In this document: positions 1 through 64,000 of the stretch, piece after piece | Layout: every line of letters starts with the position of its first letter | Numbering within the stretch: the first letter of the stretch is position 1 | Source of the DNA: Eledone cirrhosa | Taxonomy: Eukaryota | Reading direction: 5' to 3' | Length of the DNA: 64,000 bases | NCBI GenBank assembly: GCA_964016885.1 | Contig: OZ024742.1 | Span: 22,258,001 to 22,322,000, forward strand | Position numbers and translations under genes: made by a program | Notes under the pieces: model-generated | Database searches by the model: none | What the model saw: only the letters and a program-made list of their open reading frames with translations | What the model was told of the DNA's origin: nothing

Positions 1-780
1 TCGGACTGATCTGCGGAAAAAGTTTGAATTTTGAAATTTAAACTTGTCTAGGTACCAAGGCCTTTTGCCGATATGTGTTTGTGAGTATTGATTTATTATT
101 TTTTAGATCGACACAGGCAGACTATATGTATTTGAATTAAGATATTTCATTCTAGCTATTTTATTGTCAATTACAATAAAAACACGTAAGTGTTTATCAT
201 ATATTAATTTATACTGCTCAGAAATGTTTCTTAGAGCTAAAATAATTGTAAATGACCCCATTGAGTGTAAACTCTAAATTATATTATATTACTGCTCCCT
301 CAGTTGAGCTGAATTCGTAATCCCATATAAACGGCTGTTATTTCTAGCACTATGAGTATGGGAGGCTAGAGGACTGGAATAATTCGTGTGCAAAACCTCG
401 TGTATTTTCGCTACGTTAACCAGACCTTAGATATTTTTCCGAGGTGAAGTTACTTAATTTTTCTGGGTACCTATTGATAAACACAGACAATTAATTATTT
501 CACTACTAATTAATTAATTATTTCACTATTATACCATCCTTTGTGAAACATGTTTAAATTTTGAAGTTCGGACTGATCTGCGGAAAAAGTTTGAATTTTG
601 AAATTTAAACTTGTCTAGGTACCAAGGCCTTTTGCCGATATGTGTTTGTGAGTATTGATTTATTATTTTTTAGATCGACACAGGTAGACTATATGTATTT
701 GAATTAAGATATTTCATTCTAGCTATTTTATTGTCAATTACAATAAAAACACGTAAGTCTTTATCATATATTAATTTATA
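1..780. repeat. End of a 567-bp tandem repeat (one full unit plus ~213 bp of the next; probably continues upstream of the window)
   Basis: tcggactgatctgcggaaaaagtttgaatttt at 1 recurs at 568; 1-213 and 568-780 are nearly identical, and the second copy ends in a (TA)n tract. Confidence 0.9.
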
Positions 781-886
781 TATATATATATGAATTTTGT
801 ATATCTAATGATCCCTAGCTTGTTAGGGTGTGTTTACGAATAAACACTTGGAAATCCTTATATATATATATATATCTCATGGTTTT

Positions 887-954
<68 letters not shown>

Positions 955-957
<3 letters not shown>

Positions 958-1085
958 TGTTTATATTGACACATTGCCTTGCAATCCTGAACATTTCACA
1001 TTTTTGGTCCTCGCCTTGTAGAACATGTTTGAACTTTCTATCCTCTGCTTCCCTTCTTACAGTCCTATACAAGCGAGACACGGCC
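955..1085 (-). mobile_element. RTE-clade LINE ORF internal fragment (between endonuclease and RT), degenerate
   Basis: Minus-strand translation LYRTVRREAEDRKFKHVLQGEDQKCEMFRIARQCVNINSD resembles the pre-RT 'VFRIARQC' segment I recall from RTE LINEs; not searched. Confidence 0.55.
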
Positions 1086-1131
1086 GCCCGATCAATCTTG
1101 CCTCAAGTGGAACAATTCCCCTCTAATTCCC

Positions 1132-1170
1132 CTCTAACCCATGCTAGCGTGAATGATAGAGGTTAAACGA

Positions 1171-1174
<4 letters not shown>
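1132..1174 (+). mobile_element. RTE/SINE 3' terminal tail fragment
   Basis: tctaacccatgctagcgtg...ttaaacgatgat matches the terminus of the RTE at 9750-9810. Confidence 0.7.
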
Positions 1175-1251
<77 letters not shown>

Positions 1252-1369
1252 TATATATATATATATGTTAGGTAATTCCGAAAGAAAAGCAAAGGAAAAA
1301 AGAGTGCTCTATGTATAGAACAGAGCTATTTAATTGGGAAGTGAACAACACAATATATAACTACTCCAT

Positions 1370-1436
1370 TACCAAAGGTTTCTGGATCACAGACGATAAC
1401 AATAACAATATAATATACATCTGGATCAGTCGTCAG
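1370..1436 (-). ncRNA. Hammerhead-ribozyme-like motif (type I, degenerate), left arm of the fold-back
   Basis: Minus strand: CUGACGA-cuGAUCCAGAUG...CGUCUGuGAUCca-GAAA-CC-UUU-GG-U-A. Core boxes and stem III (ACC/GGU) are intact; the base of stem II and stem I are imperfect. Confidence 0.5.
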
Positions 1437-1507
1437 GCAAAGATGTTATAGATAAAAGATATGATTTTAAATCTCATTTCAACATCTTTTATCTTTAATA
1501 TATCTGT

Positions 1508-1568
1508 CTGACGACCGATCCAGATGTATATTATATCATTATCGTCTGTGATCCAGAAACCTTTGGTA
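1508..1568 (+). ncRNA. Hammerhead-ribozyme-like motif (type I, degenerate), right arm of the fold-back
   Basis: CUGACGA-ccGAUCCAGAUG...CGUCUGuGAUCca-GAAA-CCUUUGG-U-A; inverted copy of 1370-1436. Confidence 0.5.
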
Positions 1569-1619
1569 ATGCAGTAGTTGTATTTTGTATTATTCACTTT
1601 CTAATTAAATATATATATA

Positions 1620-1935
1620 TTTCGTTTCTGAATTTGTTTAGCAAGATTCTTTATCTGAAAACGTGTGTTGAAACTGATATTGTTATGCTTTTGGAGGGTC
1701 ATGTTGCCAATAAGAAAAACACGCACCAGTTGCTTTCATCCAATTTATTATAAATTAAATTTATAAATTTAAGAATTTATAAATTTCTGGTTGGTTGGTT
1801 GGTTCCATAACTGGACGGTTGTTCATATATTATCAAAGTTCTTTCGTCACACATTCTGTAACCTCTTCAGTGACTGGGGATTCTTTTCTTTGTTTTTGTG
1901 CCTCTCCTTTGTTTTGTCCTACGCCATCTTGTTTT
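1620..1935. mobile_element. Penelope-like terminal (pseudo-LTR) remnant: inverted module A (~1620-1715) plus module B (~1819-1935)
   Basis: Module B recurs in direct orientation at ~11641-11757 and module A recurs inverted at ~11819-11910; flanked by (TA)n and carries a hammerhead motif. The Penelope assignment is inferred. Confidence 0.55.
1832..1874 (-). ncRNA. Minimal type-I hammerhead-ribozyme motif
   Basis: Minus strand: GUCA-CUGAAGA-G-GUUAC-AGAAUGU-GUGAC-GAAA-GAAC-U-U-UGAU; stems I and II pair using G-U wobbles. Confidence 0.62.
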
Positions 1936-1963
1936 TATATATATATATCCTCCTCCTCCTCCT

Positions 1964-2050
1964 CATCATCATCATCATCATCACCGTTTAATGTCCATTT
2001 TTCTAAGCTAGCATGGGTTAAATGAGTTGCCCCATTGTGAGACAAGCCAA
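1964..2050 (-). mobile_element. RTE/SINE 3' tail with (GAT)n end
   Basis: (cat)n-caccgtttaatgtccattttt...gctagcatgggtta is the reverse complement of the shared tail. Confidence 0.7.
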
Positions 2051-2074
2051 GTCCAATGACCATGTACACAAACA

Positions 2075-2145
<71 letters not shown>

Positions 2146-3029
2146 CATCATCATCATTATCATCAATGTTCTTACATTGACTTTTCTATGGTGGCATCTG
2201 ATAGCTGGGAATTTTTGAGACAATGTTTGATAGCTGGATGCCAAACCCTTTGGTTGCTTCTTACAACATGCAGTGAAGTGGTCTACAAACTCCTACCATT
2301 TGAATTAACTATCTTCTACTTTTTTTTATAACTCATCTGTTTTGTTTTTATCATCAAAACGTACCTGAAAAACCAATACCAAAGCAAATAAAGAGATGTA
2401 AGTGTTTATTTGACATGCTAAAAATAGTAGTTAAACCTCTGTGAAATCCCACCCTACCATCTGAAAAAAAAAGAAGAAATTAGATAATATATCCTGAAAT
2501 GCTTTTGATTATAAATGCTTTTGGATCAAAAGTTCATTGTGAGTAGCACAAAGAAGATGAAAGACTGACCTTTTCTTGGAGAGGATAATATTATATTGTA
2601 GGTAATTTACCATCTGAAAGATATGTTTCCTAATTCCTTGCTTATATTTAACTCTCACTCCTCTGTACCACATGAAACTGAATCAAGATATTCTTGAAAT
2701 ATATATAGTGCTGCATCACATTAAAAAGTAATGCTTATTCTATAAATAACAGTAAATTTTCATTTTGATCTGTCCACTGTTAAAGATACTATAAACATTT
2801 GAATTAAGAAACCTATTTTTAGATATTTTCAGCTAAATTATTACAGGATGGTAAAAGTTAGAGACTCCATTTGGACATGAATGACCATGATCTTTGCACT
2901 AAGAAAGTTATAATCTGAGGCATGAAGTCTGAGCAAGGTTCTTTATTTTTGTGGAAGACCAGCAGTCACCCATGCTATCAGTCTCTCCTCACCATGCCAC
3001 CGATGTTGTCCAAGGGAAAGGCAAAGGCA

Positions 3030-3160
3030 GTTGAGTAAACTGGTGTAACATGAAGTGTCTTGCTCAAGTACACAACACACTGCCTGGTCTAGGAATCAAA
3101 CTCACATTCTGCCGATTGTAAGTCTAATGCTCTAACCACAAAGCCATGTATCTTCACAAG
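3030..3160 (-). mobile_element. Diverged tRNA-head/CORE-like SINE 5' part
   Basis: gagtaaactgg...aagtgtcttgctcaag...gctctaaccac..agccatgt aligns with the reverse complement of the SINE at 10929-11050. Confidence 0.65.
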
Positions 3161-3493
3161 AGGATGGTAAGAGTTAACGAAGCAATGTAATAGAAAAAGA
3201 ATTCATTACCATCAAACAGATCTGAACCTATTACTCAGGAACTGTAGGCATAATAACTTAATCACATGCCAAATTCCCTTCTGTAAACATCTCAAGGAAT
3301 GGTAAGGAAATCTTCTACAAAAATTCAACACCATATTGAGTCTGTAGAATTTTGTTTCAGAGATTTATTGGAAAGGTAATTGAAAGAATTTAAGACAGGT
3401 GCACCAAGAGTTTTGTTTATAACTTCAATAGGAAGAATTCCTTTTGGGACAGGATAATATAAACTTGTATATATATATACATTCATACACACA

Positions 3494-3553
<60 letters not shown>

Positions 3554-4659
3554 TACATATATACATACACACACGCTCTCTCTGTCACACACATACATAC
3601 GTACACACACACATTCTATGTTCCTCTATAATGATATATAATGATATACTGAATGACATGTTAGAAAAACAATCTACATATTGATACATTTAACCAATTC
3701 CATTTGAATCAAAGTTATATATACCAGCAAAAGTCTCAAAAGAATCACAAAGATTTGTTATTTAAAGCCACTGCTGTTTCTAATTGTAACATTTTCCTTT
3801 ATTATATCTTGGCTTTGTTCTGTCATTCAATAGACAATTTATTTCAATAAGAATTATATTGGAAACTAATCAATTGAAAGTTAGTGACTGGACAAAATTG
3901 AGCAGATGTCTCCATCAATAAAATTTGATTGTCAATTATGAAGAAGAAATAGCTGATATTTAAAGCAGAAATATGCACATATATTCAATTTTCTGGAAAG
4001 AATTCTTAAAAGAGAATTTATACAATGTTTCCCCCTACCTCTTTCCTAACCTTGCTGTTTTCATTTACTTAATAAGAAAACAAAACTTTATTATTAGGAC
4101 TACCAGTTCCATAACTAATGTTCTGTTTGTGACCAAACAAATTAATTCAATAGAACTGTAGTCAGATGGAATTAGTAAGATAACTTGAATAAATCAATAG
4201 AGAGTGAATTTCCTCAAAGGTTAAATGTTAAAGTTTACTTGCTAGGGTTGTGGATATTCTTAAAATCTCTAGCTTAAATCCTTTCCCAGTCTTACTTGAT
4301 TATAAGCTGATTGAATTTTTGAAATTCCCCAAGAAAATTAGTTTCATTTTCTTTTCTGTTTATTTTTTTCTTTAGTATATATTATTTCTTTTCTTTAGTA
4401 TATATTTTTTATTTATCTGGATGTGTCATAATTTGTGGTTCAGATGTTAAGTTAGAAAAGATAGAAAATATAAATGAAGATGCAAGCATGGCTCGTAATG
4501 CCTAAGGGAGTTGTGGAGGTGCTGTGTTGACATGCAGCATTTTTAGAGTATTTTTAAACCTGGCAGAGCACATCTCTTCAGTTCTGAATTTAGCAAATTT
4601 ATTCCAGAGAAGGATAGAGAGTGAGAGAATGGAAAAATAAGAAAGAAGTATAGAGGAAA

Positions 4660-4790
4660 AATTGGCCTCGGTACTTGGTTGGTACTTCTTTTTATCAACC
4701 TCGAATGGAAGAAAGGCAAAGTATACATCAGCAGGATTTGAACTAAGGGAGTAGAGAGCTAGATTGAATACTGCAAAGCATTCTCTCCAA
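4660..4790 (-). mobile_element. Diverged Meta-domain SINE
   Basis: ggtacttctttttatcaacc..gaatggaagaaaggcaaagt...caggatttgaact matches the family at 14940-15130 in reverse; another partial plus-strand copy lies at ~4910-4980. Confidence 0.6.
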
Positions 4791-5550
4791 TGTTCTATAA
4801 ATGAAGTTTCTTTGAGTTAATATGGAATTTGAAGACAAATTATAAATGCAGAAATTTGTTAAAGATATTAGAATGTAGAAAAACTACCTGGAGTATTTAT
4901 TCGTCTTTTTAAGTTCAAATCTCACCGAGGTTGACTTTATCTTTGATCTTTCCAAGGTCAATAAAATGACGTAGCAGTCCAGTGTGAGGGATTGCTAGAA
5001 TTGTCAGAGCACTGGATGTCCCGTGGTATTTGTTTCTGGTCCTTTGATTTCAAACCTTGCTATTGTTTACTCAAGTGGTACACTTAATGATATTGTTACC
5101 AACACTGCCAAAACCAGCTCTGGTTCTATGAAATAAAATCACCCATTTTATAGGTATTCACCAATTTTAAACCACCCATTTTAAAATTAAATTAAAATCT
5201 CCCAACATAATTTTCTATAAGAACCTTCCATTAAGTTATTATCTCAGTAATGAAATAATTAATAATTTTAGTAAATCGTTCGAAATTCTTCGTTAATTAA
5301 TTGAAATAGAAGATATTTCATTAGAAATATGGTCATGAAAGGATTAATCCTAAGATCAGAGAGAGGAAAATTGATGAGTTTAGCAAAGATAAGGGCCTAT
5401 CTTAAAGGTGTACTGTTTGATGTCACTGGAAACGATATTATCAGAACCTGTGGCCTTATCAAATTGAAGTTAGAGGAGTTTGGGTTTCATGTATGGGATG
5501 TATATATCTGTCAGATTGAAACTGATGGAATAGATACTGAAGGAGTTTCC

Positions 5551-5932
5551 ATCATCATCATTATCATGTCCATTTTTCCCCCACTTGCTTGGGTTGGTTA
5601 GATCCTTTTCAGCATAAAATCTCTCCACATGTTAAGATCCTTCATTATCTCCACTGTAAGTTTCAGCAATTTGAGATCAGCTTTCACCAACTCTGCCTAG
5701 GTCTTCTTTGGCCTTCCTCTACAATAGTTTTCTTCCACTGAGATTTCTTGGCAATTCTTCACACAACAATAACGATGGATACACATCACATGTCAATACT
5801 AACATAGTCTGCTCTCCTGCACACTACTTCTGATTCCTCTTATACCCAGTTTTTGTTTAAGTTAGTCCACACTAAGTTGTTCTCTTACATTAACAGTGCA
5901 CATCCATTGAAGTTTGCTTGCTTCATTTCTAT
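5551..5932 (-). mobile_element. 5'-truncated, decayed RTE LINE 3' end
   Basis: Aligns by eye with 23628-24010 (catcacatgtc, gcacatcc...gcttg..tcatttct) and ends in a (cat)n tail. Confidence 0.75.
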
Positions 5933-6119
5933 ATGAAATATAATTTAAACTTAATAAAATAATGTGATGGTCAGAGTCACACATTCAACAACAGTACAAC
6001 TCAATATCCCTACCCCAAATGATATAGGCCCAGATCTTGTTGGGGTGCAGTGACACAATTTAATTTATTGGGACCTCGGATGAAAAAATTCTTCTTCTTC
6101 TTCGTCACCTCCTCCTTTT

Positions 6120-6530
6120 TTGTCAACTTATTCCTGAGAGGGTTGTGGAGTTAGAGTCCTCAAACATTCCTTCCAGCAGGTCCTGTTAGAAGCAACAGTT
6201 TCCACTTGGTCTGGCTGGAGTTCCAAGTGAGACCAGCCAAACTCATGGATGTTATCCAACCATCTTGTTTGGGGTCTACCCCTGAGTCTCCTGCCAGTTG
6301 CTTTTGCCCATTAAATCTGTCCAACGATTCTTTCCTGAGACATTCTAACCACATATCCATAATATTGGAGCTGTGATCTCTCAATTCAGAGAAGTAGCAG
6401 CTCTACCTGGAGCAACACTCTGATCTCTGAGCTACGCAGTGTTTCAAGTAACGTTACTCCAAAGACCCTTCGGAAGAACCCCAATTTGGCCACTTGTATT
6501 TGTGATTGTATTCTTTCGGTCATTAGTAAT
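6120..6530 (-). mobile_element. Decayed C-terminal fragment of a second RTE-type LINE family
   Basis: Minus-strand reading SQLQYYGYVVRM...GRRLRGRPQTRWLDNI...NRTCW carries the typical RTE C-terminal L-x-[WY]-x-G-[HY]-V-x-R and GRP-x-x-RW motifs, with stops. Confidence 0.65.
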
Positions 6531-6883
6531 GACTCATTACCCAAGATTCATGACCACAGGCAAGGATTGACACAAGTAATAATTGTTTCTACTTTTGGCA
6601 CAAGACCAGCAATTGTCCCAATGTATTCTGGTACTTTATTTTATCGACCCCAATAAAATGAAAACAACAACAAAAAACCAAAAAGTAATAACTAAAAAAA
6701 GGCCAAAGAAGAAAAATAAAGGAAGCCATATGAAAGAGAATGAAGTAGTTGATAGCTTGTATGTATGTGTATTACTATGTAATATGTCAAATGGTTTCAA
6801 TATAGAAGGTTGTTGGAATATGTATGTAGATTAACTACATATTTAACATGTATGGCATAGTGAACAAGTAGTAGAAGCTGTAC

Positions 6884-7010
6884 ATACTACTACTACTACT
6901 ACTACTACTGCTACTAATATTACTACTACAGCTGCTACTACTAATGCTACTGCTTCTACTGCTACTATTACTGATGCTACTACTACTATTATCTCTGTAC
7001 ATAATAATAC
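6884..7010. repeat. (TAC/TGC)n degenerate trinucleotide microsatellite
   Basis: Directly visible. Confidence 0.9.
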
Positions 7011-7084
7011 TACTATCATTGTCACTAACTGAACACTGATTATACATGATGTGTGTGTATATATGTCATGATATGTATACACCA

Positions 7085-7407
7085 TCATTCATCATCATCA
7101 TTTCATTTTACGTCCACTTTTCCCTGCTTGCAAGGGTGGGACGGGAACTGATTCTGGCTTGATTTCTACAGCTGGATGCCCTTCCTAACACCAACCTCAT
7201 TTACAGTGAATGGTGGGTGCTTTTTTGCCATGGCACCTCCACGACCACTTTGCAGTGGAATGATAGGGACCTCTCATTTCTACAGCTGAGTAAACTGGAG
7301 CAATGTGAAATAAAGTGCCTTGCTCAAGGAAACAACACATCACCCGGTCTGAGAATTGAACTCCCAACCTTTCGATTGCAAGGCTCTAACCACTAAGCCA
7401 TGTGCCT
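7085..7407 (-). mobile_element. Full-length tRNA-derived SINE with CORE-like centre and RTE-derived tail
   Basis: Reverse complement of 10929-11265 and 18503-18842; A-box-like tggcttagtgg, B-box-like gagttcaattc and a (GAT)n tail. Confidence 0.88.
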
Positions 7408-7631
7408 ATATATATATATATATATAAATATAAATTAGTGAGAATCGTATTTTGGCTTAGGAATTAAGGAAAAACAACTTCCGAGATGTGTGGCAAGTGC
7501 TCGATGATTCAGATGAACCAGAGCTACAACATACGTTAAACACTGAAACGATGGTTAAACAAACATCCGTACAGCCAAAGAAACGACCAAGTAATTCGGG
7601 TCAAACAAATAAAAATATATGTGATTGAAAA

Positions 7632-7665
<34 letters not shown>

Positions 7666-8182
7666 TTGAAAAAAAAAATGAAAACGAAATTTCATTTCTC
7701 ACTCTTAGTATGGCACTTACTTAAATGTAAGTATGTATGTATACGTACATACATATATGTATACAGACGTACAGTAGCATGCACACATATATATTTCGAT
7801 TGCAAGGCTCTAACCACTAAGCCATGTGCCTATATATATATATATATATATAAATATAAATTAGTGAGAATCGTATTTTTGCTTAGGAATTAAGGCAAAA
7901 CAACAAATATATATATATATATATGTAACTATGTATGTATACAGACGTACAGTAGCATGCACATATATATATATATATATATACATATATACATACAGGT
8001 ACACATACATATATGCACGCATCAATATTGAGTGAGTTAAATCGGTCAGGCATACCGAAAACGATAAGTTGAAAAAAAATGAAAACGAAATTTCATTTCT
8101 CACTCTTAGTATGGCACTTACTTAAATGTAAGTATGTATGTATACGTACATACATATATGTATACAGACGTACAGTAGCATG

Positions 8183-8256
<74 letters not shown>

Positions 8257-8613
8257 TACATACAGGTACACATACATATATGCACGCATCAGTTTAGCGG
8301 AGGTTTATTATAACGCCGCTTTGTTCGTTTGTTTCTTAGGCTGCTCAGCCGTTAATTTTCATAAGGAAAGTATATACTTTCGAACGTTCAACTATCTGGC
8401 AGATGGGTAAACGGTGCTGATGATAGCTAACAAGCTTGAAACTAGTACATCGTTCCTGTGTCAGTGTTGAACAAAAAGGTGACGTGGTTGCCTTAACACC
8501 GTATGGCATAAATTCAGGCTGTTCGGTTTGTTGACAAACAAACGAACAAAGCGGCGTTATAATGAACGTCCGCTAAACTGATGCGTGCATATATGTATGT
8601 GTACCTGTATGTA

Positions 8614-8647
<34 letters not shown>

Positions 8648-8880
8648 CATGCTACTGTACGTCTGTATACATATATGTATGTACGTATACATACATAGTT
8701 ACATATATATATATATATATTTGTTGTTTTGCCTTAATTCCTAAGCAAAAATACGATTCTCACTAATTTATATTTATATATATATATATATAGGCACATG
8801 GCTTAGTGGTTAGAGCCTTGCAATCGAAAGGTTGGGAGTTCAATTCTCAGACCGGGTGATGTGTTGTTTCCTTGAGCAAG
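7319..8880. repeat. Complex local inverted and direct duplication
   Basis: ~8133-8334 pairs with 8536-8696 around a 201-nt spacer; 8697-8880 is an inverted copy of 7795-7930 and 7319-7478; 7660-7790 is directly repeated at 8063-8190. Confidence 0.9.
8410..8454 (+). ncRNA. Minimal type-I hammerhead ribozyme of Penelope type
   Basis: AACGGUG-CUGAUGA-U-AGCU-AACA-AGCU-U-GAAA-CUAG-U-A-CAUCGUU: 7-bp stem I, 4-bp stem II closed by U.U, palindromic ACUAGU stem III and GUA cleavage triplet. Confidence 0.78.
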
Positions 8881-9810
8881 TACCACCAATCTCTGGGAGG
8901 GCCCTGTAGAAACAGTAGACAGCTTCTGCTACCTAGGTGACCGAATTAGCAACGGAGGTGGGTGCTCAGAAAGTACAATAACTAGGGTAAGAACGGGATG
9001 GAAGAAGTTTAGGGAACTACTACCACTGCTAGCTGCAAAATGCTTCTCCCTCAGAATGAAAGGCAGACTGTATGATGCGTGTATCCGAACTGCGATGTTG
9101 CATGGTAGTGAGACCTGGGCGCTGAAGGTGGAAGACTTACGTAGATTAGAGAGAAACGAAGCCTGCATGCTCCGATGGATGTGTGACAGTAATATACGTG
9201 AACGACAAAGCATAAAGGAATTGAGAGAGAGACTGAGCATAAGAGGAATCAAATGCTGCGTGCAGGAGAGGCGGTTACGCTGGTATGGACATGTGATGCG
9301 TATGAAGGATGACAGCTGCATAAAAAGGTGCAGAGCACTAGAAGTTGATGGAAACCGGGGAGTGGGGAGACCCAAGATGACTTGGGATGAGGCGATAAAA
9401 GCCGACCTTACCCAACTACACCTCTCAAAGACAATGACACACGACCGTGACTTCTGGCGTCACGCAGTAATACAGGGTACCCGACCTCCCATGGGTACAT
9501 GCTGAAGCATATAAACAATATGCCCCCACTCCCCCCACCGCAAGGTGGTCGTGGAGGTGCCACGGCAAAAAAGCACCCAGCCCACACTGTAAAGTGGACG
9601 TGTAGGCGCCACGAAAAAGCACCCAGCACTCACTGTAAATGAGGTTGGTGTTAGGAAGGGCATCCAGCTGTAGAAATCAAGCCAGATCAGTTCCTGTATG
9701 AGCAAGGCATGGTCAGCCGACCAGACACTGCCCACAACAGGACAACCCGTCTAACCCATGCTAGCGTGGAAGAACGGACGTAAAACGGTGATGATGATGA
9801 TGATGATGAT
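8881..9810 (+). mobile_element. 5'-truncated RTE-clade LINE: open C-terminal ORF (~8906-9505) plus 3' UTR and (GAT)n tail
   Basis: In-frame VETVDSFCYLGDRISNGGGCSESTITRVRTGWKKFRELLPLL...LHGSETW...RLRWYGHVMRM...GRPKMTW are hallmark RTE post-RT motifs, with no internal stop. Confidence 0.92.
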
Positions 9811-9874
9811 ATATATACGATATTAAATAAATGGAAACTATATTTATAAAATCATATTTATTTCATTATATATA

Positions 9875-9916
9875 TTTCAGGGATATCATATTAAAAATAT
9901 GGTATGCCTTCATCAG
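9875..9916 (-). ncRNA. Degenerate hammerhead-like core
   Basis: Minus strand: CUGAUGA-AGGcAUAcCAUAUU-UUU-AAUAUGaUAUcCCU-GAAA; a long stem II with two mismatches, but stems I and III are not convincing. Confidence 0.4.
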
Positions 9917-10302
9917 ACAAAATACAATATAAACAGTCTTATAAATAGATAGATTTGACATACCTTACACTTCAACTTCCATTTAAAAAGTTGATTTGGT
10001 AGTGAAAAATGTTAGGGACAGTTATAGAAAAAAGAAAAGAAAGAAAGAAAGAAAACGAAGAAAAAGAAGAAATGCATGTACCGAAAAACCGAGAGAGATA
10101 GATATAGAGAGAATACTTGTTGAGTGCTTTTATATCAGTTATAAATATTTACTCGTTGTAACACAACAATTTAAATAAAACTTTGCATATATATATATAT
10201 ATATATATTTTCATTTTTTAACGTATGTTTGTCTTTGCCGAAACATGCTAGAAGAATAAAATAACTTAATTTTTCATCTTTATTATTTTTGCAAATATCT
10301 AT

Positions 10303-10341
<39 letters not shown>

Positions 10342-10494
10342 GAGAGAGAGAGATTGAAAGAGAAGGTGAAAAACAACACCAGCAGAAATAAAAATGTATT
10401 TAAGATTAAATTCAGCCGACATAAAGTAAATAACAACAACAACAACTAGAAAGATGGATACCTACATATATATATATATATATACAATGTATAT

Positions 10495-10670
10495 ATACCA
10501 TCCTCATCACCACCACCATCATTATCATCACCACCACCACCACAACCACCATCATCACCACCAACACCACCACCACCATCATCATCCTCGTTTAACACAT
10601 ATATATATATACAATATATATTTTACCATCATCATCATTGCCACCAACACCACCACCATCATCGCTGTTT
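10495..10670. repeat. (CAC/CAT)n low-complexity tract
   Basis: Directly visible; source of the poly-His ORF. Confidence 0.85.
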
Positions 10671-10869
10671 AACACACACACACACATATATATATAGGAA
10701 GGGGTGTAATGTACACACATATATATATCATCATCATCACCACCATTTAACACACACATATATAATATGTCAGTTATTCATTCCTCTATGATTGCAACTT
10801 ATACATTTTTATTTAAAAACTTTCTTTCTGCCAACATATACCAATAAAGTACAATCTCCCTCCCCCCTC

Positions 10870-10928
<59 letters not shown>

Positions 10929-11265
10929 GGCTTAGTTGTTAGAGCATTGGCCTTGTAATCGAAAGGTTGTGAGTTCAATTCTCAGACCAGGTGATGTGTT
11001 GTTTCTTTGAGCAAGACACTTTATTTCACATTGCTCCAGTTTACTCAGCTGTAGAAATGAGATGATAGGGACTGGGGTCCATATCATTCCACTGCAAAGT
11101 GGTCGTGGAGGTGCCACGGCACAAATGCACCCAGTCCACACTGTAAATGAGGTTGGTGTTAGGAAGGGCATCCAGCTGTAGAAATCAAGCCAGAATCAGT
11201 TCCTGTCCCACCCTTGCAAGCAGGGAAAAACGGACGTAAAATGATGATGATGTTGATGATGATGA
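10929..11265 (+). mobile_element. Full-length tRNA-derived SINE with CORE-like centre and RTE-derived tail
   Basis: ggcttagttgttagagc...gagttcaattc head; ttgagcaagacacttt...cagctgtagaaatgag centre; cccacccttgcaagcagggaaaaacggacgtaaaatgatgat tail. Confidence 0.88.
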
Positions 11266-11266
11266 T

Positions 11267-11297
<31 letters not shown>

Positions 11298-11325
11298 AAC
11301 AGAAATAACAACACAATCGGTACAG

Positions 11326-11381
<56 letters not shown>

Positions 11382-11484
11382 ACAACACAGTCGGTACAGT
11401 ATATATATATATATATTTGTATATATATATATTTAATATATATTTAATATATTTATATTTAATATATTTATATATATATATATT

Positions 11485-11517
<33 letters not shown>

Positions 11518-11635
11518 ATTTATAAGACAATGTCACTGGAATGAGATCTTTGCCGCTACACAGTCATACAGAAGACCCGCCTTGCCTAAGTACAAAGTGA
11601 AACCTACAGTCAGTAGGCACCTCTAACAAAATATG

Positions 11636-11910
11636 ATGATTGTTCATATATTGTCAAAGTTCTTTCGTCACACATTCTGTGACCTCTTCAGTGACCGGGG
11701 ATTCTTTTCTTTGTTTTTGTGCCTCTCCTTTGTTCTGTCCTACGCCATCTTGTTTTTGTGTGTGTTGTGTGCTAAGTTTGCGCATGTATTACATCCGGGT
11801 GTCTGTGTGTGTTTATATTTGGCAATATGACCCTCCCAAAGTATAACAATATCGGTTTCAACACACGTTTTCAGATAAAGAATCTTGCTAAACAAATTCA
11901 GAAACGAAAT
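11636..11910. mobile_element. Penelope-like terminal remnant (module B then module A) between (TA)n tracts
   Basis: Same modules as 1620-1935 in a different relative orientation; a third diverged module A lies at ~16020-16100. Confidence 0.55.
11653..11695 (-). ncRNA. Minimal type-I hammerhead-ribozyme motif
   Basis: Minus strand: GUCA-CUGAAGA-G-GUCAC-AGAAUGU-GUGAC-GAAA-GAAC-U-U-UGAC; perfect 4-bp stem I and 5-bp stem II. Confidence 0.68.
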
Positions 11911-11933
11911 ATTTATATAAAAATATATATATA

Positions 11934-11990
<57 letters not shown>

Positions 11991-12032
11991 TGATTGTGTT
12001 GTTATTTCTGTTTTTCTTTTACATACACACCC

Positions 12033-12168
<136 letters not shown>

Positions 12169-12849
12169 GTGTGTGTGTGTATATAGATGAATGAAAATAT
12201 TAGAGTATATTTGTTAGCATGTATGGCATATATATATATATATACACATATATATATGTTTATATCTATGTATATAACTCTTAGTATGCATATGTATACA
12301 CATGAGTGTAAGTCTGAGAAACTTAGTATATGGATACAACATAAGAAAACCTAAGATTGTATGACTGAGTAAATATAGCTGAAAAAGAAAACAACAACAA
12401 CAACAACAAGAAAAAGGAGACAGAGAAGAAGAAGAAAGAGAACAAAAAGGAGTCAGAGAAATAGAGGAGAAAACAGGAAGGAGAAGAAAAAGGAGAGAAG
12501 AAGGAAAAGAAGAAGAAGAATGAAAAGAAGAAGCAAATTAGGAAAAATATCAAAATAAAGTTTCTAGAAAAATCTACAGTCTTTGTCAAATTTAATTGAC
12601 TTATTTCCACCTGAATCTTCAATGTTATATATTTTTTCTGGCTTTATATCTGAGATTTTATATTGCTGCTCAATATCTGTTTACTGTTTCATTCAACAAT
12701 CTTCTACTTGTGTGAGAATTACAAGGATATATGAAAATTAGATTAAATTCTAAGAAAAATAACACATTTCAGATTTACAGAGTTTTGAACAGAAGAAGAG
12801 ACAAAGAAAGAAACTTAAAAATATAAGAACAGTATTTTTCAATTGTGAG

Positions 12850-12932
12850 AGATGAAGAGAAAGAGAGAGTGAGGGAGAAATAGTGAGGGAGAGTATGAGA
12901 GAGAGAGAAAGTGAGAGAGAGAGTGAGGTTGA

Positions 12933-13017
<85 letters not shown>

Positions 13018-13215
13018 TAATATGACAGGCATTAGATTAAAAATGTTGCTTTTTAGTTTGTTTATATGTGTCTGTATGAGTGCATGTGTGTATGTGCGTA
13101 TGAGTATGTGTGTGAATGTGTGTATGAGTGCATGTGTGTATGTGTGTATGAGTGTATGTGTGTGAATATGTGTATGAGTGCATGTGTGTATGAGTGTATG
13201 TGATTGTATGTGTCT
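12850..13215. repeat. (GA)n followed by degenerate (TG)n microsatellite
   Basis: Directly visible. Confidence 0.9.
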
Positions 13216-13445
13216 GAATGTTTACTTTAATAGAGGATCATTGCAGATATACACAATAATGAGATATAGAAACATCATATACTTATATACATGTAAATAT
13301 ATATGTATATATACATGCATGTATGTATGTGTGTATTCATGCATATGTTCTGATTATTGTATATGTATATATATATACACATGTATACATATTTATTGTA
13401 AAGATTTTCCGAATAATAGATTAAGGAAAAAAGCACTTTGTAATG

Positions 13446-13509
<64 letters not shown>

Positions 13510-13834
13510 TATTATATATATATAATATTATATTATATATATATTATATTATATATATATATATATCCTAAGATTACCATTGTCAATGTGGAAGTAGGCC
13601 TGAGAGTCTACTCTCTACTAAAATACTTGAAACAGTTTGAATCCCTTATGGCCTCTAACAAACAAAACTGAGCTGTTAGCTTTCCTATGGCAGAGATGTT
13701 TGGAACTGACCAGAATGGGTACAGGCGAGTTACTGACATCTTAAAGCAGTTGCTCTGGGTAGATAGAACTCTTTTGCCTTGGGTAGCAGTCTATCTAGGA
13801 GAAATGGGCTAACTGGGGCACCTTAATTATAATT

Positions 13835-14017
13835 ATTGTTTCTACTTTTGGCACAAGGCCAGCAATTACCCAGTGCATTACTGGTACTTTATTTTATCGA
13901 CCCCATAAGGATGAAAGGCAAAGTTAACCTCGACAGGATTTAAACTCAGACCGTAAAGGGACGTAACTATGCTGGAAAGCATGGCGTCCTACCCTCTACC
14001 GATACTGCCAATTCACC
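13835..14017 (-). mobile_element. Meta-domain tRNA SINE
   Basis: Reverse complement of 14940-15130; contains the gcctttcatccttatggggtcgataaaataaagtaccag Meta-like domain. Confidence 0.85.
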
Positions 14018-14641
14018 TTAATCATAATTATGACAATCTATTGGAACAGGGGAAGTCAGAAATTCCCGTGGCTGGTGTAAGTTCACTGAGAGTGACAGAC
14101 CCGAAGCTGTTGTTACAGCAGTTTTCTAAGAGACAGAAAATCTGAAGTGAAACCTATGGTTTATAAGATTACTTCTCATCTTTTGTAAGCTTGTAATCAG
14201 AAAGTTTGGACCTGGTGTATAAGTATATGTTTCATTGTCAGGCTCTGGCCAAAGAACTTTTGTTATCAATGGGGTTATTGACACCTGCCAAATCAATTAG
14301 TGGTGAGGGTGGTGGAATTTGCAACAATAGCCACTACATATATATATTAACTTCTCTCTCACTCCCATTGGTTACTACAACTTACATGTACTACTGTCTG
14401 GCTTTCCCCCTCACTATCAGTATGTTTTTCTTTTGTTTCTTTTCTTTTTCTGTCATTCTCTTTGCTATCATCTCTGCTTTCTCGTTTTCTTCCCTAATAA
14501 CTATTCCTCGTAGCTATTAATACACTGTGGTGTATTAATAGATGTACTGTCTTTAATGTGTCGAAACATCAACGACCCACAGCAGACAGCCAAAGAGCGG
14601 GAATTGTCCTTATGTTTGTGTTTCTATTATGTTTTCTAAAC

Positions 14642-14673
<32 letters not shown>

Positions 14674-14939
14674 ACTATGATACGTTTCAGCCAGTATTCA
14701 TTGAAACCTAGAGAGTGGCAGTGTTGTTGCACAATCATTTGTTATACCAACATTGCTGAAACATTTTGTTAAAGGTTGTGATTTTACAATAAAAAGGTAG
14801 ATAGACATCTAAACCTTGTCATGACTATTACAGTTGATGTTGTGTTCTCCAGTGGTATTATTATAGCCAACAGCATTTTTCATTATAATCCATGATGTAC
14901 AGATGTCTCTTTTGTATCTTCTCATGTGTCATTATATTA

Positions 14940-15520
14940 GGGTGGTGGATTGGCAGTATCGGTAGAGGGGCGGATGCCATGCTTTGCAGCAAAGAGTTAC
15001 GGCCTTTTATGGTCTGAATTCAAATCCCACCGAGGTTAACTTTGCCTTTCATCCTTACGGGGTCGATAAAATAAAGTACCAGTAATACACTGGGATACTT
15101 GCTGGCCTTGTGCCAAAAGTAGAAACAATTATATCTCTATGGCAGTAACAGTAGAGGGTCGGACGCCATGCTTTGATGCATAGAGTTACGGCCTTTGCCA
15201 TTCTGAGTTCAAATCCCGCCAAGGTTAACTTTATCTTTCATCCTTACGGGGTCGATAAAATAAAGTACCAGTAATGCACTGGATAATTGCTGGCCTTGTG
15301 CCAAAAATAAAAACAATTATATCTCTAGAGTGGATTGGCAGTATCGGTAGAACATCAGACACTATAGTTCATGGCATAGATTTCTTTATCTTCTGAGTTC
15401 AAATTCTACTGAAATTAGCTTTGCCTTTCATCCTTACGGAGGTTGATAAAATAAAGTGGGTTGATTTAATTGACAACCCTCCCCCAAATTTGTTGGCCTT
15501 GTGCCTAAATCAGAAACCAT
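14940..15520 (+). mobile_element. Three head-to-tail Meta-domain SINE copies (~190 bp each)
   Basis: ggcagta...gagttcaaat...ctttcatccttacgg..g.tcgataaaataaagt...ggccttgtgcc occurs three times, starting near 14940, 15140 and 15330, joined by attatatctcta. Confidence 0.88.
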
Positions 15521-16449
15521 TACATCTCTACAGGCTATGCAGGCCAGGATTCAGAATTCTTGGTGTCATATTGACCTTTGGCCTATTGCTACAGCTATTG
15601 GAGTACCACATTAATTTGCACCAGTGAAATACTACCACACCTGTAGTTTCATCACCTCGGGAAATTCAGTATAGGTGGAGGCAGTCATGTTTCCCCAGTC
15701 ACCTGTGCTGATGTGTCCTGTGTTGGAGTGGTGTCAATGCCTGGTAATGGGGTCTTGATGGATTGAAAAGTTACCTCTATGCCCGTGTGAGGGTGTAGAC
15801 ATGCAGGAGTGATTGAGATGATATTGGGATGCCTAACATTTTACAAGGTAAAGCAACCATCATATGTATATACACACATATATATCTACAACAGGTATTC
15901 AAACTAGATATAGGATAAACTCATACGGGTGGTCTAGTTTATAAAAAATGATTCTTACATTATATAAAAAAATATACTGAATCGAAAACCAACCCAAATC
16001 AAACAGTTTGTTTTACTTTTCTGGCAATATTATAACAACGTGACCCTCCCCAAATATAACAATATTTGTTTCAACACACGATTTCATATCAAAAACCTTA
16101 CAAAATAAATACATTGCAGATTCTTACATTGCATTTGCTAGTATTATCAGGCAGATCAGAGGCATATCAATGGGCAGGAAATGTGGTTTGTCTTTGGCAG
16201 ATTTATATTTACCCTTCTGTGAATTATACATATTTATACCTATCAATACTATATAACTGTAGAGGGACTCCAGTCCTCATATAGCTAAAGTGACTGTATT
16301 ATGGCAGGACACACTTGAAAAAACATTATAATCCGTCCTATAAGTAGCACTGGCTGAATAACATAGCACAATTAGGTCTAGCCATCAGTACACCATTATC
16401 AGATATATTACAAAAGGAATAAGCTCACTATATTTAGTCAAAACAATAT

Positions 16450-16672
16450 TTAATTCTTTAGCATTTAAACCGGCCATATCAGGCCAGAATTCTCTCACTT
16501 CTTTCTGTTTAAACCAATCGTAACTGGTCACTCATACCAACGTTAAGGTATTGTTTTCAAAATAAATAATATCAAAATCTCATAGATTTGACATTATGTG
16601 AAATAAGGTGTTTTCTGTGAAAATCCAATAGTAAATATAGAGTAATGTAAATTGTAAATGCTAAAGGGTTAA
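16450..16672. mobile_element. piggyBac-like non-autonomous element (MITE)
   Basis: TTAA-ttCTTTAGCATTTA ... TAAATGCTAAAGGG-TTAA: terminal inverted repeats bounded by TTAA. Confidence 0.7.
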
Positions 16673-16728
16673 GAGGTATTAATCACTTGTATACAAACAA
16701 ATACCAATGAAGTACTATCAACTAGAAG

Positions 16729-16925
16729 TCATCATCATCATCATCATCTTCGTTTAACGTCCATTTTCCACACTAGCATGGGTTAGACGGGAGTTGTCCC
16801 ACTTGAGGCAAGGCTGGTCGGGTGACCGTGTCTCGCTCATATAGGACTATCTGGCAGGTTTTCTACGGCTGGATGCCCTTCCTAACACCAACCACATTTA
16901 CAGTGTGGAACTGGGAACTTTTTAC
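16729..16925 (-). mobile_element. RTE 3' UTR/tail fragment
   Basis: (cat)n-cgtttaacgtcc...ctagcatgggttagacggg...ggctggatgcccttcctaacaccaacc, the reverse of 9630-9810. Confidence 0.8.
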
Positions 16926-17217
16926 CATGTTACCTACACAGTAAGAATTAGAATTTAACGCAGATTAAGACCCCCCCCCCCCCCAAAAAAAAAAACACAC
17001 AAAAAAAATACACATTTAATATGAATGTTAAAATTTCTGCAGTAGTTTCTCCATAGCAGGAACTATCTTTAATAAACTATTTTAAATGGAGTTAAAAACT
17101 ATATCAGAGCTTTAATAGAAATAACCTCAAGATTAGTCATAGCTGTCTCCAGCCTCTTCAAAATTATATTATGAGAAAATATCATGAACAGCATCTAAAG
17201 AGACATTATCCTCTGTG

Positions 17218-17420
17218 GTGGTGCATGGCCTAGTGGTAAGGGTGTTGGACTTCATAACAACATGGGTTCAATTCCTTGTCTGGGTTGTGTGTTGTGTTCT
17301 TGAGCAAAACACTTCATTTCATGTTGCTCCAGTATACTCAGCTTAAAATGAGTACCAGCAGCAATAGTTGGGAGTTTAACCCTGGGATGGACTGGCATCC
17401 TGTCCTGCAGCTTCATATTA
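17218..17420 (+). mobile_element. Diverged tRNA/CORE-like SINE with a different 3' part
   Basis: catggcctagtggtaaggg...gggttcaattcc head, ttgagcaaaacacttcatttcatgttgctccag centre and gatggactggcatcctgtcc. Confidence 0.72.
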
Positions 17421-17584
17421 AACTAGCTTCTGGCTGGTCTTATTGTATTCACTGCACCACGTGAAGAATACATGAATGTTCATGGAATAAATATATATTT
17501 CTATAGAAATATGATAACCAAAGGCCACATATATATTAAACACAGACATACATACAGTCACACTCAGACACACATATAAAAACA

Positions 17585-17623
<39 letters not shown>

Positions 17624-17792
17624 GTGCATGCATATATATACATATACACACACACATATATATATACATATATACACATACACATGTATGTATATATCTA
17701 TATGTATGTGTGTATCTATATATGTATGTGTGTATGTATCTATATATATATGTATGTAAGTATCTATATATGTTTGTATGTATCTCTCTCTT

Positions 17793-17825
<33 letters not shown>

Positions 17826-18502
17826 CATCATCGTTTAACGTCTATCTTCTACTCTAGCATATATATATATATATATATATGTGCGTTCATAGCTGTATTT
17901 AAATTGAATGTTATGTAAAACTTTATTAATATGAATTCAATATAAAATATGTTTTGATTTATATTTGATCAATAAAAGAATTGAAGCAGTAAATGGTTTT
18001 TCATAATAGGGAAGATAAGCTACATGGCTGAAACAACATTTTATAAGTAATAATCTCATTTGTAGTGTGACCTCATACGAAATTTGATCTTTAATTTTCA
18101 TATAAATAATTTTGTGAGAATTACACATACACATATAGTAATTAGCTACAAAAGAACCTCGCCAGTATTAGAATCACTTTGAAGATCTGCTGAACATGGT
18201 GAAGAGGAGAATGTTGAGGTGGTTAGGGAATGGGACAAGATAGGATGGACTCTCTAAGTACATTCAGATCAACTGATGGGAATGATGGTGGCAACAAGAT
18301 GTAATAAACTACTGTCTCCTTTTGTCACTCTCTCCATCTCTCACTATTACAAGTAAATCCTTCACAGGAATACTTTCTCTATTCTGTCCACCAGCTCATA
18401 ATAGTGAGAGATGGAGAGAGAGCAGGAGGGATGGAGGCAGTGACGGTGAGAGTTTGGTTCCTTTGTTTTCGCATCTCATGTAATATAGATATATGTTTCA
18501 CA

Positions 18503-18842
18503 GACACATGGCTTAGTGGTTAGAGCATTGGCCTTGTAATCGAAAGGTTGTGAGTTCAATTCTCAGACCGGGTGATGTGTTGTTTCCTTGAGCAAGACAC
18601 TTTATTTCACATTGCTCCAGTTTACTCAGCTGTAGAAATGAGATGATAGGGACTGGGGTCCTTATCATTCCACTGCAAAGTGGTCGTGGAGGTGCCACGG
18701 CAAAAAAGCACCCAGCACTCACTGTAAATGAGGTTTGTGTTAGGAAGGGCATCCAGCTGTAGAAATCAAGCCAGGGTCAGTTTCCGTCCCACCCTTGCAA
18801 GCAGGGAAAAGCGGACGTAAAATGAAATGATGATGATGATGA
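18503..18842 (+). mobile_element. Full-length tRNA-derived SINE with RTE tail
   Basis: Near-identical to 10929-11265. Confidence 0.88.
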
Positions 18843-18965
18843 GACACACTCACACTGGGTCAGCAAAGATATGCAACAATTTGTGATATCTGAAAGATCA
18901 CTTAAAATATAAGCTTTGGTTATAAAACACAATAGTTACATTCATGAGTAAATGGGGGCCCACGC

Positions 18966-19132
18966 GTCCGGGCAGACAGAATAGGGAAAGCGTTTCCCCA
19001 GAGGATGGTGAGGGAGATGTGTTGGAAGAGCCATTCCAGCTCGCGGGTGTCACACTTGTGGGTAACCAACTCTGTGCTGATGGTGGTGAGTAAGGAGGTG
19101 GTCCTAGGGCCAAGAACACCAGAAGTCTCAAA
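18966..19132 (-). mobile_element. C-terminal fragment of a CRE-like non-LTR retrotransposon (restriction-like endonuclease region)
   Basis: FETSGVLGPRTTSLLTTISTELVTHKCDTRELEWLFQHISLTILWGNA resembles the 'ET.G..G...QRIS.AI.RGNA' C-terminus of CRE-clade elements; recognised from memory. Confidence 0.62.
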
Positions 19133-19273
19133 GGAACAGTGTAGGGGAAGAGAAGACGAGGCAGTCAGAATAAATGGTGGATTGACAACATAGCTGAGTG
19201 CTGGACAAGGAAGTAATTTGTCACAACCTGAGCACTCACTCATGAATGCTAGAGATGTGAGCAGTATCTTTTC

Positions 19274-19533
19274 TTGTGACACCAGCACTACCATTTTATA
19301 AAGTGGACTGGGTGAGTTTTATTGTGACACCAGCACTACCACTTTATAAGGTAGACTGTGAGTTTTATTGTGACACCAGCACTACCACTTTATAAGGTAG
19401 ACTGTGAGTTTTATTGTGACACCAGCACTACCACTTTATAAGGTAGACTGTGAGTTTTATTGTGACACCAGCACTACCACTTTATAAGGTAGACTGAGTT
19501 TTATTGTGACACCAGCACTACTACTTTATAAGT
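19274..19533 (-). repeat. 46-bp minisatellite, ~5.5 copies
   Basis: Unit gtgacaccagcactaccactttataaggtagactgtgagttttatt; its reverse complement resembles the 49-bp unit at 25130-26790. Confidence 0.9.
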
Positions 19534-19984
19534 TGAAGCGAATGTATTTTATCCTGGTATAAACACTAGAGAAATTGTCATGTGACAATCGTGACTGAAG
19601 AGTCTTCACAGACCCTATACATCCTCTCTATTCAATTGCCATACATTATCACCTCTGCTCTGTCACTACATTTACATGTAGTGCTGTGGTACTTGTATTG
19701 GTGGACAGAAATTTTGTATCATATTGAATTCTACTAAATCCCTAGAAGCATTAACAGAACACTTTGTTGTTTTTTGTTTGTGCAATTTTTGTAGTGAGAT
19801 TTTGTTTATTTTATGTCTGTTATTTTACTAAACTTTGTTTCTTACATAGAATATCTTTTCTTGGAGAAGTTGAAGAATGCTAAGATAACTTTCTGGCCTC
19901 ATTGAGAAAGAACTCGGCTACAATCGATTCCCACCAAAGTCTTTTTAGTCTTCTTTCACCATTTCAATCATATCATAATTCTTT

Positions 19985-20585
19985 CATCATCATCATCATC
20001 ATCATCATCTTCTTCTTCTTCTTCTTCTTCTTCTTATTGTTATTATTATTATCATTATTACTATTATTATCGTCAACAACTTCATCATCATCAGCATCTA
20101 TTCTTCTTTTTCCACTTCTCTGTTTATCTTTTTTGCTGTTGTAGTTGTTGTTGATGTCTTCTCTGTTGTTTCTTTTTCTATCTTATTCACCCCTACCATC
20201 ACCAATACCACTCTATATACATATATATTTCCTTTTCATATCTTTTATGTTGTTGCTGTTGTTGTTGTCATTGTTGTAGCTGTTGCTGTTGTTGTTTTCT
20301 CCTATCTTATTCACTGCCCTATATACATATATATTTCCTTTTCATATCTTTTATTTTGTTGTAGTTGCTGTTGTCATCATTGTTGTTGTTGTCATAGTTG
20401 TAGTTGTTCTTGTTGTTGCTGTTGTCGTTGTTGCCAGTGTAGCTGTTGTTGTTGTCATTGGTGTTGCTGTTGCTGCTGTCATTTTCGTTGTTGTTGTTGG
20501 TGTTGCTGCTATTGTTGGTGTTGCTGTTGTTGTTGCTATTGTTGTTGTTGTTGTTGTCATTGTTGTTGCTGTTGTTGTTGCTGAT
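19985..20585. repeat. Compound (CAT)(CTT)(TAT)(GTT/GCT) trinucleotide tracts with a short local duplication
   Basis: Directly visible; ctatcttattcac...ctatatacatatatatttccttttcatatctttta occurs twice (~20177 and ~20302). Confidence 0.85.
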
Positions 20586-20984
20586 TTTTACAATAGGTCT
20601 CCATAGTTGTATATGTATGCTAAAGGCTATCTGTCTCTTCAAATTCAATCTTTACAGACTTTTTCAAGAGAAAAGTCTTTCTATACAGTGTGTCATTGTA
20701 TACAGAATTCCAGGCAAAATACCTAAAATGCTAACCAACCATATTCCAAAGACATCAGCTGTCACAGTCCAAAGTTCTTGGTGTAAATCCTGTCAAAAAT
20801 GTCCAGTAAACTGTGCAAATGCTGATATTTGTCTTTTAACCTTTTCTATATTAACCCATCCCTCCCCCCTCAACTGACAAGCCTCCCCTGTTTCTATGAT
20901 ACAAAATTGCTCCTTTTAAATAAAACATCACTAACCCTCAGTATCCAGACAGCCATTGATCTACCATCAACAAAATCTGATAAC

Positions 20985-21450
20985 TTTGACTTTTATCCTC
21001 TTGGGGTCGATAAAAAGTACCAGTCAAGTACTGAGATCACTTAAATGGACCTTTCCCCTCCCCTAAAATTGTTGGCCTTGTACCTTCCACGCCCAACCCA
21101 TGTCAGCATGGAAAGACAGGTGTACCCATCAATGTACTACCAGACATCACTCACTCTTTTTAAGGCCACCCCCACGTCACAACATTTACTCTCCATTTCC
21201 CATTGTGGGATGACTAACTTTGCCTTTCATCCTTACGGTGTCGATAAAATAAAGTACCAGTAATACACTGGAATAATTGATGGCCTTGTGCCAAAAGTAC
21301 AAATCATTATAAGGGTAGTAGATTGTCAGAAATGTTTGAGTATCAAAACAAAAAAATACTTTGTAGTATTTAGTTAAGGCCTTTAACATTCTGTTAAGGT
21401 CAGCTTTGCCTTTTACTCTTCTGGGATCAATAAAATATAGTACCAGTCAA
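20985..21450 (+). mobile_element. Cluster of three partial Meta-domain SINEs
   Basis: ctttg.ctttt..cct...ggg.tcgataaaa...taccagt motif at ~20985, ~21218 and ~21404. Confidence 0.72.
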
Positions 21451-21669
21451 ATCATTATAGAAACCATACCAAATATGGAACTTATGAACAAGGGCAGGCT
21501 GCTTTGATCCATTTATTCTTGGAACATGGCAATTCCTCTAACCCATGTGATTGCAGAAAGTGGGTGTATAATGATAAGGAGAAACAGGAGAGTTCAAATT
21601 CTACTGTGGTCAACTTTGTTTCATATCATTCCCAGGGTTTATTTATGGTCTTATGAAACCACACATATT

Positions 21670-22219
21670 TTAACCCTTTCTTTAACAATATGTTTAATGT
21701 ATGATTTTTCAAATCATTTAGAAAGTAATCAAGAATTTAGAAATATAACAAACTTTCTCAATGTTAAGCTCATGTTTAAAGGTTCTTACATAAAATTATA
21801 ATGGAAAGCTTTTAGATAACTCTTGCAAGCATGGAATAGCAAATGTATGATGATGAGGATAAACACTTCAAAATACACAACTTTGTATTGTAAACCAGGA
21901 TTGATTTCAGGCAATTTGGTATCAAACATGTTAAGTTCATGTTTGGAATGTCACATAAGAAAAGTTCTTACAAAAATTATGATGGAAGATATTTAGATAA
22001 ATGTAAACACTTCAAAATAAACAATTGTGTATTTTTGAATGAGGAACAGTTTCAGGCAGTTTCATATCAAAAGGGTTAAGTTGGTGTTTCAAACAACATA
22101 TAGAAAATGTTCTTACAAGAAATATCATGGAAGGTTTCTAGATAAATATAAACACCTTAGAATAAACAGCTCTGTATTGAGGAATGAGGAGCAGTTGCAG
22201 GCTGTATCAAAAGAGTTAA
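21670..22219. mobile_element. TTAA-bounded MITE-like element with a triplicated right-end segment
   Basis: Starts ttaaccctttc; ttcttaca...atggaa...tagataa...aaacac recurs at ~21783, 21965 and 22110, each unit ending tatcaaa(agg/cat/aga)gttaa. Confidence 0.55.
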
Positions 22220-22429
22220 TGATACCAATCAAGGTATCAGATGAACCATTATTTTAGACAGATGAGGAGGAGTTAGTTTTAAGGTCTGTCAATTGTTATT
22301 TAGCCATGTTTTTCTCTTCTCTCCTTATGTGATCCCATGTATGTTTGTGATGTATGCAACTTTGTTCAGAGTTCTTTCTTGCTCTCTCCCTCTGTGTGTG
22401 TGTGTGTCTGTGTGTTGGGGGCTGTGTGT

Positions 22430-22600
22430 GTGTGTGTGTGTGTGCATGTGTGTATTGGACTCTCTGTGTGTGTTGGGAGTTCTGTGTGTGTGCATGTGTG
22501 TATTGGACTCTCTGTGTGTGTTGGAAGCTCTGTGTGTGTGCATGTGTGTATTGGACTCTCTGTGTGTTGGGAGCTGTGTGTGTATGTATTGGGTTCTGTG
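22430..22600. repeat. 48-bp TG-rich minisatellite (~3.5 copies)
   Basis: ggactctc at 22457, 22505 and 22553. Confidence 0.85.
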
Positions 22601-22960
22601 TGTGTATGTGTATGTATTGCGGCCTCTGAGTGTGTTTTTGTGTGGGAGAATGTGCGTTTCTGTAGGGTTCTCAATGTTATACACTGTGCATATATGTATG
22701 TGTTTATATATTTTCCTGTGTCTGTTTCCCTGTATATACATATATATGCCTATGTATATATATATATATATATATATACGTCTATATATATATATACATA
22801 TATATATGTATGTATATATATATATATATATATATATACGTCTATATATATACATATATATATGTATGTATGTGTGTGTGTATATATATATATATATATA
22901 CGTCTATATATATATATATACATATATATATGTATGTATGTGTGTGTGTATATATATATA

Positions 22961-23001
<41 letters not shown>

Positions 23002-23068
23002 GTGTGTATATATATATATATTTATATATATATAAATACATATATATATATATATGTATGTGTGTGTG

Positions 23069-23100
<32 letters not shown>

Positions 23101-23504
23101 TTAGTTTATAGTAAACATCATTCTTGCAGCAGTAGTAATAACAACAGTAACAGTATTAGAGTGTCTTATCTAAGCATCCAATATTGTGTAGTATCACACA
23201 AGCTAGCAGAACTTCAGTCCTATCATCAATCATTACTGACAACAAATCTAGTCTTCTACTATTCTAAAGAGTCCCTATTAAGATACATCTTACATTTCAT
23301 AGTTTTATTTTACATATATCTTCATATCCATCCTTCATTCTTCTAAGCCAGAGTTATTTATATTTTTCCTACATCCTTAGCTGAGATATTTTTATGAAAT
23401 GGACAGTTTCATCAATCAATAACCCACATCCTGTGTGTTGTAAATGACTTCCTCTATTACACTGTGTGGTCAGTTGATATTAACAGTGATGGTCGCAGTG
23501 ACTT

Positions 23505-24260
23505 CCTTTACACTGTGGTCAGTGGATACATATATTATGAGAGTGGTGGTCACATGACCACTACATTGAGGTCAGTTGATACATATATTATGAGAGTAGT
23601 GGTCACATGACCACTACACTGTGGTCATCACCACCGTCATCATTTTACGTCCGCTTTTCCCTGCTTGCAAGGGTGGGACGGGTCTTATTCAGCACAGCAT
23701 CTCTCGACTTGTCACGGTCCTTCGTCATCTCCGCCGTGAGCTTCAGTGATCTGAGGTCTGTTCTCACCACCTCCGCCCATGTTTTTCGTGGTCTACCTCT
23801 ACCACATCTTCCTTCAACTGGCATTTCCTGGCACTTCTTCAACCATCAATCATCCTCCATGCGCATCACATGTCCATACCACTGCAGTCTCCTCTCTCGC
23901 ACACTATATTCTATCCCTCTCAGACACAGTTTCTCTCTCAACACATCCATGCTGGGTCGTTCACACACATTGACATTGCACATCCAACAGAGCATGCTTG
24001 CCTCATTTCTCTCCAGCCGTCACATAGCCTCTGCAGTTGCTCCCCAAGTCTCACTACCATGCAGCATCGCGCTCCTCACACAGGCATCATATAACCGGCC
24101 TTTCGTACGCAGGGAGAAACCCTTCTTCATCAGCAGAGGAAGCAGCTCCCTAAACTTCTTCAGTAGATACATATATTATGAGAGTAGTGGTCACATGACC
24201 ACTACACTCTGTGGTCAGTAGATACATATATTATGAGAGTGGGGGTCATATGACTTCCAC
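23505..24260. repeat. 53-55-bp minisatellite containing a perfect hairpin, interrupted by an RTE
   Basis: gatacatatattatgagagt at 23525, 23578, 24166 and 24221; the unit contains GTAGTGGTCA-ca-TGACCACTAC. Confidence 0.88.
23628..24160 (-). mobile_element. 5'-truncated RTE-clade LINE (C-terminal part, disrupted)
   Basis: Minus-strand KKFRELLPLL...LHGSETW...WYGHVMRM...GRGRPRKTW...[12 protein letters not shown], homologous to 9000-9505. Confidence 0.9.
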
Positions 24261-24269
24261 TACATTTCT

Positions 24270-24545
24270 TTGGCATAGAGTTACGGTAATTTACATTCTG
24301 AGTTCAAATCCTGCCGAGGTTTGCTTTGACTTTCATCCTTACAGGTTCAATAAAATAAAGTACCAGTAACATACTGGGCTCGATTTAATCGACTTTCCCC
24401 TCCCGCCAAATTGTTATCCTTGTGCCTGAATCAGAAACCATTATTATTATTACCATTAGTGGGTGGATTGGCAGAATCAGTAGAGCATCAGATAACATAC
24501 TTCACAGCATTGTTGTCCTTGTGCCTAAATCAGAAATTATTATTA
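24270..24545 (+). mobile_element. Meta-domain SINE plus an internally deleted second copy, with (ATT)n tails
   Basis: ctgagttcaaatcctgccgagg...ctttcatcctt...aataaagtaccagt...ccttgtgcct. Confidence 0.78.
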
Positions 24546-25129
24546 TTATTATTATCACATAACGACCTTAGAGAATGAAAAATGAAGATTTATAACCATT
24601 TGGTATGATAAATAACAAATCAAATGTTTATGATATAAAGTGGAGATTATGTGATAAATTGTGTATCACACAGTGCTGTTAGTAGTATGAGATAATTAAG
24701 TGGAATCATAGAATAAATTGTTATGGAGAGTAACAAATATATGATAAATGATATATTTTATGGGGTGGTAGTTGTATAATAGAGGTAGTTGTATTGGATA
24801 ATACAAGGCTTTGATAATGAGTATTTCATAATTTGCTGTTTAGATTAAGTTAACGTAGAGAGTAATTGTACAGAAAATAGATGGTTATGTATCAAAAGTA
24901 TTGTAATAACTATATACTTGAGATTAACCTTCCAGTATTCCTCTTTTGACTTTGTTGCTGACTTTTTGAACACTGTGGCCAAAGTCACAACTTCAGCAGT
25001 ATGCGCCCCTTCAGAGAAATAGCGGCTTTACTTGGAGTTACTCTCTGACATCTGAGTGAAATCTACTATAGCTCTGCACACTTAAATTAACAGATACATA
25101 TTTACCCCCCCCCCCACAACATATACATA

Positions 25130-26790
25130 CACACTGAAAAGTAGTTGTTTTGGTGCCACAACAAAAAGTACCCAGTCCACACTGTAAAGTGGTCATGTAG
25201 GTGTAAATGACAAAAAGTACCCAGCCCACACTGCAAAGTAGTCATGTAGGTGTAAATGACAAAAAGTACACAGTCCACACTGTAAAGTGGTCATGTAGGT
25301 GTAAATGACAAAAAGTACCCAGTCCACACTGTAAAGTGGTCATGTAGGTGTAAATGACAAAAAGTACCCAGCCCACACTGCAAAGTAGTCATGTAGGTGT
25401 AAATGACAAAAAGTACACAGTCCACACTGTAAAGTGGTCATGTAGGTGTCATGACAAAAAGTACACAGTCCACACTGTAAAGTGGTCATGTAGGTGTAAA
25501 TGACAAAAAGTACCCAGTCCACACTGTAAAGTGGTCATGTAGGTGTAAATGACAAAAAGTACCCAGCCCACACTGTAAAGTGGTCATGTAGGTGTAAATG
25601 ACAAAAAGTACCCAGTCCACACTGTAAAGTGGTCATGTAGGTGTAAATGACAAAAAGTACACAGTCCACACTGTAAAGTGGTCATGTAGGTGTCATGACA
25701 AAAAGTACCCAGTCCACACTGTAAAGTGGTCATGTAGGTGTAAATGACAAAAAGTACACAGTCCACACTGTAAAGTGGTCATGTAGGTGTCATGACAAAA
25801 AGTACCCAGTCCACACTGTAAAGTGGTCATGTAGGTGTAAATGACAAAAAGTACACAGTCCACACTGTAAAGTGGTCATGTAGGTGTAAATGACAAAAAG
25901 TACCCAGTCCACACTGTAAAGTGGTCATGTAGGTGTAAATGACAAAAAGTACCCAGTCCACACTGTAAAGTGGTCATGTAGGTGTAAATGACAAAAAGTA
26001 CCCAGTCCACACTGTAAAGTGGTCATGTAGGTGTAAATGACAAAAAGTACACAGTCCACACTGTAAAGTGGTCATGTAGGTGTAAATGACAAAAAGTACA
26101 CAGTCCACACTGTAAAGTGGTCATGTAGGTGTCATGACAAAAAGTACCCAGTCCACACTGTAAAGTGGTCATGTAGGTGTAAATGACAAAAAGTACACAG
26201 TCCACACTGTAAAGTGGTCATGTAGGTGTAAATGACAAAAAGTACACAGTCCACACTGTAAAGTGGTCATGTAGGTGTAAATGACAAAAAGTACCAAGTC
26301 CACACTGTAAAGTGGTCATGTAGGTGTAAATGACAAAAAGTACCCAGCCCACACTGTAAAGTGGTCATGTAGGTGTAAATGACAAAAAGTACACAGTCCA
26401 CACTGTAAAGTGGTCATGTAGGTGTAAATGACAAAAAGTACACAGTCCACACTGTAAAGTGGTCATGTAGGTGTCATGACAAAAAGTACCCGGCCCACAC
26501 TGAAAGTGGTTGTGTTGGTGTCATGAAAAAAAAAAAGCCCACACGGTAAAGTGGTCATGTAGATGTCACAACAAAACGTACCCAGTCCACACTGTAAAGT
26601 GGTCATTTTGGTGTCACGATAAAAAGCACCCAGCCCACATTTTAAAATGGTCATGCTGGTGTCATGACAAAAAAAACCCAGCCCACACTGTAAAGTGGTG
26701 ATGTAGGTGACACGACAAAAAGCACCCAGCCCACACTGTAAAGTAGTCATGTAGGTGTCACAACAAAAGGTGCCAGTACTCACTGTAAAG
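25130..26790 (+). repeat. 49/48-bp minisatellite, ~34 copies
   Basis: Unit cacactgtaaagtggtcatgtaggtgtaaatgacaaaaagtacccagtc; homogeneous centre with diverged terminal units. Confidence 0.95.
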
Positions 26791-26952
26791 TGGTTGGTGT
26801 TAGGAAGGGCATCCAGCTGTAAAAATCAAGCTAAAAGCAGTTCAGTATGAGGAAGACATGGTCATCTGACCTGGCATTTCTCACAACAGGACAATTGGTC
26901 TAAGCCATGCAAGTGAGGAAAAATGGACGTAAAACAATAGCGATGATAATGA
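26780..26952 (+). mobile_element. RTE 3' UTR/tail contiguous with the 49-bp array
   Basis: ggttggtgttaggaagggcatccagctgta...cacaacaggacaa...ggacgtaaaac aligns with 9640-9790. Confidence 0.85.
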
Positions 26953-27176
26953 GACACTATTAGCCATTTATCCACATAACTTCCTCCACCCAATCCAATG
27001 ATTCTAATGACACTGTCAGTTCCTCTTCTACTGAAATTATTTTAATGTTTCTAATTCAATCAGTATTTCTTTTTGTTTGATTTGTGTTCTGTCCTCATAT
27101 CTTTAGCTATTTAAATCTGTTTTATTCACGTCTCCATGGAAACTATATGGTAGAATCTTAAATTGTTTGTAAATAC

Positions 27177-30100
27177 GGTGGTGGTGGTGATGGTGATTGT
27201 GGTTGTGGTGATGGAGCTGGTGGTGATGGTGGTGGTGATGGAGATGGTGGTTTTGGTGATGGAGGTGGTGGTGATTGTGGTTGTGGTGATGGAGGTGGTG
27301 GTGATGGTGGTGGTGATGGTGATGGTGGTTGTGGTGATGGAGGTGGTGGTGATGGAGGTTGTGGTTGTGGTGATGGAGCTGGTGGTGATGGTGGTGGTGA
27401 TGGTGATGGTGGTTGTGGTGATGGAGGTGGTGGTGATGGTGGTGATGGTGATGGAGGTTGTGGTGATGGTGGTGGTGGTGATGGTGGTGGTGGTGGTGAT
27501 GGAGGTTGTGGTGATGGTGGTGGTGATGGTGATGGTGGTTGTGGTGATGGAGGTGGTGGTGATGGTGATTGTGGTTGTGGTGATGGAGCTGGTGGTGATG
27601 GTGGTGGTGATGGTGATGGTGGTTGTGGTGATGGAGGTGGTGGTGATGGTGGTGATGGTGATGGAGGTTGTGGTGATGGTGGTTGTGTTGATGGTGGTTG
27701 TGGTGATGGTGGTTGTGGTGATGGTGGTTGTGGTGATGGAGGTGGTGGTGATGGTGGTTGTGGTGATGGTGGTTGTGGTGATGGTGGTTGTGGTGATGGT
27801 GGTGGTGGTGATGGAGGTTGTGGTGATGGTGGTGGTGGTGATGGTGGTGGTGGTGATGGAGGTGGTGGTGATGGAGGTGGTGGTGATGGTGGTGGTGGTG
27901 ATGGTGGTTGTGGTGATGGTGCTGTGGTGATGGTGGTGGTGGTGATGGAGGAGGTGGTGATGGTGGTTGTGGTGACGGTGGTTGTGGTGATGGTGGTTGT
28001 GGTGATAGTGGTTGTGGTGATGGTGGCTGTGGTGATGGTGGTGGTGGTGATGGAGGTGGTGGTGATGGCGGTTGTGGTGATGGAGGTGGTGGTGATGGTG
28101 GTGGTGGTGATGGTGGTTGTGGTGATGGAGGTGGTGGTGATGGAGGTGGTGGTGATGGAGGTTGTGGTGATGGAGGTTGTGGTGATGGAGGTTGTGGTGA
28201 TGGAGGTTGTGGTGATGGAGGTTGTGGTGATGGAGGTTGTGGTGATGGTGGTGTGGTGATAGTGGTGGTGGTGATGGTGGTTGTGGTGATGGAGGTGGTG
28301 GTGATGGAGGTTGTGGTGATGGAGGTTGTGGTGATGGTGGTGGTGGTGATGGAGGTTGTGGTGATGGAGGTTGTGGTGATGGTGGTGGTGGTGATGGTGG
28401 TTGTGGTGATGGAGGTGGTGGTGATGGAGGTTGTGGTGATGGAGGTTGTGGTGATGGAGGTTGTGGTGATGGAGGTTGTGGTGATGGAGGTGGTGGTGAT
28501 GGAGGTTGTGGTGATGGAGGTTGTGGTGATGGAGGTGGTGGTGATGGAGGTTGTGGTGATGGTGGTGGTGGTGATGGAGGTTGTGGTGATGGAGGTTGTG
28601 GTGATAGTGGTGGTGGTGATGGAGGTGGTGGTGATGGAGGTTGTGGTGATGGTGGTTGTGGTGATGGAGGTTGTGGTGATAGTGGTGGTGGTGATGGAGG
28701 TTGTGGTGATGGAGGTTGTGGTGATGGAGGTTGTGGTGATGGAGGTGGTGGTGATGGAGGTTGTGGTGATGGTGGTTGTGGTGATGGTGGTGGTGGTGAT
28801 GGTGGTGGTGGTGATGGAGGTTGTGGTGATGGAGGTTGTGGTGATGGTGGTTGTGGTGATGGTGGTGGTGGTGATGGAGGTTGTGGTGATGGAGGTTGTG
28901 GTGATGGAGGTTGTGGTGATGGTGGTTGTGGTGATGGAGGTGGTGGTGATGGAGGTTGTGGTGATGGAGGTGGTGGTGATGGAGGTTGTGGTGATGGAGG
29001 TGGTGGTGATGGTGGTGGTGGTGATGGTGGTTGTGGTGATGGAGGTGGTGGTGATGGTGGTGGTGGTGATGGTGGTTGTGCTGATGGAGGTGGTGGTGAT
29101 GGAGGTTGTGGTGATGGTGGTTGTGGTGATGGAGGTTGTGGTGATGGAGGTGGTGGTGATGGAGGTTGTGGTGATGGAGGTGGTGGTGATGGAGGTTGTG
29201 GTGATGGAGGTGGTGGTGATGGTGGTGGTGGTGATGGTGGTTGTGGTGATGGAGGTGGTGGTGATGGAGGTTGTGGTGATGGAGGTGGTGGTGATGGTGG
29301 TGGTGGTGATGGTGGTTGTGGTGATGGAGGTGGTGGTGATGGTGGTGGTGGTGATGGGGTTGTGGTGATGGGGTGGTGGTGATGGAGGTTGTGGTGATGG
29401 AGGTGGTCGTGATGGTGGTGGTGGTGATGGAGGTTGTGGTGATGGAGGTGGTGGTGATGGAGGTTGTGGTGATGGAGGTGGTGGTGATGGAGGTTGTGGT
29501 GATGGAGGTGGTGGTGATGGTGGTGGTGGTGATGGAGGTTGTGGTGATGGAGGTGGTGGTGATGGAGGTTGTGGTGATGGAGGTGGTGGTGATGGTGGTG
29601 GTGGTGATGGAGGTTGTGGTGATGGAGGTTGTGGTGATGGAGGTTGTGGTGATGGAGGTGGTGGTGATGGAGGTTGTGGTGATGGAGGTGGTGGTGATGG
29701 AGGTTGTGGTGATGGAGGTGGTGGTGATGGTGGTGGTGGTGATGGTGGTTGTGGTGATGGAGGTGGTGGTGATGGTGGTGGTGGTGATGGTGGTTGTGGT
29801 GATGGAGGTGGTGGTGATGGAGGTTGTGGTGATGGTGGTTGTGGTGATGGTGGTGGTGGTGATGGAGGTGTGGTGATGGAGGTTGTGGTGATGGAGGTGG
29901 TGGTGATGGAGGTTGTGGTGATGGAGGTGGTGGTGATGGAGGTGGTGGTGATGGAGGTTGTGGTGATGGAGGTTGTGGTGATGGAGGTTGTGGTGATGGT
30001 GGTGGTGGTGATGGAGTTGTGGTGATGGAGGTGGTGGTGATGGTGGTGGTGGTGATGGTGGTTGTGCTGATGGAGGTGGTGGTGATGGAGGTTGTGGTGA

Positions 30101-33100
30101 TGGTGGTTGTGGTGATGGAGGTGGTGGTGATGGAGATTGTGGTGATGGAGGTTGTGGTGATGGAGGTGGTGGTGATGGTGGTTGTGGTGATGGAGGTGGT
30201 GGTGATGGAGGTTGTGGTGATGGTGGTTGTGGTGATGGTGGTTGTGGTGATGGAGGTGGTGGTGATGGTGGTTGTGGTGATGGAGGTGGTGGTGATGGTG
30301 GTTGTGGTGATGGAGGTGGTGGTGATGGAGGTTGTGGTGATGGAGGTGGTGGTGATGGAGGTTGTGGTGTTGGAGGTGGTGGTGATGGTGGTTGTGGTGA
30401 TGGAGGTTGTGGTGATGGAGGTGGTGGTGATGGAGGTGGTGGTGATGGAGATTGTGGTGTGGTGGTGTGGGAGGGTTGTGGTGATGGAGGTTGTGGTGAT
30501 GGTGGTGGTGGTGATGGAGGTTGTGGTGATGGTGGTTGTGGTGATGGAAGTTGTGGTGATGGTGGTTGTGGTGATGGAGGTGGTGGTGATGGAGGTGGTG
30601 GTGATGGTGGTTGTGGTGATGGTGGTTGTGGTGATGGAGGTGGTGGTGATGGAGGTGGTGGTGATGGTGGTTGTGGTGATGGAGGTGGTGGTGATGGAGG
30701 TTGTGGTGATGGTGGTGGTGGTGATGGAGGTTGTGGTGATGGTGGTTGTGGTGAGGAGTTGTGGTGATGGTGGTTGTGGTGATAGTGGTGGTGGTGATGG
30801 AGGTGGTGGTGATGGTGGTTGTGGTGATGGTGGTTGTGGTGATGGAGGTGGTGGTGATGGAGGTGGTGGTGATGGTGGTTGTGGTGATGGAGGTGGTGGT
30901 GATGGAGGTTGTGGTGATGGTGGTTGTGGTGATGGAAGTTGTGGTGATGGTGGTTGTGGTGTAGTGGTGGTGGTGATGGAGGTGGTGGTGATGGTGGTTG
31001 TGGTGATGGTGGTGTGGTGATGGAGGTGGTGGTGATGGAGGTGGTGGTGATGGTGGTTGTGGTGATGGTGGTGGTGGTGATGGAGGTTGTGGTGATGGTG
31101 GTGGTGGTGATGGAGGTTGTGGTGATGGTGGTTGTGGTGATGGAAGTTGTGGTGATGGTGGTTGTGGTGATAGTGGTGGTGGTGATGGAGGTGGTGGTGA
31201 TGGTGGTTGTGGTGATGGTGGTTGTGGTGATGGAGGTGGTGGTGATGGAGGTGGTGGTGATGGTGGTTGTGGTGATGGAGGTGGTGGTGATGGAGGTTGT
31301 GGTGATGGTGGTTGTGGTGATGGAGGTGGTGGTGATGGTGGTGGTGGTGATGGTGGTTGTGGTGATGGAGGTGGTGGTGATGGTGGTTGTGGTGATAGTG
31401 GTGGTGGTGATGGAGGTTGTGGTGATGGAGGTGGTGGTGATGGTGGTGGTGGTGATGGTGGTTGTGGTGATGGAGGTTGTGGTGATGGTGGTTGTGGTGA
31501 TGTGGTGGTGGTGATGGAGGTTGTGGTGATGGAGGTGGTGGTGATGGTGGTGGTGGTGATGGTGGTTGTGGTGATGGAGGTGGTGGTGATGGTGGTTGTG
31601 GTGATGGAGGTGGTGGTGATGGTGGTTGTGGTGATGGAGGTGGTGGTGATGGAGGTTGTGGTGATGGAGGTTGTGGTGATGGAGGTGGTGGTGATGGAGG
31701 TTGTGGTGATGGAGGTGGTGGTGATGGAGGTTGTGGTGATGGTGGTTGTGGTGATGGAGGTTGTGGTGATGGTGGTTGTGGTGATGGAGGTTGTGGTGAT
31801 GGAGGTTGTGGTGATGGTGGTGGTGGTGATGGAGGTGGTGGTGATGGAGGTTGTGGTGATGGTGGTTGTGGTGATGGAGGTGGTGGTGATGGAGGTTGTG
31901 GTGATGGAGGTTGTGGTGATGGAGGTTGTGGTGATGGAGGTTGTGGTGATGGTGGTGGTGGTGATGGAGGTGGTGGTGATGGAGGTTGTGGTGATGGTGG
32001 TTGTGGTGATGGAGGTGGTGTTGATGGTGGTGGTGGTGATGGTGGTTGTGGTGATGGTGGTTGTGGTGATGGAGGTGGTGGTGATGGAGGTTGTGGTGAT
32101 GGAGGTGGTGGTGATGGAGGTTGTGGTGATGGAGGTGGTGGTGATGGAGGTTGTGGAGATGGTGGTTGTGCTGATGGAGGTGGTGGTGATGGTGGTTGTG
32201 GTGATGGAGGTGGTGGTGATGGAGATTGTGGTGATGGAGGTTGTGGTGATGGAGGTTGTGGTGATGGTGGTGGTGGTGATGGAGGTGGTGGTGATGGTGG
32301 TTGTGGTGATGGAGGTGGTGGTGATGGAGGTTGTGGTGATGGTGGTTGTGGTGATGGTGGTTGTGGTGATGGAGGTTGTGGTGATGGAGGTTGTGGTGAT
32401 GGAGGTTGTGGTGATGGAGGTTGTGGTGATGGAGGTTGTGGTGATGGTGGTTGTGGTGATGGAGGTTGTGGTGATGGAGGTTGTGGTGATGGAGGTGGTG
32501 GTGATGGAGGTTGTGGTGATGGTGGTTGTGGTGATGGAGGTTGTGGTGATGGTGGTTGTGGTGATGGTGGTTGTGGTGATGGAGGTTGTGGTGATGGAGG
32601 TGGTGGTGATGGAGGTTGTGGTGATGGAGGTTGTGGTGATGGTGGTTGTGGTGATGGAGGTGGTGGTGATGGAGGTTGTGGTGATGGTGGTTGTGGTGAT
32701 GGAGGTTGTGGTGATGGAGGTTGTGGTGATGGTGGTTGTGGTGGTGGTGGTGGTGGTGATGGAGGTGGTGGTGATGGAGGTTGTGGTGATGGTGGTTGTT
32801 GTGATGGAGGTTGTGGTGATGGTGGTGGTGGTGATGGAGGTGGTGGTGATGGAGGTTGTGGTGATGGAGATTGTGGTGATGGAGGTTGTGGTGATGGAGG
32901 TTGTGGTGATGGTGGTTGTGGTGGTGGTGGTGGTGGTGATGGAGGTTGTGGTGATGGAGGTTGTGGTGATGGAGGTTGTGGTGATGGTGGTTGTGGTGAT
33001 GGAGGTTGTGGTGATGGAGGTGGTGGTGATGGAGGTTGTGGTGATGGTGGTTGTGGTGGTGGTGGTGGTGGTGATGGAGGTGGTGGTGATGGAGGTGGTG

Positions 33101-36100
33101 GTGATGGAGGTTGTGGTGATGGTGGTTGTTGTGATGGAGGTTGTGGTGATGGTGGTGGTGGTGATGGAGGTGGTGGTGATGGAGGTTGTGGTGATGGTGG
33201 TTGTGGTGGTGGTGGTGGTGGTGATGGAGGTGGTGGTGATGGAGGTGGTGGTGATGGTGGTGTGGTGATGGTGGTTGTTGTGATGGAGGTTGTGGTGATG
33301 GAGGTGGTGGTGATGGAAGTTGTGGTGATGGTGGTGGTGGTGATGGAGGTGGTGGTGATGGTGGTTGTGGTGATGGTGGTTGTGGTGATGGTGGTTGTGG
33401 TGATGGTGGTGGTGGTGATGGAGGTTGTGGTGATGGTGGTGGTGGTGATGGTGGTGGTGGTGATGGAGGTGGTGGTGATGGTGGTTGTGGTGATGGAGGT
33501 GGTGGTGATGGAGGTTGTGGTGATGGAGGTTGTGGTGATGGAGGTGGTGTTGATGGTGGTGGTGGTGATGGAGGTGGTGGTGATGGAGGTGGTGGTGATG
33601 GAGGTGGTGGTGATGGAGGTGGTGGTGATGGTGGTGGTGGTGATGGTGCTGTGGTGATGGAGGTGGTGGTGATGGTGGTTGTGGTGATGGAGGTGGTGGT
33701 GATGGAGGTTGTGGTGATGGTGGTGGTGGTGATGGTGGTTGTGGTGATGGAGGTGGTGGTGATGGAGGTGGTGGTGATGGTGGTGGTGGTGATGGTGGTT
33801 GTGGTGATGGAGGTTGTGGTGATGGAGGTTTTGGTGATGGAGGTGGTGGTGATGGTGGTTGTGGTGATGGTGGTGGTGGTGATAGTGGTTGTGGTGATGG
33901 TGGTGGTGGTGATGGTGGTTGTGGTGATGGAGGTGGTGGTGATGGTGGTGGTGGTGATGGTGGTTGGGGTGATGGAGGTTGTGGTGATGGAGGTTGTGGT
34001 GATGGTGGTGGTGGTGATGGAGGTGGTGGTGATGGAGGTGGTGGTGATGGAGGTTGTGGTGATGGTGGTGGTGGTGATGGTGGTTGTGGTGATGGTGGTT
34101 GTGGTGATGGAGGTGGTGGTGATGGAGGTTGTGGTGATAGTGGTGGTGGTGATGGTGGTTGTGGTGATGGAGGTGGTGGTGATGGTGGTTGTGGTGATGG
34201 AGGTTGTGGTGATGGTGGTGGTGGTGATGGTGGTTGGGGTGATGGAGGTTGTGGTGATGGAGGTTGTGGTGATGGTGGTGGTGGTGATGGTGGTTGTGGT
34301 GATGGTGGTTGTGGTGATGGAGGTGGTGGTGATGGAGGTGGTGGTGATGGAGGTTGTGGTGATGGTGGTGGTGGTGATGGTGGTTGTGGTGATGGTGGTT
34401 GTGGTGATGGAGGTGGTGGTGATGGAGGTGGTGGTGATGGAGGTTGTGGTGATGGTGGTTGTGGTGATGGTGGTTGTGGTGATGGTGGTTGTGGTGATGG
34501 AGGTGGTGGTGATGGTGGTTGTGGTGATGGAGGTGGTGGTGATGGAGGTTCTGGTGATGGTGGTGGTGGTGATGGCGGTTGTGGTGATGGAGGTTGTGGT
34601 GATGGTGGTGGTGGTGATGGTGGTGGTGGTGATGGTGGTGGTGGTGATGGTGGTTGTGGTGATGGAGGTGGTGGTGATGGAGGTGGTGGTGATGGTGGTG
34701 GTGGTGATGGTGGTTGTGGTGATGGAGGTTGTGGTGATGGTGGTGGTGGTGATGGTGGTTGTGGTGATGGAGGTGGTGGTGATGGTGGTGGTGGTGATGG
34801 TGGTTGTGGTGATGGAGGTGGTGGTGATGGTGGTTGTGGTGATGGAGGTGGTGGTGATGGAGGTGGTGGTGATGGTGGTGGTGGTGATGGTGGTTGTGGT
34901 GATGGAGGTTGTGGTGATGGTGGTGGTGGTGATGGTGGTTGTGGTGATGGAGGTGGTGGTGATGGTGGTGGTGGTGATGGTGGTTGTGGTGATGGAGGTG
35001 GTGGTGATGGTGGTTGTGGTGATGGAGGTTGTGGTGATGGTGGTGGTGGTGATGGTGGTTGGGGTGATGGAGGTTGTGGTGATGGAGGTTGTGGTGATGG
35101 TGGTGGTGGTGATGGTGGTTGTGGTGATGGTGGTTGTGGTGATGGAGGTGGTGGTGATGGAGGTGGTGGTGATGGAGGTTGTGGTGATGGTGGTGGTGGT
35201 GATGGTGGTTGTGGTGATGGTGGTTGTGGTGATGGAGGTGGTGGTGATGGAGGTGGTGGTGATGGAGGTTGTGGTGATGGTGGTTGTGGTGATGGTGGTT
35301 GTGGTGATGGTGGTTGTGGTGATGGAGGTTGTGGTGATGGAGGTTGTGCTGATGGTGGTGGTGGTGATGGTGGTTGTGGTGATGGAGGTGGTGGTGATGA
35401 TGGTTGTGGTGATGGAGGTGGTGGTGATGGAGGTTGTGGTGATGGTGGTGGTGGTGATGGCGGTTGTGGTGATGGAGGTTGTGGTGATGGTGGTGGTGGT
35501 GATGGTGGTGGTGGTGATGGTGGTGGTGGTGATGGTGGTTGTGGTGATGGAGTTGGTGGTGATGGCGGTTGTGGTGATGGAGGTGGTGGTGATGGAGGTG
35601 GTGGTGATGGTGGTGGTGGTGATGGTGGTTGTCGTGATGGTGGTGGTGGTGATGGAGGTTGTGCTGATGGAGGTGGTGGTGATGGAGGTTGTGGTGATGG
35701 TGGTTGTGGTGATGGAGGTTGTGGTGATGGTGGTGGTGGTGATGGTGGTTGTGGTGATGGAAGTTGTGGTGATGGTGGTTGTGGTGATGGAGGTGGTGGT
35801 GATGTAGGTTGTGGTGATGGAGGTTGTGGTGATGGAGGTGGTGGTGATGGAGGTGGTGGTGATGGTGGTGGTGGTGATGGTGGTTGTGGTGATGGAGGTG
35901 GTGGTGATGGAGGTGGTGGTGATGGAAGTTGTGGTGATGGAGGTGGTGGTGATGGAGGTGGTGGTGATGGAGGTGGTGGTGATGGTGGTTGTGGTGATGG
36001 AGGTGGTGGTGATGGTGGTGGTGGTGATGGAGGTGGTGGTGATGGTGGTTGTGGTGATAGAAGTGGTGGTGATGGTGGTTGTGGTGATGGAGGTTGTGGT

Positions 36101-39100
36101 GATGGTGGTTGTGGTGATGGAGGTGGTGGTGATGGTGGTGGTGGTGATGGAGGTTGTGGTGATGGAGGTGGTGGTGATGGTGGTTGTGGTGATGGAAGTC
36201 GTGGTGATGGAGGTTGTGGTGATGGTGGTTGTGGTGATGGTGGTGGTGGTGATGGAAGTTGTGGTGATGGTGGTTGTGGTGATGGAGGTGGTGGTGATGG
36301 TGGTGGTGGTGATGGTGGTTGTTGTGATGGAGGTGGTGGTGATGGTGGTTGTGGTGATGGTGGTTGTGGTGATGGAGGTGGTGGTGATGGTGGTTGTGGT
36401 GATGGAGGTTGTGGTGATGGTGGTGGTGGTGATGGTGGTTGTGGTGATGGAGGTGGTGGTGATGGTGGTTGTGGTGATGGTGGTTGTGGTGATGGAGGTG
36501 GTGGTGATGGTGGTGGTGGTGATGGTGGTTTTTGTGATGGAGGTGGTGGTGATGGTGGTGGTGGTGATGGTGGTTGTGGTGATGGAGGTGGTGGTGATGG
36601 TGGTTGTGGTGATGGAGGTTGTGGTGATGGTGGTGGTGGTGATGGTGGTTGTGGTGATGGAGGTGGTGGTGATGGTGGTTGTGGTGATGGAGGTTGTGGT
36701 GATGGTGGTTGTGGTGATGGTGGTTGTGGTGATGGTGGTGGTGGTGATGGTGGTTGTGGTGAGGGAGGTTTTGGTGATGGAGGTGGTGGTGATGGTGGTG
36801 GTGGTGTTGGTGGTTGTGTTGATGGAGGTGGTGGTGATGGTGGTGGTGGTGTTGGTGGTTGTGTTGATGGAGGTGGTGGTGATGGAGGTTGTGGTGATGG
36901 TGGTTGTGGTGATGGTGGTTGTGGTGATGGTGGTTGTGGTGATGGTGGTGGTGGTGATGGCGGTTGTGGTGATGGAGATTGTGGTGATGGTGGTTGTGGT
37001 GATGGTGGTTGTGGTGATGGTGGTTGTGGTGATGGAGGTTGTGGTGATGGTGGTTGTGGTGATGGAGGTTGTGGTGATGGTGGTGGTGGTGATGGAGGTG
37101 GTGGTGATGGAGGTGGTGGTGATGGTGGTGGTGGTGATGGTGGTGGTGGTGATGGTGGTTGTGGTGATGGAGTTGGTGGTGATGGTGGTGTGGTGATGGT
37201 GGTGGTGGTAATGGTGATTGTGTTGATGGTGGCTGTGGTGATGGTGGTTGTGGTGATGGCGGTTGTGGTGATGGTGGTTGTGGTGATGGTAGTTGGGGTG
37301 GTGGTGGTGGTGGTGGTGATGCTGGTTGTGGTGATGGTGGTGGTGGTGATGGTGGTTGTGGTGATGGTGGTTGTGGTGATGGTGGCTGTGGTGATGGAGG
37401 TGGTGGTGATGGAGGTTGTGGTGATGGTGGTTGTGGTGATGGAGGTTGTGGTGATGGTGGTTGTGGTGATGGTGGTTGTGGTGATGGTGGTTGTGGTGAT
37501 GGTGGTTGTGGTGATGGAGGTGGTGGTGATGGTGGTGGTGGTGATGGTGGTTGTGGTGATGGAGGTGGTGGTGATGGAGGTGGTGGTGATGGTGGTGGTG
37601 GTGATGGTGGTGGTGGTGATGGAGGTGGTGTTGATGGTAGTTGGGGTGATGGTGGTTGTGGTGATGGTGGTTGTGGTGATGGAGGTGGTGGTGATGGTGG
37701 TGGTGGTGATGGAGGTGGTGTTGATGGTAGTTGGGGTGATGGTGGTTGTGGTGATGGTGGTTGTGGTGATGGAGGTGGTGGTGATGGAGATTGTGGTGAT
37801 GGTGATGGTGGTTGTGGTGATGGAGGTGGTGGTGATGGTGGTGGTGGTGATGGTGGTGGTGGTGATGGAGGTTGTGGTGATGGTGATGGTGGTGATGGTG
37901 ATGGTGGGGAAGGTGATGGTGGTTGTGGTGATGGAGGTGATGGTGATGGTGGTGGTGGTGATGGTGGTGGTGGTGATGGTAGTTGGGGTGATGGTGGTGG
38001 TGGTGATGGTGGTGGTGGTGATGGTGGTTGTGGTGATGGTGATGGTGGTGGTGGTGATGGAGGTTGTGGTGATGGAGGTTGTGGTGATGGTGGTTGTGGA
38101 GATGGAGGTGGTGGTGATGGTGGTTGTGGTGATGGTAGTTGGGGTTGTGGTGGTGGTGGTGATGGAGGTTGTGGTGATGGAGGTTGTGGTGATGGAGGTT
38201 GTGGTGATGGAGGTGGTGGTGATGGTGGTTGTGGTGATGGAGGTTGTTGGTGATTATGATGGTGGTGGTGATGGTGGTGGTGGTGGTGATGGTGGTGGTG
38301 GTGATGGTGGTTGTGGTGAGGTTGATGGTGGTGATAGAGGTGGTGGTGATGGAGGTTGTGGTGATGGAGGTTGTGGTGATGGTGGTGATGCTGATGGTGG
38401 GGATGGTGATGGTGGTTGTGGTGATGGAGGTGGTGGTGATGGTGGTTGTGGTGATGGTGGTGGTGGTGATGGTGATGGTGGTGGTGGTGATGGAGGTTGT
38501 GGTGATGGTGGTTGTGGAGATGGAGGTGGTGGTGATGGTGGTTGTGGTGATGGAGGTTGTGGTGATGGAGCTTGTGGTGATGGTGGTGGTGGTGATGGTG
38601 GTGATGGTGGTTGTGGTGATGGTGTTTGTTGGTGATTATGGTGGTGGTGGTGATGGTGGTGGTGGTGATGGTGGTTGTGGTGATAGTTGTTGTGGTGATG
38701 GAGGTGGTGGTGGTGGTGGTGGTGGTGGTGATGGAGGTTATGGTGGTGGTGGTGGTGATGGAGGTTGTTGGTGATTATGGTGGTGGTGGTGATGGTGGTG
38801 GTGGTGATGGAGGTGGTGATGGTGGTGGTGGTGGTGATGGAGGTTATGGTGGTGGTGGTGGTGGTGATGGAGGTTGTTGGTGATTATGGTGGTGGTGGTG
38901 ATGGTGGTTGTGGTGATGGTGGTTGTGGTGATGGAGGTGGTGATGGTGGTGGTGGTGGTGATGGAGGTTATGGTGGTGGTGGTGGTGATGGAGGTTGTTG
39001 GTGATTATGGTGGTGGTGGTGATGGTGGTGGTGGTGATGGTGGTAGTGGTGATTGAGGTGTTGGTGACGGTGGTGGTGGTGAAGGTGGTTGTGGTGATGG

Positions 39101-41402
39101 TGGTTGTGGTGATGGTGATGCTGGGGATGGTGATGGTGTTTGTGGTGATGGAGGTGGTGGTGATGGAGGTGATGGTGATGGAGGTGGTGTGATGGAGGTT
39201 GTGGTGATGGTGGTTGTGGTGATGGTGGTGCTGGTGATGGAGGTTGTGGTGATGGTGGTGATGGTGGTGGTGGTGATTGAGGTTGTGGTGATGGTGGTTG
39301 TGGTGATGGAGGTGGTGGTGATGGTGGTGGTGATGGTGGTTGTGGTGATGGTTGTTGTGGTGATGGAGGTGGTTGTGATGGAGGTTGTGGTGATGGTGGT
39401 TGTGGTGATGGAGGTGGTGGTGATGTTGGTGGTGGTGATTGAGGTTGTGGTGATGGTGGTGGTGGTGATGGTGGTTGTGGTGATGGTGGTTGTGGTGATG
39501 GTGGTGGTGGTGATGGAGGTTGTGGTGATGGAGGTGGTGGTGATGGTGGTTGTGGTGATGGTGGTGGTGGTGATGGTGGTTGTGGTGATGGAGGTTGTGG
39601 TGATGGTGGTTGTGGTGATGGAGGTGGTGGTGATGGAGGTTGTGGTGATGTGGTGGTGGTGATGGAGGTTGTGGTGATGGAGGTGGTGGTGATGGTGGTT
39701 GTGGTGATGGTGGTTGTGGTGATGGAGGTTGTGGTGATGGTGGTTGTGGTGATGGAGGTGGTGGTGATGGTGGTGGTGGTGATGGAGGTTGTGGTGATGG
39801 AGGTGGTGTTGATGGTGGTTGTGGTGATGGAGGTGGTGGTGATGGAGGTTGTGGTGATGGTGGTGGTGGTGATGGAGGTTGTGGTGATGGAGGTTGTGGT
39901 GATGGTGGTGGTGGTGATGGAGGTTGTGGTGATGGTGGTGGTGGTGATGGAGATTGTGGTGATGGAGGTGGTGGTGATGGTGGTTGTGGTGATGGAGGTG
40001 GTGGTGATGGAGGTTGTGGTGATGGTGGTGGTGGTGATGGAGGTTGTGGTGATGGAGGTGGTGGTGATGGTGGTTGTGGTGATGGAGGTGGTGGTGATGG
40101 AGGTTGTGGTGATGGTGGTGGTGGTGATGGTGGTTGTGGTGATGGTGGTGGTGGTGATGGAGGTTGTGGTGATGGAGTTGGTGGTGATGGTGATTGTGGT
40201 GATGGTGGTTGTGGTGATGGTGGTGGTGGTGATGGTGGTTGTGGTGATGGCGGTTGTGGTGATGGAGGTGGTGGTGATGGTGGTGGTGGTGATGGCGGTG
40301 GTGGTGATGGTGGTTGTGGTGATGGAGGTTGTGGTGATGTAGGTGGTGGTGATGGAGGTTGTGATGATGGAGGTGGTGGTGATGGTGGTTGTGGTGATGG
40401 TGGTTGTGGTGATGGCTGTTGTGGTGATGGAGGTGGTGGTGATGGTGGTTGTGGTGATGGAGGTGGTGGTGATGGAGGTGGTGGTGATGGAGTTGGTGGT
40501 GATGGTGATTGTGGTGATGGTGGATGTGGTGATGGAGGTGGTGGTGATGGTGATTTGGTGATGGTGGATGTGGTGATGGAGTTGGTGGTGATGGTGATTG
40601 TGGTGATGGTGGTTGTGGTGATGGTGGTTGTGGTGATGTCTGTTGTGGTGATGGAGGTGGTGGTGTTGGAGGTTGTTGTGATGGAGGTGGTGGTGATGGT
40701 GGTTGTGGTGATGGAGGTGGTGGTGATGGAGGTTTTGGTGATGGTGGTTGTGGTGATGGAGGTGGTGGTGATGGAGGTGGTGGTGATGGAGTTGGTGGTG
40801 ATGGTGATTGTGGTGATGGTGGTTGTTGTGATGGCTGTTGTGGTGATGGTGGTTGTGGTGATGGCGGTTGTGGTGATGGAGGTGGTGGTGATGGTGGTTG
40901 TGGTGATGGAGGTTGTGGTGATGGAGGTGGTGGTGATGGTGGTTGTGGTGATGGAGGTGGTGGTGATGGTGGTTGTGGGAATAGAGGTTGTGGTGTTGGT
41001 GGTGGTGGGGATGGTGGTGGTTGTGATGGAGGTTGTGGTGATGGAGGTGGTGGTGATGGTGCTTGTGGTGATGGAGGTTGTGGTGATTGGGGTGATGGTG
41101 GTGGTGGTGATGGATGTTGCAGTGGTGATGATGGTGGTTGTGGTGTTGGTGGTGACGGTGTTGATGATGGGGGTTGTGGTGATGGAGGTGGTAGTGATGG
41201 AGGTTGTGGCGATGGTAGTTTGGGTGATGGAGGTGATGAAGGTTGTGGTGATGGAGGTTGTGGTGATGGTGGTGGTAGTTATGGTGGTGGTGGTGATGGT
41301 GGTGGTGGTGATGGTGGTTGTGGTGATGGAGGTGGTGGTGATGGTGGTGGTGGTGATGGAGGTTGTGGTGATGGAGGTGGTGGTGATGGAGGTTGTGGTG
41401 AT
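27177..41402. repeat. ~14.2-kb G-rich 15-bp satellite, (GGTGATGG[A/T]GGT[G/T]GT)n, roughly 950 units
   Basis: Directly visible 15-bp period with two dimorphic sites and more degenerate ends. Confidence 0.97.
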
Positions 41403-41473
41403 CCTGAATGATCTAATCTGATAACAGAGAGAAATAACTCAGTATTAGAGATCAATATATTAACTTTCTCCAG

Positions 41474-41770
41474 TACCACCATTCCTACCATTACCACCAC
41501 TCATACCACTACCACCACTTCTACCCTTACCCGTACCACCATTTCTACCACTACCACTAGCCCCACTTCGACCCACTACCACCATTACTACCACTACCAC
41601 CATTCCTACCACTACCAAAGCCTTTACCACTACCACTACTCCCTTCTCCACCATTACAACTATTTCTACCACTACTCCCACCCTCACCAATACCACTCAC
41701 ACCATCACCACCACCATACTACAACCACCAAGACCCTCCCACCGCCAGCACGACCCCCTCCCACCCACAT
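41474..41770. repeat. (ACC/ACT)n degenerate tract, opposite strand polarity to the 15-bp satellite
   Basis: Directly visible. Confidence 0.85.
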
Positions 41771-41960
41771 ACACTGTATATATACATATATATTCCCACA
41801 TCCCACGTAGAAATCATATATATTTAGCAGTGATTACTAAAAGACTTAAAATAAGCAGTTTGAAAAGTCTAAACATTCAAATCAAGACTAGAAATAATAC
41901 TACATATATATCACGTTTCACCTGATACTATTAACAGGTTTGACGGCTTAAATTTCTCTT

Positions 41961-44900
41961 CTAGCCTGGGTCTATTTCCAGCTATGCAAGCCTACATTTC
42001 ATATCTGGCCAGTGCATATTACCAGCTTGGAAAGCAGACTTTTACACCTAGCCTGGGTCTATTGTCGGTTTTGGAAACCAATATTTCATACCTAGCCTGG
42101 GTCTACTGTCAGTTTTGGAAACCAACAATTCATACCTAGCCTGGATCTATTGTCAGTTTTGGAAACCAACAATTCATACCTAGCCTGGATCTATTGTCAG
42201 TTTTGGCTGGGGCTATTGTGAGTTTTGGAAACCAACAATTCATACCTAGCCTGGGTCTATTGTCAGTTTTGGAAACCAACAAATCATACCTAGCCTGGGT
42301 CTACTGTCAGTTTTGGAAACCAACATTTCATACCTAGCCTGGGTCGGTTGTCAGTTTTGGAAACCAACATTTCATACCTAGCCTGGGTCTATTGTCAGTT
42401 TTGGAAACAAACAATTCATACCTAGCCTGGGTCTACTGTCAGTTTTAGAAACAAACAATTCATACCTAGCCTGTGTCTACTGTCAGTTTTGGAAACCAAC
42501 ATTTCATACCTAGCCTGGGTCGGTTGTCAGTTTTGGAAACCAACATTTCATAACTAGACTGGGTCTATTGTCAGTTTTGGAAACCAACAATTCATACCTA
42601 GCCTGGGTCTACTGTCAGTTTTGGAAACAAACAATTCATACCTAGCCTGTGTCTACTGTCAGTTTTGGAAACCAACATTTCATACCTAGCCTGGGTCGGT
42701 TGTCAGTTTTGGAAACCAACATTTCATAACTAGACTGGGTCTATTGTCAGTTTTGGAAACCAACAATTCATACCTAGCCTGGGTCTACTGTCAGTTTTGG
42801 AAACCAACAATTCATACCTAGCCTGGATCTATTGTCAGTTTTGGAAACCAACAATTCATACCTAGCCTGGATCTATTGTCAGTTTTGGAAACCAACATTT
42901 CATACCTAGCCTGGGTCTATTGTCAGTTTTGGAAACCAACATTTCATACCTAGCCTGGGTCTATTGTCAGTTTTGGAAACCAACATTTCATACCTAGCCT
43001 GGGTCTATTGTCAGTTTTGGAAACCAACATTTCATACCTAGCCTGGGTCTATTGTCAGTTTTGGAAACCAACATTTCATACCTAGCCTGGGTCTATTGTC
43101 AGTTTTGTAAACCAACGTTTCATACCTAGCCTGGGTCTATTGTCAGTTGTGGAAACCAACAATTCATACCTAGCCTGGGTCTGTTGTCAGTTTTGGAAAC
43201 CAACATTTCATACCTAGCCTGGGTCTATTGTCAGTTTTGGAAACCAACAATTCATACCTAGCCTGGGTCTGTTGTCAGTTTTGGTAACAAACATTTCATA
43301 TCTAGCCTGGGTCTATTGTCAGTTTTGGAAACCAACATTTCATACCTAGCCTGGGTCTATTGTCAGTTTTGGAAACCAACATTTCATATCTAGCCTGGGT
43401 CTATTGTCAGTTTTGGAAAGCAACATTTCATACCTAGCCTTGGTCTATTGTCAGTTTTGGAAACCAACATTTCATACCTAACCTGGGATTATTGTCAGTT
43501 TTAGAAACCAACATTTCATACCTAGCCTGGGTCTATTATCAGTGTTGGAAACCAACATTTCATACCTAACCTGGGTCTATTGTCAGTTTTGGAACCAACA
43601 TATCATACCTAGCCTGGGTATATTATCAGTTTTGGAAACCAACATTTAATACCTAGCCTGGGTCTATTGTCAGTTTTGGATACCAACATTTCATACCTAG
43701 CCTGGGTCTATTGTCAGTTTTGGAAACCAACATTTCATATCTAGCCTGGATCTATTATCAGTTTTGGAAACCTACATTTCATACCCAGCCTTGATCTATT
43801 GTCAGTTTTGGAAACCAACATTTCATACCTAGCCTGGATCTATTATCAGTTTTGTAAACCAACATTTCATACCCAGCCTTGATCTATTGTCAGTTTTGGA
43901 AACCAACATTTCATACCTAGCCTGGGTGTATTGTCATTTTGGAAACCAACAATTCATACCTAGCCTGGGTCTATTGTCAGTTTTGGAAACCAACATTTCA
44001 TACCTAGCCTGGGTCTATTGTCAGTTTTGTAAACCAACATTTCATATCTAGTCTGGGCCTATTGTCAGTTTTGGAATCCTACATTTCATACCTAGCCTGG
44101 GTCTATTGTCAGTTTTGGAAACCAACAATTCATACCTAGCCTGGGTCTATTGTCAGTTTTGTAAACCAACATTTCATACCTAGCCTGGGTGTATTGTCAG
44201 TTTTGTAAACCAACATTTCATATCTAGTCTGGGCCTATTGTCAGTTTTGGAATCCTACATTTCATACCTAGCCTGGGTCTATTGTCAGTTTTGGAAACCA
44301 ACAATTCATACCTAGCCTGGGTCTATTGTCAGTTTTGTAAACCAACATTTCATACCTAGCCTGGGTGTATTGTCAGTTTTGGAAACCAACAATTCATACC
44401 TAGCCTGGGTCTATTGTCAGTTTTGGAAACCAACATTTCATACCTAGCCTGGGTCTATTGTCAGTTTTGCAAACCAACATTTCATACGTACCCTGGGGCT
44501 ATTGTCAGTTTTAGAAACCAACATTTCATACCTAGCCTGGATCTATTGTCAGTTTTGGAAACCAACATTTCATACCTAGCCTGGGTGTATTGTCAGTTTT
44601 GGAAACCAACATTTCATACCTAGCCTGGGTGTATTGTCAGTTTTGGAAACCAACATTTCATACCTAGCCTGGATCGATTGTCAGTTTTGGAAACCAACAT
44701 TTCATACCTAGCCTGGATCTATTGTCAGTTTTGGAAACCAACATTTCATACCTAGCCTGGGTCTATTGTCAGTTTTGGAAACCAACATTTCATACCTAGC
44801 CTGGGTCTATTGTCAGTTTTTGAAACCATCATTTCATACCTAGCCTGGGTCTATTTTCAGTTTTAGAAACCAACATTTCAAACCTAGCCTGGGGCTACTG

Positions 44901-47900
44901 TCAGTTTTGGAAACCAACATTTCATACCTAGCCTGGGTCTATTGTCAGTTTTGGAAACCAACATTTCATACGTAGCCTGGGTTTATTATCAGTTTTGGAA
45001 ACCTACATTTCATACCTAACCTGGGTCTATTGTGAGTTTTGGAACCAACATATCATACCTAGCCTGGGTATATTATCAGTTTTGGAAACCAACATTTAAT
45101 ACCTAGCCTGGGTCTATTGTCAGTTTTGGAAACCAACATTTCATACCTAGCCTGGGTCTATTGTCAGTTTTTGAAACCATCATTTCATACCTAGCCTGGG
45201 TCTATTGTCAGTTTTAGAAACCAACATTTCAAACCTAGCCTGGGGCTACTGTCAGTTTTGGAAACCAACATTTCATACCTAGCCTGGGTCTATTGTCAGT
45301 TTTGGAAACCAACATTTCATACCTAGCCTGGGTCTATTGTCAGTTTTGGAAACCAACATTTCATATCTAGCCTGGATCTATTATCAGTTTTGGAAACCTA
45401 CATTTCATACCCAGCCTTGATCTATTGTTAGTTTTGGAAACCAACATTTCATACCTAGCCTGGGTCTATTGTCAGTTTTGCAAACCAACATTTCATAACT
45501 AGCCTGGGTCTATTGTCAGTTTTCGAAACCAACATTTCATATCTAGTCTGGGTCTATTGTCAGTTTTGGAAACCAACATTTCATAACTAGACTGGGTCTA
45601 TTGTCAGTTTTGGAAACCTACATTTCATACCTAGCCTGGATCTATTATCAGTTTTGGAAACCAACATTTCATACCTAGCCTGGGTCTATTGTCAGTTTTG
45701 GAAACCAACATTTCATAACTAGCCTGGGTCTTTTGTCAGTTTTGGAAACCTATATTACATACCTAGCCTAGGTATATTATCAGTTTAGAAACCAACATTT
45801 CATACCTAGCCTGGGTCTATTGTCAGTTTTGGAAACCAACATTTCATAACTAGCCTGGTTCTATTGTCAGTTTTGGAAACCTACATTTCATACCTAGCTT
45901 GGGTCTATTGTCAGTTTTGGAAACCAACATTTCATACCTAGCCTGGGTGTATTGTCAGTTTTGGAAACCAACATTTCATACGTAGCCTGGGACTATTGTC
46001 AGTTTTAGAAACCAACATTTCATAACTTGCCTGGGTCTTTTGTCAGTTTTGGAAACCAACATTTCATATCTAGCCTGGGTCTATTGTCAGTTTTGGAAAC
46101 CAACATTTCATAGCTAGACTGGGTCTATTGTCAGTTTTGGAAACCAACATTTCATACCAAGCCCGGGACTATTGTCATTTTTGGAAACCAACATTTCATA
46201 CCTAGCCATGGTCTATTATCAGTTTTGGAAACCTACATTTCATATCCAGCCTGGGACTATTGTCAGTTTAGTAAACCAACATTTCATACCTTGCCTGGGT
46301 CTACTGTCAGTTTTGGAAACCAACATTTCATACCTAGCCTGGGTCTATTGTCAGTTTTAGAAACCAACATTTCATACCTAGCCTGGGTCTATTGTCAGTT
46401 TTGGAAACCAACATTTCATACCTAGCCTCGGTCTATTGTCAGTTTTGGAAACCAACATTGCATAAGTAGCCTGGGTCTATTATCAGTTTTGGAAACCAAC
46501 ATTTTATACCTAGCTTGGGTCTATTGTCAGTTTTGGAAAACAACATTTCATATCTAGCCTGGGTCTATTGTCAGTTTTGGAAACCTACATTTCATACCTA
46601 ACCTGGGTCTATTGTCAGTTTTGGAAACCAACATTTCATACCTAGCCTGGGTCTATTGTCAGTTTTGGAAACCAACATTTCATACCTAGCCTGGGTCTAT
46701 TGTCAGTTTTTGAAACCATCATTTCATAGCTAGTCTGGGTCTATTGTCAGTTTTGGAAACCATCATTTCATACCTAGCCTGGGTCTATTGTCAGTTTTAG
46801 AAACCAACATTTCAAACTTAGCCTGGGGCTACTGTCAGTTTTGGAAACCAACATTTCATACCTAGCCTGTGTCTATTGTCAGTTTTGGAAACCAACATTT
46901 CATACCTAGCCTGGGTCTATTATCAGTTTTGGAAACCTACATCTCATACCAAACCTGGGTCTATTGTCAGTTTTGGAACCAACATATCATACCTAGCCTG
47001 GGTATATTATCAGTTTTGGAAACCAACATTTAATACCTAGCCTGGGTCGATTGTCAGTTTTGGAAACCAACATTTCATACCTAGCCTGGGTCTATTGTCT
47101 GTTTTGGAAACCAACATTTCATATCTAGCCTGGATCTATTATCAGTTTTGGAAACCTACATTTCATACCCAGCCTTGATCTATTGTCAGTTTTGGAAACC
47201 AACATTTCATACCTAGCCTGGATCTATTATCAGTTTTGGAAACCAACATTTCATACCTAGCCTGGGTCTATTGTCAGTTTTGTAAACCAACATTTCATAT
47301 CTAGTCTGGGCCTATTGTCAGTTTTGGAAACCTACATTTCATACCTAGCCTGGGTCTATTGTCAGTTTTGGAAACCAACAATTCATACCTAGCCTGGGTC
47401 AATTGTCAGTTTTGCAAACCAACATTTGATACCTAGCCTGGGTTTATTGTCAGTTTTTGAAACCATCATTTCATACCTAGCCTGGGTCTAATGTCAGTTT
47501 TGGAAATCAACATTTCATACCTAGCCTGGGTCTATTGTCAGTTTTAGAAACCAACATTTCAAACCTACCCTGGGGCTATTGTCAATTTTGGAAACCAACA
47601 TTTGATACCTAGCCTGGGTCTATTGTCAGTTTTTGAAACCATCATTTCATACCTAGCCTGGGTCTAATGTCAGTTTTAGAAACCAACATTTCAAACCTAG
47701 CCTGGCGCTACTGTCAGTTTTGGAAACCAACATTTCATACCTAGCCTGGGTCTATTGTCAGTTTCGGAAACCAACATTTCATATCTAGTCTGGGCCTATT
47801 GTCAGTTTTGGAAACCTACATTTCATACCTAGCCTGGGTCTATTGTCAGTTTTGGAAACCAACAATTCATACCTAGCCTGCGTCTATTGTCAGTTTTGTA

Positions 47901-50900
47901 AACCAACATTTCATACCTAGCCTGGGTGTATTGTCAGTTTTGGAAACCAACATTTCATACCTAGCCTGGGTCTATTGTCAGTTTTGCAAACCAACATTTC
48001 ATACGTAGCCTGGGGCTATTGTCCGTTTTGGAAACCATCATTTCATACCTAGCCTGGGTCTACTGTCAGTTTTGGAAACCAACATTTCATACCTAGCCTG
48101 GGTCTATTGTCAGTTTTAGAAACCAACATTTCAAACCTACCCTGGGGCTATTGTCAGTTTTGGAAACCAACATTTGATACCTAGCCTTGGTCTATTGTCA
48201 GTTTTGGAAACCAACATTTCATAACTAGTCTGGGTCTATTGTCAGTTTTGGAAACCTGCATTTCATACCTAGCCTGGATTTATTATCAGTTTTGGAAACG
48301 AACATTTCATACCTAGTCTGGCTCTATTGTCAGTTTTGGAAACCAACATTTCATAACTAGCCTGGGTCTTTTGTCAGTTGTGGAAACCTATATTACATAC
48401 CTAGCCTAGGTATATTATCAGTTTAGAAACCAACATTTCATACCTAGCCTGGGTCTATTGTCAGTTTTGGAAACCAACATTTCATAACTAGCCTGGTTCT
48501 ATTGTCAGTTTTGGAAACCTACATTTCATACCTAGCTTGGGTCTATTGTCAGTTTTGGAAACCAACATTTCATACCTAGCCTGGGTGTATTGTCAGTTTT
48601 GGAAACCAACATTTCATACGTAGCCTGGGTCTATTGTCAGTTTTGGAAACCAACATTTCATAACTTGCCTGGGTCTTTTGTCAGTTTTGGAAACCAACAT
48701 TTCATATCTAGCCTGGGTCTATTGTCAGTTTTGGAAACCAACATTTCATAGCTAGACTGGGTCTATTGTCAGTTTTGGAAACCAACATTTCATACCAAGC
48801 CCGGGACTATTGTCATTTTTGGAAACCAACATTTCATACCTAGCCATGGTCTATTATCAGTTTTGGAAACCTACATTTCATACCCAGCCTGGGACTATTG
48901 TCAGTTTAGGAAACCAACATTTCATACCTTGCCTGGGTTTATTGTCAGTTTTAGAAACCAACATTTCATACCTAGCCTGGGTCTATTATCAGTTTTGGAA
49001 ACCTACATTTCATACCTAACCTGGGTCTATTGTCAGTTTTGGAAACCAACATTTTATACCTAGCCTGGGTCTATTGTCAGTTTTGGAAACCAATCTTTCA
49101 TATCTAGTCTGTGTCTATTGTCAATTTTGGAAACCAACATTTCATACCTAGCCATGGGTCTATTGTCAGTTTTTGAAACCATCATTTCATACCTAGCCTG
49201 GGTCTATTGTCAGTTTTGGAAACCAACATTTCATACCTAGCCTGGGTGTATTGTCAGTTTTGGAAACCAACATTTCATACCTAGCCTGGGTCTATTGTCA
49301 GTTTTGCAAACCAACATTTCATACGTAGCCTGGGGCTATTGTCAGTTTTGGAAACCATCATTTCATACCTAGCCTGGGTCTACTGTCAGTTTTGGAAACC
49401 AACATTTCATACCTAGCCTGGGTCTATTGTCAGTTTTAGAAACCAACATTTCAAACCTACCCTGGGGCTATTGTCAGTTTTGGAAACCAACATTTGATAC
49501 CTAGCCTGGGTCTATTGTCAGTTTTGGAAACCAACATTTCATAACTAGACTGGGTCTATTGTCAGTTTTGGAAACCTACATTTCATACCTAGCCTGGATC
49601 TATTATCAGTTTTGGAAACCAACATTTCATACCTAGCCTGGGTCTATTGTCAGTTTATGGAAACCAACATTTCATATCTAGTCTGGGCCTATTGTCAGTT
49701 ATGGAAACCTACATTTCATACCTAGCCTGGGTCTACTGTCAGTTTTGGAAACCAACAATTCATACCTAGCCTGCGTCTATTGTCAGTTTTGTAAACCAAC
49801 ATTTCATACCTAGCCTGGGTGTATTGTCAGTTTTGGAAACGAACATTTCATACCTAGCCTGGGTCTGTTGTTAGTTTTGCAAACCAACATTTCATACGTA
49901 GCCTGGGGCTATTGTCAGTTTTGGAAACCATCATTTCATACCTAGCCTGGGTCTACTGTCAGTTTTGTAAACCAACATTTCATACCTAGCCTGGGTGTAT
50001 TGTCAGTTTTGGAAACCAACATTTCATACCTAGCCTGGGTCTATTGTCAGTTCTGCAAACCAACATTTCATACGTAGCCTGGGGCTATTGTCAGTTTTGG
50101 AAACCATCATTTCATACCTAGCCTGGGTCTACTGTCAGTTTTGGAAACCAACATTTCATACCTAGCCTGGGTCTATTGTCAGTTTTAGAAACCAACATTT
50201 CAAACCTACCCTGGGGCTATTGTCAGTTTTGGAAACCAACATTTGATACCTAGCCTGGGTCTATTGTCAGTTTTGGAAACCAACATTTCATAACTAGCCT
50301 GGTTCTATTGTCAGTTTGGGAAACCTACATTTCATACCTAGCTTGGGTCTATTGTCAGTTTTGGAAACCAACATTTCATACCTAGCCTGGGTGTATTGTC
50401 AGTTTTGGAAACCAACATTTCATACGTAGCCTGGGTCTATTGTCAGTTTTGGAAACCAACATTTCATAACTTGCCTGGGTCTTTTGTCAGTTTTGGAAAC
50501 CAACATTTCATATCTAGCCTGGGTCTATTGTCAGTTTTGGAAACCAACATTTCATAGCTAGACTGGGTCTATTGTCAGTTTTGGAAACCAACATTTCATA
50601 CCAAGCCCGGGACTATTGTCATTTTTGGAAACCAACATTTCATACCTAGCCATGGTCTATTATCAGTTTTGGAAACCTACATTTCATACCCAGCCTGGGA
50701 CTATTGTCAGTTTAGGAAACCAACATTTCATACCTTGCCTGGGTTTATTGTCAGTTTTAGAAACCAACATTTCATACCTAGCCTGGGTCTATTATCAGTT
50801 TTGGAAACCTACATTTCATACCTAACCTGGGTCTATTGTCAGTTTTGGAAACCAACATTTCATACCTAGCCTGGGTCTATTGTCAGTTTTGGAAACCAAC

Positions 50901-53900
50901 ATTTCATATCTAGTCTGTGTCTATTGTCAATTTTGGAAACCAACATTTCATACCTAGCCTGGGTCTATTGTCTGTTTTTGAAACCATCATTTCATACCTA
51001 GCCTGGGTCTATTGTCAGTTTTGGAAACCAACATTTCATACCTAGCCTGGGTGTATTGTCAGTTTTGGAAACCAACATTTCATACCTAGCCTGGGTCTAT
51101 TGTCAGTTTTGCAAACCAACATTTCATACGTAGCCTGGGGCTATTGTCAGTTTTGGAAACCATCATTTCATACCTAGCCTGGGTCTACTGTCAGTTTTGG
51201 AAACCAACATTTCATACCTAGCCTGGGTCTATTGTCAGTTTTAGAAACCAACATTTCAAACCTACCCTGGGGCTATTGTCAGTTTTGGAAACCAACATTT
51301 GATACCTAGCCTGGGTCTATTGTCAGTTTTGGAAACCAACATTTCATAACTAGACTGGGTCTATTGTCAGTTTTGGAAACCTACATTTCATACCTAGCCT
51401 GGATCTATTATCAGTTTTGGAAACCAACATTTCATACCTAGCCTGGGTCTATTGTCAGTTTTGGAAACCAACATTTCATATCTAGTCTGGGCCTATTGTC
51501 AGTTTTGGAAACCTACATTTCATACCTAGCCTGGGTCTACTGTCAGTTTTGGAAACCAACAATTCATACCTAGCCTGCGTCTATTGTCAGTTTTGTAAAC
51601 CAACATTTCATACCTAGCCTGGGTGTATTGTCAGTTTTGGAAACGAACATTTCATACCTAGCCTGGGTCTGTTGTTAGTTTTGCAAACCAACATTTCATA
51701 CGTAGCCTGGGGCTATTGTCAGTTTTGGAAACCATCATTTCATACCTAGCCTGGGTCTACTGTCAGTTTTGTAAACCAACATTTCATACCTAGCCTGGGT
51801 GTATTGTCAGTTTTGGAAACCAACATTTCATACCTAGCCTGGGTCTATTGTCAGTTTTGCAAACCAACATTTCATACGTAGCCTGGGGCTATTGTCAGTT
51901 TTGGAAACCATCATTTCATACCTAGCCTGGGTCTACTGTCAGTTTTGGAAACCAACATTTCATACCTAGCCTGGGTCTATTGTCAGTTTTAGAAACCAAC
52001 ATTTCAAACCTACCCTGGGGCTATTGTCAGTTTTGGAAACCAACATTTGATACCTAGCCTGGGTCTATTGTCAGTTTTGGAAACCAACATTTCATAACTA
52101 GACTGGGTCTATTGTCAGTTTTGGAAACCTACATTTCATACCTAGCCTGGATCTATTATCAGTTTTGGAAACCAACATTTCATACCTAGCCTGGGTCTAT
52201 TGTCAGTTTTGGAAACCAACATTTCATATCTAGTCTGGGCTTATTGTCAGTTTTGGAAACCTACATTTCATACCTAGCCTGGGTCTACTGTCAGTTTTGG
52301 AAACCAACAATTCATACCTAGCCTGCGTCTATTGTCAGTTTTGTAAACCAACATTTCATACCTAGCCTGGGTGTATTGTCAGTTTTGGAAACGAACATTT
52401 CATACCTAGCCTGGGTCTACTGTCAGTTTTGGAAACCAACATTTCATACCTAGCCTGGGTCTATTGTCAGTTTTAGAAACCAACATTTCAAACCTACCCT
52501 GGGGCTATTGTCAGTTTTGGAAACCAACATTTGATACCTAGCCTGGGTCTATTGTCAGTTTTGGAAACCAACATTTCATAACTAGACTGGGTCTATTGTC
52601 AGTTTTGGAAACCTACATTTCATACCTAGCCTGGATCTATTATCAGTTTTGGAAACCAACATTTCATACCTAGCCTGGGTCTATTGTCAGTTTTGGAAAC
52701 CAACATTTCATATCTAGTCTGGGCCTATTGTCAGTTTTGGAAACCTACATTTCATACCTAGCCTGGGTCTACTGTCAGTTTTGGAAACCAACAATTCATA
52801 CCTAGCCTGGGTGTATTGTCAGTTTTGGAAACGAACATTTCATACCTAGCCTGGGTCTGTTGTTAGTTTTGCAAACCAACATTTCATACGTAGCCTGGGG
52901 CTATTGTCAGTTTTGGAAACCATCATTTCATACCTAGCCTGGGTCTACTGTCAGTTTTGTAAACCAACATTTCATACCTAGCCTGGGTGTATTGTCAGTT
53001 TTGGAAACCAACATTTCATACCTAGCCTGGGTCTATTGTCAGTTTTGCAAACCAACATTTCATACGTAGCCTGGGGCTATTGTCAGTTTTGGAAACCATC
53101 ATTTCATACCTAGCCTGGGTCTACTGTCAGTTTTGGAAACCAACATTTCATACCTAGCCTGGGTCTATTGTCAGTTTTAGAAACCAACATTTCAAACCTA
53201 CCATGGGGCTATTGTCAGTTTTGGAAACCAACATTTGATACCTAGCCTGGGTCTATTGTCAGTTTTGGAAACCAACATTTCATAACTAGACTGGGTCTAT
53301 TGTCAGTTTTGGAAACCTACATTTCATACCTAGCCTGGATCTATTATCAGTTTTGGAAACCAACATTTCATACCTAGCCTGGGTCTATTGTCAGTTTTGG
53401 AAACCAACATTTCATATCTAGTCTGGGCCTATTGTCAGTTTTGGAAACCTACATTTCATACCTAGCCTGGGTGTACTGTCAGTTTTGGAAACCAACAATT
53501 CATACCTAGCCTGCGTCTATTGTCAGTTTTGTAAACCAACATTTCATACCTAGCATGGGTGTATTGTCAGTTTTGGAAACGAACATTTCATACCTAGCCT
53601 GGGTCTGTTGTTAGTTTTGCAAACCAACATTTCATACGTAGCCTGGGGCTATTGTCAGTTTTGGAAACCATCATTTCATACCTAGCCTGGGTCTACTGTC
53701 AGTTTTGTAAACCAACATTTCATACCTAGCCTGGGTGTATTGTCAGTTTTGGAAACCAACATTTCATACCTAGCCTGGGTCTATTGTCAGTTTTGCAAAC
53801 CAACATTTCATACGTAGCCTGGGGCTATTGTCAGTTTTGGAAACCAACATTTCATACCTAGCCTGGGTCTATTGTCAGTTTTGGAAACCTACATTTCATA

Positions 53901-56900
53901 CCTAGCCTGGGTCTATTGTCAGTTTTAGAAACCTACATTTCAAACCTACCCTGGGGCTAGTGTCAGTTTTGGAAACCAACATTTGATACCTAGCCTGGGT
54001 CTATTGTCAGTTTTGGAAACCAACATTTCATAACTAGCCTGGTTCTATTGTCAGTTTTGGAAACCTACATTTCATACCTAGCTTGGGTCTATTGTCAGTT
54101 TTGGAAACCAACATTTCATACCTAGCCTGGGTGTATTGTCAGTTTTGGAAACCAACATTTCATACGTAGCCTGGGTCTATTGTCAGTTTTGGAAACCAAC
54201 ATTTCATAACTTGCCTGGGTCTTTTGTCAGTTTTGGAAACCAACATTTCATATCTAGCCTGGGTCTATTGTCAGTTTTGGAAACCAACATTTCATAGCTA
54301 GACTGGGTCTATTGTCAGTTTTGGAAACCAACATTTCATACCAAGCCCGGGACTATTGTCATTTTTGGAAACCAACATTTCATACCTAGCCATGGTCTAT
54401 TGTCAGTTTTGGAAACCTACATTTCATACCCAGCCTGGGACTATTGTCAGTTTAGGAAACCAACATTTCATACCTTGCCTGGGTTTATCGTCAGTTTTAG
54501 AAACCAACATTTCATAACTAGCCTGGGTCTATTATCAGTTTTGGAAACCTACATTTCATACCTAACCTGGGTCTATTGTCAGTTTTGGAAACCAACATTT
54601 CATACCTAGCCTGGGTCTATTGTCAGTTTTGGAAACCAACATTTCATATCTAGTCTGTGTCTATTGTCAATTTTGGAAACCAACATTTCATACCTAGCCT
54701 GGGTCTATTGTCAGTTTTTGAAATCATCATTTCATACCTAGCCTGGGTCTATTGTCAGTTTTGGAAACCAACATTTCATACCTAGCCTGGGTGTATTGTC
54801 AGTTTTGGAAACCAACATTTCATACCTAGCCTGGGTCTATTGTCAGTTTTGCAAACCAACATTTCATACGTAGCCTGGGGCTATTGTCAGTTTTGGAAAC
54901 CATCATTTCATACCTAGCCTGGGTCTACTGTCAGTTTTGGAAACCAACATTTCATACCTAGCCTGGGTCTATTGTCAGTTTTAGAAACCAACATTTCAAA
55001 CCTACCCTGGGGCTATTGTCAGTTTTGGAAACCAACATTTGATACCTAGCCTGGGTCTATTGTCAGTTTTGGAAACCAACATTTCATAACTAGATTGGGT
55101 CTATTGTCAGTTTTGGAAACCTACATTTCATACCTAGCCTGGATCTATTATCAGTTTTGGAAACCAACATTTCATACCTAGCCTGGGTCTATTGTCAGTT
55201 TTGGAAACGAACATTTCATACCTAGCCTGGGTCTGTTGTTAGTTTTGCAAACCAACATTTCATACGTAGCCTGGGGCTATTGTCAGTTTTGGAAACCATC
55301 ATTTCATACCTAGCCTGGGTCTACTGTCAGTTTTGTAAACCAACATTTCATACCTAGCCTGGGTGTATTGTCAGTTTTGGAAACCAACATTTCATACCTA
55401 GCCTGGGTCTATTGTCAGTTTTGCAAACCAACATTTCATACGTAGCCTGGGGCTATTGTCAGTTTTGGAAACCATCATTTCATACCTAGCCTGGGTCTAC
55501 TGTCAGTTTTGGAAACCAACATTTCATACCTAGCCTGGGTCTATTGTCAGTTTTAGAAACCAACATTTCAAACCTACCCTGGGGCTATTGTCAGTTTTGG
55601 AAACCAACATTTGATACCTAGCCTGGGTCTATTGTCAGTTTTGGAAACCAACATTTCATAACTAGCCTGGGTCTTTTGTCAGTTTTGGAAACCTATATTA
55701 CATACCTAGCCTAGGTATATTATCAGTTTAGAAACCAACATTTCATACCTTGCCTGGGTCTATTGTCAGTTTTGGAAACCAACATTTCATAACTAGCCTG
55801 GTTCTATTGTCAGTTTTGGAAACCAACATTTCATAACTAGCCTGGGTCTTTTGTCAGTTTTGGAAACCTATATTACATACCTAGCATAGGTATATTATCA
55901 GTTTAGAAACCAACATTTCATACCTAGCCTGGGTCTATTGTCAGTTTTGGAAACCAACATTTCATAACTAGCCTGGTTCTATTGTCAGTTTTGGAAACCT
56001 ACATTTCATACCTAGCTTGGGTCTATTGTCAGTTTTGGAAACCAACATTTCATACCTAGCCTGGGTGTATTGTCAGTTTTGGAAACCAACATTTCATACG
56101 TAGCCTGGGTCTATTGTCAGTTTTGGAAACCAACATTTCATAACTTGCCTGGGTCTTTTGTCAGTTTTGGAAACCAACATTTCATATCTAGCCTGGGTCT
56201 ATTGTCAGTTTTGGAAACCAACATTTCATAGCTAGACTGGGTCTATTGTCAGTTTTGGAAACCAACATTTCATACCAAGCCCGGGACTATTGTCATTTTT
56301 GGAAACCAACATTTCATACCTAGCCATGGTCTATTATCAGTTTTGGAAACCTACATTTCATACCCAGCCTGGGACTATTGTCAGTTTAGGAAACCAACAT
56401 TTCATACCTTGCCTTGGTTTATTGTCAGTTTTAGAAACCAACATTTCATACCTAGCCTGGGCCTATTATCAGTTTTGGAAACCTACATTTCATACCTAAC
56501 CTGGGTCTATTGTCAGTTTTGGAAACCAACATTTCATATCTAGTCTGGGTCTATTGTCAATTTTGGAAACCAACATTTCATACCTAGCCTGGGTCTATTG
56601 TCAGTTTTAGAAACCAACATTTCAAACCTACCCTGGGGCTATTGTCAGTTTTGGAAACCATCATTTGATACCTAGCCTGGGTCTATTGTCAGTTTTGGAA
56701 ACCAACATTTCATAACTAGACTGGGTCTATTGTCAGTTTTGGAAACCTACATTTCATACCTAGCCTGGATCTATTATCAGTTTTGGAAACCAACATTTCA
56801 TACCTAGCCTGGGTCTATTGTCAGTTTTGGAAACCAACATTTCATAACTAGCCTGGGTCTTTTGTCAGTTTTCGAAACCTATATTACATACCTAGCCTAG

Positions 56901-59900
56901 GTATATTATCAGTTTAGAAACCAACATTTCATACCTAGCCTGGGTCTATTGTCAGTTTTGGAAACCAACATTTCATAACTAGCCTGGTTCTATTGTCAGT
57001 TTTGGAAACCTACATTTCATACCTAGCTTGGGTCTATTGTCAGTTTTGGAAACCAACATTTCATACCTAGCCCGGGTGTATTGTCAGTTTTGGAAACCAA
57101 CATTTCATACCTAGCCTGGGTCTATTGTCAGTTTTGGAAACCGACATTTCATACCTAGCCTGGGTCTATTGTCAGTTTTAGAAACCAACATTTCAAACCT
57201 ACCCTGGGGCTATTGTCAGTTTTGGAAACCAACATTTGATACCTAGCCTGGGTCTATTGTCAGTTTTGGAAACCAACATTTCATAACTAGACTGGGTCTA
57301 TTGTCAGTTTTGGAAACCTACATTTCATACCTAGCCTGGATCTATTATCAGTTTTGGAAACCAACATTTCATACCTAGCCTGGGTCTATTGTCTGTTTTG
57401 GAAACCAACATTTCATAACTAGCCTGGGTCTTTTGTCAGTTTTGGAAACCTATATTACATACCTAGCCTAGGTATATTATCAGTTTAGAAACCAACATTT
57501 CATACCTAGCCTGGGTCTATTGTCAGTTTTGGAAACCAACATTTCATAACTAGCCTGGTTCTATTGTCAGTTTTGGAAACCTACATTTCATACCTAGCTT
57601 GGGTCTATTGTCAGTTTTGGAAACCAACATTTCATACCTAGCCTGGGTGTATTGTCAGTTTTGGAAACCAACATTTCATACGTAGCCTGGGTCTATTGTC
57701 AGTTTTGGAAACCAACATTTCATAACTTGCCTGGGTCTTTTGTCAGTTTTGGAAACCAACATTTCATATCTAGCCTGGGTCTATTGTCAGTTTTGGAAAC
57801 CAACATTTCATACCAAGCCCGGGACTATTGCAATTTTTGGAAACCAACATTTCATACCTAGCCATGGTCTATTATCAGTTTTGGAAAACTACATTTCATA
57901 CCCAGCCTGGGACTATTGTCAGTTTAGGAAACCAACATTTCATACCTTGCCTGGGTTTATTGTCAGTTTTAGAAAACAACATTTCATACCTAGCCTGGGT
58001 CTATTATCAGTTTTGGAAACCTACATTTCATACCTAACCTGGGTCTATTGTCAGTTTTGGAAACCTACATTTCATACCTAACCTGGGTCTATTGTCAGTT
58101 TTGGAAACCAACATTTCATATCTAGTCTGGGTCTATTGTCTATTTTGGAAACCAACATTTCATACCTAGCCTGGGTCTATTGTCAGTTTTTGAAACCATC
58201 AATTCATACCTAGCCTGGGTCTATTGTCAGTTTTAGAAACCAACATTTCAAACCTAGCCTGGGGCTACTGTCAGTTTTAGAAACCAACATTTCATACCTA
58301 GCCTGTGTCTATTGTCAGTTTTGGAAACCAACATTTCATACCTAGCCTGGGTCTATTATCAGTTTTGGAAACCTACATCTCATACCAAACCTGGGTCTAT
58401 TGTCAGTTTTGGAACCAACATATCATACCTAGCCTTGATCTATTGTCAGTTTTGGAAACCAACATTTCATACCTAGCCTGGATCTATTATCAGTTTTGGA
58501 AACCAACATTTCATACCTAGCCTGGGTCTATTGTCAGTTTTGTAAACCAACATTTCATACCTAGCCTGGGTCTATTGTCAGTTTTGGAAACCAACAATTC
58601 ATACCTAGCCTGGGTCAATTGTCAGTTTTGTAAACCAACATTTCATACCTAGCCTGGGTCTATTGTCAGTTTTGCAAACCAACATTTCATACGTAGCCTG
58701 GGGCTATTGTCAGTTTTGGAAACCATCATTTCATAACTAGCCTGGGTCTACTGTCAGTTTTGGAAATCAACATTTCATACCTAGCCTGGGACTCTTGTCA
58801 GTTTTAGAAACCAACATTTCAAACCTACCCTGGGACTATTGTCAATTTTGGAAACCAACATTTCATAACTTGCCTGGGTCTTTTGTCAGTTTTGGAAACC
58901 AACATTTCATATCTAGCCTGGGTCTATTGTCAGTTTTGGAAACCAACATTTCATAACTTGCCTGGGTCTTTTGTCAGTTTTGGAAACCAACATTTCATAT
59001 CTAGCCTGGGTCTATTGTCAGTTTTGGAAACCAACATTTCATACCAAGCCTGGGACTATTGCAATTTTTGGAAACCAACATTTCATACCTAGCCATGGTC
59101 TATTATCAGTTTTGGAAACCTACATTTCATACCCAGCCTGGGACTATTGTCAGTTTAGGAAACCAACATTTCATACCTTGCCTGGGTTTATTGTCAGTTT
59201 TAGAAACCAACATTTCATACCTAGCCTGGGTCTATTATCAGTTTTGGAAACCTACATTTCATACCTAACCTGGGTCTATTGTCAGTTTTGGAAACCAACA
59301 TTTCATACCTAGCCTGGGTCTATTGTCAGTTTTGGAAACCAACATTTCATATCTAGTCTGGGTCTATTGTCTATTTTGGAAACCAACATTTCATACCTAG
59401 CCTGGGTCTATTGTCAGTTTTTGAAACCATCAATTCATACCTAGCCTGGGTCTATTGTCAGTTTTTGAAACCATCAATTCATACCTAGCCTGGGTCTATT
59501 GTCAGTTTTAGAAACCAACATTTCAAACCTAGCCTGGGGCTACTGTCAGTTTTGGAAACCAACATTTCATACCTAGCCTGTGTCTATTGTCAGTTTTGGA
59601 AACCAACATTTCATACCTAGCCTGGGTCTATTATCAGTTTTGGAAACCTACATCTCATACCAAACCTGGGTCTATTGTCAGTTTTGGAACCAACATATCA
59701 TACCTAGCCTGGGTATATTATCAGTTTTGGAAACCAACCTTTAATACCTAGCCTGGGTCGATTGTCAGTTTTGGAAACCAACATTTCATACCTAGCCTGG
59801 GTCTATTGTCTGTTTTGGAAACCAACATTTCATATCTAGCCTGGATCTATTATCAGTTTTGGAAACCTACATTTCATACCCAGCCTTGATCTATTGTCAG

Positions 59901-62900
59901 TTTTGGAAACCAACATTTCATACCTAGCCTGGATCTATTATCAGTTTTGGAAACCAACATTTCATACCTAGCCTGGGTCTATTGTCAGTTTTGTAAACCA
60001 ACATTTCATACCTAGCCTGGGTCTATTGTCAGTTTTGGAAACCAACAATTCATACCTAGCCTGGGTCAATTGTCAGTTTTGTAAACCAACATTTCATACC
60101 TAGCCTGGGTGTATCGTCAGTTTTGGAAACCAACATTTCATACCTAGCCTGGGTCTATTGTCAGTTTTGGAAACCATCATTTCATAACTAGCCTGGGTCT
60201 ACTGTCAGTTTTGGAAATCAACATTTCATACCTAGCCTGGGACTCTTGTCAGTTTTAGAAACCAACATTTCAAACCTACCCTGGGGCTATTGTCAATTTT
60301 GGAAACCAACATTTCATAACTTGCCTGGGTCTTTTGTCAGTTTTGGAAACCAACATTTCATATCTAGCCTGGGTCTATTGTCAGTTTTGGAAACCAACAT
60401 TTCATACCAAGCCCGGGACTATTGCAATTTTTGGAAACCAACATTTCATACCTAGCCATGGTCTATTATCAGTTTTGGAAACCTACATTTCATACCCAGC
60501 CTGGGACTATTGTCAGTTTAGGAAACCAACATTTCATACCTTGCCTGGGTTTATTGTCAGTTTTAGAAACCAACATTTCATACCTAGCCTGGGTCTATTA
60601 TCAGTTTTGGAAACCTACATTTCATACCTAACCTGGGTCTATTGTCAGTTTTGGAAACCAACATTTCATACCTAGCCTGGGTCTATTGTCAGTTTTGGAA
60701 ACCAACATTTCATATCTAGTCTGGGTCTATTGTCTATTTTGGAAACCAACATTTCATACCTAGCCTGGGTCTATTGTCAGTTTTTGAAACCATCAATTCA
60801 TACCTAGCCTGGGTCTATTGTCAGTTTTAGAAACCAACATTTCAAACCTAGCCTGGGGCTACTGTCAGTTTTGGAAACCAACATTTCATACCTAGCCTGT
60901 GTCTATTGTCAGTTTTGGAAACCAACATTTCATACCTAGCCTGGGTCTATTATCAGTTTTGGAAACCTACATCTCATACCAAACCTGGGTCTATTGTCAG
61001 TTTTGGAACCAACATATCATACCTAGCCTGGGTATATTATCAGTTTTGGAAACCAACCTTTAATACCTAGCCTGGGTCGATTGTCAGTTTTGGAAACCAA
61101 CATTTCATACCTAGCCTGGGTCTATTGTCTGTTTTGGAAACCAACATTTCATATCTAGCCTGGATCTATTATCAGTTTTGGAAACCTACATTTCATACCC
61201 AGCCTTGATCTATTGTCAGTTTTGGAAACCAACATTTCATACCTAGCCTGGATCTATTATCAGTTTTGGAAACCAACATTTCATACCTAGCCTGGGTCTA
61301 TTGTCAGTTTTGTAAACCAACATTTCATACCTAGCCTGGGTCTATTGTCAGTTTTGGAAACCAACAATTCATACCTAGCCTGGGTCAATTGTCAGTTTTG
61401 TAAACCAACATTTCATACCTAGCCTGGGTGTATCGTCAGTTTTGGAAACCAACATTTCATACCTAGCCTGGGTCTATTGTCAGTTTTGCAAACCAACATT
61501 TCATACGTAGCCTGGGGCTATTGTCAGTTTTGGAAACCATCATTTCACACCTAGCCTGGGTCTACTGTCAGTTTTGGAAATCAACATTTCATACCTAGCC
61601 TGGGACTCTTGTCAGTTTTAGAAACCAACATTTCAAACCTACCCTGGGGCTATTGTCAATTTTGGAAACCAACATTTGATACCTAGCCTGGGTCTATTGT
61701 CAGTTTTTGAAACCATCATTTCATACCTAGCCTGGGTCTATTGTCAGTTTTAGAAACCAACATTTCAAACCTAGCCTGGGGCTACTGTCAGTTTTGGAAA
61801 CCAACATTTCATACCTAGCCTGGGTCTATTGTCAGTTTTGGAAACCAACATTTCATAACTAGCCTGGGTCTTTTGTCGGTTTTGGAAACCTATATTACAT
61901 ACCTAGCCTAGGTATATTATCAGTTTAGAAACCAACATTTCATACCTAGCCTGGGGCTATTGTCAGTTTTGGAAACCAACATTTCATAACTAGCCTGGTT
62001 CTATTGTCAGTTTTGGAAACCAACATTTCATACCTAGCCTGGGTGTTTTGTCAGTTTTGGAAACCAACATTTCATACCTTGCCTGGGTCTTTTGTCAGTT
62101 TTGGAAACCAACATTTCATATCTAGCCTGGGTCTATTGTCAGTTTTGGAAAACAACATTTCATACCTAGCCTGGGTCTATTGTCAGTTTTGGAAACCTAC
62201 ATTTCATACCTAGCCTGGGTCTATTGTCAGTTTTAGAAACCTACATTTCAAACCTACCCTGGGGCTAGTGTCAGTTTTGGAAACCAACATTTGATACCTA
62301 GCCTGGGTCTATTGTCAGTTTTGGAAACCAACATTTCATAACTAGCCTGGTTCTATTGTCAGTTTTGGAAACCTACATTTCATACCTAGCTTGGGTCTAT
62401 TGTCAGTTTTGGAAACCAACATTTCATACCTAGCCTGGGTGTATTGTCAGTTTTGGAAACCAACATTTCATACGTAGCCTGGGTCTATTGTCAGTTTTGG
62501 AAACCAACATTTCATAACTTGCCTGGGTCTTTTGTCAGTTTTGGAAACCAACATTTCATATCTAGCCTGGGTCTATTGTCAGTTTTGGAAACCAACATTT
62601 CATAGCTAGACTGGGTCTATTGTCAGTTTTGGAAACCAACATTTCATACCAAGCCCGGGACTATTGTCATTTTTGGAAACCAACATTTCATACCTAGCCA
62701 TGGTCTATTGTCAGTTTTGGAAACCTACATTTCATACCCAGCCTGGGACTATTGTCAGTTTAGGAAACCAACATTTCATACCTTGCCTGGGTTTATCGTC
62801 AGTTTTAGAAACCAACATTTCATAACTAGCCTGGGTCTATTATCAGTTTTGGAAACCTACATTTCATACCTAACCTGGGTCTATTGTCAGTTTTGGAAAC

Positions 62901-64000
62901 CAACATTTCATACCTAGCCTGGGTCTATTGTCAGTTTTGGAAACCAACATTTCATATCTAGTCTGTGTCTATTGTCAATTTTGGAAACCAACATTTCATA
63001 CCTAGCCTGGGTCTATTGTCAGTTTTGGAAACCTACATTTCATACCTAGCCTGGGTCTATTGTCAGTTTTAGAAACCTACATTTCAAACCTACCCTGGGG
63101 CTAGTGTCAGTTTTGGAAACCAACATTTGATACCTAGCCTGGGTCTATTGTCAGTTTTGGAAACCAACATTTCATAACTAGCCTGGTTCTATTGTCAGTT
63201 TTGGAAACCTACATTTCATACCTAGCTTGGGGCTATTGTCAGTTTTGGAAACCAACATTTCATACCTAGCCTGGGTGTATTGTCAGTTTTGGAAACCAAC
63301 ATTTCATACGTAGCCTGGGTCTATTGTCAGTTTTGGAAACCAACATTTCATACCAAGCCCGGGACTATTGTCATTTTTGGAAACCAACATTTCATACCTA
63401 GCCATGGTCTATTGTCAGTTTTGGAAACCTACATTTCATACCCAGCCTGGGACTATTGTCAGTTTAGGAAACCAACATTTCATACCTTGCCTGGGTTTAT
63501 CGTCAGTTTTAGAAACCAACATTTCATAACTAGCCTGGGTCTATTATCAGTTTTGGAAACCTACATTTCATACCTAACCTGGGTCTATTGTCAGTTTTGG
63601 AAACCAACATTTCATACCTAGCCTGGGTCTATTGTCAGTTTTGGAAACCAACATTTCATATCTAGTCTGTGTCTATTGTCAATTTTGGAAACCAACATTT
63701 CATACCTAGCCTGGGTCTATTGTCAGTTTTTGAAACCATCATTTCATACCTAGCCTGGGTCTATTGTCAGTTTTGGAAACCAACATTTCATACCTAGCCT
63801 GGGTGTATTGTCAGTTTTGGAAACCAACATTTCATACCTAGCCTGGGTCTATTGTCAGTTTTGCAAACCAACATTTCATACGTAGCCTGGGGCTATTGTC
63901 AGTTTTGGAAACCATCATTTCATACCTAGCCTGGGTCTACTGTCAGTTTTGGAAACCAACATTTCATACCTAGCCTGGGTCTATTGTCAGTTTTAGAAAC
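41961..64000. repeat. 44-bp satellite array (~500 copies in window, continues downstream) with higher-order structure
   Basis: Unit cctagcctgggtctattgtcagttttggaaaccaacatttcata; the first two monomers are highly diverged and runs of variant monomers recur. Confidence 0.98.

Follow-up and report, generated by a model that had tools for sequence, protein, structure and literature searches.

The window, by which we mean the whole 64,000-nucleotide stretch of Eledone cirrhosa DNA analysed here, contains a hammerhead ribozyme motif at positions 8410-8454 of its plus strand. The motif has both catalytic boxes, a 7-bp stem I (one G.U pair), a 4-bp stem II based on a U.U pair and an ACUAGU palindrome as helix III, with cleavage predicted after A8447 (GUA). 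The initial annotation had described all of this, from sequence and boxes to stems, palindrome, U.U pair and cut site, and every item stands. Taken in full, the type I hammerhead covers 8404-8458 (plus strand): an outer helix, internal loop 1 (UAA x U), a 6-bp helix I and the core, then the U.U pair with the 4-bp helix II and its AACA loop, and helix III on ACUAGU. A descriptor of the full hammerhead finds a single match in the window, at 8417, against a mean of 0.0 in 100 block shuffles. From this, and from the genome-wide pattern matches set against reversed controls that are given below, the motif is no product of chance. Rfam does return a hammerhead as best match (HH9), but at 18.5 bits, below the gathering score of 52. 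The lowest-energy fold predicted for the single window copy keeps helices I and II and mispairs the core. We rejected two other sets of CUGA..GAAA matches in the window: one at 24090-24133, inside a LINE-like fragment that we take to be of RTE type, and those at 54-63 kb, which are point variants of a 44-bp satellite.

The ribozyme lies within an insertion made of two opposed arms, whose unit positions we number from the predicted cut site. The right arm (8336-8707, plus strand) carries unit positions 393-504 and then 1 to about 286, and ends at a site we call S1 against (TA)n. The inverted arm (8025-8334, minus strand) runs from unit 387 to 89 and stands head to head with the right arm, with one extra base between them. 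The inverted arms align as 8123-8334 with 8536-8707, enclosing 201 nt (8335-8535), and outside their TA run they show two mismatches over 73 positions and two over 61. Because a minus arm of 387-89 is joined to a plus arm that runs from 393 round to about 286, the enclosed spacer (plus strand; unit 393-504 and 1-88) is simply the part of the unit covered once. It had been called a 201-nt unique spacer. The length is right; the sequence is single only inside the insertion and is repeated genome-wide. A first look at the genome gave 670 candidates. Scoring of 40 of these yielded 43 matches, and 40 (the window copy itself included) cover the full length with 100% identity. Farther out, the outermost left piece (7661-7794, minus strand; unit 348 to 218) starts at a second site, S2, against (TA)n at about 7636-7660. 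The tail between S1 and S2, 64 nt in family A, consists of a terminal hairpin and a T tract, and here falls inside the inverted arm (8064-8127, minus strand). No protein-coding frame of at least 120 aa is present across 7661-8707.

Host DNA around the insertion has been duplicated too. The segment at 7794-8024 (minus strand) is an inverted copy of 8579-8829, comprising unit ~132-286 plus right-flank DNA, and 8723-8880 (plus strand) is an inverted duplicate, 97.5% identical, of the left flank at 7319-7478, with the start of another repeat and the 5' part of a tRNA-like SINE. These inverted flank duplications around and inside the insertion may come from template switching onto target DNA, from later rearrangement or from misassembly. 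Elsewhere the window contains a TA-flanked repeat at 7420-7630, also found at 84% identity beside locus L055, a 49-bp array at 25161-26758, and a 15-bp GT-rich satellite (27177-41402; ~945 copies, extreme GC skew) next to the 44-bp satellite (42207-64000; ~496 copies). Pfam gave nothing useful on 14 window frames, and the Rfam miRNA matches in the window were discarded as TA-repeat artefacts, all below their gathering scores.

What class of hammerhead is this? The canonical metazoan type I form has a 6-bp helix I, a 4-bp helix II, a helix III of 1-2 bp with a palindromic loop and an intact core, and should cleave weakly as a single copy and more readily when dimerised (PMC4209133). The minimal hammerhead of Penelope-like elements (PLEs) has a helix II of 7-8 bp, a helix I of 4-5 bp, an ill-defined loop 1 plus an additional nucleotide after A9. 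Our family has a helix I of 6 bp and a loop 1 that is defined; helix II and its loop take up 14 nt, and helix III has 1-2 bp with a palindromic loop. By its predicted structure the window hammerhead is the canonical metazoan form, apart from the G10.1-C11.1 pair, and the annotation's label of a minimal PLE hammerhead has to go: helix I, helix II and loop 1 all fit the canonical definition instead (PMC4209133). The annotation was right that the U.U pair is non-canonical. The canonical G10.1-C11.1 pair is absent from groups A-C, which close helix II on U.U, and a sister group of 10,595 matches has G-C at the same place; read from this distribution, the U.U pair is a lineage trait. By analogy with the canonical form, the predicted cleavage would probably proceed best in a dimer. 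Other U.U-based hammerhead-like cores occur in further repeats (L107 at 881, L109 at 758 and L101 at about 1000, minus-strand numbering).

Conservation was followed in several ways. Among 15 hand-picked variants, 91% of cells pair and 8 of 17 pairs change on both sides, three of them in helix I and four in helix II. The covariation score is 0.356 against 0.154 for shuffles, none of 500 reaching it, with slid controls at 0.097 or less; measures that count pairs or pair types did not beat the shuffles on these 15 variants (137 and 253 of 500). Of 172 copies found through a promoter-like block upstream, all in loci already chosen by ribozyme patterns, 169 lead into a hammerhead, and in 158 the 11 core letters are all intact. 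Hammerheads allow variation at positions 7 and 17, and it is at N7 and H17 (A, U, C, never G) that the core letters vary among 11 variants present in at least two loci each (44 singletons excluded); one of the 11 has a broken C3/U4 core. All 11 have GUA in loop 1 and AANA in loop 2, in register with the Rfam HH9 consensus, and these constant nucleotides may make a putative tertiary contact between the loops. The annotation had asked how other genomic copies behave: they conserve the CUGAUGA/GAAA core and the stems, and the stems covary between groups only 60% identical. Core and stems kept across that distance imply selection on the ribozyme.

The family is large. Three mutually exclusive patterns have 12,538, 15,279 and 10,595 matches genome-wide, with 1, 0 and 0 in the reversed controls; the hammerhead matches thus number at least 38,412 and fall into three related groups. 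Estimated from these pattern counts, ~38,000 units of ~480 nt would amount to ~18 Mb, or ~0.6% of a 3.0-Gb genome. The repeat unit is non-coding and 424-510 nt long (424-504 nt in six natural reference units); reference units A, B and C are 81-92% identical to one another and 60-64% identical to D and E. The family is also young, judging by 40 loci taken from around the first matches to family A, 37 of which align over the spacer, at a median of 97% identity to the window copy. Units are permuted tandems, with no LTR layout. Spacer copies at 100% identity often lie within head-to-tail arrays of ~500 nt, arrays reach 30 complete units, and two or more ribozymes share a strand in 39 of 129 mapped insertions. 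Predicted folds of circular monomers are strongly stable, with z = -12.6, -9.3 and -11.9 (30 shuffles each); family A is aided here by its TA run, and family E has little TA. One poly(A) RNA run filed under another organism code (X7) gave 0 reads on the window and six partial alignments, below 90%, on the TA-rich part of locus L238. The family is present in runs X1, X5 and X6, of unrecorded kind; run X3 gave 0 contigs.

The promoter-like block lies 110-130 nt upstream of the cut and is kept in all groups (30,800 pattern matches, control 0). The 12 letters that open it recur, with no more than one mismatch, at -77 to -79 in five of five host U6, U6atac and MRP loci, namely three separate U6 genes, the best U6atac and RNase MRP. 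The 12-mer is absent before U2 (both loci scored) and before one RNase P, turns up in 6 of 6,843 background windows, and is exact in five of the six reference units. Most other U6 and U6atac matches examined lack it at that position and would be processed copies. In the sequence upstream of the host genes (L130, L131, L132, L247, L290, L175 and L177) U6, U6atac and MRP share a layout of 12-mer at -77 to -79 and TATA at -31, and a CTCCCTT-like element near -260 is common to host U6 and U2. All six units have a TATA-like box 41-42 nt after the 12-mer, about 5 nt shorter than the 46-48 nt of the host genes. The distal CTCCCTT-like element is absent from five of six units, and the nearest 300 nt of U6atac and MRP have none either. 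A position 78 nt on from the 12-mer is a G at the ribozyme 5' edge in groups A and C and in the extended stem of D and E, but lies inside helix I in the shorter B unit.

How far this block is a promoter is another matter. Both the 12-mer and the TATA-like box are also within predicted RNA hairpins, and part of their conservation may therefore be structural. Runs of four or more T are missing from the predicted transcribed body in five of six units, none significantly on its own, and we rejected a Pol III signature from T runs on those per-unit values (P 0.05-0.5). A Pol III transcript would also need to pass the T tract of the tail, which is interrupted in several variants. From such sequence features we would put the chance that the unit carries a working promoter at somewhat under even. 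In the window, the remainder of the block is at 8336-8376 (plus strand), with the TATA-like box at 8370-8376 and the start predicted for an intact unit at about 8401-8406; the 12-mer itself is cut by the inversion junction, which has removed unit 388-392. The window copy is an ordinary member of the family and, having a single ribozyme and a broken promoter-like 12-mer, is probably inactive.

The fold-back is best understood from the other insertions, at loci selected by ribozyme or promoter patterns and drawn mostly from the start of contig C1, the window itself being on contig C3. Both orientations are present in 75 of 118 complete insertions. In 73 of them both RNA 3' ends face outward, and 44 have two classifiable ends flanked by (TA)n, the other 29 retaining at least one unclassified end. 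All 44 pair S1 with S2 (p = 5.7e-14), 25 one way round and 19 the other. That figure was reached after ends without a TA flank had been dropped, L081 re-labelled and the S2 of family B corrected; the tally before filtering was 50 mixed and 3 same-type pairs. (TA)n abuts 153 of 170 S1/S2 ends, and the two sites are 62-77 nt apart with the hairpin and T tract between them. Insertion ends lie in (TA)n, where target-site duplications longer than 4 bp would be masked. Junctions between arms are scattered over the whole unit. Of the 75 inverted insertions, at loci chosen through ribozyme patterns, 29 have the ribozyme in both arms and 38 have a single one, in one arm; 6 have several in one arm, and 2 have none.

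These are PLE habits. The available text on PLEs describes a tail present at one end only, with partial tandems and an inverted 5'-truncated copy (PMC8557442), and an in vitro study places two adjacent internal reverse-transcription start sites at the bounds of the tail (PMC11167929). Partial tandems, an inverted 5'-truncated copy, a one-end tail and a microsatellite target are all seen in our family. As its sequence reads, the fold-back is an insertion architecture and not a design particular to this locus; what the annotation read as a long hairpin with a self-cleaving loop is a pair of opposed cDNA arms belonging to a single insertion. A linear template with classical twin priming would fit the window's inner junction (387 versus 393), but it fails on the sample, with its outer ends fixed at S1 and S2, and we rejected it.

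PLE frames adjoin many insertions, which a common (TA)n target leads one to expect. Six loci (L077, L081, L070, L096, L027 and L073) are joined directly to PLE sequence, with no TA run between. In L077 a retrozyme arm from S1 runs into a PLE ORF, with the tailed end of the same PLE as the opposite arm. In L081 a PLE arm from the tail-less end runs into retrozyme, opposite the retrozyme's S2 end, and in L070 and L096 a retrozyme S2 arm meets a relative of another PLE, at that relative's tail-less end. These four have readable ends, and again they combine S1 with S2; four out of four (1 in 16 by chance) is no more than suggestive. The far ends in L027 and L073 are unclassified. The joins span three or four PLE families, with no single partner singled out, and PLE frames next to units are joined mid-ORF, at points that vary. 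A sample of 30 loci approached from the PLE side contains no direct join near the 5' truncation point. The annotation had looked for linkage to ORFs with reverse transcriptase and GIY-YIG domains: direct joins exist at these six loci, and in the six PLE families compared the unit is not the terminal repeat of such an ORF.

The PLE family met at the L077 and L081 joins is present in many near-identical copies with an 821-aa open frame (L281, 922-3384), in which DKT, RWT, a CxCX5C linker and a C-terminal nuclease with CxxC and CxH can be picked out by eye. Pfam gave no hit for this family, and among four PLE frames only a sub-threshold RVT_1. The Hydra clade is described as having DKT, RWK-like and CxCX5C linker motifs, a C-terminal nuclease with CxxC and CxH, and a (TA)n target (PMC8557442). 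By its motifs, the L281 family agrees with that description, but with RWT rather than RWK. This Hydra-type PLE is young, and helix II of its terminal hammerhead is unusually long. A different PLE has left pseudo-LTR pieces, 89-90% identical, in the window at 1677-1934 and 11640-11852 (minus strand); its ORF is in L054/L109, and we take it to be Neptune-like. The pieces carry minimal-type hammerheads at 1828-1870 and 11649-11691 (extra nucleotide after A9). The retrozyme is likely mobilised in trans by PLE machinery, most likely that of the Hydra clade.

We consider it highly probable that the window holds a 5'-truncated, two-armed insertion of an ORF-free non-LTR retrozyme that the reverse transcriptase and endonuclease of PLEs, most likely of the Hydra clade, likely copy into (TA)n. 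The parts of this model taken from sequence are how many copies there are and that they are tandem, the covarying stems, the (TA)n targets, the two outer ends that are fixed and the Hydra-type joins; tandem transcription, dimer-assisted cleavage, circularisation and two-site priming by a Hydra-type protein are the parts that we infer. Intact tandem copies would be transcribed through the ribozyme, and neighbouring ribozymes would pair via ACUAGU to cut out a unit-length RNA, which would likely circularise. A Penelope protein would nick both (TA)n strands and start one cDNA at S1 and one at S2, on either side of the hairpin. Both cDNAs would extend for variable lengths across the cut site before being joined head to head, and the overlap of the two arms would give the fold-back. 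Several observations weigh against the model. Only one of nine predicted Xenopus retrozyme dimers cleaved, according to the available text of a preprint (bioRxiv 10.64898/2026.07.22.740005), and insertion by a PLE in vitro is described as not needing hammerhead cleavage (PMC11167929). In the window's group, U.U rather than G10.1-C11.1 closes helix II. To these we add substitutions common to units of one long array, the several PLE partners, the empty sample of 30 from the PLE side and the want of homology to the PLE ends compared.

The array substitutions bear on the template. The 5' stops of the cDNAs are distributed along the unit; of 164, 2 lie no more than 6 nt from the cut site, where a uniform spread would give about 4-5 (the list contains a few spurious short segments). 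With so few stops near the cut, linear cut monomers are not the main template, and the enzyme reads through the cut site, on either a circle or an uncut multimer. The second possibility makes a rival: the same element and PLE machinery, with an uncut linear multimer from an array as template, the ribozyme an accessory with no part in making a circle, and long arrays growing later through unequal exchange. A 14-unit array has 0 substitutions common to several units, a 30-unit array has 9 common to scattered units and a 6-unit sample has 3 common to two units; those in the 30-unit array misfit a single pass round one uniform circle and, with the 6-unit sample, favour the rival. In that 30-unit arm (L154-L174 and L244; G000:C1:5.738-5.752 Mb) variants recur every 3-4 units, a pattern that suggests a multimeric template or later unequal exchange. 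Unprocessed RNA as the PLE's main in vitro substrate (PMC11167929) points the same way, as does the mispaired core in the fold predicted for the window monomer. But core and stems kept across groups 60% identical imply that the ribozyme is selected, and related retrozymes are reported to build up as circles in coral, mussel and axolotl (PMC7229834). We think an uncut template possible, though on the unlikely side.

We find it improbable that the unit is, as the annotation's term pseudo-LTR would have it, a detached terminal piece of an autonomous Penelope element not yet found. In Xenopus, 24 of 57 retrozyme families match known elements, 21 of 22 of them PLEs, at their termini, as the preprint's available text has it (bioRxiv 10.64898/2026.07.22.740005); our unit does have a PLE-type tail, and our comparison covered six PLE families. 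The ends of those six gave only TA-rich or very short matches to the unit, which is no convincing homology, and the unit lives in ORF-free arrays. Its ribozyme is canonical where the PLE pseudo-LTR pieces of the same window have the minimal type, and the varying mid-ORF points at which adjoining frames join also go against a fixed terminal repeat. The annotation's broader wording, a non-autonomous, retrozyme-like element tied to PLEs, fares better, given ORF-free tandem units, S1/S2 ends and PLE joins. That the fold-back is a functional long-hairpin RNA with a self-cleaving loop at this locus is very improbable, for although its near-perfect arms would turn any read-through transcript into long dsRNA, junctions are scattered from insertion to insertion, the ribozyme occurs in arms as well as spacers and the promoter-like 12-mer is broken in this copy.

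The retrozyme model could be taken a step further, and here we are speculating. The unit might be a self-sufficient circular-RNA parasite with a host U6-type promoter inside it and transcription starting at the ribozyme 5' edge, so that cutting and circularisation would package the promoter, which would otherwise go untranscribed, and a dimer of Hydra-clade Penelope protein would copy one RNA from two fixed sites. We doubt that all of this holds together. If it did, cDNA longer than the unit would put a restored promoter in front of the ribozyme.

Two questions about animal retrozymes are at stake, the enzyme behind their spread and the manner of their transcription; for the first, PLEs have so far been proposed from co-occurrence and pseudo-LTR similarity. 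Our family offers evidence for PLE machinery at the level of single insertions, in two fixed starts, one per arm, and in direct joins. With a young, intact candidate protein of 821 aa the link could be tested in the published in vitro PLE assay. The inverted insertions are also a potential source of long dsRNA. The literature searched contains no cephalopod retrozyme and no retrozyme insertion ends, and supplements or Repbase may already contain the family. The main text of an Octopus vulgaris repeat paper, as available, has 0 mentions of 'ribozyme' or 'retrozyme' (PMC13282606); 235 Rfam hammerhead hits are listed for giant squid (PMC6962438).

Two older systems resemble the family in part. 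Newt satellite 2 and the Schistosoma satellite are also hammerhead tandem repeats with an internal promoter, reported as snRNA-type Pol II in the newt and Pol III in the schistosome (PMC2220036). Unlike theirs as described, our putative element is of the host U6/U6atac/MRP type, which U2 and RNase P lack, and has another TATA spacing. The endonuclease-bearing (EN+) PLEs, both Poseidon PAc (PMC11167929) and the Hydra clade (PMC8557442), share with it partial tandems, an inverted 5'-truncated copy, a one-end tail, two start sites and AT-rich or (TA)n targets. The family differs from these published accounts in having no ORF, a tail of 62-77 nt instead of 30-40, and a canonical instead of a minimal ribozyme; it also lacks sequence homology to the six local PLE ends compared.

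The closest relatives are the metazoan non-LTR retrozymes, and on every feature that can be judged from sequence the family is one of them. Like those described (PMC7229834), it has ORF-free tandem units with one type I hammerhead each, low GC, thousands of copies and a strongly self-paired predicted circle. Its weak palindromic helix III recalls the axolotl HHR_Amex1 and its U.U helix II base HHR_Amex2 (PMC7229834). The units are larger than the 170-400 nt given there and inside the 51-972 range of the Xenopus preprint (bioRxiv 10.64898/2026.07.22.740005). Retrozymes seem to lack promoters, in the wording available from one review (PMC7761336), whereas these units carry a promoter-like block. 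And where the retrozyme texts available propose mobilisation by PLEs, in our family S1/S2 insertion ends and PLE joins can be read directly.
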